Source: Candidatus Bathyarchaeota archaeon
GTDB lineage: Archaea > Thermoproteota > Bathyarchaeia > Bathyarchaeales > Bathycorpusculaceae
Direction of reading: 5' to 3'
Length of the DNA: 64,000 nt
Assembly (NCBI GenBank): GCA_026014465.1
Contig: JAOZID010000010.1
Location: forward strand, 838,303 to 902,302
Numbering within the stretch: the stretch's first letter is position 1; the number at the start of each line of letters is the position of its first letter. A program made the translations under genes and the position numbers. Shown here one piece after another: positions 1 through 64,000 of this stretch. The notes under the pieces are model-generated. The model had not been told where the DNA came from, did not search any database, and worked only from the letters and a program-made list of their open reading frames with translations.

Positions 1-886
1 GGTTCTGATCTGCTGCTAACTCGCCGCGTTCTCGTAGCACCTGTCTTGAGAGGAGCCAGAAGATTACAGCTAGGGCGCGTCTGCCTTTGTTGTTGGTTGG
101 GATGACGAGGTCTACGCCTGAGAATTCGTTGTCGGTGCTGCATAGGGCTACGATGGGTATGCCTACGTCGGATGCTTCTTTGACTGCTTGGGCGTCTGCG
201 CGGGGGTCAGAAACGACGATGATTTCGGGGTCTACTCGGTTGGGGTACAGAGGGTTTGAGAGCATACCGGGTATGAATCTGCCGATGAGGGGCATGGAGC
301 CGGTGAGTTGGCAGAATTTGCGGATGGGTTCGTGAGCGTATAGACGGGTTGCTGCGACGGCGATTTTTGAGGGGTCGTAGCGGGCTAGGAATTTGCCTGC
401 GACGCGTATGCGGTCGTCGGTCTTTTTTACGTCTAAAACGAAGAGTCCGTCGGGGCGTACGCGGTAGATGAAGGGTTCCATGTCTTGGGTTTTCATGCGG
501 GTTCCGATGTGGATGCCTGCGGAGAGCAGGGTGTCGCGTGGGAGCAGGAGGTCTTCGCCGTCTGAGGGCGCCGTTGGGGTTTCGGGAGCTTCAGGAGCTT
601 CTTCAAAGACTTCTTCTTCAGATTCGATTTCAACCTGAACTTCTTCGTCTTCAGCTTGTTCTTCCTCAACTTCTTCGGGTTGGGTTTCTTCTTCAGCGGC
701 TTGTGTTTCTTCTGCTTCTTCAGGTTGTTCGCTTTCTGCTGCTTTAGCTTCTTGTTCTTCTACAGCGTCTGGGGCTTCAACCTGTTCTTCCTCAACTTGC
801 TCTACGTCGGGTTTTTGTTCCTCGACTTCTTGGGGTTCGGCTTCGTCTTCGGTTGAGGGTTTCGTTTTTATTTCATCTTCTGCCAA
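1..886 (-). CDS. rps2: 30S ribosomal protein uS2, 3' end cut by window edge; ~110-aa acidic N-terminal extension
   Basis: Absent from ORF track (no stop in window). My minus-strand translation from TTG 886 gives LAEDEIKTKPSTEDEAEPQEVEE...LLLPRDTLLSAGIHIGTRMKTQDMEPFIYRVRPDGLFVLDVKKTDDRIRVAGKFL...IVVSDPRADAQAVKEASDVGIPIVALCSTDN, which is the uS2 core. Lies directly downstream of eno, a common archaeal linkage. Confidence 0.85.
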   Translation of the reverse strand, partial: MAEDEIKTKPSTEDEAEPQEVEEQKPDVEQVEEEQVEAPDAVEEQEAKAAESEQPEEAEETQAAEEETQPEEVEEEQAEDEEVQVEIESEEEVFEEAPEAPETPTAPSDGEDLLLPRDTLLSAGIHIGTRMKTQDMEPFIYRVRPDGLFVLDVKKTDDRIRVAGKFLARYDPSKIAVAATRLYAHEPIRKFCQLTGSMPLIGRFIPGMLSNPLYPNRVDPEIIVVSDPRADAQAVKEASDVGIPIVALCSTDNEFSGVDLVIPTNNKGRRALAVIFWLLSRQVLRERGELAADQN

Positions 887-902
887 AATAGTTTTTCTCC
901 TG

Positions 903-2183
903 TTAAATTTTTAATTCAGCCATTTTTGCGCGGCTACCAAGGAAATGTTCAATCCTTAGCAGCTCGTTTAGCTTTGCAATACGTGAGCCTTCAACTACAC
1001 CTGTTTTGATAACAGGGCAGCCGTAAGCTACTGCCAGATGAGCAATATGCCAATCTGGGGTGTCGCCGCTTCGGTGAGACATAACGCAGCTGTAACCGTT
1101 TCTTTGGGCGGTCTGGATGGTTTCCAGCGCGTCGGTTAAGGTTCCGATTTGGTTGACTTTGATTATAATCGCGTTTCCCGCATTTATTTTAACGCCTTGG
1201 CTTAGGCGCTCGTTGTTGGTGGTAAAGAGGTCATCGCCGCATATCATGCAGTTTTTGGTTTTTGCGGTAAGCTCAGCAGTATTTTCGAAGTCATTTTCGT
1301 CAAAGGGGTCTTCCACGTAGGTCAAATGATATTTTTCGATGAGGTCTTTTAGGTATTCTAGCTGTTCGCCTGAGTCGCGATTTACGCCTTCGGTTTTGTA
1401 TTCGTATTTTTGTTCTTTGCTGTTGTAAAAGGAAGCCGCTGCGACGTCAACACCAAAACCGCATTCAAAATCCAATTCGTTGCCCACGTCTTCGCAGGCT
1501 TTGGCTATGACTTCAAATGCGTCGTTACCGTCAATATTAGCTATCCAAGCGCCTTCATCGCTTTTGCCTGCCGTGAAGGTCTTGTCTTTCCTTTTGAGGG
1601 CGTCGCCGATTTTTTTGTGAATCATAGCGTTGGCGGTTACGGCTTCAAGGAAGGTTTCTGCGCCGTAGGGCAAGGCGAGGTATTCTTGGATGTCGGGGCT
1701 TTTGCCGCGTGCGTGTTGTCCGCCTGAGATGCAGTTGCCTAAGGGGTAGGGCAGGGTTGTTGCGGTTGTTCCGCCTAGGAACTGGAAGAGGAGCAGGTTG
1801 TGGCTGTTGGCGGCTGCTTCGGCGTTGGCTATGCTTATGGCAAACGCGGTGTTTCCGCCTATAACTTTGAAGTTTGTTGTGCCGTCTATTTCGTGGAGGG
1901 TGTTGTCGATTTCTTCTTGGTAATCGGCGTTTAGCCCTGCAAGTTCAGCGGTTATGAGTTCATCAACTTTCTTTACGGCATCATCTACGCCGCCAGGTGG
2001 GTAATAGACTACCTCAGCTTTTCCCCGGCTTTTTCCCGCTGGAGCCGCTGTACGACCAAAGCCAGAAGTTGTAACCACATCCACTTCGATGGTTTCTTCG
2101 CCACGGTTGTTAAAGATTTTCCGCGCAATTAAGTCCTCAATTATCGACGACACGCTAGATTCCTCAAGTGGATAGACATTCAT
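903..2183 (-). CDS. eno: enolase (phosphopyruvate hydratase)
   Basis: 426 aa, full enolase architecture. C-terminal SHRSGDT motif, IKVNQIGTLT and GDDLF motifs. Confidence 0.95.
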   Translation of the reverse strand: MNVYPLEESSVSSIIEDLIARKIFNNRGEETIEVDVVTTSGFGRTAAPAGKSRGKAEVVYYPPGGVDDAVKKVDELITAELAGLNADYQEEIDNTLHEIDGTTNFKVIGGNTAFAISIANAEAAANSHNLLLFQFLGGTTATTLPYPLGNCISGGQHARGKSPDIQEYLALPYGAETFLEAVTANAMIHKKIGDALKRKDKTFTAGKSDEGAWIANIDGNDAFEVIAKACEDVGNELDFECGFGVDVAAASFYNSKEQKYEYKTEGVNRDSGEQLEYLKDLIEKYHLTYVEDPFDENDFENTAELTAKTKNCMICGDDLFTTNNERLSQGVKINAGNAIIIKVNQIGTLTDALETIQTAQRNGYSCVMSHRSGDTPDWHIAHLAVAYGCPVIKTGVVEGSRIAKLNELLRIEHFLGSRAKMAELKI

Positions 2184-2434
2184 GTTTAGCTCTTATTTTA
2201 ACTTTCGGAAAACAATCTTTCACGTTTAACGTCTTTTAGCCAATTCTCACCCATTTACTGATAAGACACGAAAGTTTTTTTGGCGGGTCTTTACGAAATG
2301 AGCCAAAGCGGTGTTTCTGCTTTTTGGGTGTTTCATTGGGGAAAAAGTGGTTTTTTGTGAGCAAAAATTTCTGTGACTTGATAATACTTATTTATGGGCG
2401 CGTGGCTTTTGTGTCAGTACGGAAGGAATTAGTT

Positions 2435-2806
2435 GTGAGTGACGAAATTTCAAAGTTACCTCCTCAGGTTCAGGAACGTCTTATGAGGCTTCAGCAGCTT
2501 CAGCAGACTATGCAGACTATTTTGCAGCAAAAGCAGCAGATAGAGTTGGAGCAAAAAGAGGTTGAGCAGACTCTTGCAGAGTTGGATAAAACCTCTGATG
2601 ATGCAGTGATTTACAAGACCGCGGGTTCTTTGCTGGTGAAGTCAGATAAAGCCAAGGCTGTTGATGAGCTAAAGGAACGCAAGGATTTGCTGGACACAAG
2701 AGTTAGCGTTTTGGGCAGGCAAGAAGAACGCATGCGCAGCCAACTCAAAGAAGTCCAAAGTAAACTTCAGCAAGACCTAAACCCAGTCTCGTCAGCTTCC
2801 CAGTAA
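2435..2806 (+). CDS. pfdB: prefoldin beta subunit
   Basis: Coiled-coil/beta-hairpin/coiled-coil layout (LQQLQQT...IYKTAGSLLVKSDK...LKERKDLLDTR). GTG 2435 is in frame with track ORF 2324..2806 and preceded by ggaagg. The N-terminal 37 aa of the track ORF look non-coding. Confidence 0.8.
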   Translation: MSDEISKLPPQVQERLMRLQQLQQTMQTILQQKQQIELEQKEVEQTLAELDKTSDDAVIYKTAGSLLVKSDKAKAVDELKERKDLLDTRVSVLGRQEERMRSQLKEVQSKLQQDLNPVSSASQ

Positions 2807-2827
2807 AGGGGTAAAAGGTGAGTCTCG

Positions 2828-3115
2828 TTGGAGCTTGGCATACCCGAGTTAACCGACGAGCAAATCGAAACCCTCTGTGACGAAGCAGAGAAAGCCGCTA
2901 GACGGCACATTTTTTATGTTGTTGATCAAAAACAAGTCGAGACGCTAAACATCAGCGTGGAGGCAGAAGGTACAAAGCCTGTTAGCTTAACCGTTGAGGT
3001 GGACTTGCAGCTTTTACCTAAAGCACTGCCCCAAGTTAACCAGAAGGCGCTGGTGGATGAAGCTGTGAAAAAAGCTTTTGAAGCCATTGAAACATACTTG
3101 AGAACGCTAAAATGA
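2828..3115 (+). CDS. small conserved hypothetical protein (possibly the DUF3194-type protein often found beside pfdB)
   Basis: 95-aa ORF, tightly packed between pfdB and the DHH gene (stop overlaps next start). Family assignment is from memory only. Confidence 0.5.
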   Translation: MELGIPELTDEQIETLCDEAEKAARRHIFYVVDQKQVETLNISVEAEGTKPVSLTVEVDLQLLPKALPQVNQKALVDEAVKKAFEAIETYLRTLK

Positions 3116-4116
3116 CCTTCAATGATATACTTGGGCTCTTAGACCAAACCCAAGCCCGCCACGTTTTGCTTCTTTGCCACCACAACAGCGACCCCGACGC
3201 AGTATGCTCAGCCTACGCCTTCATGGGCTTGCTGCAAAAGCTGCGTCCCAAACTGTCAATCGAAATCGGCACAGGACAAGGCGTTAGCAGGCTTACAAAA
3301 AACCTTTTCAGAAACCTGCCCATAACCGTGAACCTGCACCCAGACGTGGAAAAAGCCGACGCCATCATTTTGTTGGATACCAACACGGTGCAGCAGCTAG
3401 ACAGCTTAGCAGAGCACGTAACCAAAACCACATCACCCATCATCGTTGTAGACCACCACGCAGCGCACCCCGACACCCAAGCCCTATGCAGACTATGCAT
3501 AACCAACGAGGACGCCTCAAGCACCTGCGACATCGTCTACGGCTTCTACAAAGAACAAAACATCAAACCCGATCAAAACCAAGCAAACGCATTGTTCATA
3601 GGCATGGCTTTTGACACCCGCCATTTTGTACTGGCAAATTCGGGCACGTTCAAAGCGATTGCGGATTTGGTGGACAGCGGCGTTAACGCACAGGAAGCTT
3701 TGTCGATGCTGGCTATGCCCATGGATTTCTCAGAACGCGTGGCTAGGGTGAAAGCTTGTCGTCGTGCAAGGTTGCTAAGGCTGGGGAACTGGATAATTGC
3801 GTTAAGCCACGTAAGCGCGTACCAAGCATCAGCGGCTAGAGCTTTGACGGATTTGGGGGCACACATGGCAGCAGTTGCAGGCGAGAAAGGCGAGAAAATC
3901 GAAATTAGCATGCGCTGTACCCGCGAGTTTAGCCAAAAAACGGGCATCCACTTGGGCAGAGACATCGCCAAGCCGTTGGGCGAAGCTTTAGGCGGCATGG
4001 GAGGCGGTCACGCTATGGCAGCGGGCGTGAACGGCACTTCGGATGTGGAAATTGCACTGAAACGTTGCCTGCGGCTTTTGAAGGAAAAATTCGCCAAAAC
4101 CTCCAATTCTGAGTAG
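3112..4116 (+). CDS. DHH/DHHA1 family phosphoesterase (NrnA/RecJ-like)
   Basis: DHH motif (VVDHHAAHP), N-terminal HHNSDPDAVCSA motif, DHHA1 GGGHAMAAG motif. Confidence 0.85.
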   Translation: MTFNDILGLLDQTQARHVLLLCHHNSDPDAVCSAYAFMGLLQKLRPKLSIEIGTGQGVSRLTKNLFRNLPITVNLHPDVEKADAIILLDTNTVQQLDSLAEHVTKTTSPIIVVDHHAAHPDTQALCRLCITNEDASSTCDIVYGFYKEQNIKPDQNQANALFIGMAFDTRHFVLANSGTFKAIADLVDSGVNAQEALSMLAMPMDFSERVARVKACRRARLLRLGNWIIALSHVSAYQASAARALTDLGAHMAAVAGEKGEKIEISMRCTREFSQKTGIHLGRDIAKPLGEALGGMGGGHAMAAGVNGTSDVEIALKRCLRLLKEKFAKTSNSE

Positions 4117-4126
4117 TTACTCTTAA

Positions 4127-5014
4127 ATGAAGCCGTCATACGCTTTAGGTAAGCAGGCACAAACAATGACGGTCATTGAAACCAAAAACCTAACATACAC
4201 ATACCCTGGCGCGTCAAAGCCGTCAATCCAAGACGTCTCCATAAAAGTTGAGGAAGGCGAATTTGTCCTCATCACGGGTCCAAGCGGCTGCGGCAAAACC
4301 ACTTTGTGCCGAACTTTTAACGGTTTAATTCCACAGTTTTACCAAGGAGAAATGCAAGGCGAAATCTTGGTTGCAGATTTGGATGCTTCCAAAAGACCCA
4401 TCCATGAGATGGCAAAGCATGTGGGATTGGTTTTTCAAAACCCCGAAAACCAGCTATTCGCGTTGAGCGTAGAAAAAGACGTTGCGTTTGGGCTGGAAAA
4501 CTTGGAGTATACGCGTGAGGAGATGCGTGAGCGGGTGGATTGGGCGCTTAACTTGGCGGGTATCTATGATTTGCGGGAGCGTTCACCTCATGAAATGTCA
4601 GGCGGCCAGCAGCAGCGCGTGGCGATTGCAGCGGTTTTAGCCATGCAACCTAAAATCATAGTTTTAGATGAACCCACAAGCTTTCTAGACCCCTTAAGCG
4701 CAGAAAGAATTTTTGAAGTAATCTATCACCTAAACAAGAAACTGGGCATAACCGTGGTTTTGGTAGAGCACCGCTTGGACTTGACCGCGAAATATGCTAA
4801 CCACATCATAATTATGGACGAGGGCAAGGTCTGCTTTGATGGTGACCCAAAAAAGGTGTTGAGCACTGAAGCTGCGCGGCTAATTGGCGTGGGTATTCCT
4901 AAAGCAACGCTTCTGTATGAGATGCTGCAAAAAGAAGGTGCAGACCTTGAAAAAACCACGCCCCTAGCCTCCGATGAGTTGGCAAGAATCTTAAAGGAGG
5001 CACTGCACAAGTAA
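4127..5014 (+). CDS. ecfA1: ECF transporter ATPase component EcfA1
   Basis: Walker A GPSGCGKTT, signature MSGGQQQRVAIA, Walker B IIVLDEPTS. First of an A-A-T triplet. Start may be the internal Met at 4166. Confidence 0.9.
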   Translation: MKPSYALGKQAQTMTVIETKNLTYTYPGASKPSIQDVSIKVEEGEFVLITGPSGCGKTTLCRTFNGLIPQFYQGEMQGEILVADLDASKRPIHEMAKHVGLVFQNPENQLFALSVEKDVAFGLENLEYTREEMRERVDWALNLAGIYDLRERSPHEMSGGQQQRVAIAAVLAMQPKIIVLDEPTSFLDPLSAERIFEVIYHLNKKLGITVVLVEHRLDLTAKYANHIIIMDEGKVCFDGDPKKVLSTEAARLIGVGIPKATLLYEMLQKEGADLEKTTPLASDELARILKEALHK

Positions 5015-5838
5015 TGCTAACTGTGGATAACGTGCGGTTCTCGTATCCCAGCGGCGTAGAAGCCCTCAAAGGCGTCTCTCTAACCGTCAAAGACGGCGAG
5101 TTCGTTGCGATTATGGGACAAAACGGCGCAGGCAAAACCACGCTGGTCAAGCAATTCAACGGATTGCTAAAGCCAACCCAAGGCAGCGTACAAGTCGACG
5201 GCGTAGAAACCAGCAAAAGCAGCGTCGCCTCGTTAGCACGCAAAGTCGGATTCGTCTTCCAAAACCCCGACCACCAACTTTTCAGCGAATCTGTCGAAGA
5301 AGAAATCGGGTTTGCCCTCAAAAACTTTGGATACAAACCAGAAGTCATTGAAGAACGCGTAGATTGGGCGGTAAACCTGCTTGGGATTAGCCAGTACCGT
5401 AAGACATCGCCGTTTATGCTCAGCGGAGGAGAACGAAAACGTGTCGCGTTGGCGTCGGTTTTGGCTTGGGACCCGCAGATTCTGGTTTTAGACGAACCCA
5501 CCATAGGGCAAGACCACAGGCAAAAACAAAACCTACGCCAATTCGTTATGCAGCTGCAAACCCAGAAGAAGACCATTGTTATGGTTACGCATGATGTGGA
5601 GTTTGTGGCAGAATGCAATCCGCGGGTTGTTTTGATGCGTGGCGGACAAATCTTAGCCGACGGGAAGGGCAAGGACATGTTAACTGATGAGTCGCTGCTT
5701 GCGCAGTCGTCAATTGTTTTGCCTCAAATCGCGCAGGTTTTCACACAGCTAACCGCTGAAGGACTGCCAAAAAATATCATCGACATCTATGAAGCAAAAA
5801 CGCTGCTGTTTGAAGCGTTGCGGAGGAAACAACCATGA
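5014..5838 (+). CDS. ecfA2: ECF transporter ATPase component EcfA2
   Basis: Walker A GQNGAGKTT, signature LSGGERKRVALA, Walker B ILVLDEPT. Start overlaps upstream stop. Confidence 0.9.
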   Translation: MLTVDNVRFSYPSGVEALKGVSLTVKDGEFVAIMGQNGAGKTTLVKQFNGLLKPTQGSVQVDGVETSKSSVASLARKVGFVFQNPDHQLFSESVEEEIGFALKNFGYKPEVIEERVDWAVNLLGISQYRKTSPFMLSGGERKRVALASVLAWDPQILVLDEPTIGQDHRQKQNLRQFVMQLQTQKKTIVMVTHDVEFVAECNPRVVLMRGGQILADGKGKDMLTDESLLAQSSIVLPQIAQVFTQLTAEGLPKNIIDIYEAKTLLFEALRRKQP

Positions 5839-6626
5839 GCATATTCGACGGCATGAAATTCCGCAAAGTCTACTCCCCCATACACAACCTCGACCCCCGC
5901 ATAAAATTCATCTACGTCATATCCGTATTTTTAGCCGCCATACTGTTTGGAGCTATTATTCCGTTGGTTGCCTTGTTTTTGTTGCAGGTGCCGTTTGTGC
6001 TGATGGCGCGTGTCCAAAAGCAGTGGCTACGTTCACTTCGGGGCGCCGCGTTCTTAGCAACTTTCATATTCATCGTAAACATCGCGGGCAACTTTTTTGT
6101 AAACGGCTACGTGATAACCGCTGCAAACATTGAGAACGCCGTGGCTATGACACTACGGTTTGTGGTTTTGGTTGAATCGTTCTCCGTGTTCTTCTTGACA
6201 ACTTCGCCTGACCATTTGGGGTTGGCGTTGGAGGAGAGCCGTGTGCCCTACGAATTCAGCTTCGCCTTCACCACGGCAGTTCGTTTCGTGCCTGTTCTTG
6301 CTGAAGAAGCCCAAACGATTATGGATGCGCAAAAAGCCCGCGGTTTGGAGCTTGAAAAAGGCAATTTGATGAAGCGCATACGCAAATACATCCCCGTGCT
6401 CATACCCCTAATTGTAAGCGCCATCAGACGAAGCCTCGAGTTAGCTGAAGCCATGGAGTCCCGAGCATGGGGCGCAGCAAAAAAACGAACCAACCTGTAC
6501 GCGCTAAAACTGCACAGAAACGACTACCTGCTGCTAATAGTTATCTTGGCAATCTTGGCGGTAACGGTCTACATGTTCTTGTACGTGCAAATTCCCACGG
6601 TACGCGGCTTCTTTGGCTTCCCATAA
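5835..6626 (+). CDS. ecfT: ECF transporter transmembrane component EcfT (CbiQ family)
   Basis: 263-aa multi-TM protein, 4-nt overlap with ecfA2, conserved ARG..LE type cytoplasmic coupling helix (AQKARGLELEKG). Confidence 0.85.
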   Translation: MSIFDGMKFRKVYSPIHNLDPRIKFIYVISVFLAAILFGAIIPLVALFLLQVPFVLMARVQKQWLRSLRGAAFLATFIFIVNIAGNFFVNGYVITAANIENAVAMTLRFVVLVESFSVFFLTTSPDHLGLALEESRVPYEFSFAFTTAVRFVPVLAEEAQTIMDAQKARGLELEKGNLMKRIRKYIPVLIPLIVSAIRRSLELAEAMESRAWGAAKKRTNLYALKLHRNDYLLLIVILAILAVTVYMFLYVQIPTVRGFFGFP

Positions 6627-6728
6627 GAATGGGTTTTTTGGGTTTGCGAAAGGAGCTGCTAAAACGTTTTTGCTTAGAGGTTAAGCAGAGTTGAGGAAAC
6701 GATTTTAAGTTCCCGATTCAGTTTTTGA

Positions 6729-8099
6729 GTGATGACACACAGGCTGTTTGCCGTCGTTCTGGTTTGTCTTATTGTTAGCCCATGTTTGCTTGTTGGGGAG
6801 GCTACGCGGGCTTACGCCTCAGAGTCTACGCCAGATGTGTATTTTGGGGTGGACATAGCCTACGGCGACCAAATCGCAGATGTTAAAGAGTTAATTGACC
6901 AGGTCAGCGAGTTTACGAACCTGTTTATTTTCGGCTGCACGGGGATAACTCGAAACACCAACAAGCTGGTGGAAGCTTGCCAGTACGCCTACGACAAAGG
7001 CTTATCGTTCATACTGTATGAGCCGCTTTGGAGCGACGACCCCCACTGGTTCATGCCGTTCATGGGAACCGAAAACATAACCTACGAAGACGCCAAAGCC
7101 CGATGGGGAGACCAGTTCCTTGGCGTGTACTACTTTGATGAAGTAGGGGGCAAACAGTTAGACATTAGCAGTCCCCGACCTGTCTACGTCGACGAAGATA
7201 ACATCTCGGCAACCGCAACCTATTTTGAGCAAAACCTAAACGCAAAACTGTCAGAAAACCTAAACAAAGGCATTCCACTGTTCACGTCAGATTACGCTTT
7301 GTACTGGTTTGATTACAAGGCAGGGTACGATGTCATATTCGCGGAGTACGGCTGGAACTACAGCAGGCAACTAAACACGGCATGTTGCAGGGGAGCGGCG
7401 CAGACTCAGGGGAAAGATTGGGGCATGATTGTTGCTTGGACATACATGAACCCGCCCTATATTGAGTCGGGGGAAGAACTCTATCAAGACCTCATCTTGG
7501 CGTATGATAACGGCGCAAAATACATAACCATATTCAACTCGAACAGAAACTATACCAGCAGCATCCTCCAAGAAGAACACCTACAAGCCATGAGGCAGTT
7601 TTGGGAGCACATACAAGAAAACCCCAGAAAAGCAGTTCCCGTTGAGCAAAGAACCGCATTCGTTTTGCCCCACGGCTACGCCTACGGCTTTAGAGGACCT
7701 GAAGACAAAATCTGGGGACTCTGGGAAGCCGACGACTTCGCCTACAGCCTAAGCGTAAACGTAAACCACCTCTTAGACCAATACGGCACCGCCCTTGACA
7801 TAATCTACGACGATAACTTGGAAACAGGCATAGCCGACAACTACAAACAAGTCATATACTGGAACGACACTAACCTCCCAACAGCTCCACCCACACCTAC
7901 AAAAACGCCAACACCCACGCCGTCGCAGACCCCAACAGAGAGCCCAAGCCCGCAGACCACACAATCACCCACCAGTTCGCCAAGTCCACAAGACAACTTG
8001 CTTTTCTCGTTAGGGCACGTATATGTGGTTGTGTTAGGGGTTGTGGTGGCTGCTGCGGTTGCGGCAGTAATTGTTCTTAGGCGAAAACTGACGGCGTAG
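6729..8099 (+). CDS. secreted/surface-anchored protein of unknown function (signal peptide, P/T/S linker, C-terminal TM anchor)
   Basis: N-terminal hydrophobic signal (LFAVVLVCLIVSPCLLVG), PTPTKTPTPTPSQTPTESPSPQTTQSPTSSPSP linker, terminal TM helix plus RRK. Confidence 0.7.
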   Translation: MMTHRLFAVVLVCLIVSPCLLVGEATRAYASESTPDVYFGVDIAYGDQIADVKELIDQVSEFTNLFIFGCTGITRNTNKLVEACQYAYDKGLSFILYEPLWSDDPHWFMPFMGTENITYEDAKARWGDQFLGVYYFDEVGGKQLDISSPRPVYVDEDNISATATYFEQNLNAKLSENLNKGIPLFTSDYALYWFDYKAGYDVIFAEYGWNYSRQLNTACCRGAAQTQGKDWGMIVAWTYMNPPYIESGEELYQDLILAYDNGAKYITIFNSNRNYTSSILQEEHLQAMRQFWEHIQENPRKAVPVEQRTAFVLPHGYAYGFRGPEDKIWGLWEADDFAYSLSVNVNHLLDQYGTALDIIYDDNLETGIADNYKQVIYWNDTNLPTAPPTPTKTPTPTPSQTPTESPSPQTTQSPTSSPSPQDNLLFSLGHVYVVVLGVVVAAAVAAVIVLRRKLTA

Positions 8100-8161
8100 G
8101 GAAGCACGTTTTTTAGGCTCAAACCCCGTATGAAGGTAACTACACAAGAAAAGGCGTTGTT

Positions 8162-9034
8162 TTGATGGTTGAGCATGCACGGTTTGGTCCTGCGGGTGTT
8201 CCCCCAGTGTTTAGGGTGATGGGGGCAAAGACTGCTGATGTTCCCAAGCTGCTGCGAGAGGAAGGGTTGGATGCGTTTGAGTACGCGGCGGTTAGGTGGG
8301 GGCAGTATCCGCAGATTAAACAAGAAGAAGCACAGAAACTGGGCGTGGCAGCCAAACAAAACGACGTCAAACTGAGCGTACACGCTTCTTATTTTATCAA
8401 CTTGGCAGGCGAACCCCAAATCGTCCAAGCCAGCAAGAACAGGTTAATCGCAGCAGCCACAGCAGCGCATTGGATGGGTGCGTACGTGGTGGTTTTTCAC
8501 GCGGGGTTTTATGGCAAAAACAGCAAACCCCAAACGTACAAGAAAAGCGTGCAAGCCATCAAAGAGGTTTTGCAAACCCTCAAAGACCAAGGCATACAAG
8601 ACGTGAAGCTGGGTCCTGAAACCATGGGACGCCACAGCCAATTCGGAACCATAGAAGAAATCGTAGATGTCTGCGAAGAAATCGAGCAAACCCAGCTAGT
8701 CATCGACTGGGGACACATGCACGCGCGAAGCGGAGGACAACTCAAAACACCCCAGGACTTTCGCGAAATCATAAACAAAGCCGAACACAAACTGGGTATA
8801 GAAGCCGTACGCAACATGCACTGCCACTTCAGCAAAATCGAATACACCTACAAATCAGGAGAAAAACGCCACCACCAACTAGACAACCCCGCCTACGGAC
8901 CCGAATTTGAAAACCTCGCTCACATCATCAAAGAATACAAAATGCATCCCACCATCATCTGCGAAACCCCCATGCTTGACATCGACGCCAAACAAATGCG
9001 CGATACGCTACAAAAAATCCAGGAAACCATCTAA
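8162..9034 (+). CDS. AP endonuclease family 2 / xylose-isomerase-like TIM barrel protein (endonuclease IV-like)
   Basis: SVHASYFINLAG, VVVFHAGFY, LGPETMG and DWGHMHA resemble the metal-ligand blocks of Nfo-type TIM barrels. Confidence 0.6.
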   Translation: MMVEHARFGPAGVPPVFRVMGAKTADVPKLLREEGLDAFEYAAVRWGQYPQIKQEEAQKLGVAAKQNDVKLSVHASYFINLAGEPQIVQASKNRLIAAATAAHWMGAYVVVFHAGFYGKNSKPQTYKKSVQAIKEVLQTLKDQGIQDVKLGPETMGRHSQFGTIEEIVDVCEEIEQTQLVIDWGHMHARSGGQLKTPQDFREIINKAEHKLGIEAVRNMHCHFSKIEYTYKSGEKRHHQLDNPAYGPEFENLAHIIKEYKMHPTIICETPMLDIDAKQMRDTLQKIQETI

Positions 9035-9084
9035 ACGCCAAGATGAGGCATAGTTTTGGTTTTTAACATTAGATTTATTAGGTC

Positions 9085-9462
9085 ATGCTTCGTGTTGTTG
9101 GTTTAAAGGCGATTTGGATGGCTGGTCTTTCGAAGCTTGGTGCTGAGGGCGTGTTGCCTTTGGCGTCTGTTGTGTTTTATGGTTTGGCAGGTTTGATTTG
9201 GCTGGTTATGTTGCCTTTGACAGGTTTTCCGCCCCATGTGGGGTTGCTTGGCGTCGCCAGCGTCTTGGCAGCTTATGGGTTATTCAAAAAATCTCCGTGG
9301 GCAATGTGGCTGATTCTGGTTTTGTTTGTCGTAATCACCGCGTTTGCGGGAATCACCGCAGTTTCAGTTATAGGAGTTGACGTGCTTACGGGCGCGGGTA
9401 TGCTGGTGTATGCTGTGCTTACTTGGGTGTTCACTTTCTACGCCGTAACCCACAGAAAATAA
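9085..9462 (+). CDS. small integral membrane protein, unknown function
   Basis: 125 aa, four predicted hydrophobic helices. Confidence 0.55.
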   Translation: MLRVVGLKAIWMAGLSKLGAEGVLPLASVVFYGLAGLIWLVMLPLTGFPPHVGLLGVASVLAAYGLFKKSPWAMWLILVLFVVITAFAGITAVSVIGVDVLTGAGMLVYAVLTWVFTFYAVTHRK

Positions 9463-9498
9463 GAAAAGACAAAAAGGGCATTAACGCCCACCAAAGAA

Positions 9499-10740
9499 TT
9501 ATTGGATGGTTTTGAACAAGGAAACGGTGGTTTTTTCTTGGGCGTCTATGAATTGTTGGTCAGCGGGAACTTCGACGTAGCCGTCAGCTTTTGCGAGCGT
9601 GGTTATGGCTCCTGACGCACCTGTTTCCACGGGGTCAGCTTGCCACCCTGACGCGGTTTGGGTTAAGCGTACCATAACAAAGGTTCGCCTGCCCTTAGCC
9701 GAAAACATGCGTTTGCCCGCGGTGGCTTGGATTGTTGCTCGTTCTTTGGGGTCTTTGCCCGCCATCATCTGAATCACGGGACCTGCAAACAAGTGGAAAG
9801 TTAGCAAGGCGGAGGTGGGGTGTCCAGGGAAGGAGAAGATGGGTTTTTCGCCTGCGAGTCCGACGGTTACGGGTTTGCCAGGTTTTAATGCGATTCCAGA
9901 AAAAAGCAGTCCAGGCTCGCCTAAAGAGTCCACGGTTGAGGGCACGATATCTTTGGGTCCAACAGAGACCCCGCCTGAGGTCACGACAACGTCAGCTGCG
10001 GCTAAGGCTTTTTTGAGGGCAGCGTGCAGTTTGGGTTTCTCGTCTGGAACCACGCCCCAATACAAAGGCAAGCCTCCGTGTTCTTTTACGGCGGTGCAGA
10101 TGCTGTAAGCGTTTATGTCATAAATTTTTCCGGGGGGCAGTTTTTTGGTGGTGGGGTCTACGACTTCTCCGCCTGTGGAGAGCACGGCAACTTTTGGGAG
10201 CTTGTAGACTTTGGCTTTAGCGTTTCCCAGCGCGGCTAAGACGCCGATTTCGCGTGAACCCAAGGTGGTTCCTGTTTTGAGGGTAAGTTCGTCTTTGTGT
10301 ATGTCGGCGCCTTTTTTGAGGATGTTCTCGTTTGGAGTGGTGCTGCGGTAGATGTTGACGACGTCGTTTTCTTTGTTTGTGTCTTCGACCATGACAACTG
10401 CGTCGGCGCCTTTGGGGATGGGGGCGCCTGTGACGATTTCGGCGGCTTCACCGTTCTTTACGGTTACGGGAGGGGGGGCGCCGATGTGTATCATGCCGCA
10501 GACTTTGAGTTTTACGGGCTCGTTTTCTTCTGCGCCGTAGGTTTCTTTGGCTTTTACTGCGTACCCGTCGACGGTTGAGCGGTTAAACGGAGGAATATCT
10601 AATTGGGCAACTACGTCAGCGGCTAAAACGCGTCCTGTTGCATCAAGCAAAGAAAGCGCTTCAACGCCTAGTGGCGCGACTTTGATTTTTTGGGCGACTA
10701 TATCCTTGGCTTCTTGGTAAGAGAGCAGTTTTCTAAACAT
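9499..10740 (-). CDS. moeA: molybdopterin molybdotransferase MoeA (paralog 2)
   Basis: STVDGYAV, PIPKGADAVVMVE, TSGGVSVGPKD motifs. I place the start at Met-15 (MFRKLL) so it abuts the upstream moeA stop. Confidence 0.88.
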   Translation of the reverse strand: MFRKLLSYQEAKDIVAQKIKVAPLGVEALSLLDATGRVLAADVVAQLDIPPFNRSTVDGYAVKAKETYGAEENEPVKLKVCGMIHIGAPPPVTVKNGEAAEIVTGAPIPKGADAVVMVEDTNKENDVVNIYRSTTPNENILKKGADIHKDELTLKTGTTLGSREIGVLAALGNAKAKVYKLPKVAVLSTGGEVVDPTTKKLPPGKIYDINAYSICTAVKEHGGLPLYWGVVPDEKPKLHAALKKALAAADVVVTSGGVSVGPKDIVPSTVDSLGEPGLLFSGIALKPGKPVTVGLAGEKPIFSFPGHPTSALLTFHLFAGPVIQMMAGKDPKERATIQATAGKRMFSAKGRRTFVMVRLTQTASGWQADPVETGASGAITTLAKADGYVEVPADQQFIDAQEKTTVSLFKTIQ

Positions 10741-10741
10741 G

Positions 10742-11992
10742 TTAACTCGCCACTTCTGCTTGGGCAAACATGTGCACCACAACCGATGCGCCTTCAGCTA
10801 TGCCCTCGCGGTTCTCAGGAACAATAACGTAGCCGTTCGCCCGCGTCATGGTGGATATGGCTCCTGAACCTCTAGCGCTGATGGTTTCGGCGTAGAATTC
10901 CTCGTTTTTCTGGGTAACTTTGACGCGAACAAAGTTTTTGCGTCCTAACGCCGTGGCAACTTTGCGTTTCATAACCGCCTTTATTACGGGGCGTTCTTCG
11001 GTTCGTTTTAGACCAAGCAGTTTGCAGATAAGCGGTCGGGCGAAGACTTCAAATGCGGTTATGGCGGCGACGGGGTTTCCGCTAAAAACCATGACGGGTT
11101 TGCCTTCTAAGACGGCAAGGGCGGTGGGCATGGCGGGGCGCATGGCTATGCCGTGGACTATGATGCCGGGTTCGCCGGTTTTGTTGACGGCTTCGGGGAC
11201 AAGGTCTAAGCCGCCTACGCTGGTGCCGCCTGTGGTTATGACGGCGTCGGCGATTTTAAGGGCGAGGTGGAGGTTTCGGACAATGTCGTCGGTGTTGTCG
11301 GGGGCTATGCCCAAATCTAGGGGTTCAGCGTCTAAGTCGCGGCACATGCCCGTTAAGATGATACGGTTGGTTTCGTAGACTTGTTTGTCACCGCGTTTAT
11401 CGCTTGTTTTTGCCAGTTCATTGCCCGTGGCTAAAATGGCGATTTTGGGGCGCTCCACCACGGATACCTCGGTGTTGCCAAGGGCGGCGAGCAAACCCAG
11501 ATGGTAAGCTTTTAGGCGGGTGCCTGCCTCTACGGCGACTTCGCCTTTTTTGAGGTCTTCGCCTTTGCGCGAAACATTGGCGTAGTTTGCAGCTTGGGCG
11601 GCGACTTCGATTTTCTCGCCTTTGGGCTGCGTGTATTCTATCATGACGACTGCGTTTGCGCCTTTGGGCAACGGATTGCCTGTCCAGACCTGTTTGGCTT
11701 GGCGGTGGTTGGGGTCATCGAGTTCGTCGCCTTGGGCTAAACGGAAAAGCAGCGGCTTAAACTGAGACGCCCCAGCAGTGTCCTCCGCGCGCACCGCATA
11801 GCCGTCAACAGCTGACCTGTCAAAACGCGGCAAATCCTCACTCGCAACCATATCCTTGGCAAGCACGCGGTTGTAAGCTTCAGTAAGAGGAATAGTCACT
11901 TCTCGACACGGCTTAAGCTCCAAAGCATCAAACCACTTCTGCAAAGCCTCATACGTGAAAGTCAATTTCTGGAATCCCCGCAGTTTACTCAA
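10742..11992 (-). CDS. moeA: molybdopterin molybdotransferase MoeA (paralog 1)
   Basis: SAVDGYAV, PLPKGANAVVMIE, TTGGTSVGGLD motifs; 416 aa. Confidence 0.88.
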   Translation of the reverse strand: MSKLRGFQKLTFTYEALQKWFDALELKPCREVTIPLTEAYNRVLAKDMVASEDLPRFDRSAVDGYAVRAEDTAGASQFKPLLFRLAQGDELDDPNHRQAKQVWTGNPLPKGANAVVMIEYTQPKGEKIEVAAQAANYANVSRKGEDLKKGEVAVEAGTRLKAYHLGLLAALGNTEVSVVERPKIAILATGNELAKTSDKRGDKQVYETNRIILTGMCRDLDAEPLDLGIAPDNTDDIVRNLHLALKIADAVITTGGTSVGGLDLVPEAVNKTGEPGIIVHGIAMRPAMPTALAVLEGKPVMVFSGNPVAAITAFEVFARPLICKLLGLKRTEERPVIKAVMKRKVATALGRKNFVRVKVTQKNEEFYAETISARGSGAISTMTRANGYVIVPENREGIAEGASVVVHMFAQAEVAS

Positions 11993-12315
11993 AACGGTTC
12001 ACACACAGCAATTGGCACGATAGGCATTAAAAAGTGTATCGAACACAGACCCAAACAAAACAGAACCCAAAAAACAAAACATCATCAACACCTCAAGCTT
12101 TAGCCGGCAACCACGAAACTAGACCCCCGCCCCCTATCGTTTCTGCATACAATTAAAAACAGCATCCAAATAGGTTGGTGAACGGCTGCGGCGTAGGCAT
12201 CTGTTTCTTTAGCTGCAGGTATCAGTGCCTTTTATGACAAGCGCAGTTAAGACTAAACGAAGTTGCTAAATAGAAATTGATAAAAAGATAAAACAAAGAA
12301 GAAAGGTTTGGTTGT

Positions 12316-12807
12316 TTAGACCATTCGTTTTACGAGGTCGTTGATTGCGTCGCCGCGGTAGCCTGCTTCGCCGCCAGCGTTGAATCCTTGTTTGGTTTTG
12401 CCTTTGTAGCCTTTCTTGGGGGGGTGGAGCCTGAAGATTTTTTGGTTTCCTTCAAGGTGGCTGTAGTCAACTTTGCAGTCTACGATTGCTTGGGCTAGTT
12501 CATCAAGGGTTTGGTAGCCGACTTTTTGTGCGTACTCGTCGGTTAGGGGTTTTCCGCCTTTTTGTTTTCCGCGTTGTTTGAGCATTGCAGCAACTGTTTC
12601 TTTGGTGGCTTCGCCCCATGTGAGGTAGCTTTGGGCTCTTTGGAGCATGCCTTTGTAGGCGGGGCGGTTGTCAATGATTACAGCGTGGTTTGTGTGGACT
12701 AAGTTTAGGTATTCTAAGGTTTCTCGGGCTTCGCGTTGTGCGCTGATGGTTCCGCGGATGCGAACGGCGACAAAGCATTTGCAGTTTTGTGTTTGTTGTT
12801 CAGACAT
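12316..12807 (-). CDS. rpl30: 50S ribosomal protein uL30
   Basis: FVAVRIRGTISAQREARETLEYLNL...; last gene of the cluster after uS5. Confidence 0.92.
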   Translation of the reverse strand: MSEQQTQNCKCFVAVRIRGTISAQREARETLEYLNLVHTNHAVIIDNRPAYKGMLQRAQSYLTWGEATKETVAAMLKQRGKQKGGKPLTDEYAQKVGYQTLDELAQAIVDCKVDYSHLEGNQKIFRLHPPKKGYKGKTKQGFNAGGEAGYRGDAINDLVKRMV

Positions 12808-12808
12808 T

Positions 12809-13459
12809 TTAGCTCACCCAATCCTTTGGAGTAATCAAACCGTAGGTCTTCTTTAGTGCATCGAAGGTAGCGTAAGCAAAGGAGGGAACTGTTCGTGTCG
12901 AGCCGTAGGTGCGTGTCCACAGGTCTTTGACTCCGGCTAAGCCCAGGATGACTTTGCCGACTTCGCCAGTGACCAAGCCTAAGCCTCTTGGACCAGGAAC
13001 TATAACAACGCGGACGCTGCCACATTTGCCTTCCACCTGGAAAGGAACAGAGTGACCACGACCACAACCGCACTCCCAACTACCGCAGCCACGTTTAATG
13101 GGAACAATGTTTAAGCGTGCGTCAGCAGCGGCTTTTTCAATAGCGTTACGAACTTGACCAGCTTTTCCAGAACCCAAACCAACATAACCATCCCTGTTAC
13201 CCACACAGACAATGGCTTTGAAACGGCTTTTTTCGCCTGCGTCAGTTTGTTTCTGAACCAAGTTAATGTTTATGACTTCTTCTTGCAGTTCAGGAAGCAA
13301 AGCATCCACTATTTGGGGTTCAGAAATCTTTAACCCGTTTAGGAAAACATCATCCAACGAAGTGATTTTGCCTTCCTGAATCATTTTGCCCAAACGTGTT
13401 TTAGGAACCCACTCTTCCAAGTTTGTCCTTGGGCGGTCTCTTGATCTTTGTCTTGACAT
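12809..13459 (-). CDS. rps5: 30S ribosomal protein uS5
   Basis: KAIVCVGNRDGYVGLGSGKAGQVRNAIEKA...GSVRVVIVPGPRGLGLV. Confidence 0.95.
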   Translation of the reverse strand: MSRQRSRDRPRTNLEEWVPKTRLGKMIQEGKITSLDDVFLNGLKISEPQIVDALLPELQEEVININLVQKQTDAGEKSRFKAIVCVGNRDGYVGLGSGKAGQVRNAIEKAAADARLNIVPIKRGCGSWECGCGRGHSVPFQVEGKCGSVRVVIVPGPRGLGLVTGEVGKVILGLAGVKDLWTRTYGSTRTVPSFAYATFDALKKTYGLITPKDWVS

Positions 13460-14184
13460 TATGCTTTCTTACCACCTTTAGGTTTCTCTGCGGGCTTATC
13501 AGCCTTCGCTTTGGCTTTGGCAGGTGCCTTGGCTTTAGCGGGGGCTTTAGCCTTCTTTGGTTTTGACTCTTTTACTTTTGCTTCGGCGTTGAACGTTTTT
13601 AGGATGTCTGCTTTGACTTGCTCGAAGTGTTCGCTGGTCTTTGCGGGTGCAAGACCTTTTTTTATGGAAGCAGAGAATTTGGGTGCGTATTCTTCAGCTT
13701 CGCCTAGGGTCTGTGCGTATTCTACAATGTGTTCTCCAGCGCAACGTTCCTCAACGATTTTTTCGTCATCATGGGGAACTTCAACACCAGCGTCCACAAC
13801 GCCGCTCATAGCAGCGAAGACTTTGGAGCCCTTCGTTGGTGAAACCAGACCCAAATCCAAGATTGCGTTTTCAACGCTTTTAGCTTTAGCTTTCAAGCCG
13901 CATAGTAGCCCTGTTAGATACGCCGCGGGGATGTTTCCAGTTGCAGCTTTCCAGCCATAAGAGTTGACTAACTCGCGGCTGTGCGCGGAAGCCAAAACTT
14001 CATCGCCATGAGCCTTGGCAACTACGATTTGCACGACAGTGTTTTTCAAGCTGCTACGGGTAACCAAACGAGGTTTTCCTGAAACCACGAAGGCTTTGCG
14101 TGCCTGATAATCAGTTTTCTGTTCACGACGCCTGCGCAGTTGAACTCTATAACGGGAACTCTTTGCCATTAACGTTTCCTCCAC
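13459..14184 (-). CDS. rpl18: 50S ribosomal protein uL18 with K/A/P-rich C-terminal tail
   Basis: RRRREQKTDYQARKAFV...PRLVTRSSLKNTVVQIV core. Tail is KAKAPAKAKAPAKAKAKADKPAEKPKGGKKA. Confidence 0.93.
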   Translation of the reverse strand: MEETLMAKSSRYRVQLRRRREQKTDYQARKAFVVSGKPRLVTRSSLKNTVVQIVVAKAHGDEVLASAHSRELVNSYGWKAATGNIPAAYLTGLLCGLKAKAKSVENAILDLGLVSPTKGSKVFAAMSGVVDAGVEVPHDDEKIVEERCAGEHIVEYAQTLGEAEEYAPKFSASIKKGLAPAKTSEHFEQVKADILKTFNAEAKVKESKPKKAKAPAKAKAPAKAKAKADKPAEKPKGGKKA

Positions 14185-14624
14185 ATTTCATGAGTTTTTG
14201 CGAACCGTTCCATTTCAGCAATTGACGCGAATCGTCCACTGCCAGCCATCAAATACAACTGTCGATAGTTGTGTTCTGTGACGGTACGGTTTGCCTTGAG
14301 CATTCTTAGTCTTCGGCGTAAAGCACGAATCCGAAGCATCCAAGCCGCCTTCTTTGATACAACCGCGCGAGGACCAGCACTCTTGCTGCCAGGACCCTTA
14401 CGGCGACCTTTGCGTTTCTTAGCGGCAATAACCTTAGCGCGTCCACGGCTAACGCCTTTCTCAGGCAAAGTAACAATAACTTTTTCGTGAACTAGCCTGC
14501 GGATTTCTTCGCGTGTAATTGCAGATTCCACATCGCCAACCCGTGCAGGGTCAATCCAGACGCGGTTTCTGCCGACCTTTAGTATCTGTGAGGCTAAACG
14601 CCGTTGATTAGTAAGATTGGTCAT
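14169..14624 (-). CDS. rpl19e: 50S ribosomal protein eL19
   Basis: [23 protein letters not shown]..., archaeal/eukaryotic L19e N-terminus. Confidence 0.93.
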
Positions 14625-15274
14625 TGTTTCTTAGCTCCCTTGGCTTTCTTTTTGGGTTCAGCCTTCTTCTTGGGCTTGGCCTCTTTTGCGGTTTTCGGCT
14701 TGGGTTTCTTTTCGGCTTTCTTTTTGTCGTCGGCTTTGGGTTTTTTCTCTTCAGCCTTTGGCTTCTTCTCAGCAGCTTTAGGTTTCTTCTCTTCAGCCTT
14801 CTTCGGAGCAGGTTTCTTTGTGTCTTTGGTTTCTTCTTCAGCTTCTGCTTCTTCGTCTTCGATGAGAGCTTCTTTTACTTCTTGGGCGTTTAGGATTTTG
14901 ATGTTAAGTTTGCGGGCTTCAGCGATTATGTCTACGCGTTTTCGTTTACCCACGGTGTGAGCGATCCTTGCTGCTTGGGTTTCAGGGTTAACAGCTACGA
15001 CTTCGGCGACGTTGTTAACCAAGACTTCTTCGTAGCCAGAAGGATGCAAACCGCGAACGATTTTTGCGCCTTTGTAGCCGCTGCTTGGACCTGGGGGCCA
15101 GCCTTTGATTTTGCGGCGGATTTTGTTGTCCAAGCCACGGGGTCGCCTCCAGCTTTCGCTGAACTTGTCATAGCGCCAGCTTTCAGGACGAACAAAAGCA
15201 GGTTTCTTAGCTTTAGCCCGTGCGCGAACTCGCAGCGCATTTTGCAGTGATGGAGAATCTTTCTTGTCGGTCAT
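14621..15274 (-). CDS. rpl32e: 50S ribosomal protein eL32 with ~85-aa E/K/P/A-rich C-terminal tail
   Basis: [31 protein letters not shown]...[10 protein letters not shown] core followed by [10 protein letters not shown]...[25 protein letters not shown]. Confidence 0.93.
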
Positions 15275-15275
15275 T

Positions 15276-15830
15276 TTAGTCCATTCCCTCGTTTCGTTCG
15301 TATACGTATATGCCGTCTAGGAAAACACGAGGATCCTTGTTTGTCACTTTCGTAACCATTTCGATATTTGCAGCTGTTTGGCTGACATCTTCTAGGGCTA
15401 TGCCTTTGATGATGATGTCCTCGGGCTCTAGGGTGACTTTGACGTCGCCTAAGATTTTGGCTTTGCGGGCGCGGCGTTCACCAGTAAAGTTTTCGACCAA
15501 GACAGCGCGGTCTTTGAGTTTCACGGTTATGGGGAAGTGGGAGAACACGATTTTGAGTTTGTATGTGAAACCTTTGGTGACGCCAGTTATCATGTTGTTT
15601 ATGTGAGAGTTAACAGTGCCCACCATGGCGGCTTCTTTTTTGCGGGGCCACTCAGCCCATATCTTTACGGTTTTGCCGTCAGCATTAAGGGAAACAGGAG
15701 CAAACGAAAAATCCCTAAACAAGGTTCCTTTCTCACCTTTAACGGTGACTTTACCCCCATCTAGGGTTAACTCTACATTATCGGGGACTTCAATTATTCG
15801 AGAGACTTCTGGCAGTCGCATTTCAAGCAC
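15276..15830 (-). CDS. rpl6: 50S ribosomal protein uL6
   Basis: [23 protein letters not shown]...; operon position. Confidence 0.93.
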
Positions 15831-15848
15831 CTTAATCTTTCTTTTTTA

Positions 15849-16232
15849 TTAATACACGAAGGCTAGTAGCCTGCCTCCGGAATTCTTTTCTTCAGCGTCC
15901 CTGTGAGAAATAACGCCCGTGGAGGTGGAAACCACCATGATGCCGACGTTTCGGGAAGGCAGGAATTTCTTCTCCCAATCCTCAAACTCGCCGACTTTGA
16001 CGGAGAAACGGGGTTTCACAGAACCGCATTTGTTGATTCTGCCCATTAACTGGACTTTGAATTTGCCTTGGCGGCCGTCATCGATGAATTCGAATTCGCC
16101 GATGTAGCCGTTTAACTGCATAATACGCAGCACTCGACCTAAAAGTTTAGAGGCAGGGCTAATTACGCATTCGCGTTTGTTACGCATCTCGTTGTTGATT
16201 ATGGTCGTCAAACCATTGGTTAAAGTATCCAT
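15849..16232 (-). CDS. rps8: 30S ribosomal protein uS8
   Basis: DTLTNGLTTIINNEMRNKRECVI...GYIGEFEFIDDGRQGKFKVQL. Confidence 0.93.
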   Translation of the reverse strand: MDTLTNGLTTIINNEMRNKRECVISPASKLLGRVLRIMQLNGYIGEFEFIDDGRQGKFKVQLMGRINKCGSVKPRFSVKVGEFEDWEKKFLPSRNVGIMVVSTSTGVISHRDAEEKNSGGRLLAFVY

Positions 16233-16246
16233 ACTCTTTTGCCTCG

Positions 16247-16411
16247 TTACTCATATTTTTTAAAGCCAAGTTTAGGCGCGGCTTCTCTAAAACAATGCCT
16301 ACACAAATATAAATCGTAGCGTCGAATGACAGGACCATAAGATCCACATCGTTGACAAGGCCGTGCACCTTTGCCGTATTTACGCTCTTTCTTTAATTGT
16401 TGTTTTCCCAT
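16247..16411 (-). CDS. rps14: 30S ribosomal protein uS14 (zinc-ribbon type), 54 aa
   Basis: Below the ORF-track size cutoff. My translation gives [54 protein letters not shown] with CxxC...CxxC. Sits exactly between uL5 and uS8 as expected. Confidence 0.92.
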
Positions 16412-16426
16412 GCAATCTCCTCTGTT

Positions 16427-16978
16427 TTAGACGATTTCCGCTCCTATAGTTTCTTTTATGAACAAAACCGACTCCGCGGGTGTAAGAACATGTTTGTGTC
16501 CAACTTTGGCTTTGCGTCTTCGGCGGTCGCGCACACGGTCACCGGGACGATTCACGGTAACACAGACGTCCATGCCAAAGATACCAATGTTAGGGTCATA
16601 TTTTACGCCAGGTATTTCGATGTGCTCTTTTAGGCCAAAGGCAAAGTTGCCGCGTTCGTCAAAGCTTTTGCGCGAGATTCTGTTTTCTACTACGGGCAAC
16701 ACTTTTTTGAGGAAGTCTATGGCGGCTTGCCTGCGCAGTGTGACAACGCATGCGATGGGTTCGCCTTGACGTATGCCAAAGTCGCGTATGGACATTTTGG
16801 CGTTTTTCTTGACGGGTTTTTGACCTGTGATTTCGTTTAGCACGCGAAAAGCTTTGTCAAGAGGCTCTCCTGATTTGCCTACGTTGAGGTTGACGACTAC
16901 TTTTTCGATGCGGGGCTGGAGCATTGGTTGCTCTTTCCATTTCTTGAAGACGGCTTCTGTCTCAGACAACTGGCGCAA
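16427..16978 (-). CDS. rpl5: 50S ribosomal protein uL5
   Basis: RIEKVVVNLNVGKSGE...; FGMDVCVTV block; operon position. Confidence 0.92.
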   Translation of the reverse strand: MRQLSETEAVFKKWKEQPMLQPRIEKVVVNLNVGKSGEPLDKAFRVLNEITGQKPVKKNAKMSIRDFGIRQGEPIACVVTLRRQAAIDFLKKVLPVVENRISRKSFDERGNFAFGLKEHIEIPGVKYDPNIGIFGMDVCVTVNRPGDRVRDRRRRKAKVGHKHVLTPAESVLFIKETIGAEIV

Positions 16979-17804
16979 CCTCCTCTGCGGTTTCTTCTGG
17001 GGCGGTCTCCGCTGGCGCTGCTTCAGGTTCAGGCTCTGGTTGAGCGGGTTCTGGAGCAGGTGCTGGCGCGGTTAGGGGCTGTGAACCCTCCAAAGAGAAC
17101 ACGAAGTCAAGAATTGTCTGGTAACGCGCGCCCTTTTCATCCTCGACAATTACGAGAGCGTTTCGGCGTTTCTTGGCTTCGGCTTTTTCAATCTCTACGA
17201 TTTTGCCGCGTACGCCAATGTTTTTTCCGCCAGTGATTATGGCTGAGTTACCTTCCTTTAGAGATAGGCAGCCGACGATTTCTTTGGATGGAACAGATAG
17301 TTTGAGCATGTCAAAGGTTTGGTAGATGTCTTCGCGTGGGTTTTTGGAGTCAGCAACTTTGATTGTTAGGTTGGTTCCGTCGTGGAAGTTTAGTTGTATG
17401 CCGCTGGGGGTGGTTTTTTTGCCTTCTATGCGGCAGAGTTTAAAGTTGCTTTCGTCTTTGCCGATGGATTCAAGGAATAAGCCTTTGTGATTGGGCATTA
17501 TACGGTAGTATTTGCCTGCGTCAGGCATGGAAATTACGTCCATTAAGCCTACGGGGAACTCGTCGTCGCGTCGGGTTTTGCCGTCAACAAGCACTTTGCC
17601 TTGTGAAATTGCTTTTTTGGCTTCTTTTCGGTTTTCTGCTACTTTTAGTATGTCACGGAGAACAAGCGCAAGAGGCAAACAACCGTGCAGGCTGTGAGGG
17701 CCAGACGAGGGTTTAATTGTCCAAAGTGCCTCTTTCTTGTGAATTGGCCAAAACTTTGGTGCGGGTTTGCGCTTTAGCCGTGCTGTTTTTCCATTTTTAC
17801 CCAT
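16962..17804 (-). CDS. rps4e: 30S ribosomal protein eS4 with P/E/A-rich acidic C-terminal tail
   Basis: MGKNGKTARLKRKPAPKFWPIHKKE...SGPHSLHGCLPLALVLRD core. Tail is PAPAPEPAQPEPEPEAAPAETAPEETAEEVAPVV. Confidence 0.93.
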   Translation of the reverse strand: MGKNGKTARLKRKPAPKFWPIHKKEALWTIKPSSGPHSLHGCLPLALVLRDILKVAENRKEAKKAISQGKVLVDGKTRRDDEFPVGLMDVISMPDAGKYYRIMPNHKGLFLESIGKDESNFKLCRIEGKKTTPSGIQLNFHDGTNLTIKVADSKNPREDIYQTFDMLKLSVPSKEIVGCLSLKEGNSAIITGGKNIGVRGKIVEIEKAEAKKRRNALVIVEDEKGARYQTILDFVFSLEGSQPLTAPAPAPEPAQPEPEPEAAPAETAPEETAEEVAPVV

Positions 17805-18296
17805 TTATTTTCCTCCTTCAGCTTTGGAAGCTTTGCGTTTGGGTGCAGGCTTCTTTTCAACTGGCTTTTTTGCTTCAGGCTTTTTCTTTGAAACAGGAGT
17901 TGTTTCCTTTTTCAATATTGGCTTTTTGCGTTCCAATATAGCCTTTCGGCGTTTATCGTCCAGAGTCAGGTTTTTAATCATGATCTTTGAAGGATGCAAC
18001 GCTACGAACACGGTGTTTCCGTCAACTTTCTCTCGGGTCAAGCCTTCAAGGAATACGCGGTAGTGTTTCATGTCGATAGTGGAGACTTTGCCTTCAAAGC
18101 CTTTGTTGTCTCCGCGCGTTACACGAACGGTATCGCCCTTGCGAACTGGAAGAGCTTTAACGCCGTTCTTAGCCAAAAGCTCAGGCGACAACGGAGCAGT
18201 CATTAGCTTATGGCGCAAATGAGCAGGCGCATTATAAAGCATCTTTCGCTGCTTCCGAGGATTTTTTACTGGTTTTGTTGACTGCATAACTTTCAC
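17805..18296 (-). CDS. rpl24: 50S ribosomal protein uL24 with K-rich C-terminal tail
   Basis: LPVRKGDTVRVTRGDNKGFEGKV KOW motif. Tail is KKETTPVSKKKPEAKKPVEKKPAPKRKASKAEGGK. Confidence 0.92.
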   Translation of the reverse strand: MKVMQSTKPVKNPRKQRKMLYNAPAHLRHKLMTAPLSPELLAKNGVKALPVRKGDTVRVTRGDNKGFEGKVSTIDMKHYRVFLEGLTREKVDGNTVFVALHPSKIMIKNLTLDDKRRKAILERKKPILKKETTPVSKKKPEAKKPVEKKPAPKRKASKAEGGK

Positions 18297-18737
18297 CTAC
18301 ACTATTATACTAGAGGCGCTTGCAACTCGGGGCCATCTTTCAGCTGCCTCTCTTGCTACTGGCCCGCGGATTTCTGAACCTTTCATTTCACCGTCAGGGG
18401 TGATGATAACTGCTGCGTTTTCTTCGAACTGCACCCATACGCCGTCGATGCGTCTGAAAGGGCGTCTTTGGCGTACGATGACTGCTTGGAAGATTTTCTT
18501 TTTCAGGTCAGGAGCGCCTTGCCTTACTGAGACGGTGACTTTGTCGCCGACTGCAGCTGAGGGGTAACGGCGTAGCCTGCCTTTGTAGCCCAGGCTCTGG
18601 ATTAGTCTGAGTTTGCGTGCACCAGTGTTGTCGGCGCATTTGAGGATTGAGCCCGCAACTAGTCCACGCGAGATTTTCTGTCCGTGTCCAAGCATGCCTT
18701 TTGCGACTAGGGCTCTTTGTTTCGCTTTAGCAGCCAT
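18297..18737 (-). CDS. rpl14: 50S ribosomal protein uL14
   Basis: ILKCADNTGARKLRLIQ...AVIVRQRRPFRR...FEENAAVII. Confidence 0.95.
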   Translation of the reverse strand: MAAKAKQRALVAKGMLGHGQKISRGLVAGSILKCADNTGARKLRLIQSLGYKGRLRRYPSAAVGDKVTVSVRQGAPDLKKKIFQAVIVRQRRPFRRIDGVWVQFEENAAVIITPDGEMKGSEIRGPVAREAAERWPRVASASSIIV

Positions 18738-18738
18738 T

Positions 18739-19062
18739 TTACTTCTCCTCCATCTTTTCGACTACAACAAAGGAAACGGTCTTGCTAATTGGGCGGCACT
18801 CAGCAATTTTTACGCGGTCGCCTTCTTTAGCGTCAATGCATGGGGGGTTGTGTGAGGGAATATTGCTTCGTCTGCGTTCGTACCGCACATATTTGGTTGA
18901 GAACTGCAGGTACTCACGTTCAACGATAACAGTTTTGTCCATCTTTGAAGTGGCAACAACACCATCCAATACGCGACCTCTAACGGGGAGGGTTCCGTGG
19001 AAGGGACAGTTTTTGTCGTCACATGTTTTTTTGGGTTTCTTGAAAGTCAGAGACATTACCAT
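18739..19062 (-). CDS. rps17: 30S ribosomal protein uS17
   Basis: [23 protein letters not shown]...[22 protein letters not shown]. Confidence 0.93.
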
Positions 19063-19337
19063 AACCTCTTTACGGTTTTTTTGAGGCGGTCTTCAGGTTT
19101 TCCCACGAGAAGTTTGCCGTCGACTTGAACGGCGGTTCCGTCGGAAAATTGAAACGTGAAAACTGCTGATTCTTTAACTATGCTTTTGGCTTTGCCTTCG
19201 TGTTGAAGGGTGAAGGTGTTTCGGGTTTCATCCATGACCATGCCGTTTATGCCTACGTAGCCAGCGTGGCAGCTGCTGGTGACTTTGCCGTGGGTGCCTA
19301 TGAATTCTTCACGGACGATGTCAGGAGTTACTTTCAT
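19056..19337 (-). CDS. rnp1: RNase P protein component 1 (Rpp29/Pop4)
   Basis: 93 aa, [32 protein letters not shown] pattern. Canonical archaeal position between uL29 and uS17. Confidence 0.85.
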
Positions 19338-19597
19338 TTGGATTTACTTCCTTTGCCTTTTTTGGGGGATGCCGCCTTGCCGTCAGCGCTGCGGATGCCA
19401 AGTTTGTACTCGTTCTCCACAGTCAATAACTGTGCAATGGTCTTACGAATCACCCAAACCCTACTGGGGTTCTCAATAGCACCACCCGCACTAATCAAGG
19501 TTCTTATACGAGACAACTCTGCCCGCAATTCCCCAAGTTTCTTAGCACGGTCAGCTGAAGACATCTTGTCAATATCTTTTAGACGCAAAAGCACCAT
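19334..19597 (-). CDS. rpl29: 50S ribosomal protein uL29 with short basic tail
   Basis: ELRAELSRIRTLISAGGAIENPSRVWVIRKTIAQLLTV; operon position. Confidence 0.9.
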   Translation of the reverse strand: MVLLRLKDIDKMSSADRAKKLGELRAELSRIRTLISAGGAIENPSRVWVIRKTIAQLLTVENEYKLGIRSADGKAASPKKGKGSKSK

Positions 19598-20739
19598 TAC
19601 TCAGATGCCTCCTCAGTTTTAACAGGAGCCGCACTGGACTCTTCAGGTTTAGGCTCTTCTTTAACAGCCTCAGCCTTTGCTTCGGGTTTAGGAGCCTCTT
19701 TAGCTTCAGGTTTAGGCTCAGGAGCTTTCTCAACTTTAGGCGCCTCTTCAACCTTAGGAGCTTCCTCAGCAGGTTTAGGTGGCTCTTCAGCGGGTTTTTC
19801 CTCAACCTCAGTCTTAGGAGCTTCTGCAGCTGGCTTGACCTCGGGTGTTTCTTCAACCTTAGGCTCGGGTTTAGGCTCAGGAGCTGCTTTGGCGGGCTTT
19901 TCTTTGACTTCAACGGGTTTCACTTCTGCAGCCTCGGTAGCGGGTGTTTTTTCCACTTGGGGTTTGGCTTCAGCGGTTTGTGCGGTGGTTGTTGTTTCTT
20001 TGGGTGCTTCGGGTTGTGGTGCAGGTTCGGGTGCGTCTTTGACTACGACTTGTTCTGCTTCAGCGGGTTTTTTGGCTGCGGGTTTAGCTGCGGGTGTTGG
20101 GGGTTTTGTTTCGATAATTGGAGCTTCAGGTTCTTCGGGTGGCAGGTCGGTTATAACGGTTATTTTGTCTGGGAACTTTGCGTCTGGGGGCATGATTTTT
20201 ACTTTTACGCCAAACATGCCAGGTTTGAGTTGTACGTGGGCTTCGGTTTTGCGCATATACGTAAGGGCGGGGTCGCCGCATCTGGGGAAGTAGCCTGCGC
20301 GGAATTTTTCGAATCTTGCGCGTTCAGTGCGAAGTTTGCCGCTGATGACGATTTCGCAGCCTAAAGCGCCAGCTTCCATTACTTGGTTAAGTGCCCAAAA
20401 ACCTGCGCGGCGGAAGTGTATTCCTCTTTGCAGGGCAGAAGCGACACGGGAAGCAACTACATAAGCGTTAAGTTCGGGAACCTCAATTTCAGAAACAGAA
20501 ATCTGCGGGTTAGCTACACCAAATTTCTCCTCCAAAACAGCAGCTAAACCTTTGATTGTTTCTCCACCGCGTCCAATAACAATACCAGGGCGCATGGCGT
20601 AGATAACAACGTGGGTTCCCAAGGGAGTTTTGGACAGGTTTACGCCGCCGTATCCCGCGCGTTCAAGACGTTTTTGTAGGAACTCGTCGATTTCGGCGTT
20701 TTTGATGGCTTCGGATATGAAGCGTTTAACTATGGACAT
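19597..20739 (-). CDS. rps3: 30S ribosomal protein uS3 with ~170-aa P/E/A/K-rich C-terminal tail
   Basis: KH domain core (PGIVIGRGGETIKGL), then residues ~205-380 are PEPAPQPEAPKE...EAPKVEEAPKVEKAPEPKPEAKEAPKPEAK low complexity. Confidence 0.93.
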   Translation of the reverse strand: MSIVKRFISEAIKNAEIDEFLQKRLERAGYGGVNLSKTPLGTHVVIYAMRPGIVIGRGGETIKGLAAVLEEKFGVANPQISVSEIEVPELNAYVVASRVASALQRGIHFRRAGFWALNQVMEAGALGCEIVISGKLRTERARFEKFRAGYFPRCGDPALTYMRKTEAHVQLKPGMFGVKVKIMPPDAKFPDKITVITDLPPEEPEAPIIETKPPTPAAKPAAKKPAEAEQVVVKDAPEPAPQPEAPKETTTTAQTAEAKPQVEKTPATEAAEVKPVEVKEKPAKAAPEPKPEPKVEETPEVKPAAEAPKTEVEEKPAEEPPKPAEEAPKVEEAPKVEKAPEPKPEAKEAPKPEAKAEAVKEEPKPEESSAAPVKTEEASE

Positions 20740-21296
20740 TATGCGGTTTCTCCTGAGTCGGGTTTTTCGGTGAGGACGATTTCGACGTGGGTTAGGGTGT
20801 CGTATTTTGGTGAGGCTCGTCCATGAGCGCGGGGCATGTAACGTTTGATTTTCATGCCCGGGTATGCGGCTGCATGGGTTATTTGTAGTCTGTCAATGTC
20901 TAGACCTTGATTTTCAGCGTTAGCCTCGGCGCTTTGCAGCAACTTTAGGGTCTGCTGAGAAGCTTTAATCGGGTATCGTCCAGCAAAAGCACGCACCAAT
21001 CCTCCGCGGTGACCAGCCTTCTTACGGTAACGGCGGAAGGGCACGGCTTTCTTCTTCTCCATGACATCCCTAAGGTAATCCTTAGCTTTAGTCAATGTCA
21101 TGCCCTTAATGGTCCTGCAAACTTCTCGGGCGTGTTTATGGGATACCCTAAGTTCTCGACCGCTTGCTTTCACGGTCTTTTCAGGGTCCAGTTCTTCGGT
21201 TATTATGGAGTATCCCCATTTTGGCAAATCGTATCTCTCCAACTGCGCAAAACAACAGCGTAAACGCCAATTATAAGGCTTTCCATAACCCGACAA
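20739..21296 (-). CDS. rpl22: 50S ribosomal protein uL22 (start uncertain, may be an internal TTG near 21245)
   Basis: KASGRELRVSHKHAREVCRTIKGMTL...; first gene of the cluster. Confidence 0.88.
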   Translation of the reverse strand: MSGYGKPYNWRLRCCFAQLERYDLPKWGYSIITEELDPEKTVKASGRELRVSHKHAREVCRTIKGMTLTKAKDYLRDVMEKKKAVPFRRYRKKAGHRGGLVRAFAGRYPIKASQQTLKLLQSAEANAENQGLDIDRLQITHAAAYPGMKIKRYMPRAHGRASPKYDTLTHVEIVLTEKPDSGETA

Positions 21297-21580
21297 AGTT
21301 TTAGATAAAATAAGCTACCTAATCGCAACTCAGAAAGACGAATCCGAGCGTGAAGTGTCCAAAAAAATGATGCAAACATAAACTATTATAGTTTTTCCAC
21401 AAACCCCAACAACAAAAACCACAAAAAGCAAAACCAAAACTGCGGCGGGCAACAACAAACACGTTGCAAAAAAGACCAAAGATTGCTTCCAGAAAAAACA
21501 AAAGCCGCCAGCAACAAAACAAAGCATGATTTGCGTGCACAGAAGCGAAAGGTTAATTGGGGAGTGTGGTGATGTGGCTA

Positions 21581-21704
21581 TTGTTTGCCGGTCAAAGGGC
21601 GCGGGTTCCACCTGATCCCGTTCCGAACTCAGAAGTTAAACCGTGTTCCGTTCCCATGTGTAGTGCGGTCTTCGGCCGCGTGAAAACGGGAAAGCTGGCA
21701 ACAC
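21581..21704 (+). rRNA. rrf: 5S ribosomal RNA (stand-alone, ends approximate)
   Basis: cctgatcccgttccgaactcagaagttaaac matches the conserved 5S core. 5' ttgtttgccgg can pair with 3' ctggcaaca as helix I. About 124 nt. The overlapping track ORFs have no protein-like character. Confidence 0.85.
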
Positions 21705-21794
21705 TTCATTCTTACCTCTTCTTGTGTTTCAAGGTTTTTTGTGCGATGTGTTTATGTTCCTGTTTTGGGGTTAGACGTATGCGAGGGCAACTGT

Positions 21795-22862
21795 ATGAGT
21801 GAGAAGAAAGCCCAGATAACCATGATGCATGGTGCAGGCGGAACCGTCATGCACAACTTAGTTAAAGATTACATTGTCAAAGCGTTTGCGGGCATTGGCA
21901 ACGCTGAGGTTCCTTTGGAAGCAATGGATGACTCCGCGGTAGTTGATGATATAGTCATTAAAAGTGACAGCCACGCGGTTAAACCCATATTTTTCCCAGG
22001 CGGCGACATCGGACGCATAGCCATATCAGGAACCGTCAATGACATAGCCGTACTGGGCGCTGAACCCCGCGCCTTAGCCTGCGGATTTGTCCTAGAAGAA
22101 GGCTTATCCATGGAGGATTTCCAAAAAATCCTAGACAGCATGCGCCAGACCTGCTTGGAAGCAAACGTGGGCATAGTTACAGGCGACACCAAAGTTGTAG
22201 AGAAAGGCGCTTTAGGCGGGTGCGTAATGAACGTTTCAGGCATCGGCAAAAGAACCCCCGCTTTAGAGCACAACATAGAAGTAGTCAAACAGTACAAGCC
22301 TGATTTTTCGGCGCGGTGGCTGCTGGATTCCAACCTAAAAGCAGGCGACAAAATCATTCTTTTGGGAACCATAGCTGACCACGGCTTAGCGGTTCTTTCA
22401 GCTCAGGAAGGACTCAAATTCGCAAGTGAAATCCTCTCAGACGTCAAACCCCTTAACCAAATGATACAGCGCATGCTTGCGGAAGTCGGCGGGGTCGTGG
22501 CTATGAAAGATGCCACCCGAGGCGGCTTAGCAGACGCACTGCATGAATGGACAGAAAAATCCAACGCAGGCATACTTGTACAGGAAAACCAAATCCCCAT
22601 CCGAGAAGACGTACGCGTCGCGTGTGAAATGCTCGGACTTGACCCGCTTGAAGTAGGAAATGAAGGCAAAATAATCATAGGCGCCGTAGCCGAGAAAGCC
22701 CAAGAAATACAAAGTTTCCTAAGAAAAACACCTGAAGGCAAAGATGCCCAGATAATCGGCGAAGTCACAGAAGAATTTAGCGGCGTAGCCATGCAAACGG
22801 TCGTGGGCGGCAAACGCATAATCTCTAGACCTGTAGGCGACCCTGTCCCGCGCATTTGCTAA
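21795..22862 (+). CDS. hypE: hydrogenase maturation protein HypE (AIR-synthase-related fold)
   Basis: MHGAGG N-terminal motif and the diagnostic C-terminal PRIC. Start placed at ATG 21795 (MSEKKAQITMMHGAGG). Confidence 0.85.
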   Translation: MSEKKAQITMMHGAGGTVMHNLVKDYIVKAFAGIGNAEVPLEAMDDSAVVDDIVIKSDSHAVKPIFFPGGDIGRIAISGTVNDIAVLGAEPRALACGFVLEEGLSMEDFQKILDSMRQTCLEANVGIVTGDTKVVEKGALGGCVMNVSGIGKRTPALEHNIEVVKQYKPDFSARWLLDSNLKAGDKIILLGTIADHGLAVLSAQEGLKFASEILSDVKPLNQMIQRMLAEVGGVVAMKDATRGGLADALHEWTEKSNAGILVQENQIPIREDVRVACEMLGLDPLEVGNEGKIIIGAVAEKAQEIQSFLRKTPEGKDAQIIGEVTEEFSGVAMQTVVGGKRIISRPVGDPVPRIC

Positions 22863-23128
22863 ACCACAAAAGTAAAAATCATCAATTTTTTGGTTTTTAT
22901 AAATGAGGCAAAGTGGGCACCGTTATATCGCTTGGCGTTTGTAGAAGGCGGTAGTCGTTAGCAGCAGGGTCAAAAGTAGACATCAGTATTAGGTGCGCCC
23001 AATGCCTCATTTCCCTCCTATTGGGAGGAGAACTATTCGGTGGATATGTTATAAGCTCTAGTTGGTAGGGTTACTACCGACAGTTGGCAAAAGGTTTTAA
23101 GCGTGAAGTTTGAAAGAGAGACAGAAAA

Positions 23129-23965
23129 ATGGCGGGAAGGGTATTGTCTGAAACTGCAGGCGTTGAAGATGATATACAGACTCTGGTGCGGCTTGGGCTT
23201 AACGGAGTGCAAGCAAAAATCTATCTTGGACTGCTACGAACAGGCTTAGCCAAAGCACAAGAAATAGCCAAAGCCTCAGGCGTCGCCCGACCAGACGTCT
23301 ACCGCACCCTAGCACAACTCCAAGAAATCGGCTTAGTAGAAAAAATGGTAACCACCCCCATAAAATTCAAGGCACTGCCGATAAACTATGGGTTGCAGAT
23401 GCTTCTAAAACAACGCGAAAAAGAAAACACAGACATACAAAAAAAAGCCTCCCAACTAATAAAAAGCTACCAGAACACAGACGAAAACCTCGTACCCCAA
23501 ACAAGCGACGCCCAATTCGTCCTAATCCCCAAAAAAGAAACCATCGTCCACACCGTACAAGAAATCGCCAAAAAAACACAAACCCACATGTACTTCATGA
23601 CCCCCCTCAAAAAACTCTTACCCCTCATCATAAACCACCCCGACATATTCAGTGCAGCCACCAAAAGAGGCGTAAACGTCCAAATCCTAACCGAAAAACC
23701 CGAAGAAAAAACCGACCTCACCAAACCCACCCGAGAACTCAACAAACACCCAAACTTCGAACTCCGAATGATCCTAACCCCCCTAAACGTCGACTTCGGA
23801 ATCTTTGACGACCAAAAAATCCTGCTCAGCACCGCAGCCAAAACCAACCCAACACAAGCCCCAGCCATATTCTCCAACAACCCCGACATCATCGAACTCG
23901 CCAAAAACTACTTCGAAATCGCCTGGATAACCGCCATAGAAACCAAACCCACACCCAAAAACTAA
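23129..23965 (+). CDS. TrmB-family transcriptional regulator (wHTH plus C-terminal effector-like domain)
   Basis: LGLNGVQAKIYLGLLRTGLAKAQEIAKASGVARPDVYRTLAQLQEIGLVEK is a typical TrmB N-terminal wHTH. Confidence 0.8.
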   Translation: MAGRVLSETAGVEDDIQTLVRLGLNGVQAKIYLGLLRTGLAKAQEIAKASGVARPDVYRTLAQLQEIGLVEKMVTTPIKFKALPINYGLQMLLKQREKENTDIQKKASQLIKSYQNTDENLVPQTSDAQFVLIPKKETIVHTVQEIAKKTQTHMYFMTPLKKLLPLIINHPDIFSAATKRGVNVQILTEKPEEKTDLTKPTRELNKHPNFELRMILTPLNVDFGIFDDQKILLSTAAKTNPTQAPAIFSNNPDIIELAKNYFEIAWITAIETKPTPKN

Positions 23966-24046
23966 ACCCAAAACCCAACAACCAACCCCCACCAAAGGTA
24001 AATAGATATTAAGGAAAAACCGCTTTCACTTTTCGATACCACACAA

Positions 24047-24134
24047 GCAGGGGTCTCCAAGCCAGGTCAACGGAGTAGGGCTTAGGACCCTATCGCGTAG
24101 GCGTTCGTGGGTTCGAATCCCACCCCCTGCACCA
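24047..24134 (+). tRNA. tRNA-Leu (anticodon UAG), class II with long variable arm, CCA encoded
   Basis: Hand fold. Acceptor gcagggg/cccctgc, D arm ctcc..ggag, anticodon stem taggg/cccta with loop cTTAGga, variable arm tcgcgtaggcgttc, T arm gtggg-ttcgaat-cccac, then a-cca. Confidence 0.9.
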
Positions 24135-24147
24135 TATATAAATAAAC
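24109..24147 (+). repeat. attL: tRNA-Leu 3' end plus 13 nt flank
   Basis: gggttcgaatcccaccccctgcaccatatataaataaac; 36/39 identical to 48737-48775. Confidence 0.85.
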
Positions 24148-24191
24148 TACAGGGGGTTTGTTCTGGCGATGTTAAGCGGTTTTTTGTCATG

Positions 24192-25484
24192 TTAAAGCTT
24201 CCTTTTTCTAAAGATTTTAGCGTCTTGAAAATCGGTGACATATTCAAATCCTGCCTCTATTAGGCTGCAGACGTCTTTTTCGGTTTTAGCTACTTTAGAG
24301 ATGTAGTCGGTTTCTCCTTGGAAGAGGGCTTCTTCGAGTTGGATGTATAGCAGCGTGTTTTTGATGTTTTTGTGGCCGAGCCTTTGCATGACGTAGTAGA
24401 TGTCTTTGGTTTGATGGTAGAGTATGGTGCCTTTCCAGTGTCGGAAGGTGTGGAAGTGGATTTTCATCAGTCTTGGGTTGCTGAGCTTGCGGGCTAACCG
24501 TTTTCTTTGAATGCAGAATAGTGTTCCGAAGTGGTCAACTGGCATGGGTGCATGTGAAAAGATTCTTTCGCCGTAGATTTTAGGTATCTGCGTCAGCATT
24601 TCCAACATTTTATTGCTTAGGTGTACGACTCTTGGGTTACTGTTTTTTTCGGCTGTGATGTTTACGACTTTGCTTTCGAAATCTATGTCGTCCCATTTGA
24701 GCTGCCAAATTTCGCCGCATCGTGCGCCTGTTTCTTTGAGCATCTGCAGGAAAGTTGCCACGCGTTGGGTGCAGCCTGCGATGAGCTGGTCGATTTCGGT
24801 TTCTTTGGGAATGAAGGGCAGTTTGCGTATGCATTGGTATAGTGGGGCGTCCCATTTGCCGCCAGCCATTTTTAGGAATGAGCTGTAGGCGTCGACTGCG
24901 TTGTTTTTTCTGCCGTTGCTCCAGGTTTGTTTAGCTATGACTGCTTTGATTGTTTCGGGGTCGTAGAGGTCTGCGCCGCGTTTTACCATAACAAAGAGCA
25001 GTTTTGAGCGTCCAAGTATGGTTTGTTCGCTGTAGCCGCCTTTTTTCAACCACCAGATGTATTCAACGATTTTTCCTTTTACGTCAGGTTCGTTTCTCCG
25101 CAGAACTTCGGCTGTTTGAGGTTCTGCTGCCAAGTTTTTCGTCTCCATGACGCATATTTGGCTACCCTCTAGTATGCCCTCGAAGGTTTTTAATGACTTC
25201 GTATCAACGGTTGAAATATTTTCAATGGTTCGCTTTGCCTGCTGCAGGTCGTTTGGGTCTGAGAATCGCAGGCCACAGTCCCGGCAGATCCATCGTTGAA
25301 TCTTTTGTCCATAAAAAATTCGGTTGCCATCCCGCCAAACTTTTTTGGAGTTGCATCGTGGGCATTGGGGGCTGACGTCGGCGGAGCCGTCTGCAGACTC
25401 CGACTTACATGAGTTTGAACCGGCTTTGGTGGTGCCAAATACGCAGTCTGGGGGTTGTGTCGCGTTTGGTGTAAGTTCAGCCAT
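24192..25484 (-). CDS. int: tyrosine recombinase / integrase with N-terminal zinc ribbon
   Basis: CPRCNSKKV...CRDCGLRF ribbon. C-terminal catalytic blocks ARCGEI (Arg), HTFRHW (His-x-x-Arg), LGHKNIKNTLLYIQL (His..Tyr). Confidence 0.9.
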   Translation of the reverse strand: MAELTPNATQPPDCVFGTTKAGSNSCKSESADGSADVSPQCPRCNSKKVWRDGNRIFYGQKIQRWICRDCGLRFSDPNDLQQAKRTIENISTVDTKSLKTFEGILEGSQICVMETKNLAAEPQTAEVLRRNEPDVKGKIVEYIWWLKKGGYSEQTILGRSKLLFVMVKRGADLYDPETIKAVIAKQTWSNGRKNNAVDAYSSFLKMAGGKWDAPLYQCIRKLPFIPKETEIDQLIAGCTQRVATFLQMLKETGARCGEIWQLKWDDIDFESKVVNITAEKNSNPRVVHLSNKMLEMLTQIPKIYGERIFSHAPMPVDHFGTLFCIQRKRLARKLSNPRLMKIHFHTFRHWKGTILYHQTKDIYYVMQRLGHKNIKNTLLYIQLEEALFQGETDYISKVAKTEKDVCSLIEAGFEYVTDFQDAKIFRKRKL

Positions 25485-25504
25485 TCCCTCCCACTCTACC
25501 TAAA

Positions 25505-25762
25505 CTACGATTCAATTTGTTCTAAGTCAGGAATGCCGAAAGCATTACACAGATTCTTTAGTGCCTGTAAAGCCTTAGCCTGTTTTTTCTGGTCGGAAAT
25601 CACAAGAATTCTTGACTTTAGCAGTTCAAGCTCAATTTTAAGGTCCAGCTCTTCAATTAGTTGTAGTCTTTGTTCATGGTCGCTTAGCACAGTGTTGATT
25701 TTGTTTAGGATAGCGCCGATGTCTGCGATGATTTCTTGAATGGTTACTCGTTTGGGCTTCAA
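25505..25762 (-). CDS. small coiled-coil protein, unknown function
   Basis: 85-aa heptad-rich ORF just upstream of int on the same strand. Confidence 0.45.
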   Translation of the reverse strand: MKPKRVTIQEIIADIGAILNKINTVLSDHEQRLQLIEELDLKIELELLKSRILVISDQKKQAKALQALKNLCNAFGIPDLEQIES

Positions 25763-25861
25763 CTATTTGTCACCTTGACCAACTCTCAGGCAGAACGTAA
25801 AAACTATCTATCGTCGCAACGAGATCATCTCGTTGTAGAGGGCGGCAACGAGACTATTCTT

Positions 25862-26251
25862 TTAAGGATACATCTTTAGCGCAGTTATCAACGCTTGGAG
25901 CTGGTCTTCTGGAGCCGTTAGAAGTAAAACATTCAGGTCTTTTTTTCTCAGTTCTATAGCCGCTCTTCCTCTTACGCTCAACTTGTAGAGGGGTGAGATA
26001 AAATGTGGTCTTGAATACCTAATGCCTTGAGTTTCCAGCCAATGCTGTTTATAGAGCGCTTTAACTCGTCTATCGACGTTTTGTTTTCCCTTGTGCCTAA
26101 ACCCCTTGATGGCTCTAACTTCTTTGAATATGTCGTAACTCGCCAAAAGCTTCCCATCTGGATAGAGAATCAAAAATATTAGGAAATTAAGGCTGGCTTC
26201 TCTACCGCTAAAAACCTTAAGACATGTGCCTTTACCTCGCTTCCCCGCCAT
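25862..26251 (-). CDS. winged-helix DNA-binding protein (PadR-like)
   Basis: 129 aa; FLIFLILYPDG..SYDIFKEV...VDRRVKALYKQHWLE pattern of PadR-type wHTH. Confidence 0.5.
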   Translation of the reverse strand: MAGKRGKGTCLKVFSGREASLNFLIFLILYPDGKLLASYDIFKEVRAIKGFRHKGKQNVDRRVKALYKQHWLETQGIRYSRPHFISPLYKLSVRGRAAIELRKKDLNVLLLTAPEDQLQALITALKMYP

Positions 26252-26429
26252 AGATGTCTACTCCCCAGACGGGAAGGAGGCAAAAACTGTGATGCCGCTG
26301 GCTGAAGGAAGTTTAGTTTAAAGAAGTATGGCAGCAAAAATATCATATTATCAAATACCTACATTGAGTGATTACCAAGCGGCTCACCTTAGTTGATTTC
26401 TAGACCGTTGAAATTAACCATAAAAGGCG

Positions 26430-26448
26430 AACTCCCTCGGAGGGAGTT
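26430..26448 (+). promoter_or_regulatory. palindromic box copy a (AACTCCCTCGGAGGGAGTT)
   Basis: Perfect 9+9 palindrome; cataaaagg TATA-like element 4 nt upstream. Confidence 0.6.
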
Positions 26449-26685
26449 TGATACTAGTGTAGAACAGTAATCCATTGCCAGCGAGTGTCTCTTTGAATCG
26501 TCAGAATTGTAGATTATATCACTGTTCAGGTCATTAGTTATGTTCCATACACTAATGAAAGGGCAACCAAGAAGAGACTAAAGGGAGAATTGAAGGGGCT
26601 TTGGGCAGTTCTTCGGCACATCGTTTTTTGGTGTCTCTTCTTGGCTGTCAAAGGTTTTTGTAACTAGCTTGAAGCATAAAAAGAG

Positions 26686-26703
26686 AACTCCCTCGGAATG
26701 AGG
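26686..26703 (+). promoter_or_regulatory. palindromic box copy b (AACTCCCTCGGAATGAGG)
   Basis: cataaaaag 2 nt upstream. ATG of 26705 ORF 2 nt downstream, consistent with a leaderless promoter. Confidence 0.65.
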
Positions 26704-26704
26704 C

Positions 26705-27706
26705 ATGTTTTTTACTTCTCTATCAGACCTTTTGACAAATAACAGGGTTGAGCGTTCCTTCCGTTCAATCTTCTCTTGGCGTTGGCTAATGGTAAAGAAA
26801 AAAGACGAACACAAGCTTAACTTAGAACTCAGGGTTGACTATCACTCTTCCCGCTTCTTTGCTCTTCTTTTTCCTGTTCTCTATTCTGTTGCTTTAGCTA
26901 TTTTCTGTTTTGCTTACAAAATAATGCCTGGTCCGGAGTTTCTGATTTTAGGTTTTCTGGTTTACGCAGCGTACAACAAGAAAACTTGGGGTTTCTTGAA
27001 GGATTGGCTTCCATTCATTACTATTTTTGTCTCCTACGAAATCCTCTATAGCGTAGTTGGTATGACCGTTGCAAACCGTCTCAATTCAGGTCCACTTAAT
27101 TTGGAGATGCAGTTATTTGGTCAAATTCCCAGTTTGCTTCTACAGCAAACTATCCGAATGCCTATTTTAGATTACACAGGCGCATTCTTCTATTCAGCTT
27201 ATTTCTTTCTCCCAACAATATTTGCATTCGTTCTTTGGAAGAAAAGCCCTAAAAACTACTGGAAATACATGATTGCATTTGGCGTATGTACCTTCTCTGC
27301 GCTGATAACATTTCTTTTCTATCCCGTAGCTCCTCCATGGATTGCCATTCCAAACGTTACCCCAATCTTAACCACTTCAGTGGATGCTAGCTTAGGTCTT
27401 CCGGTTTACAAGTGGATTTTTAATTTCCTCAATCCAGACTTGTATGCTGCTTTTCCAAGTATGCACTCAGCTTTACCTTGGCTGGTTTTCCTCTTTGCCT
27501 TCAAGACTTGGAAATGGAAAGCTCTCCCGATGATAGTTTTTCCTGTTGGAACTTGGTTTAGCGCAGTTTACTTAGGTGAACACTATTTCGTTGACGTTTT
27601 AGGCGGAATTGCCTATGCTACCGTCGCTTTCATAGCTGTAAATACAATTTTGCCATTCCTGTCTTGCCGCTTGAACCTATTAAAAAAGCATATTCCCCAA
27701 CTCTGA
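26705..27706 (+). CDS. PAP2-superfamily membrane phosphotransferase/phosphatase (Aur1/Ipt-like)
   Basis: Multi-TM. FPSMHSA and GEHYFVDVLGG resemble PAP2 C2/C3 motifs (S-x-H ... H-x-x-x-D). Confidence 0.6.
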   Translation: MFFTSLSDLLTNNRVERSFRSIFSWRWLMVKKKDEHKLNLELRVDYHSSRFFALLFPVLYSVALAIFCFAYKIMPGPEFLILGFLVYAAYNKKTWGFLKDWLPFITIFVSYEILYSVVGMTVANRLNSGPLNLEMQLFGQIPSLLLQQTIRMPILDYTGAFFYSAYFFLPTIFAFVLWKKSPKNYWKYMIAFGVCTFSALITFLFYPVAPPWIAIPNVTPILTTSVDASLGLPVYKWIFNFLNPDLYAAFPSMHSALPWLVFLFAFKTWKWKALPMIVFPVGTWFSAVYLGEHYFVDVLGGIAYATVAFIAVNTILPFLSCRLNLLKKHIPQL

Positions 27707-27762
27707 GAAAAAATTGGACGGGTGGGGCTAAGTTTTTTGATTATCCTTCTTATGAGTTGGAA

Positions 27763-28086
27763 TCAATTAGATGTTGAAAAGGTCTGAGTGGCGTTTTCTA
27801 TTGCTGTTTCGCTTATTTGTTTCTCAATAAGTCGATAGTTGCTTGCCATAGCTTGTGACAAACAATATGTTGTACCGTATCCGTCTTGAATTGTACGAAC
27901 AAGATGGTTCTTTTGGAGAATTTCAAGATGATGGGTGATGGTTTTATAGCTAAGCTTAAGGCGCTTTGAAAGTTGATTAGCGTTTTGTGGTTCTTCTTTT
28001 AGGGTTCTGAGTATAATCGCTCTGCTTGGTCCGCCTCTATTGCCAGTTAAAAGTTTCCAAAAAGGAGGAAAAAGGGGGGTTGTCAT
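27763..28086 (-). CDS. ArsR-family wHTH transcriptional regulator
   Basis: RAIILRTLKEEPQNANQLSKRLKLSYKTITHHLEILQKNHLV. Confidence 0.8.
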   Translation of the reverse strand: MTTPLFPPFWKLLTGNRGGPSRAIILRTLKEEPQNANQLSKRLKLSYKTITHHLEILQKNHLVRTIQDGYGTTYCLSQAMASNYRLIEKQISETAIENATQTFSTSN

Positions 28087-28196
28087 GGAACGTTATGTCC
28101 ACATCGTTGTAACGTATTGTTTGGAAGGCTGATAAAAAAACAGCCTGCCTTGACATCTTTTAGCTCTGACGTATGCATCGTTTTCATATCAGATTC

Positions 28197-28997
28197 CTAA
28201 TTGAACTCTTTGCGCTTGAACATAATCAAGCCTACGACTGTCGTAACAATTAGGTAGACTGCCATGATTGCTAATCCTTCTGGAACAGTAGGATTGTAGG
28301 ATGTCATTGTTGTGCTGCCAAAGTGGTTCACAGTTACATTAGGCGGATAGGGGTTTTGAAGTATAGTTGACATAATTGATCCGCCGTAACTTAGGCTAAA
28401 CCATGGTTCTACAGGAATCATACCTGCAATTTGGCTGATGATACTAAATCCTAACATGAGAACAACAATGTCTACAATGAATGCGTTAGTGCTGCTCTTG
28501 AATAGTGAGCTTACAAAGAAGACGAATCCAACGATGGCTGCAAGGTAGAAGTAGGCAAACAGCACTGACAAACCAAATTCAGACGGAACAGCGTTATAGT
28601 ACAGCCCAGTCAACGTTATAGACGCTGCAAATACGCCAAATGTGATGCATGCTGCTATGAAAGCGGACAACCACTTACCTATGTAAATCACTGACCTGCT
28701 AATAGGGTTTGGAACACTAAAGTATCCTGTTTTATTCTGGAACTCGCCAGATATGGCATCTCCGCCAAAGAAAACTACTGACAGCGTTATGAATATGGGC
28801 GAAAATGTTCCCCATAATCCAAAGATACCCTTGCCCACGAAATAAGCTAAAGCCACGCTCATTACAAGCGTTAAAGCCATCAGTATAAGAAAACGCCTTG
28901 ACCTGATATAGTCAAGCAAGGTATACTTCATTATGACGCCTATCTGTGCGAATTTGGACGGAACTTTGTTAATACATCCAGATTTTGTTCTAATCAT
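28197..28997 (-). CDS. ABC-2 type transporter permease
   Basis: 6 hydrophobic segments, directly downstream of and abutting the ABC ATPase. Confidence 0.75.
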   Translation of the reverse strand: MIRTKSGCINKVPSKFAQIGVIMKYTLLDYIRSRRFLILMALTLVMSVALAYFVGKGIFGLWGTFSPIFITLSVVFFGGDAISGEFQNKTGYFSVPNPISRSVIYIGKWLSAFIAACITFGVFAASITLTGLYYNAVPSEFGLSVLFAYFYLAAIVGFVFFVSSLFKSSTNAFIVDIVVLMLGFSIISQIAGMIPVEPWFSLSYGGSIMSTILQNPYPPNVTVNHFGSTTMTSYNPTVPEGLAIMAVYLIVTTVVGLIMFKRKEFN

Positions 28998-28998
28998 T

Positions 28999-29937
28999 TT
29001 ATTTTCCTCCTTTTACTAGTTTGAGATAAGCCTCTTCAAGCGCTGATGATGCCGGTTTGAAGCTGACTAACCCAATTTTCAAAGCGAAAATATCGGCGAG
29101 AACTCGTTCCTGCACGTCAATTCCGCCCGCAAAATGAACCAACAGCGTATTCTCATCTTTTTCGTCAGCCGACTCTACGCCCGAAATTGAAGTGACCTTG
29201 CTCATTATTCCAGGTGTGATTGAGTGGCGTATGCCTACTTCGACGATGTTTTCTCCGTTAGATGCCTTTGCTGTTACGTTAGCAAGTGTGTCATGGACGA
29301 TCAGTTTACCTTGATCAACCATTGCAACTTCATCGCAGACATCTGCGACTTCACTGAGAATGTGTGAGCTCATGAAAATCAGTCTTTGATGGTTTTTTAG
29401 GGACTTTATTATATCTCTGACTTCGCTCATTCCCCGTGGATCCAGCCCTGAGGTGGGTTCGTCTAGCAGAATTATACAAGGGTCGCTTAGAAGCGCTGAG
29501 GCTATGCATATTCTCTGTTTCATGCCCTTGGAGAACTTGTTGACTCTTTTGTCAATCCAGTCTTCCATTTTAACTTCTGAGATTGAATATTCTATTCTGC
29601 TCTGTTGCTCAGAACTTGGCACTCCTCGGATTTCAGCAATCATTTTTAGTGCTTCTCTTGCGGTTAGTGAGGAGTAGATTTCTGGGGTTTCAATTAATGC
29701 GCCGACAGATGCGAGTGCTTTCTCTTTCTGTTTGTGCACGTCAACTCCGTTTATGAGAGCTTTTCCCGAAGAAGGCGTGATTAGGTCGGTAAACATTTTG
29801 AGGGTTGTTGTTTTTCCCGCGCCGTTAGGGCCAAGAAAACCGACGCATTTTGCGCCTTCCGCTTTGAGATTTAGGTTTGAAACAGCAGTAAAAGAACCGT
29901 ACTGTTTCGATAGGTTTACTGCTTCAATTGATGGCAT
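28999..29937 (-). CDS. ABC transporter ATP-binding protein (ABC-2 subfamily)
   Basis: Walker A GPNGAGKTT, signature FSKGMKQRICIA, Walker B IILLDEPTSGLD. Confidence 0.9.
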   Translation of the reverse strand: MPSIEAVNLSKQYGSFTAVSNLNLKAEGAKCVGFLGPNGAGKTTTLKMFTDLITPSSGKALINGVDVHKQKEKALASVGALIETPEIYSSLTAREALKMIAEIRGVPSSEQQSRIEYSISEVKMEDWIDKRVNKFSKGMKQRICIASALLSDPCIILLDEPTSGLDPRGMSEVRDIIKSLKNHQRLIFMSSHILSEVADVCDEVAMVDQGKLIVHDTLANVTAKASNGENIVEVGIRHSITPGIMSKVTSISGVESADEKDENTLLVHFAGGIDVQERVLADIFALKIGLVSFKPASSALEEAYLKLVKGGK

Positions 29938-29985
29938 TTTGATTCACCTTTATCTCAGTCCATTAGCGGAGACACTTAAAAGGCG

Positions 29986-30003
29986 GACTCATTCCGAGGG
30001 AGT
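29986..30003 (-). promoter_or_regulatory. palindromic box copy c (minus strand reads ACTCCCTCGGAATGAGTC)
   Basis: 49 nt upstream of the ABC ATPase ATG (29937). A/T-rich elements on both sides (cttaatta / ttaaaagg). Confidence 0.6.
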
Positions 30004-30032
30004 AATTAAGAAACAACGGAAAAAAAGATAGT

Positions 30033-30329
30033 TTAAGTTTTTATGCCTAATCTTGGGAATTTGAGTTGCCCCACATACTTCATTATCCACTGCACAAAGT
30101 CGTCGTATGCTTGAGCGCCTTCTTTTGTTAAAACGACCAAGCCGTTTTCGTCAATTGTGATGAAGCCCTTCTCAGACATCCAGCCTAAATACTTAATCAG
30201 TTTATCATATGCTAGACCCGTTGTAGTGGCGAGGGCTGTTTTATTCATCCTGTTTTTCTCTTTCAGCGCCTTGATTATTCGGGCGATGACGTAGAGGTCA
30301 GGTTTAGAACTCGGCTCTCCTGAGTTCAT
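30033..30329 (-). CDS. winged-helix DNA-binding protein
   Basis: 98 aa; NKTALATTTGLAYDKLIKYLGWMSEKGFITIDENGLVVLTKEG is a wHTH recognition helix plus wing. Confidence 0.6.
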   Translation of the reverse strand: MNSGEPSSKPDLYVIARIIKALKEKNRMNKTALATTTGLAYDKLIKYLGWMSEKGFITIDENGLVVLTKEGAQAYDDFVQWIMKYVGQLKFPRLGIKT

Positions 30330-30999
30330 TGCTAAACCACCGTAACTCCCAAAGAAGATTATCTAATGCCCTAATCTGATTATAACGCCTCGAAAGGTCG
30401 TTTCTTAGCAGTAAGAAGACTACCAGCAGCGAAACTAGGCCTAACAAAGGACCACCGATTACATCTATTCGGTGAAATAGGGTAAATGTGATAAAATTCT
30501 CTGCTATACCTATCGCAAAGAATGTTATTACCCAGTAGGCGACAGCTTTAAGCAACCCATATACGGCATAGCTTAGTCGTCCTCTCGAAATTTTGTCAAA
30601 TGTTTCGTCCCAATCCAAATCCAGCAAGATTTCTAGTGCTGAGGGAAAGCCCTGAGAGAGCGCTTCTTTCCAGTCACCTGTTCGGACTGAATCGACATTT
30701 TTTCTAACTACCAATACGCCTATTGCAACGCCCGTAATGGGGATAAAAAGTGACAGAACAGATATTATGATGATGTGAGGTTTGTCAAGGGGTATAGCTA
30801 AGTTTAGGAAGCCTATTGACGCGCCTACTGCTAGGAAAACTATGATCGAACTGATAACAATCAGGGCGAATTTCTTTAGAGAACTGGAGAGCGCGTTGTA
30901 TTTTTTGACTTGGTCAAGAGTTTCCATTAACTCAGAGACTTTCGAAACTACGCTTTCCTCTGTTAATCCTGAGTTGGTTCCAACTTTTTTCTCTGACAT
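30304..30999 (-). CDS. integral membrane protein, unknown function
   Basis: 231 aa, ~5 TM segments. Overlaps the downstream wHTH gene by 26 nt (operon). Confidence 0.6.
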   Translation of the reverse strand: MSEKKVGTNSGLTEESVVSKVSELMETLDQVKKYNALSSSLKKFALIVISSIIVFLAVGASIGFLNLAIPLDKPHIIIISVLSLFIPITGVAIGVLVVRKNVDSVRTGDWKEALSQGFPSALEILLDLDWDETFDKISRGRLSYAVYGLLKAVAYWVITFFAIGIAENFITFTLFHRIDVIGGPLLGLVSLLVVFLLLRNDLSRRYNQIRALDNLLWELRWFSNELRRAEF

Positions 31000-31074
31000 G
31001 TTATTACCGCCTAAACTCGTAATGAAGGCTTAAGAGTCAAAACATTTACGTTGACTCCAAGTGAATATAAACTA

Positions 31075-31092
31075 AACTCCCCCTGAATGAGT
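31075..31092 (+). promoter_or_regulatory. palindromic box copy d (AACTCCCCCTGAATGAGT)
   Basis: aatataaac 2 nt upstream on plus strand. Lies in the intergenic region upstream of minus-strand gene 30304..30999. Confidence 0.55.
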
Positions 31093-31159
31093 TGACAGTG
31101 GAAATCTATCTATTGGTTAGGTCCTTTGCTTATTTTGTATTTGGAAGGTTCTTGCTTCC

Positions 31160-31741
31160 TCAATATGCTTTATATAAGAGCGTTGGTGGCGTATAGCCGT
31201 TTGGTTGATTGTGCAGCGAGTAATGTCGAGGTTTCATACTGAAGAAGCCAAGGGCGGCAAATATCCATGCAATCAATATCAGCAGTAATCCGACTAATAG
31301 TATGGAGAATACGGAACCCCACCAGAGCAAAGTGCCTGCAGTTTTAAACAATGTGTCTCCAGACTTCTCAGCAAGTGCATTGAATGTTTTCCTCAGATAA
31401 GTTGTAGCAAGCACGAAGAACACAAAACCCGTTATGAGACCTCCGATAAGAATGATTAATCCAATTTCAAAGCCTATGGTGAACTCGAAGGTTGCTCCTG
31501 CAAATAGACCTGCGGAGGCAAAACTAACCAGCATTGCTGCAATGGCTGCTCCAACTGCAATTAAAGCGACTGAATAGTATTTGAGGCCCATCCGAGTATT
31601 TTTGTGGATGCCTTCGTCTTGATAATAGTTTGAGAATTCTTTTGTTGCTTGAAGGAGTAGAACTATGCCTATTACGCCTAAGCCCCAGCCGACGAATGGA
31701 ATTAAGCCGAGCAAAAGCAATATTGTAGCTTCGATTGCCAC
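31160..31741 (-). CDS. integral membrane protein (DUF996-like by recollection)
   Basis: 193 aa, 4-5 TM segments; GLIPFVGWGLGVIGIVLLLQATKEFSNYY N-terminus. Confidence 0.55.
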   Translation of the reverse strand: MAIEATILLLLGLIPFVGWGLGVIGIVLLLQATKEFSNYYQDEGIHKNTRMGLKYYSVALIAVGAAIAAMLVSFASAGLFAGATFEFTIGFEIGLIILIGGLITGFVFFVLATTYLRKTFNALAEKSGDTLFKTAGTLLWWGSVFSILLVGLLLILIAWIFAALGFFSMKPRHYSLHNQPNGYTPPTLLYKAY

Positions 31742-31846
31742 GGTTTTGCTGCATTGAAAGTTAACGTTTATTCTCCTCTACCCCCTTTTCGATTAACCAG
31801 AGTTTAGGCGTCTAGCATCAGGTGGATTTTAAGCACTTATAAACTG

Positions 31847-31864
31847 AACTCCCTCCGAATGAGT
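31847..31864 (+). promoter_or_regulatory. palindromic box copy e (AACTCCCTCCGAATGAGT)
   Basis: cttataaac 2 nt upstream. Sits between divergent genes 31160..31741 (-) and the MscS gene (+). Confidence 0.6.
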
Positions 31865-32126
31865 CAGCTTTTTACCTCTTTACCAGATTTTTGGCAAGGT
31901 ATTCGATTTAAAAAATTGAAGCGAGAGATGTAATACGGCTACCCTTTCAGAAACTCTTCAGCAAATACTCAATACAAATGCTGCTAACGCTGAAATCTTA
32001 GCGTCCATTATCCTATTCGTTACTATTGCTGTTGTAGGATGGGGCACTTACCTTGTTTTTAGCAGGTACTTTTCTAGATGGGCAAAGAAGACTGAGACCA
32101 CAATAGACGATGACATACTCGTCGCC

Positions 32127-33020
32127 GTGAGAACAATAATAGTAATAATGATAGTGATACTGGGAATAGAGTATGCCCTCCAACCGCTATCATTCTTACA
32201 ACCATACAGGGATACCTTAAACGAATTGTTCACGGTACTCCAAATCTTACTAGGCGCATTTGCCTTAACCAGAGTCTCAAACATACTAGCGGACTGGTAT
32301 GCTGACCGAAATAAACTCATAGCTGGGAAAAGCAGCAAGCATATTTTGTTTATTCTCAAAAAAGCTGTTCAAGCAGTGATTTTCATCTTTGCTTTTCTTA
32401 TCATACTATCTGTCTTCAACATTGACCTCAGCGGCGCAATCGTGGGCTTGGGCGTCGGAGGCATCGCCATCGCGTTTGCCCTACAAACGGTACTAAGTGA
32501 GTTCTTCAGCACTTTCTCCATTTATTTTGACCGCCCCTTTGAGATTGGAGACTTTATCGTGGTAGGCGATTATAGTGGTACTGTAAAAAACATCGGCATC
32601 CGGTCAACCAGGCTCCAACTCCTACAAGGTGAAGAACTCGTTATATCTAACAAGGAGCTAACGGAGCATAGCGTACGGAACTTTAGGAAGCTAGAGAAGA
32701 GGCGTGTAACCTTCAACTTGGGCGTGACATATGACACGTCATCGGAGAAACTGCGAAAAATCCCGCTTATCATAAAAGAAATCTTCGACAAGATTGAGTT
32801 CGCCGAATTAGATAGGGTTAACTTTACCGAGTTCGCCGATTACAGTCTAAAGTATCTTGTTATCTATTATGTGAACTCATCTGATTACGGCACATACTTG
32901 GATACGCAGGAGAAAATAAACTTGGCAATTAAGGAAGCGTTTGAATGTGAAGGAATAGAAATGGCATTCCCAACAAGCACAGTCTACATCAACAAGTCAG
33001 TTGATTTCAAGCCAAATTAA
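32127..33020 (+). CDS. MscS-family mechanosensitive channel (N-terminus probably longer, see findings)
   Basis: Pore-helix block GAIVGLGVGGIAIAFALQ, followed by FDRPFEIGDFIVVGDYSGTVKNIGIRSTRL beta-domain. Confidence 0.88.
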   Translation: MRTIIVIMIVILGIEYALQPLSFLQPYRDTLNELFTVLQILLGAFALTRVSNILADWYADRNKLIAGKSSKHILFILKKAVQAVIFIFAFLIILSVFNIDLSGAIVGLGVGGIAIAFALQTVLSEFFSTFSIYFDRPFEIGDFIVVGDYSGTVKNIGIRSTRLQLLQGEELVISNKELTEHSVRNFRKLEKRRVTFNLGVTYDTSSEKLRKIPLIIKEIFDKIEFAELDRVNFTEFADYSLKYLVIYYVNSSDYGTYLDTQEKINLAIKEAFECEGIEMAFPTSTVYINKSVDFKPN

Positions 33021-33135
33021 CTATTGACTAAAGAAACTTGCGTGTTATTTGTCGTCAAATGTTAACGTTAAAATTGTTAAGAAAAGGCTTAGGCATCAGG
33101 ATATTTCAAAGTTAATCTTTAGCGGATATAAATTG

Positions 33136-33153
33136 AACTCCCTCGGAATGAGG
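33136..33153 (+). promoter_or_regulatory. palindromic box copy f (AACTCCCTCGGAATGAGG)
   Basis: gatataaat 2 nt upstream; ~110 nt upstream of the ABC ATPase start 33263. Confidence 0.65.
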
Positions 33154-33262
33154 TACAAACAAAAATACGAAATAATACCAGTCTATGCAGTGGTTGCCCG
33201 CTTGAAGAGGGGCATGCCAAAAATCTAAATGCGGTAAACTCTAATGATTAGAGGGGTTAAAC

Positions 33263-34057
33263 TTGCTCAAAACTAACGCTATTGTGTCTGGTTCTTTAGC
33301 ATTAAAATTGACGGGTGTTTCTAAACGCTACAGTGATGTGACAGCAGTAAATAGTCTTACCTTAGAGGTAAGAAAAGGTGAAGTTATCGGTCTTTTAGGC
33401 CCCAACGGTTCAGGCAAATCAACGCTCATTAAAATGATGCTGGGCTTAGTCAAGCCTGACAGCGGAACCATAAACGTTTTAGACCTTCCCCTGCAGCAGA
33501 ATTCTATCGGAGTAAAAAAGAGAGTGGGCTACGTGCCTGAAGATGCTGGCGCTTACGAGTTTTTGACTGGGCTTGAGTTCCTTGACTTTGCTGGCGACGT
33601 TTTTGGGATGGATTTGGGGGAGAAGAAAAAACGGATCGAAGAGTTCCTCAAGGCGCTGAGTTTAGAGGGCAGGGAAGGTGACATGATAAGTGGTTATTCG
33701 GAGGGTATGAAAAAGAAAATTCTAATTATATCAGCGCTCATGCACAAACCCGAACTGCTGCTCTTAGATGAACCGCTAAATACTCTTGATCCAAAGTCAG
33801 CTAAAATCGTCAAGGACCTGCTGCACCAATTAGCCCAGCAGAATGTAACCACCGTTATATCGACTCATGTGTTGGAGATTGCCCAAGCTATATGCAGCCG
33901 CATAGCCATAATGTATGAAGGAAAGTTAATTGCAGTTGGGACGATGGATGAGTTGAGGCAGCAGGCAAAAATGCCCAATTCAGCCTTAGAAGACATTTTC
34001 CTCAAGCTTACTGGAACAGATGATGTCCAACCCATTGTTGAGGCACTCTCGAAATGA
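33263..34057 (+). CDS. ABC transporter ATP-binding protein
   Basis: Walker A GPNGSGKST, signature YSEGMKKKILII, Walker B LLLLDEPLNTLD. Confidence 0.9.
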   Translation: MLKTNAIVSGSLALKLTGVSKRYSDVTAVNSLTLEVRKGEVIGLLGPNGSGKSTLIKMMLGLVKPDSGTINVLDLPLQQNSIGVKKRVGYVPEDAGAYEFLTGLEFLDFAGDVFGMDLGEKKKRIEEFLKALSLEGREGDMISGYSEGMKKKILIISALMHKPELLLLDEPLNTLDPKSAKIVKDLLHQLAQQNVTTVISTHVLEIAQAICSRIAIMYEGKLIAVGTMDELRQQAKMPNSALEDIFLKLTGTDDVQPIVEALSK

Positions 34058-35748
34058 ACTGGAAAACCGTCCTACTGCTTATAAGTGTAAATCGGAAAGC
34101 TAAACGAACAATTCAAGAATCCAAGCTTAGAAGATACCAAGAGAACAAACTATTCACCTACGGCATGTATTTGCTGGCTTGTTTGATAGGCATAATAGCG
34201 GGAGGATTAATCGGCAACTTTTACTCAGCATCCAGCCAGACAATGCAAAGCGCTGTTTTAGATGGCGCAAAATACTTCTTAGTAACTATCCCGACCATTG
34301 TTCTGCTCTACGGAGTAGTCTTTACTCAGATAAATCAGGTACAACGCATGGGCGCTAAAGTTTCAGTTCAGCCCATGTACTGGTTTCCCATCTCTTGGAA
34401 AGAACACACCTTAGCATCCATAATATCGAGCCTGCTTGGCTTACCCTTAGCAATCACAATTTTAATCAGTTCAGCCGTTTTGACGGTGTCTGTTTTTATG
34501 GGGATAATCCCCATTGCAATCCTCACCGTATTGGCATTATCGGCAAGCCTGCTCTTAGCCAGCGCAACAACCGAGGTCTTCAAAACCCTACAGCTCAGGC
34601 TACTTGGCGCAGTAACAAAGGGTGCTGGAAGAAGCGCCATCTGGCTAAGACTCGCCTTCTCCATAGGCGCAATGATTGTATTTTATGCGGTTTACTATTC
34701 GATCATTAATCAAGTAACGCCTACGCTTCTCTTTGAAGCCGTAGCTGGCGGGCAAAGGATGCTTTGGTTTATTCCTTATGTGTGGCCGGGCATGGCGCTC
34801 TCTGCATTCGCCAGCAACCTCTGGATGGAAGCGTTTCTCTTCTCTTTGGCAAGTCTTGGTTTCATAGCCGCTATCTTCTATGTGGCAACATACGTTAACA
34901 CTCGATTTGGACTGTATCAGTTACCCACAATTAGGCTATCAAGCGGCGTCTATATGCCCAAGCAGAGCTTGTTTGCAAAGCTAGGTTTCTCCACTGTTGA
35001 GGCAGCACTTATGAAAAAAGAGTTTAAAACGGTTACTAGACGCCATGAGTTAAGTTTTATCTTTATTTTTCCCATAAGTATGCTTATGCTTGTTTTTTTT
35101 AATGTTCTGAGGGCGCCTCAAACAAGTCCTGTACCAATGGGCGGTTACTCATTTTTGTTTGTTCTAATAACGTTAATTCCAGGGCTTATGATGCTTCCTC
35201 TTTTGGGAACATTGCTGACAACTTTGGAGGGCAATAGTATTTGGTATTTGTTTTCGTCGCCTATTTCTGCCAAGTCGATTGCTAAAGCAAAAATTTTCTT
35301 CCTATCATTCTTTGCCCTATCGATTACTTTGATTTGTTCAGTAATTGGCGGTATTGTGTTTAGACCACCGGCGCTGGTTATAGCCGTGACTTTGCTTGAA
35401 GCGGTGTTCTTGATTTTTTCTCTATCTGCTATTTCAGTTGCCATCGGAATCAAAGCGGCTGAACCAAGAGGTATCTTTGGCGTTAGCAAGATGGTTAAGC
35501 CAAAGTGGGCTCTACTTGGATTTATCCTCTGTGTTGCCATCGGTGCAGCTATTATTGCCCCGATTATTCCCTATGCCTTGAGCATTTTTGCTGTTTCATT
35601 TCTCCCAACCATACTGCAGCTTCCAGAATACTATGTTTATCTTGCATTACTGTTAAGCGGCGTAATCGCAGTTTCTATGACGTACATCTTTCGGGGGGTT
35701 GCAGTGGATAATGCTGAACAGTTGCTTGCTGACCCCGACGCTATTTAA
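34054..35748 (+). CDS. large polytopic ABC transporter permease-like membrane protein
   Basis: 564 aa, >10 hydrophobic segments, 4-nt overlap with the upstream ATPase gene. Confidence 0.7.
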   Translation: MNWKTVLLLISVNRKAKRTIQESKLRRYQENKLFTYGMYLLACLIGIIAGGLIGNFYSASSQTMQSAVLDGAKYFLVTIPTIVLLYGVVFTQINQVQRMGAKVSVQPMYWFPISWKEHTLASIISSLLGLPLAITILISSAVLTVSVFMGIIPIAILTVLALSASLLLASATTEVFKTLQLRLLGAVTKGAGRSAIWLRLAFSIGAMIVFYAVYYSIINQVTPTLLFEAVAGGQRMLWFIPYVWPGMALSAFASNLWMEAFLFSLASLGFIAAIFYVATYVNTRFGLYQLPTIRLSSGVYMPKQSLFAKLGFSTVEAALMKKEFKTVTRRHELSFIFIFPISMLMLVFFNVLRAPQTSPVPMGGYSFLFVLITLIPGLMMLPLLGTLLTTLEGNSIWYLFSSPISAKSIAKAKIFFLSFFALSITLICSVIGGIVFRPPALVIAVTLLEAVFLIFSLSAISVAIGIKAAEPRGIFGVSKMVKPKWALLGFILCVAIGAAIIAPIIPYALSIFAVSFLPTILQLPEYYVYLALLLSGVIAVSMTYIFRGVAVDNAEQLLADPDAI

Positions 35749-35808
35749 GAGCATATCATGCGAGGCTTATCAGCGCAACTCGATAAGGTTCTGATTCCTT
35801 TTTAGTCG

Positions 35809-35826
35809 CACTCCCTCAGAGGGAGC
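35809..35826 (+). promoter_or_regulatory. palindromic box copy g (CACTCCCTCAGAGGGAGC)
   Basis: CTCCCTC-aga-GAGGGAG palindrome between the permease stop and the 35859 ORF. Confidence 0.55.
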
Positions 35827-35858
35827 AACTCTTTAATTTCTAAGTAGATAACAAGCCT

Positions 35859-36137
35859 GTGGGTGTTATGATGTTGTGGACAGGTAAGTTATCTTTGGTT
35901 ATTCTATGCTTAATTTTGCCTGTCTTGATAATACCACTCATCAGCATTCTCTTATTTCCCGAAGCATCTTTAACTACATCCATTCTCGTCGGCGTCGTTT
36001 TTTCTCTGTTTGTCGCCATTGGACTGCGACTTATACAAGGGGCAAAAGCTATTGGAGCACGCTTCATTATCGCCGTAATAATTATCGCTGTTTTGTTTGG
36101 TTTATTAGCGGGAGTTCTCCTCAAACTCTTAAGTTGA
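35859..36137 (+). CDS. small membrane protein
   Basis: 92 aa, three hydrophobic helices. Confidence 0.5.
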   Translation: MGVMMLWTGKLSLVILCLILPVLIIPLISILLFPEASLTTSILVGVVFSLFVAIGLRLIQGAKAIGARFIIAVIIIAVLFGLLAGVLLKLLS

Positions 36138-36243
36138 GTTACTCGATAGGGGCAGAACGCTTGCCTAAAGAGGCTGTGCTTCTGGAGTTTAAGCATGTAA
36201 ACGGTTCTGGCTGACTAACTATTGTCTCAGGAGCGATTAGTTT

Positions 36244-36435
36244 AGAAGAAGAAAAACGGCTAAATTCCTACGGAAACTGTTGTTCTTCTTTCCAAATACC
36301 GATCATCTATTAAATTGATGGAAGAAGAAGACAAAGCCGCACACACATACTTGTCTTCTTCTTTCAATTAATTCCAGCACTTAACAAAAGAACAACAACA
36401 AGCCATTTTTCCAACTGTTGTTGTTCTTCTGTTTT
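36244..36435 (+). repeat. three tandem imperfect hairpins with GAA/GAC-rich 5' arms
   Basis: H1 is 36244-36259/36277-36291, H2 is 36320-36336/36350-36365, H3 is 36381-36402/36415-36435. Each has a 14-20 bp stem, loops of 12-17 nt, and H2 and H3 share a single-A bulge next to the loop. Confidence 0.7.
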
Positions 36436-36549
36436 CATTTCTTTTAGGGCGTAGTGGCGATTGTAACGGTTGGGACTTACTACTTCTTAATTGGAGCCAT
36501 TTCATATTATTAAAATATTTAAATAGGTTTTTAATTATATGAAATTACC

Positions 36550-37500
36550 ATGAGACATTTGGACCCAGAATACGCTTTCAGTCATGCAGAGTTGCAGTTG
36601 CTTAGAGAAATCGCTAATAGAAAGCAGTCTCTGCCGCAAATCAGGCGGTCACTTTCAATTAAGCCATCTCTTCTTTCTCACAATTTAAACAAGCTGAAGC
36701 GTAAAGGGCTAGTCCAAACAACCGAGCAAGGAAATAGGAAATACGCATGCTTCAATGAGGCAAAACATGCTTCTCTGCTTAGAGATTTACTGGTTGCTTA
36801 TGATTATGTGGATTGGGAAAACGTCCTGTCTGGAAAAGCAATCGAAATCCTCTTCCAAGCACTCACTGACAAAGAGAGCAAATTGTCGGGTTTTTCAGGT
36901 GCTACGCTTTGGCGCTATCTCAAAGAACTAAAAGCAAGAGGCATAATCACCCAAACCCAAAAAAGCTACCAAATTAACCCGCAATTCCCAGTCCTTATAG
37001 AATTCCTAAAGGAATACCAACAGTATTTTGCCAACAAAATTTCCAAAACCCTCTCAGAAAACGCGGTAATTCTATGGCAGCACGGCATGGACTTTCTAGT
37101 CAGAGCGCCCAAAACTGCAAAGCTGCCCTCAGACAATTTCTACAAAACTGTGACGTCCATTTTTGTCCAGTATGGTCTTCCGCTTTTCTCTGACTTTGAC
37201 ATTTACTTTTACTCAACAAGCAAGAAGGCAATCAAGCCTGAAGATGCTATACTGCACACGCTCCTTGTGGAGCCGGGCAATGTGCGATACATAACTTACG
37301 CTCTTTTGCTGTTTAAAAAAACCGAAAAGCAAATTGACAAAACATACCTGCTGCAGGAAGCGGAAAGGTTGGGGCTTAAGACGCAGGTAATGGGTATGTT
37401 GCAATTTTTAGAAACGCATGAGCCGCAAGAGGGGCAACAGTTGCCAATGTGGGGCGAATTTGTTGAAAAAGCAAGCGGCTATGGAGTGTCTGTTGATTGA
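36550..37500 (+). CDS. double winged-helix protein with C-terminal domain (AbiEi-antitoxin-like architecture)
   Basis: Two wHTH units (SLSIKPSLLSHNLNKLKRKGLV and GATLWRYLKELKARGII). Stop overlaps TTG of the next gene (TTGA). Confidence 0.6.
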   Translation: MRHLDPEYAFSHAELQLLREIANRKQSLPQIRRSLSIKPSLLSHNLNKLKRKGLVQTTEQGNRKYACFNEAKHASLLRDLLVAYDYVDWENVLSGKAIEILFQALTDKESKLSGFSGATLWRYLKELKARGIITQTQKSYQINPQFPVLIEFLKEYQQYFANKISKTLSENAVILWQHGMDFLVRAPKTAKLPSDNFYKTVTSIFVQYGLPLFSDFDIYFYSTSKKAIKPEDAILHTLLVEPGNVRYITYALLLFKKTEKQIDKTYLLQEAERLGLKTQVMGMLQFLETHEPQEGQQLPMWGEFVEKASGYGVSVD

Positions 37501-38332
37501 CTCAAAGGCGCTCTTTTGATAAGAACTATCTCAAACAAGAATTTGATAAGCTAAACAAGACAATAGCACAGTCTCTTGAACTTTTTCTGATGGTGGCGGC
37601 GCCATGGCGTTCTTTGGATTAAAAGCCGCGACAAAAGACATAGACATAATCCTCACCGGCAAAGACGCGCTAAACAGCCTGCAAACAGCCCTCAAAGTCA
37701 CAGGTTACCATGAACCAAACCCTGTTCAAATCACCAGAGCGTACAATAAAATGCAAACCAGCGCCATACTGGAAAACCAAGACGGCTTCAGATGGGACCT
37801 CTTCCTAAACAAAGTCTGCAACGCACTAACACTGTCCAGCAACATGAAAAGCAGGGCACCCCCACTCTACAAAGGCAGCCGCCTAAAAGTCTTTTTAGCC
37901 TCAAAAGAAGACCTCTTTCTCTTCAAAGGAATCACCGCGCGCGAAGCCGACCTGGATGACCTGCGAATTCTCGCTCAATCTGGACTTAGCTGGGAAATCG
38001 TGAGCCAAGAATGCAAAAGCCAATCTCAAGTTTCGGGCGTTTGCTGGGAAGATGCGCTTTACCAAAACCTGCTGGATCTTAAAGTAAAGTACAGCATCCA
38101 AGCTCCAATTGAAAAAGCCCTGAGGCAGACAGCTGAACAGAAAATAATTGAAAAAACCTTGCTAAGGCAAATCCAGAAAGGAAATCGCACCATCAAAAGC
38201 ATAGCAGCAGAAATCAAGGAACCACCAAACTTCATCCAAGACGAGCTTAAGCGGTTAGCAGATAAAGGGCTAATTACAATCGATAAAACAAGCAAGCCAC
38301 ACAGGTTCTTTTTAGAAAGGAAAACAGCTTGA
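37497..38332 (+). pseudogene. minimal nucleotidyltransferase-fold protein with C-terminal wHTH; reading frame broken at T5 run 37582-37586
   Basis: Frame 0 from TTG 37497 encodes LTQRRSFDKNYLKQEFDKLNKTIAQSLELFL. The track ORF frame continues SDGGGAMAFFGLKAATKDIDIIL, which is the G-G-x11-D-x-D NTase signature. One extra T would join them. Confidence 0.55.
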
Positions 38333-38449
38333 AGAACACCGTTTACACAATAAAAACGAAACAAGCTGAGCTACAGGAAACCATAACAAGATTGTCGGTC
38401 TGCCGGTCATAACAAGGCTTTAATACTGATTTCAAGAAAACAGTTTACA

Positions 38450-38680
38450 ATGAAGCTGACTGAAAGAGAACTGAAAATTCTGCAACTTAAACAGAAAGGC
38501 TTAAGCGACTATAGGATAGCCCGCAGAATGCACACGGACCCGCCAAACGTGACTCGTTCACGAAAAAACGCCCATAAAAAAATACTTGAAGCGGTAGCAT
38601 CCTTGGAGTGGGCGACAAGAACAGGATTAGAAATTCCGTTAACTAATAGAACAGATAGTTCTTACAGCTATTTCTTATAA
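38450..38680 (+). CDS. small HTH protein (Tfx/LuxR-sigma70-region-4-like), paralog A
   Basis: LTERELKILQLKQKGLSDYRIARRMHTDPPNVTRSRKNAHKK; ~55% identical by eye to 48145..48357. Confidence 0.65.
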   Translation: MKLTERELKILQLKQKGLSDYRIARRMHTDPPNVTRSRKNAHKKILEAVASLEWATRTGLEIPLTNRTDSSYSYFL

Positions 38681-39270
38681 AAAACAGTTAAAAAAGGAAC
38701 GGCTACTGTGCTTAACTCGGCATTGTGTAGTTAGCAAGTCCGAGAATGCTTCCAGCGCCTCTGGAGTGTAAATGGTAGGTTGCAGCTCATGTTTGTGTGC
38801 ATAAGAACCTAGAAATACAAAACGAAGCAACATGCTCCCGAAAACGCTTACAATCCTTACAGCCAACGCCATCCTGAGACATACCTAAATCGCCAACAGA
38901 ACAATTCTACAACTACGCATTAATGCCTTGAGAGCCTAAACACGATATTATCGCAAACAAGACATTTGCCTGTATCCCAAATATACGGGGCTATGCGATA
39001 GAGCTGATGTCTAGATGACATCGAGGCACCATGTAGCTGAAGAGGCGCGTACAAGCAGAGATTCAGAACCATTTATTTTTTGCTATTTTACTCTTTGATG
39101 TATCGTAATTGAATCCTGATGTTGAATACAAAAAAATAGTTTATTGTTTGCCTCACAAAAGAGACTTTTGATCAGCGTACTCACTGGTTTTCCTGTTCCG
39201 TATGGCGTACCAAATGTGAGGCAAAAGTTCGGGTTAACAGCGATTTTCTTTTGTGGACAACAGCTACAGG

Positions 39271-40431
39271 TTATATTGACGGAAATCTTCGCCTCAAATA
39301 GCCCTGTACAAAGTCGTGGTCATTTGCTAATTCAGTGCTTTTCACAATTTGACCCTCAAGCCTATCTAATGCAATCTTAAACGTCTGTTCGACACCATAT
39401 CCTTCGCCTGAACTGAAAAACGCACCCTTCTTTGTTCTAAATTGTAGTCGGCAGTGAATTAACTGATCACCCTTGAAGTTAGTGCCATGCGTCTTCATGT
39501 AAACAAATAATGTGCCCGCCTCTAAGGTTCCTCCGTATCGGTGGGTGAAAGAGTCGAAGTCATCCATAACTGCGCCTCGCTGGATTTCGTCAATTTCCAC
39601 GCCTTTTACTGAAAACTCCACGGTAAGCCTTTCCACTGGTTTTTCCATCTGCGCGAGCGGCTCAAGAAAGTCACGTTTAGTTATGATGCCAACAGGTCTT
39701 CCCTTGCTAACGATCACCAAAGAGGAAATGTTGAATTTGTGCATCTGCTCCTCAGCATCTCGCAACTTGGATTCAGGCAACACAGTGACTACAGGCTGAA
39801 CCATAATGCCCGTCGCAGGAATACTTAGAGCAGAAACTTTCTGGCCTACTCTTTCGCCAAATCTTTGCACATGTCTAGGCTGAAAGATATTGTCAATAAT
39901 GTCGGATAGGCTCACCATTCCCACGAGTTTTCCCTCTTTGACTATGGGAACATGCGAGATTCCCTCGCTTCTTAAAAGGCTTAACACTGCCCCTAATGAT
40001 TCGTCTTCTTCGATGACAAACGGCTTCTTTGACATTATTTCTTCAACATGCGTGTTGCCCCATTGATCCATTATAGCGCTATGAATAACATCCTCGTCGG
40101 TTACAAAACCTACGAGCTTATTTTCACTGTAGACTGGAAGTTGCCTGATTTCGCTCTGGATCATTAACTTAGCGACCTTGCTAAGAGTATCCTGTAGAGT
40201 AACGGCAGGCGCTGACTGCGTCAAAGTTTTAACTTTGGTTCCAGACGCATCTAAACTGGATCGTTTTATTGATTTTTGGGAAATAACGCCTTTGTAACTG
40301 CCTTTATCATCGAAGACTGCTAAAACAGGCGGCATCCCTTCTTTGAAACGTGATAAACAAGAAGAAAGCGTATCATTTTCCTGTACTTGTATGAAACCCT
40401 TTGAAAAAACATCTTCCACAATTTTAACCAT
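39271..40431 (-). CDS. four-CBS-domain protein with C-terminal HPF/RaiA-like domain
   Basis: Four CBS repeats in residues 1-280. Residues ~285-386 (LTVEFSVKGVEIDEIQRGAVMDDFDSF...LIHCRLQFRTKKGAFFSSGEGYGVEQTFKIALDRLEGQIVK) follow the beta-alpha-beta-beta-beta-alpha pattern and the ...AID.A.DKLERQL...-like ending of ribosome hibernation factors. Confidence 0.7.
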   Translation of the reverse strand: MVKIVEDVFSKGFIQVQENDTLSSCLSRFKEGMPPVLAVFDDKGSYKGVISQKSIKRSSLDASGTKVKTLTQSAPAVTLQDTLSKVAKLMIQSEIRQLPVYSENKLVGFVTDEDVIHSAIMDQWGNTHVEEIMSKKPFVIEEDESLGAVLSLLRSEGISHVPIVKEGKLVGMVSLSDIIDNIFQPRHVQRFGERVGQKVSALSIPATGIMVQPVVTVLPESKLRDAEEQMHKFNISSLVIVSKGRPVGIITKRDFLEPLAQMEKPVERLTVEFSVKGVEIDEIQRGAVMDDFDSFTHRYGGTLEAGTLFVYMKTHGTNFKGDQLIHCRLQFRTKKGAFFSSGEGYGVEQTFKIALDRLEGQIVKSTELANDHDFVQGYLRRRFPSI

Positions 40432-40535
40432 AAAAACACTTCAGCACTGTTATTTATTATCCTTGAGTAATTTAAGCTTAAGAGACTTAGGGCACACTCT
40501 TACATTAGTTTCTTAACAAAATTAAAGGGAGAAAA

Positions 40536-42176
40536 TTATTCTCCGCCCATGCCACCAGGCATTCCGCCGGGGCCGCCTCTGGGGGATTTAGCTGTTATAA
40601 TGTCGTCTACGCGTAGGATCATAGCTGCTGATTCCGCTGCTGATTTGATGGCTTGCTCTTTGACGACTATGGGTTCGATGACGCCGTTATCGATGCTGTT
40701 TTGGAGTTTGCCAGTGAATATGTTGATGCCCATGTATTTGCCGTCTTCTTTGTCATGTACTTGACGTAGCTCTATGAGTGTGTCAATTGATTCTAAGCCG
40801 CCGTTCTCTGCAAGCGTGCGTGGAATGACTTCGACTGCGTCAGCAAAGGCTTCCACGGCGAGTTGTTGTCTTCCGCCAATTTTGGTTGAGTAATTGCGTA
40901 GTTCTTTGGCGATTTCGATTTCGATGGCTCCGCCGCCAGCGACTATTTTGTTATTTTCCGTTACGTCTGAAATTACGGATAACGCGTCAGTTATGACTCT
41001 TTCAGCTTCATCAACCATTCGCTCAAGCCCTGCACGTATTAGAATGGCTACTGAGTGAGGGTCTTTGCATTTTTCGACGAAAATCATTTTGTCATCGCCA
41101 ATCTTGCGTTCTTCCACTAAACCCGCAAAACCCAAATCTGCCGCCTTTAAATCATTCAAATTAGAGCTCACTCGCCCTCCTGTAGCTCTCGCGAGTTTTT
41201 CCATGTCGGATTCTTTTACTCGACGTGCTGCCATGATGCCTTCTTTAGAGAGAAAGTGTTGTACCATGTCGTCGATACCTTTTTGGCAGAACACAATGTT
41301 TGCGCCTGAAGCTTTAATCTTGGTCACCATCTCTTTTAGTGTGCTATCCTCTTGGTCTAAGAAAGCTTTCATCTGGTTTGGTTCATGGATGCGTATTTCC
41401 GCAGTTATTTCGGTTTTTTCAATTTCTAACGCAATGTCTAAAAGGGCAATTTTTGCGTTCTCTATCTTTTTGGGCATTCCCGAATTAATGACTTCTTTGT
41501 CCACGATTATGCCTCTGACGAGTTGTGTCTCGATGAGGCTTTTTCCTGTCTTTTTCACCAGTTGTATGTTATCTATGTCGGCTATCGTCTGGTCTGCGGC
41601 CTTCTGGGTTACTTGTTTTACCGCTTCTAGGGCTATTTCTGCAAAGTGCTCTTTAGCACCACCCACAGCTTTGCTGCCCATAGCGGTCAAAGCGACTTTC
41701 AGCATCATTTTTTGATTCTCTACGTCAATGGGCACCGCGTTTTTTGCAATTATCTCGATTGCTTTCTGTGCTGCTTTACGGTATCCTGCGACAAGTATCA
41801 TTGGGTGGACGTTTTGGTCTAGGAGTTGTTCGGCTTTTTTGAGCAGTTCACTGGCTAACACTACGACGGTTGTTGTTCCGTCGCCGACCATGTCGTCTTG
41901 GGTTTTGGCGATTTCAATCATCATTTTTGCCGCTGGGTGCTCCACGTCCATTTCCTTGAGAATTGTGGCGCCGTCGTTGGTTATGGTGATGTCGCCTAAG
42001 CTGTCGATAAGCATTTTATCCATGCCCCGTGGGCCCAGAGTAGTTTTAAGCACTTCACCGATGACTTGGGCGGCCATAATGTTGTTTCGTTGGGCTTCTT
42101 TGCCCCTACTTCTGGTGGTTCCTTCCTTTAGGATGAGGACCGGTTGACCACTTTGGGTTTGTGTTAAATATGCCAT
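40536..42176 (-). CDS. ths: thermosome subunit (group II chaperonin)
   Basis: 546 aa, VGDGTTTVVVLA ATP-binding motif, ITNDGATIL, C-terminal GGPGGMPGGMGGE tail. Confidence 0.95.
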   Translation of the reverse strand: MAYLTQTQSGQPVLILKEGTTRSRGKEAQRNNIMAAQVIGEVLKTTLGPRGMDKMLIDSLGDITITNDGATILKEMDVEHPAAKMMIEIAKTQDDMVGDGTTTVVVLASELLKKAEQLLDQNVHPMILVAGYRKAAQKAIEIIAKNAVPIDVENQKMMLKVALTAMGSKAVGGAKEHFAEIALEAVKQVTQKAADQTIADIDNIQLVKKTGKSLIETQLVRGIIVDKEVINSGMPKKIENAKIALLDIALEIEKTEITAEIRIHEPNQMKAFLDQEDSTLKEMVTKIKASGANIVFCQKGIDDMVQHFLSKEGIMAARRVKESDMEKLARATGGRVSSNLNDLKAADLGFAGLVEERKIGDDKMIFVEKCKDPHSVAILIRAGLERMVDEAERVITDALSVISDVTENNKIVAGGGAIEIEIAKELRNYSTKIGGRQQLAVEAFADAVEVIPRTLAENGGLESIDTLIELRQVHDKEDGKYMGINIFTGKLQNSIDNGVIEPIVVKEQAIKSAAESAAMILRVDDIITAKSPRGGPGGMPGGMGGE

Positions 42177-42611
42177 ATTATTCTATCCTCAATATTATGT
42201 TCAAATAATATTCTTTAGCATCGTCAGCGTTTTAGGAATTCACGGGGCTCTCCCATATCTATGAGTCATGCCGAAGAAGACGGGTTTGACCTGCAAGAGA
42301 CTGAAGGCTTGATACTTTCAACTGTTAAAGAACCGCTGACTTTGTAAGTTATATATTGTCATACAGGGATTTAAACACGTTTAGAGAACAAGCGAGTACT
42401 AAGGTATTCACCATTATTGCTCTATTGTTAATACTTAACTATTTGTGCCTCAATTCCATATGTATTACTCGAAAAGAACTTGCGAAAAGACTGAAGCGTT
42501 TCAGTAACATTAAGTAATAGTGTGCTGTTTAGCGTAAGCATAGGCAATTAGGAAATAAGGGCGCCGCCATAGAAGAAGCTTAATGTTTTATGGCAGCACC
42601 AATTTTCAGAG

Positions 42612-42983
42612 TTGAAAGGGATTAACTTGACAAAAACTGATGATATTTTATTGGAGTTGAATAGAACAGTCGCTAGGTATCTGCTGGGAGTTCGCCCGTT
42701 TCAATACAAGAAAAAGACATATCATTTAATCGACAATTACGTTGCAGTACCTTACATGAAGTGTGATGTGTGTGGGACTTATCCGACATACGAGGTTTCC
42801 GTTATTGAAAGCAAAGAGGGCACGACGCTACGCGTGGGAAACGATTGTATTGATAATTTGACAGGACAAAACGTTTCAGAATGGTTTAAAAGTTTCAGAA
42901 AAAAACGCGAAAGCATCATGGCAAACAGAAAATACACTGACCAGCTACCACGAGGACAGGAACAAATAGCGGTTGCTACCTGA
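42612..42983 (+). CDS. hypothetical protein with CxxC...C motif
   Basis: 123-aa ORF (TTG start in track); CDVCGTYPTYE...GNDCIDNL. No family recognised. Confidence 0.4.
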   Translation: MKGINLTKTDDILLELNRTVARYLLGVRPFQYKKKTYHLIDNYVAVPYMKCDVCGTYPTYEVSVIESKEGTTLRVGNDCIDNLTGQNVSEWFKSFRKKRESIMANRKYTDQLPRGQEQIAVAT

Positions 42984-43089
42984 GCATAAGCGCCACGCGC
43001 CACAACTTAAGAGTTGGGCACAATAGACGTTTATTTAAAGCGCTGTTAAATCTTGGGCAGTCAATTTTTGTATACTAACCATTCAAAAA

Positions 43090-44145
43090 TTAAATGTTTA
43101 CTCGAAAGGCCCAATTCATGTAAGCGCTAATATCTCTCGAAAGCACCAGTGAAGGCTCAACGTAACAGTGAAGGCTACACTTTTGGCAGTGACCTATTTT
43201 TTTCCAATCAAAACCTGAAACGGCATCTTTAACGCCTTTTTTAAAGACCGAGACACTGCTCGCGTAGTCGTTGTGGACATAGCAAGGCAAAACCAAGTTT
43301 CCATGGGGGTCAATATTTATCATTGCCCAAGGCTTGCATTGCCAGTTTTTCTCTTTAGCCAGAACTTTTAGATAACCAATTGAGTTAACAATGGGATAAC
43401 CTTGCTGCTTCATTTCAATAAGCCTACGCGCCATTTTCGGTACCTTATCAATAGCAGCGGAGGATGCATTAGCATTGCAGTATTCATGTGCGACGGCTAC
43501 GGAGATTTTTGTGCCCAACGTTCGCGCTAACTCCACCAAACTTTCCGTTTCACCGATGTTCTCCGCCATCACAGTGGTGTTGATGGTTACTGAAACTTTT
43601 TCTTTCGCCGCCTCTATGCCTTGCACTGCTTTTCTAAAGCTTCCACTGACCCCTCGGATAGCATCATGAGTTTTCTCCAACCCATCCAAGGAAACATAGA
43701 CGACACCATTAATGTACTTGGCTACCTCGCCTATTTTGGCTTCAAGCAGCGTACCATTGGTTATCAAACTTGTATGCAAAGGCAGAGACCGGGAAAAAGC
43801 AAGAATATCCACCAAATCACGCCTAAGCAACGGTTCCCCACCTTCAAATGCTACTCCAACGGCGCCTGAATTGTATATCTGTTTCAGAATGGCTTTCGTT
43901 TGCGGTAAGCTTGGATCGGGGCTGGGTCTTTTCCAGAAAGGGCACATTTTGCAGCGAAGGTTGCAATTGTAAGTAAGCTTGTGCCCACAAAAGAAAGGAA
44001 CCTTCGCACCAAGCATGTTTGAGATTAAGACACGGTAAACTCGAATTCCTAGCCAGAGGGGTTCTACATATTGGCGAATGGTTTTTTCTCCTACAGGATA
44101 ATTAGAAATCCACCTACAGCTCCCACGGTAAATGAAAGGGTGCAT
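43090..44145 (-). CDS. radical SAM protein, HpnH-like (C-terminal Cys-rich DUF3463/SPASM-like domain)
   Basis: CNLRCKMC is the CxxxCxxC cluster. C-terminus is CKPWAMINIDPHGNLVLPCY...DWKKIGHCQKCSLHCYVEPS, which parallels the C..PW...G...PCY...W...C..C..HC..E pattern I recall from HpnH-type enzymes. Confidence 0.75.
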   Translation of the reverse strand: MHPFIYRGSCRWISNYPVGEKTIRQYVEPLWLGIRVYRVLISNMLGAKVPFFCGHKLTYNCNLRCKMCPFWKRPSPDPSLPQTKAILKQIYNSGAVGVAFEGGEPLLRRDLVDILAFSRSLPLHTSLITNGTLLEAKIGEVAKYINGVVYVSLDGLEKTHDAIRGVSGSFRKAVQGIEAAKEKVSVTINTTVMAENIGETESLVELARTLGTKISVAVAHEYCNANASSAAIDKVPKMARRLIEMKQQGYPIVNSIGYLKVLAKEKNWQCKPWAMINIDPHGNLVLPCYVHNDYASSVSVFKKGVKDAVSGFDWKKIGHCQKCSLHCYVEPSLVLSRDISAYMNWAFRVNI

Positions 44146-44453
44146 TAATTCTTTAGTTCTCTGTCTTCACTGTAGTTTCGGTCCTCATGAACTTCTTCTT
44201 CTGCCGCATCTTGTCTTTCTTGTTCACGCACGCTTTCAGCTTCTCCTTTGGCTTTTGCTCTATCTTCGGCTTGACCTTTTGGCGGATAAACAGTATCCAA
44301 CCAAACTTCAAACTGCACCTTATAATCAGCACTGGAAAAAGCCCAATCACATAATCCACTGATGACCTTGCCAATATCAATGTCGTGTTCGTCTGAAAGA
44401 CTCTTCAAAAATTCTTCCCACTTTGCAGGTAAAGTAATTGAGAAACTATCCAT
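44145..44453 (-). CDS. ribbon-helix-helix-like small protein with long acidic C-terminal tail
   Basis: From Met-20 of the track ORF: MDSFSITLPAKWEEFLKSLSDEHDIDIGKVISGLCDWA (beta strand plus two helices), then ...EDRAKAKGEAESVREQERQDAAEEEVHEDRNYSEDRELKN. Its TAA shares one base with the ATG of the radical SAM gene (TAATG). Confidence 0.55.
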   Translation of the reverse strand: MDSFSITLPAKWEEFLKSLSDEHDIDIGKVISGLCDWAFSSADYKVQFEVWLDTVYPPKGQAEDRAKAKGEAESVREQERQDAAEEEVHEDRNYSEDRELKN

Positions 44454-44611
44454 AAAATGAAATCTCCACACTCTTATTAGTGCTAACGTGTATTTAAGTA
44501 TCAAACGCACTTGAAGCGTTCAATTGCCGCCAAGCAGTAGACGAATAAAAGTGACCATGGATTAGGTCCGAGAAGGCATTTTGCCCTTGATGCCATTTAC
44601 TAATCCTCTAC

Positions 44612-44974
44612 TTACTTGAAGAATTTAGTTGCTCTTACAGAAGTCTGCGACCCGGAGACTGAGGGATTAATTTCATAAAACATGTTCTTGAAGAAATTAG
44701 TGGCTTCATCATTACAGACGTTGAAATCGTTAGTTCTCATGGAAAGTGCACAATGGTTCTGAGCGTTTTTCTCGATAAAATTAAGCAGTTCTCTACCATG
44801 GCCTTTACGTTTTTCCAAGCAAGCAGTATGTATATCTTCTAAATTACTGTAGAGTATGGTCCTAGCCCAAGACACCGTTTTTCCATCAACAAAAAGCGTA
44901 TACAATATTTCATCGTCTACTTCGCTTTCCTGCTGAGTTTCAACAATTTCCACTTTGGCAATTCTGTCCATCAT
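44612..44974 (-). CDS. small GNAT-like acetyltransferase
   Basis: 120 aa; ACLEKRKGHGRELLNFIEKNA resembles the R/Q-x-x-G-x-G/A acetyl-CoA loop. Confidence 0.5.
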   Translation of the reverse strand: MMDRIAKVEIVETQQESEVDDEILYTLFVDGKTVSWARTILYSNLEDIHTACLEKRKGHGRELLNFIEKNAQNHCALSMRTNDFNVCNDEATNFFKNMFYEINPSVSGSQTSVRATKFFK

Positions 44975-45093
44975 TTGAGCCTTCTCAGAATATAGTTCAC
45001 CTTTTTTTGTTAACCTGAAAATCAGGGTGTCGAGACCAAAAAGGTAAGCTTACCAATAAAATAAGTGGTGTCATATTTATTCGCATTCCACTC

Positions 45094-45621
45094 TCATAAT
45101 GCATTGCACTGTGTAACCCGGATTCGCAAATCTTTTTTCCTTTCAAGCAAATCAGTAACCTCGTCAAATTCACAGGTGTAATCCTTATGCTCCTTAACCA
45201 ATCTTTTTAGTCTACATTGGCTAAAGTAACCCTCGTATAATCCAAACAACAGTATCCCCAAGAAGCCTAAGATAAGAAAATCAGAGAACGCTTCCGCTCC
45301 ACTCGTATAAACTGCGAGTAGTATAGGGAGCAAGATTCCAATAGCACTTAGGTAGGATGAAATTGCGCCTATAAGTGCTCCCATAACATCTATTTTGTTA
45401 TCGTTGATGCTCTTAGCAAGGCTGGCTTTTCGTTCCCAAAGCGTTGCGGTATCATTTGATTCCACTGCACTGAACAAATTGTCAAAAGCTTCGACCGACA
45501 TATTGCCTGTTCTGTTGAGAAACGCATGGTTCATTTTCTGGTGATACGACTCTCGACTTTCTATATACTTCTCTTTAAGAGCGGTATTATCAATGTAGGG
45601 CGTTTTTCGAACAACAGCCAA
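45094..45621 (-). CDS. hypothetical membrane protein (two TM helices)
   Basis: 175-aa ORF. Soluble N-terminal half, then ALIGAISSYLSAIGILLPILLAVY and FLILGFLGILLFGLY helices. Confidence 0.5.
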   Translation of the reverse strand: MAVVRKTPYIDNTALKEKYIESRESYHQKMNHAFLNRTGNMSVEAFDNLFSAVESNDTATLWERKASLAKSINDNKIDVMGALIGAISSYLSAIGILLPILLAVYTSGAEAFSDFLILGFLGILLFGLYEGYFSQCRLKRLVKEHKDYTCEFDEVTDLLERKKDLRIRVTQCNAL

Positions 45622-45753
45622 TGCATACTTTGTGTTTTCAAGAAAGCTCTTTCCTGATACTTGGTCATTGAGCGTCAGGTTGAAGCGTGTTTGTTTTTGA
45701 CTTTTGATTATTTGCTTAGAGTTTTCGATTCTTTTTCACATAACTAAATGGAT

Positions 45754-45906
45754 CTACCTTTGTTCCTTTTGCAGTCGCAGTCTTGTTGCAATCTCTTGTG
45801 AGATTCTTTCGAATCCTACTGCTAACTCTGTGCTGTCAACTTCATCTATGGGATAGAATTTGCCGTCTTGGTCTATGAATACAAGCTCTAATTTTTTATT
45901 AGCCAT
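45754..45906 (-). CDS. possible 50-aa small protein
   Basis: Hand-translated MANKKLELVFIDQDGKFYPIDEVDSTELAVGFERISQEIATRLRLQKEQR; below track cutoff, no family recognised. Confidence 0.3.
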   Translation of the reverse strand: MANKKLELVFIDQDGKFYPIDEVDSTELAVGFERISQEIATRLRLQKEQR

Positions 45907-46075
45907 GTCTTTCAACTCTTGGTGTAAATTGCATACTGCACAGGTTCTAAACCGGGGGGACCACGACTACTTGGTTCCTTACGCAATCTTACCATGCGTT
46001 GAGGCTAGTCGGCTTCCCCTAATACCTTCCTTCGTTAGGAAGGGCTTAAAATACAGTTACTGTGAGTTGCTGCTA

Positions 46076-46219
46076 CTATTCTTTTTTGACTATCCACGTC
46101 TTTATCGCGTCTTCGACAGCGCGGGATAGGTCGCCTTTTTTTCCGCCAAATTTTTGAACTGTCTTTATTCTGAGTTGCTTTTCGAGTTCATCAGGTAAAT
46201 CTACGCTTATTCGACCCAT
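46076..46219 (-). CDS. 47-aa ribbon-helix-helix (CopG-like) protein
   Basis: Hand-translated MGRISVDLPDELEKQLRIKTVQKFGGKKGDLSRAVEDAIKTWIVKKE, the classic RHH pattern (beta strand ISVDLP, two helices); below track cutoff. Confidence 0.6.
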   Translation of the reverse strand: MGRISVDLPDELEKQLRIKTVQKFGGKKGDLSRAVEDAIKTWIVKKE

Positions 46220-46629
46220 AGTTCATCTTCGGCTTGTTTTTTGTGCACTGTGAGCCCGCATCCCTTATTTTTCTGATCTATTTGAGTTCACTTATGCGCA
46301 TATACTGTTATGTGCACAGTAGCTTATATACATATGCCAACAAGTGTTAAAGATTAAAAAAACTCCACACCCACTAGTATTCGTTTATCGTGGAATCCAC
46401 AACTACTCTACAACCATGACAATTTAACACTTTGTCACTCGTGCAGCTTTTCGATTACGAAGAAGGGCATTTGACAATAATGAAGAGTGATAAATTGAAA
46501 AAAGGCAACATAGAAATGCTTGTCTGCTATGCTGTTTATTGAGTGGAATTTTGTGAATCATCGCAGATATTTTGATTCTCCTAATTGTGGAAGCTGCATA
46601 TACAAAGGAAGCAGTTACGGTTGGGGACA

Positions 46630-46993
46630 ATGCTCCTTAAACATCTGGAAGTATTGATTATTTTGGAGGCACTTACAGGACAGACTAACAAGCTTATTGT
46701 ACGAGTAGTTGACTGTCAAAAGAAACCAATCCCGAATGTAAAGGTTAAAGTTTTCAAGATAGAAAAAGAGCCAATAACACCCGAGCAGTGGATTGAGAAT
46801 CTAAAAAATGGGGGCTCCATTTAAAAGATTAGTTGTCTCGATGAACACCGATAATAATGGTGCCATAACCGCCGAGCTCCCCCAAGGGTCTTATGAAGCT
46901 AAAGTCGAAAGATACGGTTTTAATCAAACTTGCGATTTAACCCAAAATGTTGAAGTTCTCGTTGTAAAACCGAAAAAGCATTGGTGGTACTGA
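46630..46993 (+). pseudogene. carboxypeptidase-regulatory-like (prealbumin-fold) domain protein split by a frameshift in an A6/G5 homopolymer (46803-46814)
   Basis: ORF 46585..46824 ends ...KLIVRVVDCQKKPIPNVKVKVFKI...ENLKNGGSI*. ORF 46808..46993 continues ...MNTDNNGAITAELPQGSYEAKVERYGF. Together they form a single domain. Confidence 0.55.
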
Positions 46994-47085
46994 CAAAAGA
47001 CACAGACTCTTCCGATTAATCATTGCAGTGAAATGAAAAGCTTAACTTCCCTTTTTCCATAGCTGTAAATGGATTATGGTTAAAT

Positions 47086-47598
47086 ATGCAATACGACAAT
47101 GTCATCTTTCCAAATTCCACAGACTTTCACTGTAGGAAATGCGGAATATGCTGCAGAAATCAACCACCAGATATTAACTTCAAAGAACAAAAAAGAATAC
47201 AAACGGCAGGTTACAAAAATTTCATGCAAAACCCATCCAACCCAAAGAACCGAAACATTCGCAGAAAAAAAGACGGAAGCTGCTTCTTCTTCACCAAAGA
47301 AAATACATGCAAGATTAACTCTATTAAACCATCAATATGCATTCTAGAACCATTCATTATAGCAGACTTTGATTATAACACGAACATGATTTTTCTCAAT
47401 TTGAATCCTTGTGCAGTCAATAATTGTAAAGGTGTCATGACTGAGGAAAAGATAGCTATAGAAGAAATTGGGAAAGCCGCCCAAACTATCGTTTCGGATT
47501 GTTTAGAAATAGTCGCGGAGAAAACAGGGCTCTTAGTAACCGACAAAAAAGTTGCTTTTTTAACGAGGCAACTATTTAATGATTCAAATCTCATCTAA
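47086..47598 (+). CDS. YkgJ-family zinc/iron-chelating cysteine-cluster protein (CxxCxxCC)
   Basis: FHCRKCGICCRN...DGSCFFF...CKINSIKPSICILEPF. Confidence 0.75.
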   Translation: MQYDNVIFPNSTDFHCRKCGICCRNQPPDINFKEQKRIQTAGYKNFMQNPSNPKNRNIRRKKDGSCFFFTKENTCKINSIKPSICILEPFIIADFDYNTNMIFLNLNPCAVNNCKGVMTEEKIAIEEIGKAAQTIVSDCLEIVAEKTGLLVTDKKVAFLTRQLFNDSNLI

Positions 47599-47646
47599 AA
47601 CAAGATAGGGCTAGCTGGTCCAAGAAATATAAGCGCCTTTTAAATC

Positions 47647-48015
47647 CTAAAACATGATGCTGGAAATCAACATGTCGGCAGTTGCTCTGTTACAGGCTGT
47701 TGGGGTATTGTATAGCACCGCTATTCTAAGAACAGCCTTAACATCGACATCATGAGGCTGAGACTCAAGAGGATCCCAAAAAAATATTAAACAATCAAGT
47801 TTTCTATTGGCGATCATACTTCCTAGCTCCATATCACCGCCATAAGGACCACTATTTAGCAAATTTATATCCAACAGGGTTTTTTCGATAATTCTTTTTC
47901 CTGTGGTTCCTGTTGCATACAGACAGTATTTGGAAAGCGTTCCTTTGTTGAAGTCGCACCATTCAACAATGTCTTTTTTCTTGTTATCGTGCGCTACAAG
48001 AGCAATACTCTTCAT
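47647..48015 (-). CDS. mgsA: methylglyoxal synthase
   Basis: IALVAHDNKKKDIVEW...LYATGTTGKRI...GPYGGDMELGSMI...LIFFWDPLESQPHDVDVKAVLRIAVLYNTPTACNRATAD. Confidence 0.9.
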   Translation of the reverse strand: MKSIALVAHDNKKKDIVEWCDFNKGTLSKYCLYATGTTGKRIIEKTLLDINLLNSGPYGGDMELGSMIANRKLDCLIFFWDPLESQPHDVDVKAVLRIAVLYNTPTACNRATADMLISSIMF

Positions 48016-48144
48016 GGTTACTCACTCCTAAAAGTAATAGAGTACGAAGTATTCGTGCCCCCTATAAAAGCATGCTCGAACATTAACCAGTATCTCTTAT
48101 AGAAGAACGATATTTATGGATCAAACTTCCGTAAGAAAAACGGG

Positions 48145-48357
48145 TCATGTGCCTGAAGCAAGAAAGGCGGGCCGCTTGGATTTGAGTCTATCAACAAAGT
48201 CTAAATCCGCTTTCGCACGTTCCAGTTTCTTTAGAGCATTCTTTCTAGAGCGGGTCACGTTGGGCGTTTCCACCTTTAGTTTGCGAGCAATCCTATAATC
48301 AGACAACCCATCAACATTCAAACGTAAAATTGCCTTCTCCCGCTCAGTCAACGCCAT
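48145..48357 (-). CDS. small HTH protein (Tfx/LuxR-like), paralog B
   Basis: LTEREKAILRLNVDGLSDYRIARKLKVETPNVTRSRKNALKK. Confidence 0.65.
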   Translation of the reverse strand: MALTEREKAILRLNVDGLSDYRIARKLKVETPNVTRSRKNALKKLERAKADLDFVDRLKSKRPAFLASGT

Positions 48358-48736
48358 AGCTATGTCTCCTCTTCAGAAGTGTCATGTAAAGTCACGCCTT
48401 CGGCTAGCAAGTCCTTCTCTGATGCTTTGTAGGCGTCTACGCCAAAGCTTGTCATAGCCCAGCACCAACCGCGCCGCTCAACAACCACCGAATCCAATTC
48501 CTTTGGCTGCCGCATGAAGTGCATTTGACCTTCTTTCGAGGAACACCAGTAAATAGATCGGCTGGCAATGCTTTGCCGCAGTGAGGACAATTGATTATCT
48601 TTCGACTCAAAGATGCCATCTCCTGCCAAACCTGCTACTAGACAGCAGATGTCCTTAAAAAAGAAAAAAGGGAGAGAAGCTGCGGAGAAACTAAGCTGGA
48701 AATTGGACGCCGATGGTGATACAAGGGCGATTTTTC

Positions 48737-48775
48737 GGGTCCGAATCCCACCCCCTGCACCAAATATAAACAAAC
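48737..48775 (+). repeat. attR: displaced copy of tRNA-Leu 3' end plus flank
   Basis: gggtccgaatcccaccccctgcaccaaatataaacaaac. The 21-nt perfect core cgaatcccaccccctgcacca is shared with 24114-24134. Confidence 0.85.
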
Positions 48776-48883
48776 AGGCCCTAGGCGTTGAGTATTATCC
48801 TTTTTTCAATACTTGAATGTGTAAAAAGCGGATTTCTGCAATAGCGCTTTTATAATAACAGAAGTAGTTGTAGCTGGAAAAAG

Positions 48884-51301
48884 TTGCCGACTTCTTACTA
48901 CTGCAGAAAATGTGGCAAAACCCACTCGCATCAGGAATACTCCCAGAGTTTATTCTGCAAAGAATGCGGCAGCTTTCTTAAACGAGGCAGAAAACCAAAT
49001 AATTTCAGACCTTCCTCAATCAATAAGCCCTCACAGTCTAAACCAACAAACGTACCAAAGAAAGAAACCACCCCGCAAATAATGCAACCATCACAAAATC
49101 CCGTTGCACACACTCAAGAAATTCCTGCACAAGAAGCATGCTTTGAAGAGTTAGAAAAACCCCTTCCAGAAAACATAAGCACCTATTTGCAAAATAAAAA
49201 AATTAAATTTTATTCCCATCAGGCAGAAGCCATAAACAAAGCACGACAAGGCAAAAACGTAATTATTACCACCCACACAGCTTCAGGAAAAACTTTGGCA
49301 TTTAATATTCCGGTTTTTGATGCCCTCACAAACGATAAAAAAGCAACAGCACTCTACATTTATCCCTCAAAAGCTCTAACAAATGATCAACTTAAAGTTT
49401 TGCAGGAAATCGAGAAAGGCACTGGCATCAAAGCAGATTCTAACGTTTACGATGGTGACACGCCAAAAGAGCAGCGTGCAGTTATACGTGAAAATTCCAG
49501 AATAATTTTGACTAACCCTTATGGTTTGCATCTTTACCTTCCATGGCATAGGCTCTGGCGGTCTTTTTTTCAAAACTTAAGGTATATTGTACTTGATGAA
49601 GCGCATGTTTACCGAGGCGTTTTTGGCTCAAACGTCGCCATGCTTCTGAGAAGACTGCTGAGAATCTGCAATTTTTACCATGCAGACCCTCAAATCATAC
49701 TCTCATCAGCAACTATAGCTAATCCGCAGGAACACGCAAAGAAACTAACTGGAAAAGATTTCGAAATAATTTCAAACGATGGCTCCCCAAGAGGAAAAAA
49801 ATCGTTCATATTTTGGAATCCACCCTTCACTAACCCAGCAAAAACAATTCGCCGATCAACACATCAAGAAACCAAAGACCTTCTTACAGTTAGCGTCATG
49901 AAAAACTTGCAAACCCTCTGCTTTACAACCTCGCGACAAATGGCGGAGCTTATAGCAAGATGGACTAAAGAAGAGCTGAAAAGAAGAAATCCTAAGCTTT
50001 ACAGTTCAGTAACTGCCTACAGGGCAGGTTACCTTCCTCAAGAACGACGGGACATAGAAAATCGTCTAAAAACCAAGGACTTAATCGGTTTGGTTTCTAC
50101 AAATGCGTTAGAACTTGGTATTGATATAGGTTCTTTGGACGCCGTGATAATTTCGGGTTACCCGGGGACAGTCATATCTACGTGGCAGCAAGCTGGACGC
50201 GCAGGTAGAAACAAAAACGATTCAACCGTTACTTTGGTTGCTTTCCAAAATCCGCTTGATCAATATTTTATGAAGCATCCACAAGAGTTCTTTGATAGAC
50301 CACATGAGCAAGCAATCATTAATCTGCACAATCGGCAAATTACTTCAGGCCATATTATGTGTGCATCTGACGAGTTGCCGCTTACCGATTCGGACCAAAA
50401 ATATTTTCCAGAGCTCTTCAAAGAAAGTGTTCAAGCCCTTGCACAAAAAAACCTTCTGAAAAAAACTTCACAGGGTTGGACGTACTCTGGGCTGGAAAGG
50501 GCAACTAGAGTTGTTAACCTTGAAAGTATTAGCGGAAAAACAGTGAATGTACTTTGCAATGGGCATATTCTTGAAACACTTCCCTTAAACAAGGCTTATG
50601 AAGAAACCCATGCAGGAGCAATCCTTCTACATCAAGGCGAAACCTACCGCTCAGAAGAACTAAATCTCAACAATTTCACTGCAACGGTTCGGAAAGAGAA
50701 TACCAACTATTATACTGAAACACAAAAAAGCGTCGAAGTAGCAATCAAGAAAACATTGGAAGAAACGCAAACAAACCTCAAAACCTCTTTGGGCGAATTA
50801 ATAATCACTGAAAATTGTCATTCATACGTAATTAAATCCAATGATGTAATCATCAAAAAACATACGCTTGATTTGCCCTCTTCGTCTTTCTCAACGGTTG
50901 GTATGTGGTTTATTGTTCCTGAACAGATTAGAGAAGAAGTTGAGGATAAAGGCTTGAATTTCGAGGGTGGATTGCATGCTCTTGAACATGCCATTATTGC
51001 GATGGCGCCAATGTTTGCAATGTGTGACCGTTGGGACATAGGCGGAATGTCAACAGCCGAGCATACAGACACAGGAAAACCAACAATCTTCATTTACGAT
51101 GGTTTTGAGGGAGGAATCGGTATTTCAGAAAACCTTTATTCAAACATAAAACCGCTATTAGAAAAAACGTTAAAGTTGATTGAAACCTGCGAATGCAAAG
51201 AAGGCTGTCCATCCTGCATATACTCGCCTAAATGCGGAAACGGAAACGAGCCATTAGATAAAAAGGCAGCAAACATCATCTTGCAACGTTTAATTAAATA
51301 A
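48884..51301 (+). CDS. DEAD/DEAH-box helicase with C-terminal DUF1998 (MrfA/YprA/Hrq1-like) and N-terminal zinc ribbon
   Basis: Motif I TASGKTL, motif II VLDEAHVYRGVFGSNVAMLLRRL, motif VI QQAGRAGR, C-terminal CECKEGCPSCIYSPKCGNGN four-Cys cluster. N-terminal CRKCG...CKECG. Confidence 0.88.
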   Translation: MPTSYYCRKCGKTHSHQEYSQSLFCKECGSFLKRGRKPNNFRPSSINKPSQSKPTNVPKKETTPQIMQPSQNPVAHTQEIPAQEACFEELEKPLPENISTYLQNKKIKFYSHQAEAINKARQGKNVIITTHTASGKTLAFNIPVFDALTNDKKATALYIYPSKALTNDQLKVLQEIEKGTGIKADSNVYDGDTPKEQRAVIRENSRIILTNPYGLHLYLPWHRLWRSFFQNLRYIVLDEAHVYRGVFGSNVAMLLRRLLRICNFYHADPQIILSSATIANPQEHAKKLTGKDFEIISNDGSPRGKKSFIFWNPPFTNPAKTIRRSTHQETKDLLTVSVMKNLQTLCFTTSRQMAELIARWTKEELKRRNPKLYSSVTAYRAGYLPQERRDIENRLKTKDLIGLVSTNALELGIDIGSLDAVIISGYPGTVISTWQQAGRAGRNKNDSTVTLVAFQNPLDQYFMKHPQEFFDRPHEQAIINLHNRQITSGHIMCASDELPLTDSDQKYFPELFKESVQALAQKNLLKKTSQGWTYSGLERATRVVNLESISGKTVNVLCNGHILETLPLNKAYEETHAGAILLHQGETYRSEELNLNNFTATVRKENTNYYTETQKSVEVAIKKTLEETQTNLKTSLGELIITENCHSYVIKSNDVIIKKHTLDLPSSSFSTVGMWFIVPEQIREEVEDKGLNFEGGLHALEHAIIAMAPMFAMCDRWDIGGMSTAEHTDTGKPTIFIYDGFEGGIGISENLYSNIKPLLEKTLKLIETCECKEGCPSCIYSPKCGNGNEPLDKKAANIILQRLIK

Positions 51302-51330
51302 CTTAAGAACCCTTTCAAAAACGTTTTTAA

Positions 51331-51379
51331 CTTATCACGTAGGCGTTAGTGGATTCAAATCCCACCCACCCCTGCACTA
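51331..51379 (+). repeat. degenerate copy of tRNA-Leu 3' half (variable arm to acceptor)
   Basis: cttatcacgtaggcgttagtggattcaaatcccacccacccctgcacta versus tRNA 24089-24134; about 42 matches with a 2-nt insertion. Confidence 0.7.
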
Positions 51380-51538
51380 ACGCCTTCTTTTATATGGGAA
51401 AAGGTGGTATGATGGGGGCGAGAGATGTCTTCATGTACAAATAAACAGGAATTGAGGGATAGAAATAAATGATAAACCATAAAGGTAGGATTTGAACTGA
51501 CACATGGACTTATTTTTTGATTGTGAGGTTTCGTAATT

Positions 51539-52021
51539 ATGGAGAAGGAAATCAGCGTGGGATATGCAGTCATGAACAACTTGGAATCCTGGATGCGGTT
51601 AATTGATGTTGTTCGCAGGACTTTTCCCGGATTGGGCTCACAGGAAGAAATAGACGAATATAAAAATACAGTTGAAAAAAATATAGCCCGAAAGAGCGCA
51701 ATATGCGCCGTAACTGATAATGAGGTCGTTGGTTTTCTTTTGTTCTCTACAAAATATAACATGTTATGTCACATGGCCGTACATCCAGATTACCGGAGAA
51801 AAAAGGTTGCCTCAAGAATGATCGAGCTAATGTTAAACGATTTGGACAAAACCCAGGATATTGTGGTTTTGACTTTTCGAGCAGACGATGAAAAAGGGGA
51901 CGCTCCCCGCGCTCTATACAAAAGCTTTGGATTTGAAGCGGATGAGCTATGCTATAACATGAACTACCCCGAACAAAAATTTATTTTACGTGCAAACCAT
52001 AATTCACCAGACTTAACCTGA
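51539..52021 (+). CDS. GNAT-family N-acetyltransferase
   Basis: 160 aa; VVGFLLFS...LCHMAVHPDYRRKKVASRMIELML...LYKSFGF pattern. Confidence 0.75.
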   Translation: MEKEISVGYAVMNNLESWMRLIDVVRRTFPGLGSQEEIDEYKNTVEKNIARKSAICAVTDNEVVGFLLFSTKYNMLCHMAVHPDYRRKKVASRMIELMLNDLDKTQDIVVLTFRADDEKGDAPRALYKSFGFEADELCYNMNYPEQKFILRANHNSPDLT

Positions 52022-52274
52022 TACCAAAGAAACATCGAAGGCGATTACACAACACAAATAGCGCTTAACACGTTTTCGTTAGAAGGTGTTGCCGAAAATT
52101 TGCTATGCACAACAACAACCAACAGGCGCTACATGCGTTTCTGTTTTGTTGCCTGCAGGTTAACCACCACAAGCAGAAACACCTAACACCAGAACAACTG
52201 TGATTAACTTTAAGCAAAAACCTCAATTCACGTAAATAACAAATAACAAACAAAAGAACTTCATGCACTTCAAG

Positions 52275-52297
52275 TTCGAATCTCACCCCTTCACCAA
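52275..52297 (+). repeat. possible fourth, highly degenerate tRNA-Leu 3'-end remnant
   Basis: gttcgaatctcaccccttcacca versus gttcgaatcccaccccctgcacca (about 20 of 24); no 5' tRNA half present. Confidence 0.35.
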
Positions 52298-52326
52298 AAT
52301 TGTTGTTTAGGGTGTGTAGTTAGAGT

Positions 52327-52932
52327 TTATGGTGGTTTTTTGTGTGGAGGCGGGAAGTCTACAGTGAAGTTTATTTGTTTTATGGGGGAGGCGTCTTTGA
52401 TGTTTCTTGGTGAGGTGGCAACTATGATTGTTAGGCCAGAGTGTTTTTCTATTCTGTTGAGTAAATAGGTGAGTTCAGCGTTGGCGTATCGGTTGTGTGC
52501 GTCTTTTACTTCGGTTCTTTTGCCAAATAAGGCATCTGCTTCATCAAAGAAGAGAACCGCGTTGCTTTCTTCTGCATCCTGAAATATTTTGTCTAGGTTC
52601 TTTTCTGTTTCTCCAATATACTTTCTGAGTGCCTTGGAGAGATCTACCGTATGCAGGTCCAGATTCAATTCATGAGCTAAAACTTGGGCAGCCAACAGTT
52701 TTCCTGCAGCATTAGAACCACAAAACAGTACGCAGGTACTTTTTCGTTCAGATTTTTTGGCTTTAGAAATTTTCACATCACGCTGTACATAATTGCAAAT
52801 TTCCTTTAGTTGACCTATTTTATCCAAAGGAAGCAAAAGATCAGCCCATACAGGCTTTGACACAACTTTGTTCACAAAAGAAACCGCTCGGAACTTAGCA
52901 TCTAAGGGTTTAGCCAACAATAATCCCTCCAA
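52327..52932 (-). CDS. short AAA+ ATPase with atypical Walker A
   Basis: CGSNAAGKLL (Leu where Thr/Ser is expected), YIGETEKNL, Walker B VLFFDEADALFGKR, then DAHNRYANAELTYLLNRIE. Confidence 0.75.
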   Translation of the reverse strand: MEGLLLAKPLDAKFRAVSFVNKVVSKPVWADLLLPLDKIGQLKEICNYVQRDVKISKAKKSERKSTCVLFCGSNAAGKLLAAQVLAHELNLDLHTVDLSKALRKYIGETEKNLDKIFQDAEESNAVLFFDEADALFGKRTEVKDAHNRYANAELTYLLNRIEKHSGLTIIVATSPRNIKDASPIKQINFTVDFPPPHKKPP

Positions 52933-53022
52933 ACATCAACCAGACACTATCAAACAAGAAACTAAAATAACCTTTCAAAACAAAAACAGCCGTTAACGCT
53001 TTGAATAGGCATTGCCAAGCGG

Positions 53023-53694
53023 TTAGGGGAAGTTAGCCTTTAGCAGTTGGGGCAAAAGTTGTTGGTAGGCTGGGTTGATGGTGTAAGTTGTTTGGGTTTT
53101 GTTGTTGTGTGCTTCTATGATGCCGTGGTTTTTTAGTTGGTGTATTTGCCAGGTTAGGGCTTGGGAGGTTATGTTTAGGTTGGAGGCTATGGTGGTGTGG
53201 TTGGTTTTGCCGTCGTTTTCTGCTATGGCGTTTAGGACTTTTTTGGCGGTTTTGTGGCGCAGAACGGAGAGTAGGGTGATTTCTTTTTCTGTGAAGGTGT
53301 TTGATTTGAAGAAGCGTTTGTGTTTTCCGTCGCGAACAAAGCAGATGCCGCCTTGTTTTTCCATGACTTGTATGTGGAACTGGACGGTGCCGATGGCTAA
53401 GCCTAGTCCTGTGCAGACTCCGCGAAAATCTACTCCGGGGTTTTTGGCGATAAAGGTGTTAATGGCGACTCTTGTTGAATTGAATTGGCTGATGTTTTGG
53501 TTGCAAATCAGGTTACTGTACTGAATTGGGCACAGAGCCGTTACGGAATCTGAGATTTCGTCAATCTGGACAAGGGCAGCGTTTTTTTCAGAAAAGCCAT
53601 GCACAGCGTCAGTTTGCAGCTGAATTAGAGCAGCAAAAGATAAAGCTATCAAAAACGCCAGAAGAAACCCAAAAGAGCCATTCTGCAGCCTCAT
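53023..53694 (-). CDS. membrane-anchored protein with two winged-helix (ArsR-like) units
   Basis: N-terminal TM (FGFLLAFLIALSFAALI), then GVCTGLGLAIGTVQFHIQVMEKQGGI and TTIASNLNITSQALTWQIHQLKNHGII. Confidence 0.6.
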   Translation of the reverse strand: MRLQNGSFGFLLAFLIALSFAALIQLQTDAVHGFSEKNAALVQIDEISDSVTALCPIQYSNLICNQNISQFNSTRVAINTFIAKNPGVDFRGVCTGLGLAIGTVQFHIQVMEKQGGICFVRDGKHKRFFKSNTFTEKEITLLSVLRHKTAKKVLNAIAENDGKTNHTTIASNLNITSQALTWQIHQLKNHGIIEAHNNKTQTTYTINPAYQQLLPQLLKANFP

Positions 53695-53902
53695 TTGTCA
53701 ACCAAAAAGCCATATTTCGTTGCAGCTTATAAAAATATTCGTAAACAACTGTACTAGTAAACCACCACCCACGCAGCAGTTTTGCTTCCACAAAACTCAT
53801 CAGGTTCAATATAAGGAAAAACACGGTAGACAAAAAGAAGGATTTTCAGAAAAGTTATTGTACCCAAATGCGTTAGGTGCTTTCCAAAGGAAGAACCTCA
53901 AA

Positions 53903-54781
53903 TTGGATAAAGATGCAGTTTTTGATGCCCGCGAGGTTGTTGTGGGGCTGGTTCAGATGGCGGTTTCAGAGAGTCCAGAAGATAATCTGAAGGTTACGGT
54001 GGAGAAGGTTGAGGAAGCCGTGCGTAGGGGTGCGCAGGTTGTTTGTTTGCAGGAGCTTTATCGTTTGAGGTATTTTCCGCAGCAGGAAAGTGTGGATGCA
54101 TCAGCGTTGGCTGAGTCTGTTCCGGGGGATTCTACGGCGGTGTTTTGTGAACTGGCAAGGCGGCTTGAAGTGGTTTTGGTTGTGCCCGTTTTCGAGAAAA
54201 CCGCTGAAGGCAAATTCTACAATTCGGCGGTGGTTATTGACGCGGATGGCTCGGTTTTGGGGGTTTACCGCAAAATTCACGTGCCCTTTGACCCGCTGTT
54301 TTATGAGAAGAACTATTTTGAGCAGGGCAACGGCGGTTATGGGGTTTATCAGACGCGTTATGGCTGCGTTGGCGTTTTGATTTGCTATGACCAATGGTTT
54401 CCTGAGGCTGCGCGAATCAACGTTTTAGAGGGCGCAGACATCATATTCTACCCCACGGCTATAGGCACCGTCAAAGGCTGCAACTCGGATGATGGAAACT
54501 GGCAGGAAGCATGGCAGACAGTGCAGCGCGGACACGCGATTGTTAATGGGGTTCATGTGGCGGCGGTGAATCGGGTCGGCGTTGAAGGCGAGTTGGAGTT
54601 TTGGGGTGGCTCGTTTGTTTGTGATTCGTTTGGCAAAATCTTAGCCCAAGCGGGGCGCAGCGAAGAAGTTTTGGTTGTAAAGGTAGACTTGAGCAAAAAC
54701 CAACGTATCCGTGAAGGCTGGGGTTTTCTGGATAACCGACGCCCCGACACCTACAAAAAACTAACCCAGAGTAAACCATAA
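53903..54781 (+). CDS. aguB: N-carbamoylputrescine amidase (CN-hydrolase family)
   Basis: VVCLQELY, YRKIHVP, ICYDQWFPE (catalytic Cys). Start set at in-frame TTG 53903; the track ORF N-terminal 61 aa look non-coding. Confidence 0.85.
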   Translation: MDKDAVFDAREVVVGLVQMAVSESPEDNLKVTVEKVEEAVRRGAQVVCLQELYRLRYFPQQESVDASALAESVPGDSTAVFCELARRLEVVLVVPVFEKTAEGKFYNSAVVIDADGSVLGVYRKIHVPFDPLFYEKNYFEQGNGGYGVYQTRYGCVGVLICYDQWFPEAARINVLEGADIIFYPTAIGTVKGCNSDDGNWQEAWQTVQRGHAIVNGVHVAAVNRVGVEGELEFWGGSFVCDSFGKILAQAGRSEEVLVVKVDLSKNQRIREGWGFLDNRRPDTYKKLTQSKP

Positions 54782-54794
54782 GGAAGAAGCAGGT

Positions 54795-55859
54795 ATGAAT
54801 TCTGTTGACGTTTTAGGCAAAACCCCTCGCGAGTTAGGCTACAGGATGCCTGCGGAATGGGAAAAGCACGACTCGATTTGGCTGTCTTGGCCCTACGACC
54901 CTGCTACGTTCCCGTTTCGGGTAGAAAAAGCTGAAGCAACCTACGTGGAAATCATAAAAAGCATTCATGAAAGTGAGCGGGTGAATTTGCTGGTTCGCGA
55001 CAAGGCAATGGAGCAGCGGGTGCAGCGGATGCTTTTGGGGGCAGGCGTGGATTTGGGTCAGGTGCGGTTTTTGCGGTTTGACTACGCGGATGTGTGGTTT
55101 CGCGATTATGGTCCCACCTTTGTGGTTCACGCGCAGGGGGGGTTGGGTATGGTTCGCTGGGTTTTTAATGCGTGGGGCGAAAAATACGATGACTTGTTAA
55201 AAGACCGCTACGTTGGGGATTACCTGCAGCAGCTGATGGTTGGGGTGCCGTGTTTTAAGCCACAGATCGTGTTGGAGGGCGGCTCAGTTGATGTTAACGG
55301 GAAAGGATTGGTGTTGACAACAGAGCAGTGTTTGCTAAACAGCAACCGCAACCCCGAGTTGGATAAAGCGCAAATCGAAGTAATCTTGAAGGATTACTTA
55401 AACGCCAAGAAGGTGATTTGGCTCAAAAAGGGCATAGCAGGCGATGATACGGATGGTCACGTGGATGATATTGCCCGCTTCGTTAGTCCCAGCACGGTTT
55501 TGTGCACCTACGAACCCGACCCCACCGACGAGAACCACGAAATCTTAAAGGAAAACTATGAACTCCTCTGCGACTTTTGTGACCAAGACGGCAACAAACT
55601 CAACGTCATCAAACTGCCCATGCCCACAGTTTTAGGAGACGAAAACGAACGCCTGCCTGCTAGCTACGCTAACTTTTACATAGGCAACAAAACCGTTTTG
55701 GTTCCAGTTTTTGACCATGAAAACGACGCTTTGGCGTTGTCGATTATTCAAGAGCAGTTCCCAGACCGCAAAGCAGTTGGCATTAACTGTGTCGACTTAA
55801 TCTACGGTTTAGGCTCGATACATTGCATCAGCCAGCAACAGCCAGCCGCAAAGGTTTAG
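54795..55859 (+). CDS. aguA: agmatine deiminase
   Basis: WLSWPYD, WFRDYGPTFV, LEGGSVDVNGKG, DGHVDDIARF, GSIHCISQQQP. Confidence 0.9.
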   Translation: MNSVDVLGKTPRELGYRMPAEWEKHDSIWLSWPYDPATFPFRVEKAEATYVEIIKSIHESERVNLLVRDKAMEQRVQRMLLGAGVDLGQVRFLRFDYADVWFRDYGPTFVVHAQGGLGMVRWVFNAWGEKYDDLLKDRYVGDYLQQLMVGVPCFKPQIVLEGGSVDVNGKGLVLTTEQCLLNSNRNPELDKAQIEVILKDYLNAKKVIWLKKGIAGDDTDGHVDDIARFVSPSTVLCTYEPDPTDENHEILKENYELLCDFCDQDGNKLNVIKLPMPTVLGDENERLPASYANFYIGNKTVLVPVFDHENDALALSIIQEQFPDRKAVGINCVDLIYGLGSIHCISQQQPAAKV

Positions 55860-55903
55860 GTTTCCGCGAAAGGTTATAGTAGGTTTGTCGGGAAGGTGTT
55901 TGT

Positions 55904-56695
55904 ATGTCAAAGTTGTATGTGCAGCCTTTGTGCCATGATGATTTGCCGGATTTTGTTGATTTCGCGTGTTTGGGGGGTTATAATTTGGAGGTTGCTTCGT
56001 TTTCTTTTGCTAACGTGTATGAAACAAATTGGCAGGAGGTTTTGGAGGAGCACAAGCGCAGGTTGTTGGGTTTTGGTGGGGAGGTTTCGTTTCATGGGGT
56101 TTTTCAAGATTTAAGCGTGCACAGCAGTGACAAGCGGATTTGGCAGGTTTCTAAAGAAAGAATTCAAAGTAGCTTGGAGGTGGCGCAGGCATTGAACGCG
56201 TCAAAAGCGGTTTTTCACGGGAATTTTAATCCGTTCATAACTGACCCGGACTACAAGAAAAACTGGGTGGAACGCAACGCAGAGTTTTGGAGCCAAGCCT
56301 TAGACAGTTTTGGGGGCATAATACTTTTGGAGAATGTTTGGGATGCTTTGCCTGACGCGTTCGGGGCGCTTTTTGAGGCGGTGGGTTCTTCGCGGTTTAA
56401 GATGTGCTTTGATGTGGGGCACGCGAACGTGTATTCAAAAAAGCCGTTAAAAGAGTGGCTCTCTGATTTACGGTCGGAGATTGTGTACATGCACTTTAGT
56501 GATAACGCGGGCGAGGCGGATCAGCATTTGGAGATGGGCAAAGGCAAAATCGACTGGAACCAGTTCACCCAAGAACTTGAAAACCAAAACATGCACCCCG
56601 ACGTCACGCTGGAAATGATAACCCTAGAAAAAACCAAAAACTCAGTGCAGTACATGCAAAAACACGCAATATACCCCTTCAACCAAGCCAAATAG
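55904..56695 (+). CDS. sugar phosphate isomerase/epimerase (xylose-isomerase-like TIM barrel)
   Basis: VFHGNF, LLENVWD, CFDVGHANV, MHFSDN metal-ligand-like blocks. Confidence 0.7.
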   Translation: MSKLYVQPLCHDDLPDFVDFACLGGYNLEVASFSFANVYETNWQEVLEEHKRRLLGFGGEVSFHGVFQDLSVHSSDKRIWQVSKERIQSSLEVAQALNASKAVFHGNFNPFITDPDYKKNWVERNAEFWSQALDSFGGIILLENVWDALPDAFGALFEAVGSSRFKMCFDVGHANVYSKKPLKEWLSDLRSEIVYMHFSDNAGEADQHLEMGKGKIDWNQFTQELENQNMHPDVTLEMITLEKTKNSVQYMQKHAIYPFNQAK

Positions 56696-56832
56696 GAAGA
56701 ATGCAGGTTTTCTTGGGTGTGATTGGTAAAACCTGTAAACGGTAAGCAAATACATTTAACAGTCTGCAGGGAAATCCAGATTTGGAGAGGTAAACGCTGA
56801 GTCTGTATAGGCTTCGCGCCCAAAAAGATGAT

Positions 56833-57378
56833 GTGCTGTTTGGTTTGGCAAATGTAGCGCGGCGGTGTGGTTTTACGCCTAATATGATGACGGCGTTGGG
56901 TTTGGGTTTTGGCGTAGCTTCGGGTGCTGCGTTATCGTTTGGGGGGTTGTTGTTTGCGTTTGCCTTTGGGTTTTTAAGCGTGTTTTGTGATGTGCTGGAC
57001 GGGACTATAGCGCGCAAGTTCCATTTAGAATCAAAAGAGGGGCTGGTTTTTGACTCGTTTGCTGACCGAACCTCAGAACTCGCAGTTGTAGTCGGCGCAT
57101 TGGCAGGCGGCATCATAGAACCCATCGGAGTAGTCGCCATCGTCGGCTCCACCGCACTTTTCGCCCTACGCAGCCTAAGCCACTCACGCGGATTCAAAAC
57201 CGACTACGTCTACTTTGGCAGAGCAGAACGCCTCACCTTCATACTGCTAGGACTAATCGTGCCTGCCTCAGGCATAAGCAGCCTATGCTTCGTACTCGCA
57301 GGCGGCTTTGGATTATTCTCTTCCGCCCAAATCGCAGTGTTTCTGTGGCGCCAAAAAATACACATGCAACCCGCATAA
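56833..57378 (+). CDS. CDP-alcohol phosphatidyltransferase family protein
   Basis: CDVLDGTIARKFHLESKEGLVFDSFADRTSE fits D-G-x2-A-R-x8-G-x3-D-x3-D exactly. GTG start; true N-terminus uncertain. Confidence 0.85.
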   Translation: MLFGLANVARRCGFTPNMMTALGLGFGVASGAALSFGGLLFAFAFGFLSVFCDVLDGTIARKFHLESKEGLVFDSFADRTSELAVVVGALAGGIIEPIGVVAIVGSTALFALRSLSHSRGFKTDYVYFGRAERLTFILLGLIVPASGISSLCFVLAGGFGLFSSAQIAVFLWRQKIHMQPA

Positions 57379-57407
57379 CCAACTGCAACAAGCCAGAAAA
57401 AATGGCG

Positions 57408-58313
57408 TTACGGAGTTTTTCTTCGTTTGAAGAAGCTTAGCACTATGGCAACTACAATAACAGCCAACGCTGCGGCTAAGACGATTATGCCTACGGGTAT
57501 GTGCGTGGTGGGGGTGGGTTGGGTTGTGGAGGCGTGCATGAGGGGGTAGCGGTCTTGATTTAGGACATCAATGATGTAGGGGGTATCGCCAATGCCATCA
57601 CCGTCTGCGTCGGTTCCTGTATAGTCGCTCCAGTAGTTGCCGCGTCCGCCGTAATCCCAAGTGTGTACTTCCTCATCTGTGGTGTAGGGGTTTTCGCAAA
57701 AGCAACCGCTAAAATGCACGTCGTTATCTACAAATGCGTTATGAGCCAAAACAATATCGAGGGGTTCGTCGCCTGGCGTGTTTACTCCAAAGAAGATGCC
57801 TTGTTCGTTGCGTGCTATGTGGTTTTCCATGATGCGGTTGGAGTCGCCTGAGAGCAGGATGCCTACGATGTTGTCAGTTACCGAGCAGCCTTGCAAGGTG
57901 TTATGCGAGGTCCAAAGGTAGATGCCTACGTAAAAGTTGCGTATGTTAAGGTTGCACACGGTGAGGTTTTGGAGTCCTTTGCGGGCTAAATCGATGCCCA
58001 TGGTCCAGGGTACGGGGCTTAGGTCTTGGTCGGGGCCTTTTCCCACTACGAAATCGTCGGTTCGGGTGCCATTGTAGGTACCTTCTAACGTGTAGCCTGA
58101 GCCGTCGATTACGATGTTGTCGCAGTCAACGATTATGGAGGCGTAGACGTTTCCCGTGAAGGTGTAGACGTTGCCGTAGCGTTGAATGGGGTATGTTGTG
58201 GGTTCAAGGCTGCCGTCGGGCAAAATCTTGACGGTGGGCGGGTTATTTTCTGCGTCTTGGGCGGCAACGGCGGGTAACATCAGGCAAAACGCCAAAGCCA
58301 GAATCATAACCAA
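57408..58313 (-). CDS. surface-anchored right-handed parallel beta-helix (NosD/PbH1-like) protein
   Basis: Signal peptide, repeated ..N.I.GI.L....N.I..N.. turns, DADGDGIGD calcium-like loop, PTPTT linker, C-terminal TM plus KRRK. Confidence 0.7.
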   Translation of the reverse strand: MVMILALAFCLMLPAVAAQDAENNPPTVKILPDGSLEPTTYPIQRYGNVYTFTGNVYASIIVDCDNIVIDGSGYTLEGTYNGTRTDDFVVGKGPDQDLSPVPWTMGIDLARKGLQNLTVCNLNIRNFYVGIYLWTSHNTLQGCSVTDNIVGILLSGDSNRIMENHIARNEQGIFFGVNTPGDEPLDIVLAHNAFVDNDVHFSGCFCENPYTTDEEVHTWDYGGRGNYWSDYTGTDADGDGIGDTPYIIDVLNQDRYPLMHASTTQPTPTTHIPVGIIVLAAALAVIVVAIVLSFFKRRKTP

Positions 58314-58335
58314 AAGGGCGGGTTTGTGCGTCGTT

Positions 58336-60087
58336 TTAGGCAGCCTCCTCTGGTTGGTTTGGTTTGTCGTTGGATTTATTGTTTAGCCAGTTGCGTGACT
58401 TCGCCACGGTTTTTCCCAGAACCTTGAATTGCAGGCAGTCTTCGTAGGGGCACATCTCCACACACCGCAAGCACATTATGCATTGGGAAGTTGCCACGTC
58501 CCCGCCTTTGAGCTCGTAAACCTCGGTAACTTCAGTTGGGCAGACCCGTTTGCAGATGCCGCATTTCGTGCATTTCTCCGCGGTTTTCTCCAGCCGCACC
58601 CCCGACACCCACTTAAACGGCGCAAAACGGTTAAACAACGCAATCAACCCGCCCAACGGACAAATGCGACACCACGAACGCCTGAAAAAGAACGCTGCTA
58701 TAGTAACTAGAATCAGTATGGAAACGTTTAGCGATGTTACGTATTGTCCTAGTTGGAGGAAGTCGCCTGTGGTGGGGCTGAAAATCCAGTCGGGGCGCAT
58801 TACGCCTGTGTATGCTTGGGAGAAGACGCATAGGGGCTTCATGGGGCAGACTTGGCAAAACGGCGCGGCAAAGTACGTGTAGATGAAGCCGCCTTTTTCG
58901 GTTTCGGGGATTAGTTGGGTGCCAAATAGGCTTTGGGAAGCAAAAAGTACGCTTAGAATGAGCATGGCGGCTAATATGACGTAGCTTAGCTGGTGGAAGC
59001 GTTCGTTAAATTTGGGTGAGAAACGCCGATGCCGTATCTGCAGGGCTTTACGCAGGCGGGTAATCAAATCCACGTACAGTCCAAACGGGCAAATCCAGCC
59101 ACACCAAAACCTGCCCAGCAGAACCGAAGCCACAACCACCAACCCAACCACAATCGCCAACCGCTCCGCGCCTGACATCAAGTAATCTACGCCCCAGCCG
59201 CGTCCCGCATCCCAAAACGGGTAAATGTACGCCTGCAGCTCCCAAAGCGGACACGTCACCGTGCGTCCACAGGGAAACCAGCAGCCAAAAACAGGCAAAG
59301 GCAAACCATCAGGCAAATCCCCAAAAGCCTCTGCACCGATAAGGTATTCGTGAGTGGCGATTTGCTCGGCGGGTATGGGCAAGTTTTGATGGTCGACAAA
59401 AACGCCAAAGAAGATTAGGAAAATAAAGGCGATTTGCACGAACAATCGTATGCCACTAATGGTTCGGGTTTTGTTTCTTGCTCCTGCAGCTATAGCAACT
59501 ACGCCTACGCTTAGCGATATGGCAGCTAACGCAAAGATGAGGTAGTTAGGTTTGAATGGGGGCAAGGGTAGGGGGGTGGGTTGGGGTGCGAGGGGGTTGT
59601 TGGGGTCGGTGACGTTGGCGTAGAGTCTGTCGCTTATGTGGTCGCGGATGGGAAAGATGTTCCAGTAACCAACCATGTCAAGCGTTTGGGTTACAGAGAA
59701 GCGCCCCTGCGCGTCCGTGGTTACGTTACGATCAATCCACGTGTAATCAGGACGAGTAAAAGTTACGCGTATAGTAAAGTTGGCGTCAGGAGGAGAGATT
59801 TCGCCCCAAACGGTAACCGACTCACCCAAGTAAACGTCGACCTTGCTGATGTTTGCGGTTATGCAAGGACCATAGCAGGCAAGAGGCGGCTCAACCTCAT
59901 AGGCAGCGGGGGTTTGCTGGTTAACCTGTGTAGCGAGCGGGGCGGGATTGTTGGTTGCGGCGGTAGCTTGCAGGGCAAAAGGCTGAGCTACAGATAAGAA
60001 AAAGACTGCGACAAGCAGCATGGCAGGTACAAAAACGGTTTTGGGCGACAACTTCCTTTGCTTGCTAGAAGCCAGAGCCACACCCAT
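58336..60087 (-). CDS. NapH/MauN-like polytopic 4Fe-4S (polyferredoxin) membrane protein with N-terminal extracytoplasmic Ig-like domain
   Basis: Repeated CxxxCP motifs on TM loops (FWCGWICPFG, SWCRICPLGG) and a C-terminal 2x[4Fe-4S] ferredoxin (CTKCGICKRVCP...CIMCLRCVEMCP). Confidence 0.75.
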   Translation of the reverse strand: MGVALASSKQRKLSPKTVFVPAMLLVAVFFLSVAQPFALQATAATNNPAPLATQVNQQTPAAYEVEPPLACYGPCITANISKVDVYLGESVTVWGEISPPDANFTIRVTFTRPDYTWIDRNVTTDAQGRFSVTQTLDMVGYWNIFPIRDHISDRLYANVTDPNNPLAPQPTPLPLPPFKPNYLIFALAAISLSVGVVAIAAGARNKTRTISGIRLFVQIAFIFLIFFGVFVDHQNLPIPAEQIATHEYLIGAEAFGDLPDGLPLPVFGCWFPCGRTVTCPLWELQAYIYPFWDAGRGWGVDYLMSGAERLAIVVGLVVVASVLLGRFWCGWICPFGLYVDLITRLRKALQIRHRRFSPKFNERFHQLSYVILAAMLILSVLFASQSLFGTQLIPETEKGGFIYTYFAAPFCQVCPMKPLCVFSQAYTGVMRPDWIFSPTTGDFLQLGQYVTSLNVSILILVTIAAFFFRRSWCRICPLGGLIALFNRFAPFKWVSGVRLEKTAEKCTKCGICKRVCPTEVTEVYELKGGDVATSQCIMCLRCVEMCPYEDCLQFKVLGKTVAKSRNWLNNKSNDKPNQPEEAA

Positions 60088-60251
60088 CTCTTTTATGCCA
60101 CCAGTTCAGCACGTAAAAATACTGACTTAGCCTTAACTTAAAAACCTTGGCAAACCCCCAGTTAACCCCCAACACGCGCACTAACAGAGCAAAAACAGCC
60201 TCAGCAACAACCAGAAGCACAGAAACCTTTTGGCAAAGTTTTCGAGAGGGG

Positions 60252-61511
60252 TTAGATGGTGATGGTTTCTTGTTTTTCTGGTATGTGGACGTTGGTGAGG
60301 GGGCTGATTTTTTGTTTGAGGGCTTGGGCTTGTTCGATGTCGCCGTGGATGAGAAGCGTTTTTTTGGGTTTGAGTTTTTCGACGAGTTTTGTGAGTTGGG
60401 TTTGGTCGGCGTGTCCTGAGAGCTCGATTTGGGTTATGTCTGCTTGCAAGGTGAAGGATTCGCCGTTGACTTTGAAGTGGCGGTTTTCTTTGGCGGCTTT
60501 CATGGGGCTATCGGGGGGCAGGTAACCGGAGGTTAGGATGATGGTGTTGTAGTCGACTTCTGCCCACTGCATTAGCAAGTTGAGGCTTGCGCCTGCGTGT
60601 CCAAACCCTGAGGTGCAGATGACGATGGCGGGTTCTTGGATTTCGCTGGTGCGCTCAAGGTTTTTTACGTGCTTGTAGGTGAAGGGTTGGCTTTGCTCTT
60701 GAAGCTCTTTGGTGAACAGGTGCGGGTTAGCGTTAAAGTGCGCGGTGACTTTGTTGGCTAAATTTGAAATTGTGTAAACGTTGTATTTGGGCAGGACACC
60801 TTGTGTTATGGCGTTGTCGATGCGTTTAGCCATCTCCTGTGTGCGGTGGAAAGCAAACGTTGGAATCAAAACGTTCCCCCGATGCCTTAGGGTGACCTTG
60901 ACTTTAGAGAAAAACTGCTCTATCAACTCTTTGCGCGGCGGTCTGACTTTTCCGCCGTATGTGGACTCGGAAATCAAAACATCGGGAGTCTTGGGCAGCG
61001 CGTCGATGGTGCAGCCGTCAAGAATCTCGGTGTCGTGAAGGCAAAAGTCCCCCGTGTACAGGACGGTTTTGTCTTCGCATTGGAGGCTTATCATTTTGGC
61101 TCCTGCGACGTGCCCTGCGCCGTGTAACTGGGCGGTCATGCCTGGCAAGTTGAGGTGGTCGGTTACGAGCCAGGAGTCTTTGACTTTGGCGGCGGCTTGG
61201 ATGTCGTAGTTGGCTTTGCCTTTGGAGTTTTGGATTTTAATCATGTCTTTGAGCAAATCAACGGTTATGTCGCGGGTAATTTTAGAACCCACAATTACCT
61301 GTTTGTTTCGGGACTTGTGCAGGCGTACTAAACTGCCCGTGTGGTCCAAGTGGGCGTGGCTGATGAATATGGCGTCAAAGTTTTTGGGGTACTGGTCAGT
61401 TACGCCGTCAAGTTTTATACCGTAATCTAAAGCGACTTTGCACTCTTGGGTTTCAACTGCAACACAAGAACCGCCAACTTCACGGGCGCCGCCTAACACT
61501 TTAATCTTCAA
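60252..61511 (-). CDS. MBL-fold beta-CASP ribonuclease (aCPSF2/RNase J-like size class)
   Basis: ISHAHLDHTGSL (HxHxDH), beta-CASP spacing, C-terminal SGHAD and LIHGD motifs. Confidence 0.85.
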   Translation of the reverse strand: MKIKVLGGAREVGGSCVAVETQECKVALDYGIKLDGVTDQYPKNFDAIFISHAHLDHTGSLVRLHKSRNKQVIVGSKITRDITVDLLKDMIKIQNSKGKANYDIQAAAKVKDSWLVTDHLNLPGMTAQLHGAGHVAGAKMISLQCEDKTVLYTGDFCLHDTEILDGCTIDALPKTPDVLISESTYGGKVRPPRKELIEQFFSKVKVTLRHRGNVLIPTFAFHRTQEMAKRIDNAITQGVLPKYNVYTISNLANKVTAHFNANPHLFTKELQEQSQPFTYKHVKNLERTSEIQEPAIVICTSGFGHAGASLNLLMQWAEVDYNTIILTSGYLPPDSPMKAAKENRHFKVNGESFTLQADITQIELSGHADQTQLTKLVEKLKPKKTLLIHGDIEQAQALKQKISPLTNVHIPEKQETITI

Positions 61512-61748
61512 CTTGTCACCTCAAACCCAAACGCATGCTTTCAAAAAGCAAACTACAGCTCAACTACCGCTTGGGATACTTCAACGTAAACGGCAGCAAA
61601 GAAACACATTAACCTATTGATAAAAACAGCAGGTTTCCCACAAGCAACCCATGCGTCAACCAGAACATGCACAAAAAACCGTGCAAGCCTGAAAGGTTTG
61701 TTTAACCAACTTTTTTAATAGAGTAGCAGATATTTGAGTAGCTAATAG

Positions 61749-62900
61749 GTGCGCAAGATGGTAGATGCTGAGATTTCTAAGAGGCTAAAAGAAGAAACAG
61801 AGCAAATACGCAGTTACCTCAAAGAGCAGGGAAAGATAGAAGAAAACATAATGCTTCCACGAAAAGAGTCGGTGCAGGGCGAAGCGGTGGCTGTGGCGTA
61901 TCCGATTTTGGGTTTGGAGAAGTATCTGGGTTTGTGTGAAAGTAGTTTGCGTTTGGCGTATTTTCCTTCGGTTTCGATTTGTCATGATGTCATGCGTACG
62001 GTTACGTATGTGAAGTTTGGGGAAGAGTTTGGGGATGATTGTTTTGTTGTGAATGGGGAAAAGGTGGATAAGAGGGGTATGCGGGCGTTTGGGATTTTGG
62101 AGCGTTTTCGACAGGATACGGGAATTAAAACGCGGGCGCTTGTTGTGTCGCGAAACATATTTAGGGCGGGCGAGGGCGCGAAGGGGTTGGGCACGTCAGC
62201 GTCTGCGGGTGCGGCGTTGGTTAAGGCGATGATAGCAGCAGCGTACGGCGAAGAAACGAGCAATAACACGCAGCTTACCTCTGCCTACGCAAGGCTCTTC
62301 GCAGGGTCGGCGTCCAGGTCGGTAACAGGCGGCATTTCAGTTTGGTTCTCATACGAAGGCATAAAACCTCAAGAATCATACTCCAAAAGAGTCGACAACA
62401 ACCAGTTAGACCTCAAACTCGTCTCAGTACCAATGCCACTAGCAATTACCACAGATCAAATGCACAAACAAGCCGTTTTATCCCCCATCTACCAACAATG
62501 GATAACCAACAAAGCCAAACACACGCTAGAGTTAGTCAAACATGTAGAAGAAAATAACGTACCCAAAATAGGCGAAATAGCCGAAGCCGACACAAGATTC
62601 TTCCACGCCATGCTACTAACAAGAGGCGCCCTAGTCTGGAGACCCGAAACAGTTGCCCTAATCCACCTCGCAAGAAAACTAAAAGCCCAAAACATACCCG
62701 CACACTACTCCATCGACACAGGACCAACAGTGTTTTTCATAACGCAAACCCAGCATGCACAAAAAATCGCAGAAGAAGCCAAAAACATCGTGGGAGAAAA
62801 ATACCCCGTTGTCGTAGCAGACATGGCTGGTCCAGCGCAGATAAACAAAGAGCAAGAAACCAAGAAAGCCTTGCTTGAAGACGCAAAAGCAGCGAGCTAA
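61749..62900 (+). CDS. mevalonate (di)phosphate decarboxylase family GHMP protein
   Basis: GLGTSASAGAALVKA (GHMP ATP loop) and SIDTGPTVFF (retained catalytic Asp block). Probable start ATG 61758. Confidence 0.8.
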   Translation: MRKMVDAEISKRLKEETEQIRSYLKEQGKIEENIMLPRKESVQGEAVAVAYPILGLEKYLGLCESSLRLAYFPSVSICHDVMRTVTYVKFGEEFGDDCFVVNGEKVDKRGMRAFGILERFRQDTGIKTRALVVSRNIFRAGEGAKGLGTSASAGAALVKAMIAAAYGEETSNNTQLTSAYARLFAGSASRSVTGGISVWFSYEGIKPQESYSKRVDNNQLDLKLVSVPMPLAITTDQMHKQAVLSPIYQQWITNKAKHTLELVKHVEENNVPKIGEIAEADTRFFHAMLLTRGALVWRPETVALIHLARKLKAQNIPAHYSIDTGPTVFFITQTQHAQKIAEEAKNIVGEKYPVVVADMAGPAQINKEQETKKALLEDAKAAS

Positions 62901-63088
62901 AGCAAGCAGATCAGGTATAGCGTGCTGTGTTACACGCGCCAGAGGCTTTGTCCGTGGAATTGCAGGAGTAGATTGCAAGGTAACAGCACAGGCTGTGGTT
63001 TTGGGTGTGGTTTAGGCGGGTTTGGTTTTGTTTGGTTCTGGTAAGACTTTTCAATAAGAACCTTGATTATTGAGTGTGAAGGTTCGTA

Positions 63089-63895
63089 GTGATGAGCGAA
63101 GCAAAACCCACGATTTTGAAAATCGGCGGCTCCGTGATTACTGACAAGAACGGGGAGCTTGCTGCTAAAACTGAAGCGATTAACAGGATAGCGGAGGAGA
63201 TTAAGCGGGCGGATATGGATAATTTGGTTGTGGTTCATGGCGGCGGCAGCTTTGGTCATCCCACGGCGCAAAAGTACAACATCAGTGAGGGGTTAAAGGA
63301 GGATTCGCAGAAAGTCGGTTTTTCCGAAACCCATCACGTCATGACGGTTCTTAACGGGTTGGTTATGGATGCATTTGTTTGGCACGAAATACCCTCCCTA
63401 AGCGTTACGCCCTCATCATGCATCACCACCGAGGATGGCAGGATAAAAACGTTTGAAGACTCCATTGTTTGCAAATGCATGCAGATGGGGTTTGTTCCTG
63501 TGCTTTACGGCGACGCAGTTTTCGACCAAAAGAAGGGCTTCACAGTGCTTTCAGGCGACCAACTCGTCGCATACTTAGCCACCAAGCTAAAAGCACAAAA
63601 AATCGTCATAGGCGTTGACACTGACGGCTTGTTTGACTCAGACCCCAAAACCAACAGCGAAGCACAACGTTACCCCCGCCTAACCCTAGACGAACTCAAA
63701 GAGTTACAGGGTAAAATCGGCAAAGCCCAAGGAACCGACGTGACAGGGGGCATGGCAGGCAAAATCTCCGAGTTAATCCCAGCTATCGAACAGGGCATCC
63801 CAGTTAAAATTGTGAACGCGTCTAGGGGTCAACGGGTTTACCGTGCCTTAGCGGATTTGAATATTGAGGGCACGTTGATAGAGAAGAAGGCGTAA
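63089..63895 (+). CDS. ipk: isopentenyl phosphate kinase
   Basis: ILKIGGSVITDK, VVVHGGGSFGHP, amino-acid-kinase fold length; adjacent to MVD-like and IDI2 genes. Confidence 0.88.
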   Translation: MMSEAKPTILKIGGSVITDKNGELAAKTEAINRIAEEIKRADMDNLVVVHGGGSFGHPTAQKYNISEGLKEDSQKVGFSETHHVMTVLNGLVMDAFVWHEIPSLSVTPSSCITTEDGRIKTFEDSIVCKCMQMGFVPVLYGDAVFDQKKGFTVLSGDQLVAYLATKLKAQKIVIGVDTDGLFDSDPKTNSEAQRYPRLTLDELKELQGKIGKAQGTDVTGGMAGKISELIPAIEQGIPVKIVNASRGQRVYRALADLNIEGTLIEKKA

Positions 63896-63897
63896 AC

Positions 63898-64000
63898 TTG
63901 GCTGAGGAAACAATAAAACGCAAAAACGAACATATTCAAATCTGCTTAGAAGAAAAAGTGGAGGCGAAAAACGTTACTGCGGGATTTGAAGACCTCAGCT
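63898..64000 (+). CDS. fni: type 2 isopentenyl-diphosphate delta-isomerase, 5' fragment (runs off window)
   Basis: TTG 63898 then AEETIKRKNEHIQICLEEKVEAKNVTAGFEDLS, the typical IDI-2 N-terminus (RK.EH..I). Confidence 0.7.
   Translation, partial: MAEETIKRKNEHIQICLEEKVEAKNVTAGFEDLS

Follow-up and report, generated by a model that had tools for sequence, protein, structure and literature searches.

What do the segments record that lie between a tRNA gene and displaced copies of its own 3′ end? The question is raised by tRNA-Leu(TAG) in the Bathyarchaeia DNA analysed here, a stretch of 64,000 nucleotides referred to below as the window. A preliminary description had read the copies as traces of serial integration, in which each new element enters the functional tRNA gene and displaces the older ones outward. 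This reading is supported by the loci of relatives and by an empty site: very probably, the 3′ end of tRNA-Leu(TAG) is a hotspot of site-specific integration and the window contains elements stacked one behind another in tandem. The order is tRNA with attL, island 1, copy c2, helicase cassette, copy c3, GNAT remnant, the probable copy c4, low-GC debris, relocated chromosomal genes and an anchor (56.8 kb). The features are as follows.

24047–24134, + strand: intact tRNA-Leu(TAG) gene, the integration target, with attL at its 3′ end (ARAGORN)
24109–24147, + strand: attL core of island 1, from the T-arm to CCA plus 13 nt (TATATAAATAAAC; alignment with c2)
24135–48736: newest element of the stack, island 1; 24.6 kb, GC 0.42, bounded by attL and c2 and absent in L038
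24192–25484, − strand: tyrosine integrase, 430 aa, N-terminal zinc ribbon and Phage_integrase domain (Pfam PF00589, 3.1e-22)
48737–48775, + strand: c2, attR of island 1, a T-loop-class copy of the tRNA 3′ end
48776–51379, + strand: helicase cassette, remnant of a second, older element, 2.6 kb, GC 0.40 (identity to L033–L038)
48884–51301, + strand: zinc-ribbon-fused MrfA/YprA-family helicase, 805 aa (Pfam DEAD, Helicase_C, WHD_HRQ1, MZB)
51331–51379, + strand: c3, decayed attR of the helicase cassette, an anticodon-loop-class copy (nhmmer)
51341–51385, + strand: predicted 11-bp hairpin from c3 (GGCGTTAGTGG...CCACTAACGCC), then TTCTTTT (folding)
51380–52273: third remnant, GNAT acetyltransferase segment, GC 0.40, gene at 51539–52021 on the + strand (Pfam GNAT)
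52274–52297, + strand: c4, probable oldest detectable remnant of the tRNA 3′ end (score, nhmmer, shuffles)
52327–53694, − strand: further low-GC island debris (PADLOC, Pfam, GC)
52327–52932, − strand: truncated IetA-like AAA ATPase (PADLOC IetA, 7.8e-18, profile positions 69–202 of 374)
53023–53694, − strand: double wHTH regulator (Pfam)
56833–60087: conserved anchor genes on the downstream side, from which the ancestral chromosome continues (homologs near tRNA-Leu(TAG) in relatives)

ARAGORN finds one tRNA in the whole window, tRNA-Leu(TAG). Its local alignment to both strands of the full window returned three outliers, all on the + strand. The copy c2 (48737–48775, score 63) has one mismatch in 26 tRNA-derived nucleotides, and its similarity runs 13 nt beyond CCA; c3 (51333–51377, score 55) has four mismatches and a 3-nt insertion over 45 aligned columns; c4 (52274–52297, score 31) spans 24 nt with two mismatches and a 1-nt deletion. 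Across 40 Markov shuffles of the whole window, with both strands scored, the maxima ranged over 24–33. E-values for c2, c3 and c4 are 1.5e-7, 9e-6 and 0.13 by blastn-short and 0.0046, 9.4e-6 and 21 by nhmmer. For all three the best match among the 40 tRNAs of the genome is tRNA-Leu(TAG), whose specific variable arm is present in c3. The copies c2 and c3 are certainly real, far beyond chance. Neither an Rfam family nor a second tRNA-like gene lies in 48500–53000. The earlier estimate for c3 was 49 nt with about six mismatches and a 2-nt insertion, and the alignment replaces these counts. Divergence had also been said to rise with distance from the intact tRNA, which does not hold. In the T-loop-to-CCA stretch common to both, c3 carries three mismatches and a 3-nt insertion and the farther c4 two mismatches and a 1-nt deletion; decay is non-monotonic with distance, c3 being more decayed than c4. 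Moreover, some apparent mismatches of the copies are attP variants that also occur in other genomes, and not decay.

The outermost copy had been described as a 23-nt remnant at 52275–52297. A + strand match of 24 nt from 52274 is present, and it is probably a genuine tRNA remnant, more than chance. Alternatively, c4 may match by chance, mainly through the near-universal T-loop motif GTTCGAATC; c2 and c3 would then be the only real boundaries, with the GNAT gene, the AAA fragment and the wHTH gene all belonging to a single undivided remnant. The shuffles bear on both readings: the score of c4 was reached in 2 of the 40 whole-window shuffles, but in 0 of 1000 shuffles of the 5.45-kb + strand zone from c3 to the anchor, a zone chosen post hoc. 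The two E-values of c4 agree with chance, its left arm showed no homology, and other genomes gave no homologous copy; yet c4 is intergenic, on the same strand as the other copies and within the low-GC zone, its best match among the 40 tRNAs is the expected one, and other genomes commonly have arrays of three to five tRNA copies at this locus. A chance origin of c4 is possible but rather unlikely.

The history of island 1 can be read from a genome that lacks it. The attL core matches 48737–48775 at 36 of 39 positions, and its post-CCA extension recurs at the copies in relatives. The sequence to the right of c2 is the same as the flank of the tRNA in L038 and in L034, and a T-to-C variant of c2 is also found in the L036 fragment. 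L038 (JAWRIR010000062.1, a MAG contig) is collinear with window positions 48737–51321 and has an intact tRNA in place of c2; it shows the site of island 1 (24.6 kb) in the empty state. The GC of the island stands at the 8th genome percentile, and its cargo includes a fourth thermosome paralog. The empty site and the foreign composition (GC 0.40–0.42 for island 1, the helicase, the GNAT gene and the AAA fragment, versus a genome mean of 0.476) qualify island 1 under the Islander framework, as do the intact tRNA gene and the displaced fragments c2, c3 and c4, all direct and on the + strand.

The island 1 integrase has an NCBIfam XerA-like match below cut-off, and its homologs adjoin the same tRNA in three relatives (G018, G004 and G003). 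It is not split as in SSV-type elements: the ORF is intact, its end lying 58 nt away from the tRNA, and a split-like arrangement was seen only in the relative G035. A search of viral contigs with this integrase gave a best identity of 46% or less. The ORF at 48360–48773 was considered as a conserved gene with its start inside att and rejected, since likeness among the relatives' ORFs is confined to the att-derived first 25–30 residues. It has no Pfam, NCBIfam or PADLOC match, and only its last 50 codons are conserved (88–90%) in other elements.

The same tRNA gene is occupied well beyond this genome. Its upstream flank is syntenic in all 25 same-genus genomes, whereas the downstream side is variable and is non-syntenic in 13 relatives. 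Homologs of the anchor lie 3.7–14 kb downstream of tRNA-Leu(TAG) in G003, G031, G016, G014, G015, G011, G005 and G008, as against 32.7 kb in the window. One to three extra tRNA 3′ fragments occur in 7 of the 13 relatives, every one in direct orientation; opposite-strand fragments were found in none of the 13. G014 offers a nested example, a 62-nt tRNA copy followed by a window-type flank and an integrase fragment. The window tRNA is identical at 88 of 88 positions to that of several relatives and of the genomes carrying the helicase cassette. The locus is a genus-wide plasticity zone, and tRNA-Leu(TAG) is an integration hotspot common to the genus and to neighbouring Bathy-6-type lineages. The genes at 53720–56800 resemble the core in GC although they are located within the variable zone, so rearrangement, and not integration alone, shaped the locus.

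The second element is the helicase cassette, with GC at the 4th genome percentile. Its sole gene is the helicase, and it holds no recombination or transfer genes, as is required of a cis-mobilizable element (CIME). The protein has the MrfA/YprA architecture of an SF2 core, a winged helix and a C-terminal MZB/DUF1998 zinc domain (PF00270, 1.3e-35; PF00271; PF22982; PF09369, 5.3e-26), and scores 787.6 bits against NCBIfam TIGR03817, below the equivalog cut-off of 874.1. At the N terminus, 32 aa share 66% identity with the beginning of an MrfB-like gene, and no MrfB-like exonuclease (PF13482) was found by tblastn anywhere in the genome (G000), next to the helicase or elsewhere. No defence system can be assigned: the PADLOC matches to DruE, SngC, BrxH and DrmA span the generic helicase core only, and there are no adjacent partner genes.

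It had been proposed that c3 points to another element, one whose att core was longer, and the homologous cassettes agree: the best preserved end in a 54-nt tRNA copy from anticodon loop to CCA. Compared with the 54-nt L035 copy (tRNA positions 35–88), to which it is homologous, c3 differs by one deletion of 8 nt, one insertion of 3 nt and four substitutions. The end copy of the cassette is of an att class different from that of c2. At least two att classes target the one tRNA, tRNA-Leu(TAG). The hairpin arising from c3 (−17.8 kcal/mol, z = −2.58) has no counterpart in the homologous copies of other genomes, and folding suggests that it could possibly serve as a terminator of the helicase gene.

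The older segments had been said to lack an integrase, and indeed no integrase remnant is detectable in 48776–57000 (tblastn with six integrase-like or tRNA-adjacent proteins). A candidate SSV-type integrase C-terminal remnant right of c3 was discarded, since its tblastn match (E = 0.004) rests on the part derived from the tRNA and is interrupted by stops. Under the Islander rule each member of a tandem array carries an integrase, and the segments beyond island 1 have none; they are therefore remnants and not callable islands. The older elements are delimited solely by att copies and foreign composition.

The GNAT segment had no match in the 25 genus genomes, and its closest homologs on longer contigs (73–75%) stand in bacterial gene contexts. 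The GNAT gene and the AAA fragment both have a GC of 0.40–0.42, at the 4th genome percentile. The GNAT of L035 was examined as a homolog of that in the window and rejected; the two have no similarity, and the helicase-copy-GNAT-copy layout is a coincidence of cargo type.

The helicase cassette recurs outside the genus. In 10 other Bathyarchaeia assemblies (L033–L038, L049, L050, L053 and L054) the 805-aa helicase type adjoins tRNA-Leu(TAG) or its fragments, while among other helicase loci only 4 of 73 have any tRNA match of score 30 or more. Window positions 48813–51377 share 82–90% nucleotide identity with L033–L038, reaching into the non-coding flanks, and the helicase is 85–91% identical in amino acids to that of the cassette genomes. 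The other chromosomal genes of the same loci are 26–68% identical, with a median of 50% over all non-helicase matches. These comparisons show that the cassette spread horizontally to the same tRNA in other Bathyarchaeia. The suggestion that the helicase might stand next to an integrase at tRNA-Leu in other genomes did not bear fruit, as an integrase-bearing copy of the cassette was seen in none of 11 genomes. An intact parent with the helicase and an anticodon-loop-class integrase was found neither in viral contigs nor in any fetched locus, and the best viral-contig match of the helicase is 51% identical, nothing close. In L035, the 54-nt copy is followed by a C-terminal integrase remnant of an older element, from an integrase like that of the window.

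The cassette need not have been mobilised as a unit. Each lineage could have received a larger element separately, with convergent decay down to the helicase. That cassette content varies fits this account: L033 and L034 keep extra cargo upstream of the helicase, a YVTN beta-propeller protein. (These YVTN-repeat ORFs were examined as a hidden recombinase and are surface beta-propeller proteins.) But all copies have an identical left boundary (about 48813–48824) and right arm, deletion to identical boundaries in at least six genomes is unlikely, and an integrase-bearing copy was seen in none of the 11 genomes; convergent decay is improbable. More improbable still is that only island 1 integrated, with the helicase an ancestral neighbour of tRNA-Leu(TAG) and c3 and c4 a partial local tRNA duplication or chance: the helicase family is nearly genus-wide and resembles a housekeeping repair gene, the helicase adjoins the tRNA in many genomes and its segment has no integrase, but the 805-aa type occurs in 0 of 25 same-genus species representatives, a 760-aa helicase lies elsewhere with native GC and without tRNA fragments in the nine genus loci examined, the window helicase has foreign GC and is 85–91% identical to that of genomes whose other genes are about 50% identical, chromosome OY970286.1 holds the island-type helicase alongside the native, MrfB-linked one (760 aa), the copy begins exactly in the anticodon loop, a canonical crossover position, and in L035 the integrase end of the older element comes after the copy.

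Serial integration can be pictured with the general tyrosine-integrase model. The attP of an incoming element would recombine with the intact tRNA, catalysed by the integrase, and the element would rebuild the tRNA from its own sequence, while the former 3′ end and everything behind it would be displaced outward as an attR copy. The integrases of the older elements would since have been lost by deletion, so that the helicase cassette may now move only passively. A T-loop-class integrase could excise a neighbour and the cassette together, as in cis-mobilizable accretion, because the long attR of the cassette contains the T-loop core; in c3 this T-loop-to-acceptor core has three mismatches and a 3-nt insertion, and the L035 and L054 copies are well preserved. 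We tentatively propose, as a possibility with the odds against it, that the cassette is an archaeal counterpart of a cis-mobilizable element, integrase-less and bounded by tRNA-Leu att sites, which would have come from a chromosomal mrfB-mrfA repair operon by loss of the exonuclease and would spread between Bathyarchaeia genera by co-excision with any adjoining integrase-bearing element. If so, its persistence at the hotspot could reflect a benefit, e.g. repair or anti-element activity.

The tRNA, three att copies and the conserved anchor give exact boundaries for horizontally acquired Bathyarchaeia DNA, and the stack accounts for the only MrfA-type helicase of the genome being a foreign, exonuclease-less fusion. 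When uncultured archaea are annotated, the locus can serve directly as a marker in the search for integrated elements and their cargo, and the cassette lends itself to tests of integrase-less hitchhiking in archaea.

The helicase shares the DEAD, Helicase_C, winged helix and MZB zinc domains with MrfA/YprA (DUF1998/MZB) SF2 helicases (PMC7797055; 10.1101/2025.09.15.676423). Unlike those, it lacks the MrfB exonuclease partner and has the MrfB N-terminal zinc ribbon fused on, is island-borne and horizontally spread, and has no adjacent DISARM, Druantia, Dpd or ARMADA partner genes. The locus itself follows the Islander framework, in which tandem tRNA-gene islands and two att classes, T-stem and anticodon-centred, were described (Hudson, Lau and Williams 2015, PMC4383910): the intact tRNA is regenerated by the island, direct-orientation 3′ fragments mark the island ends, a tyrosine integrase adjoins attL, and two att classes and tandem arrays occur at one tRNA gene. 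It differs in that only the newest member has an integrase, where Islander requires one per tandem-array member, and in its host, an uncultured Bathyarchaeia lineage. Similarly, the tandem ssrA islands of Dehalococcoides with integrase-less cis-mobilizable members (McMurdie et al. 2011, PMC3146451) form a low-GC region that varies between strains, where the single-copy RNA gene that serves as target is followed by many direct repeats of its own 3′ end. Some of the members have no integration genes, and cis-mobilization by accretion was proposed for these; there the target is tmRNA and the enzyme a serine integrase, whereas here a tRNA-Leu(TAG), a tyrosine integrase and an archaeal host are involved. 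The CIMEs of streptococcal ICEs are likewise short att-flanked cassettes without recombinase or transfer genes, sharing their target with an integrase-bearing element in a tandem arrangement. By contrast, the cassette here is known from sequence, its outer att is of a longer class than that of the neighbouring element, and c3 is decayed in this genome. Tandem tRNA-gene islands with displaced 3′ ends are a well-known pattern, to which this locus adds a case with cis-mobilizable-like remnants.

The sole tRNA gene of the window, tRNA-Leu(TAG) (24047–24134, + strand), was aligned against the window on both strands. Three displaced copies of its 3′ end stand out, all on the plus strand:

48737–48775, + strand: c2, alignment score 63
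51333–51377, + strand: c3, alignment score 55
52274–52297, + strand: c4, alignment score 31

Elsewhere in the window scores do not exceed 25 on either strand. Each copy finds its best match among the genome's 40 tRNAs in tRNA-Leu(TAG), and c3 contains the variable arm specific to this tRNA. The preliminary description had reported matches at 51331 and 52275. The first (c3) is better than chance, with E-values of 9.4e-6 in nhmmer and 9e-6 in blastn-short (c2, 0.0046 and 1.5e-7). For the second (c4) the evidence is divided. Its score is reached in 0 of 1000 shuffles of the plus strand between c3 and the conserved downstream anchor genes, a zone picked post hoc, but 40 whole-window Markov shuffles give maxima of 24–33 and reach 31 twice, and the E-values are 21 (nhmmer) and 0.13 (blastn-short). 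No Rfam family and no additional tRNA or tRNA-like gene was found in 48500–53000. Taken together, c2 and c3 are real and c4 is probably so. Divergence was said to increase with distance from the tRNA; this is true when c2 is compared with either of the outer copies, but not beyond that.

Upstream of tRNA-Leu(TAG), synteny with the window is kept in 25 of 25 same-genus species representatives, and the region on the other side differs in every same-genus genome. Homologs of the anchor genes 56833–57378, 57408–58313 and/or 58336–60087 lie 3.7–14 kb from the tRNA in eight relatives and 32.7 kb from it here, which defines 24135–56832 as a variable zone. One to three extra downstream tRNA 3′ fragments occur in 7 of 13 relatives, all in direct orientation and none on the opposite strand. 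A clear nested case is the relative G014, where a 62-nt tRNA copy is followed by a post-tRNA flank of the window type and an integrase fragment 75% identical to that of the window. Another relative, G035, carries an integrase-like ORF reading out of the tRNA (L016 922–1869, + strand; 41% identical to the window integrase) and a 30-nt tRNA copy 10.7 kb downstream (L016 11666–11695), a layout that resembles an SSV-type integrase split through integration. In the present genome, tRNA-Leu(GAG) (C9:1273923–1274010) has a direct 3′ fragment (positions 61–86, score 37) 8.4 kb downstream; the pair may be another small island.

The newest element, island 1 (24135–48736), is bounded by the 3′ end of the intact tRNA (attL) and c2. 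Adjoining attL is a 430-aa zinc-ribbon tyrosine integrase; the cargo includes transporters, regulators, a radical-SAM enzyme and a thermosome, and the GC of 0.42 is below the genome value of 0.476. Locus L038 (JAWRIR010000062.1) is 89% identical to window 48737–51321 across 2586 nt and has an intact tRNA at the position held by c2; this represents the empty site of island 1. The T-to-C difference of c2 recurs in a fragment at locus L036, and is therefore an attP variant and not decay. The thermosome gene is

40536–42176, − strand: thermosome gene, one of four in the genome

and, being one of four, is an extra island-borne paralog and not the sole chaperonin; it shares 78.6% identity with the copy at C9:919782–921368. 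About 150 nt of the island (46077–46226) match several places in many genus genomes at 72–83% identity, with one further match within that range in this genome (C9:379774–379917), and are either a repeated element or a small conserved gene. A second element lies at C11:288402–297677, near tRNA-Lys(TTT) (C11:287713–287791). It has proteins 74–89% identical to those of a capsid-bearing provirus, which in GCA_026014735.1 (L036) lies upstream of the helicase. A 330-nt block, 87% identical, is common to this second element and the right end of island 1 (48176–48516).

Beyond c2 lies an older remnant, the helicase cassette (48776–51379), with c3 as its right end:

48884–51301, + strand: helicase gene, 805 aa

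The window, L033, L034 and L035 share a homologous stretch that runs from the helicase stop to the tRNA copy. The L035 copy covers tRNA positions 35–88 (score 91), starting in the anticodon loop; relative to it c3 has an 8-nt deletion, a 3-nt insertion and four substitutions. It is the same copy, and serves as the attR of the cassette. The earlier proposal that c3 implies another element with a longer att core is borne out by this span: c2 is of the T-loop class and c3 of the anticodon-loop class, so two att classes occur at tRNA-Leu(TAG), and these are the two main classes in the Islander tabulation (PMC4383910). On the 3′ side of the L035 copy, a C-terminal remnant of a window-like integrase lies on the minus strand, as would be expected if the parent element of the cassette entered an already occupied tRNA. 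At 51341–51385, c3 has gained a perfect inverted repeat of 11 bp (GGCGTTAGTGG / CCACTAACGCC), with TTCTTTT after it. Its right arm takes the place of the CCA end and is not in homologous copies of other genomes; the repeat may have arisen by template switching and may now serve as the helicase-gene terminator.

DEAD, Helicase_C, WHD_HRQ1 and MZB domains place the predicted helicase in the MrfA/YprA family, its TIGR03817 score being slightly under the cut-off. Genus relatives have a type of about 760 aa, 63–73% identical, whose gene has native GC, lies in differing chromosomal surroundings and has no tRNA fragments close by. The window gene (GC 0.404, 4th percentile of the genome) falls in a separate clade of 82–92% identity with an N-terminal extension. 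The first 32 residues (48884–48980) form a CxxC...CxxC zinc ribbon that matches the beginning of an MrfB-like exonuclease (L039:4781–6013) at 66% identity (E = 4e-11); in OY970286.1 the gene for this exonuclease stands just ahead of the native helicase. The 805-aa helicase resembles an mrfB-mrfA operon from which the exonuclease body has been lost; no MrfB-like gene was found anywhere in this genome.

Ten other assemblies with members of this clade were examined (L033/L051, L034, L035, L036, L037, L038/L052, L049, L050, L053 and L054). In all ten the helicase gene comes immediately after an intact tRNA-Leu(TAG) or displaced fragments of it, and in most another tRNA copy lies 3′ of it; among other helicase loci, 4 of 73 have any tRNA match scoring at least 30. 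The helicase is 85–91% identical to that of the window, whereas other chromosomal genes of the same loci are 26–68% identical (median of all non-helicase matches, 50%). The taxonomic distance of these genomes from the present one was gauged from the genes of these loci alone. Nucleotide identity of the cassettes extends into the promoter and 3′ arm, and chromosome OY970286.1 has both helicase types, the 760-aa gene being coupled to the MrfB-like exonuclease gene. The identity contrast, the non-coding identity and the co-occurrence of both types are evidence for horizontal transfer of the cassette. An island-type copy, 88% identical, is also present on the 13-kb contig L055 (JBLNCY010000005.1), which was assigned to a Methanocella sp. 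bin and is devoid of tRNA-Leu fragments; this is either a Bathyarchaeia contig placed in the wrong bin or a cross-phylum transfer.

Past c3, the features are

51539–52021: GNAT acetyltransferase gene
52327–52932, − strand: AAA ATPase, 201 aa

None of the genus genomes contains a match to the GNAT gene. The closest homologs on longer contigs (73–75%) sit among typical bacterial genes (frr-uppS-cdsA-dxr, or AraC/FGGY), which suggests inter-domain acquisition. Past c4 come two low-GC genes, one for the IetA-like ATPase, which is truncated, and one for a wHTH protein. The ATPase matches anti-phage IetA profiles only at the middle (positions 69–202 of 374) and probably represents a defence gene that was truncated; it ends 30 nt from c4. 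Genes 53720–56800 have core-like GC and homologs located elsewhere in relatives, so that rearrangement also shaped the locus. The older segments were described as lacking an integrase, and indeed no remnant is detectable in 48776–57000.

The direct-orientation copies, the variable downstream zone, the empty site in L038 and the nesting in L035 and G014 uphold the original reading of serial integrations at one hotspot. The data agree with repeated site-specific integration into a regenerated tRNA, in which each event would restore the tRNA while older elements are shifted outward and eroded. Serial integration with displacement of older elements is a recognised pattern at genes for tRNA and tmRNA (PMC4383910; PMC3146451). 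The suggested search for the helicase beside an integrase at tRNA-Leu elsewhere yielded the C-terminal remnant in L035, but no intact parent element in viral contigs or the compared loci. The cassette has no integrase, yet occupies the same target in genomes that are very different elsewhere. Its likeliest route would be to travel passively, co-mobilised with a neighbouring element, and in this the helicase cassette would be like the cis-mobilizable elements, for which passive co-mobilisation has been proposed.
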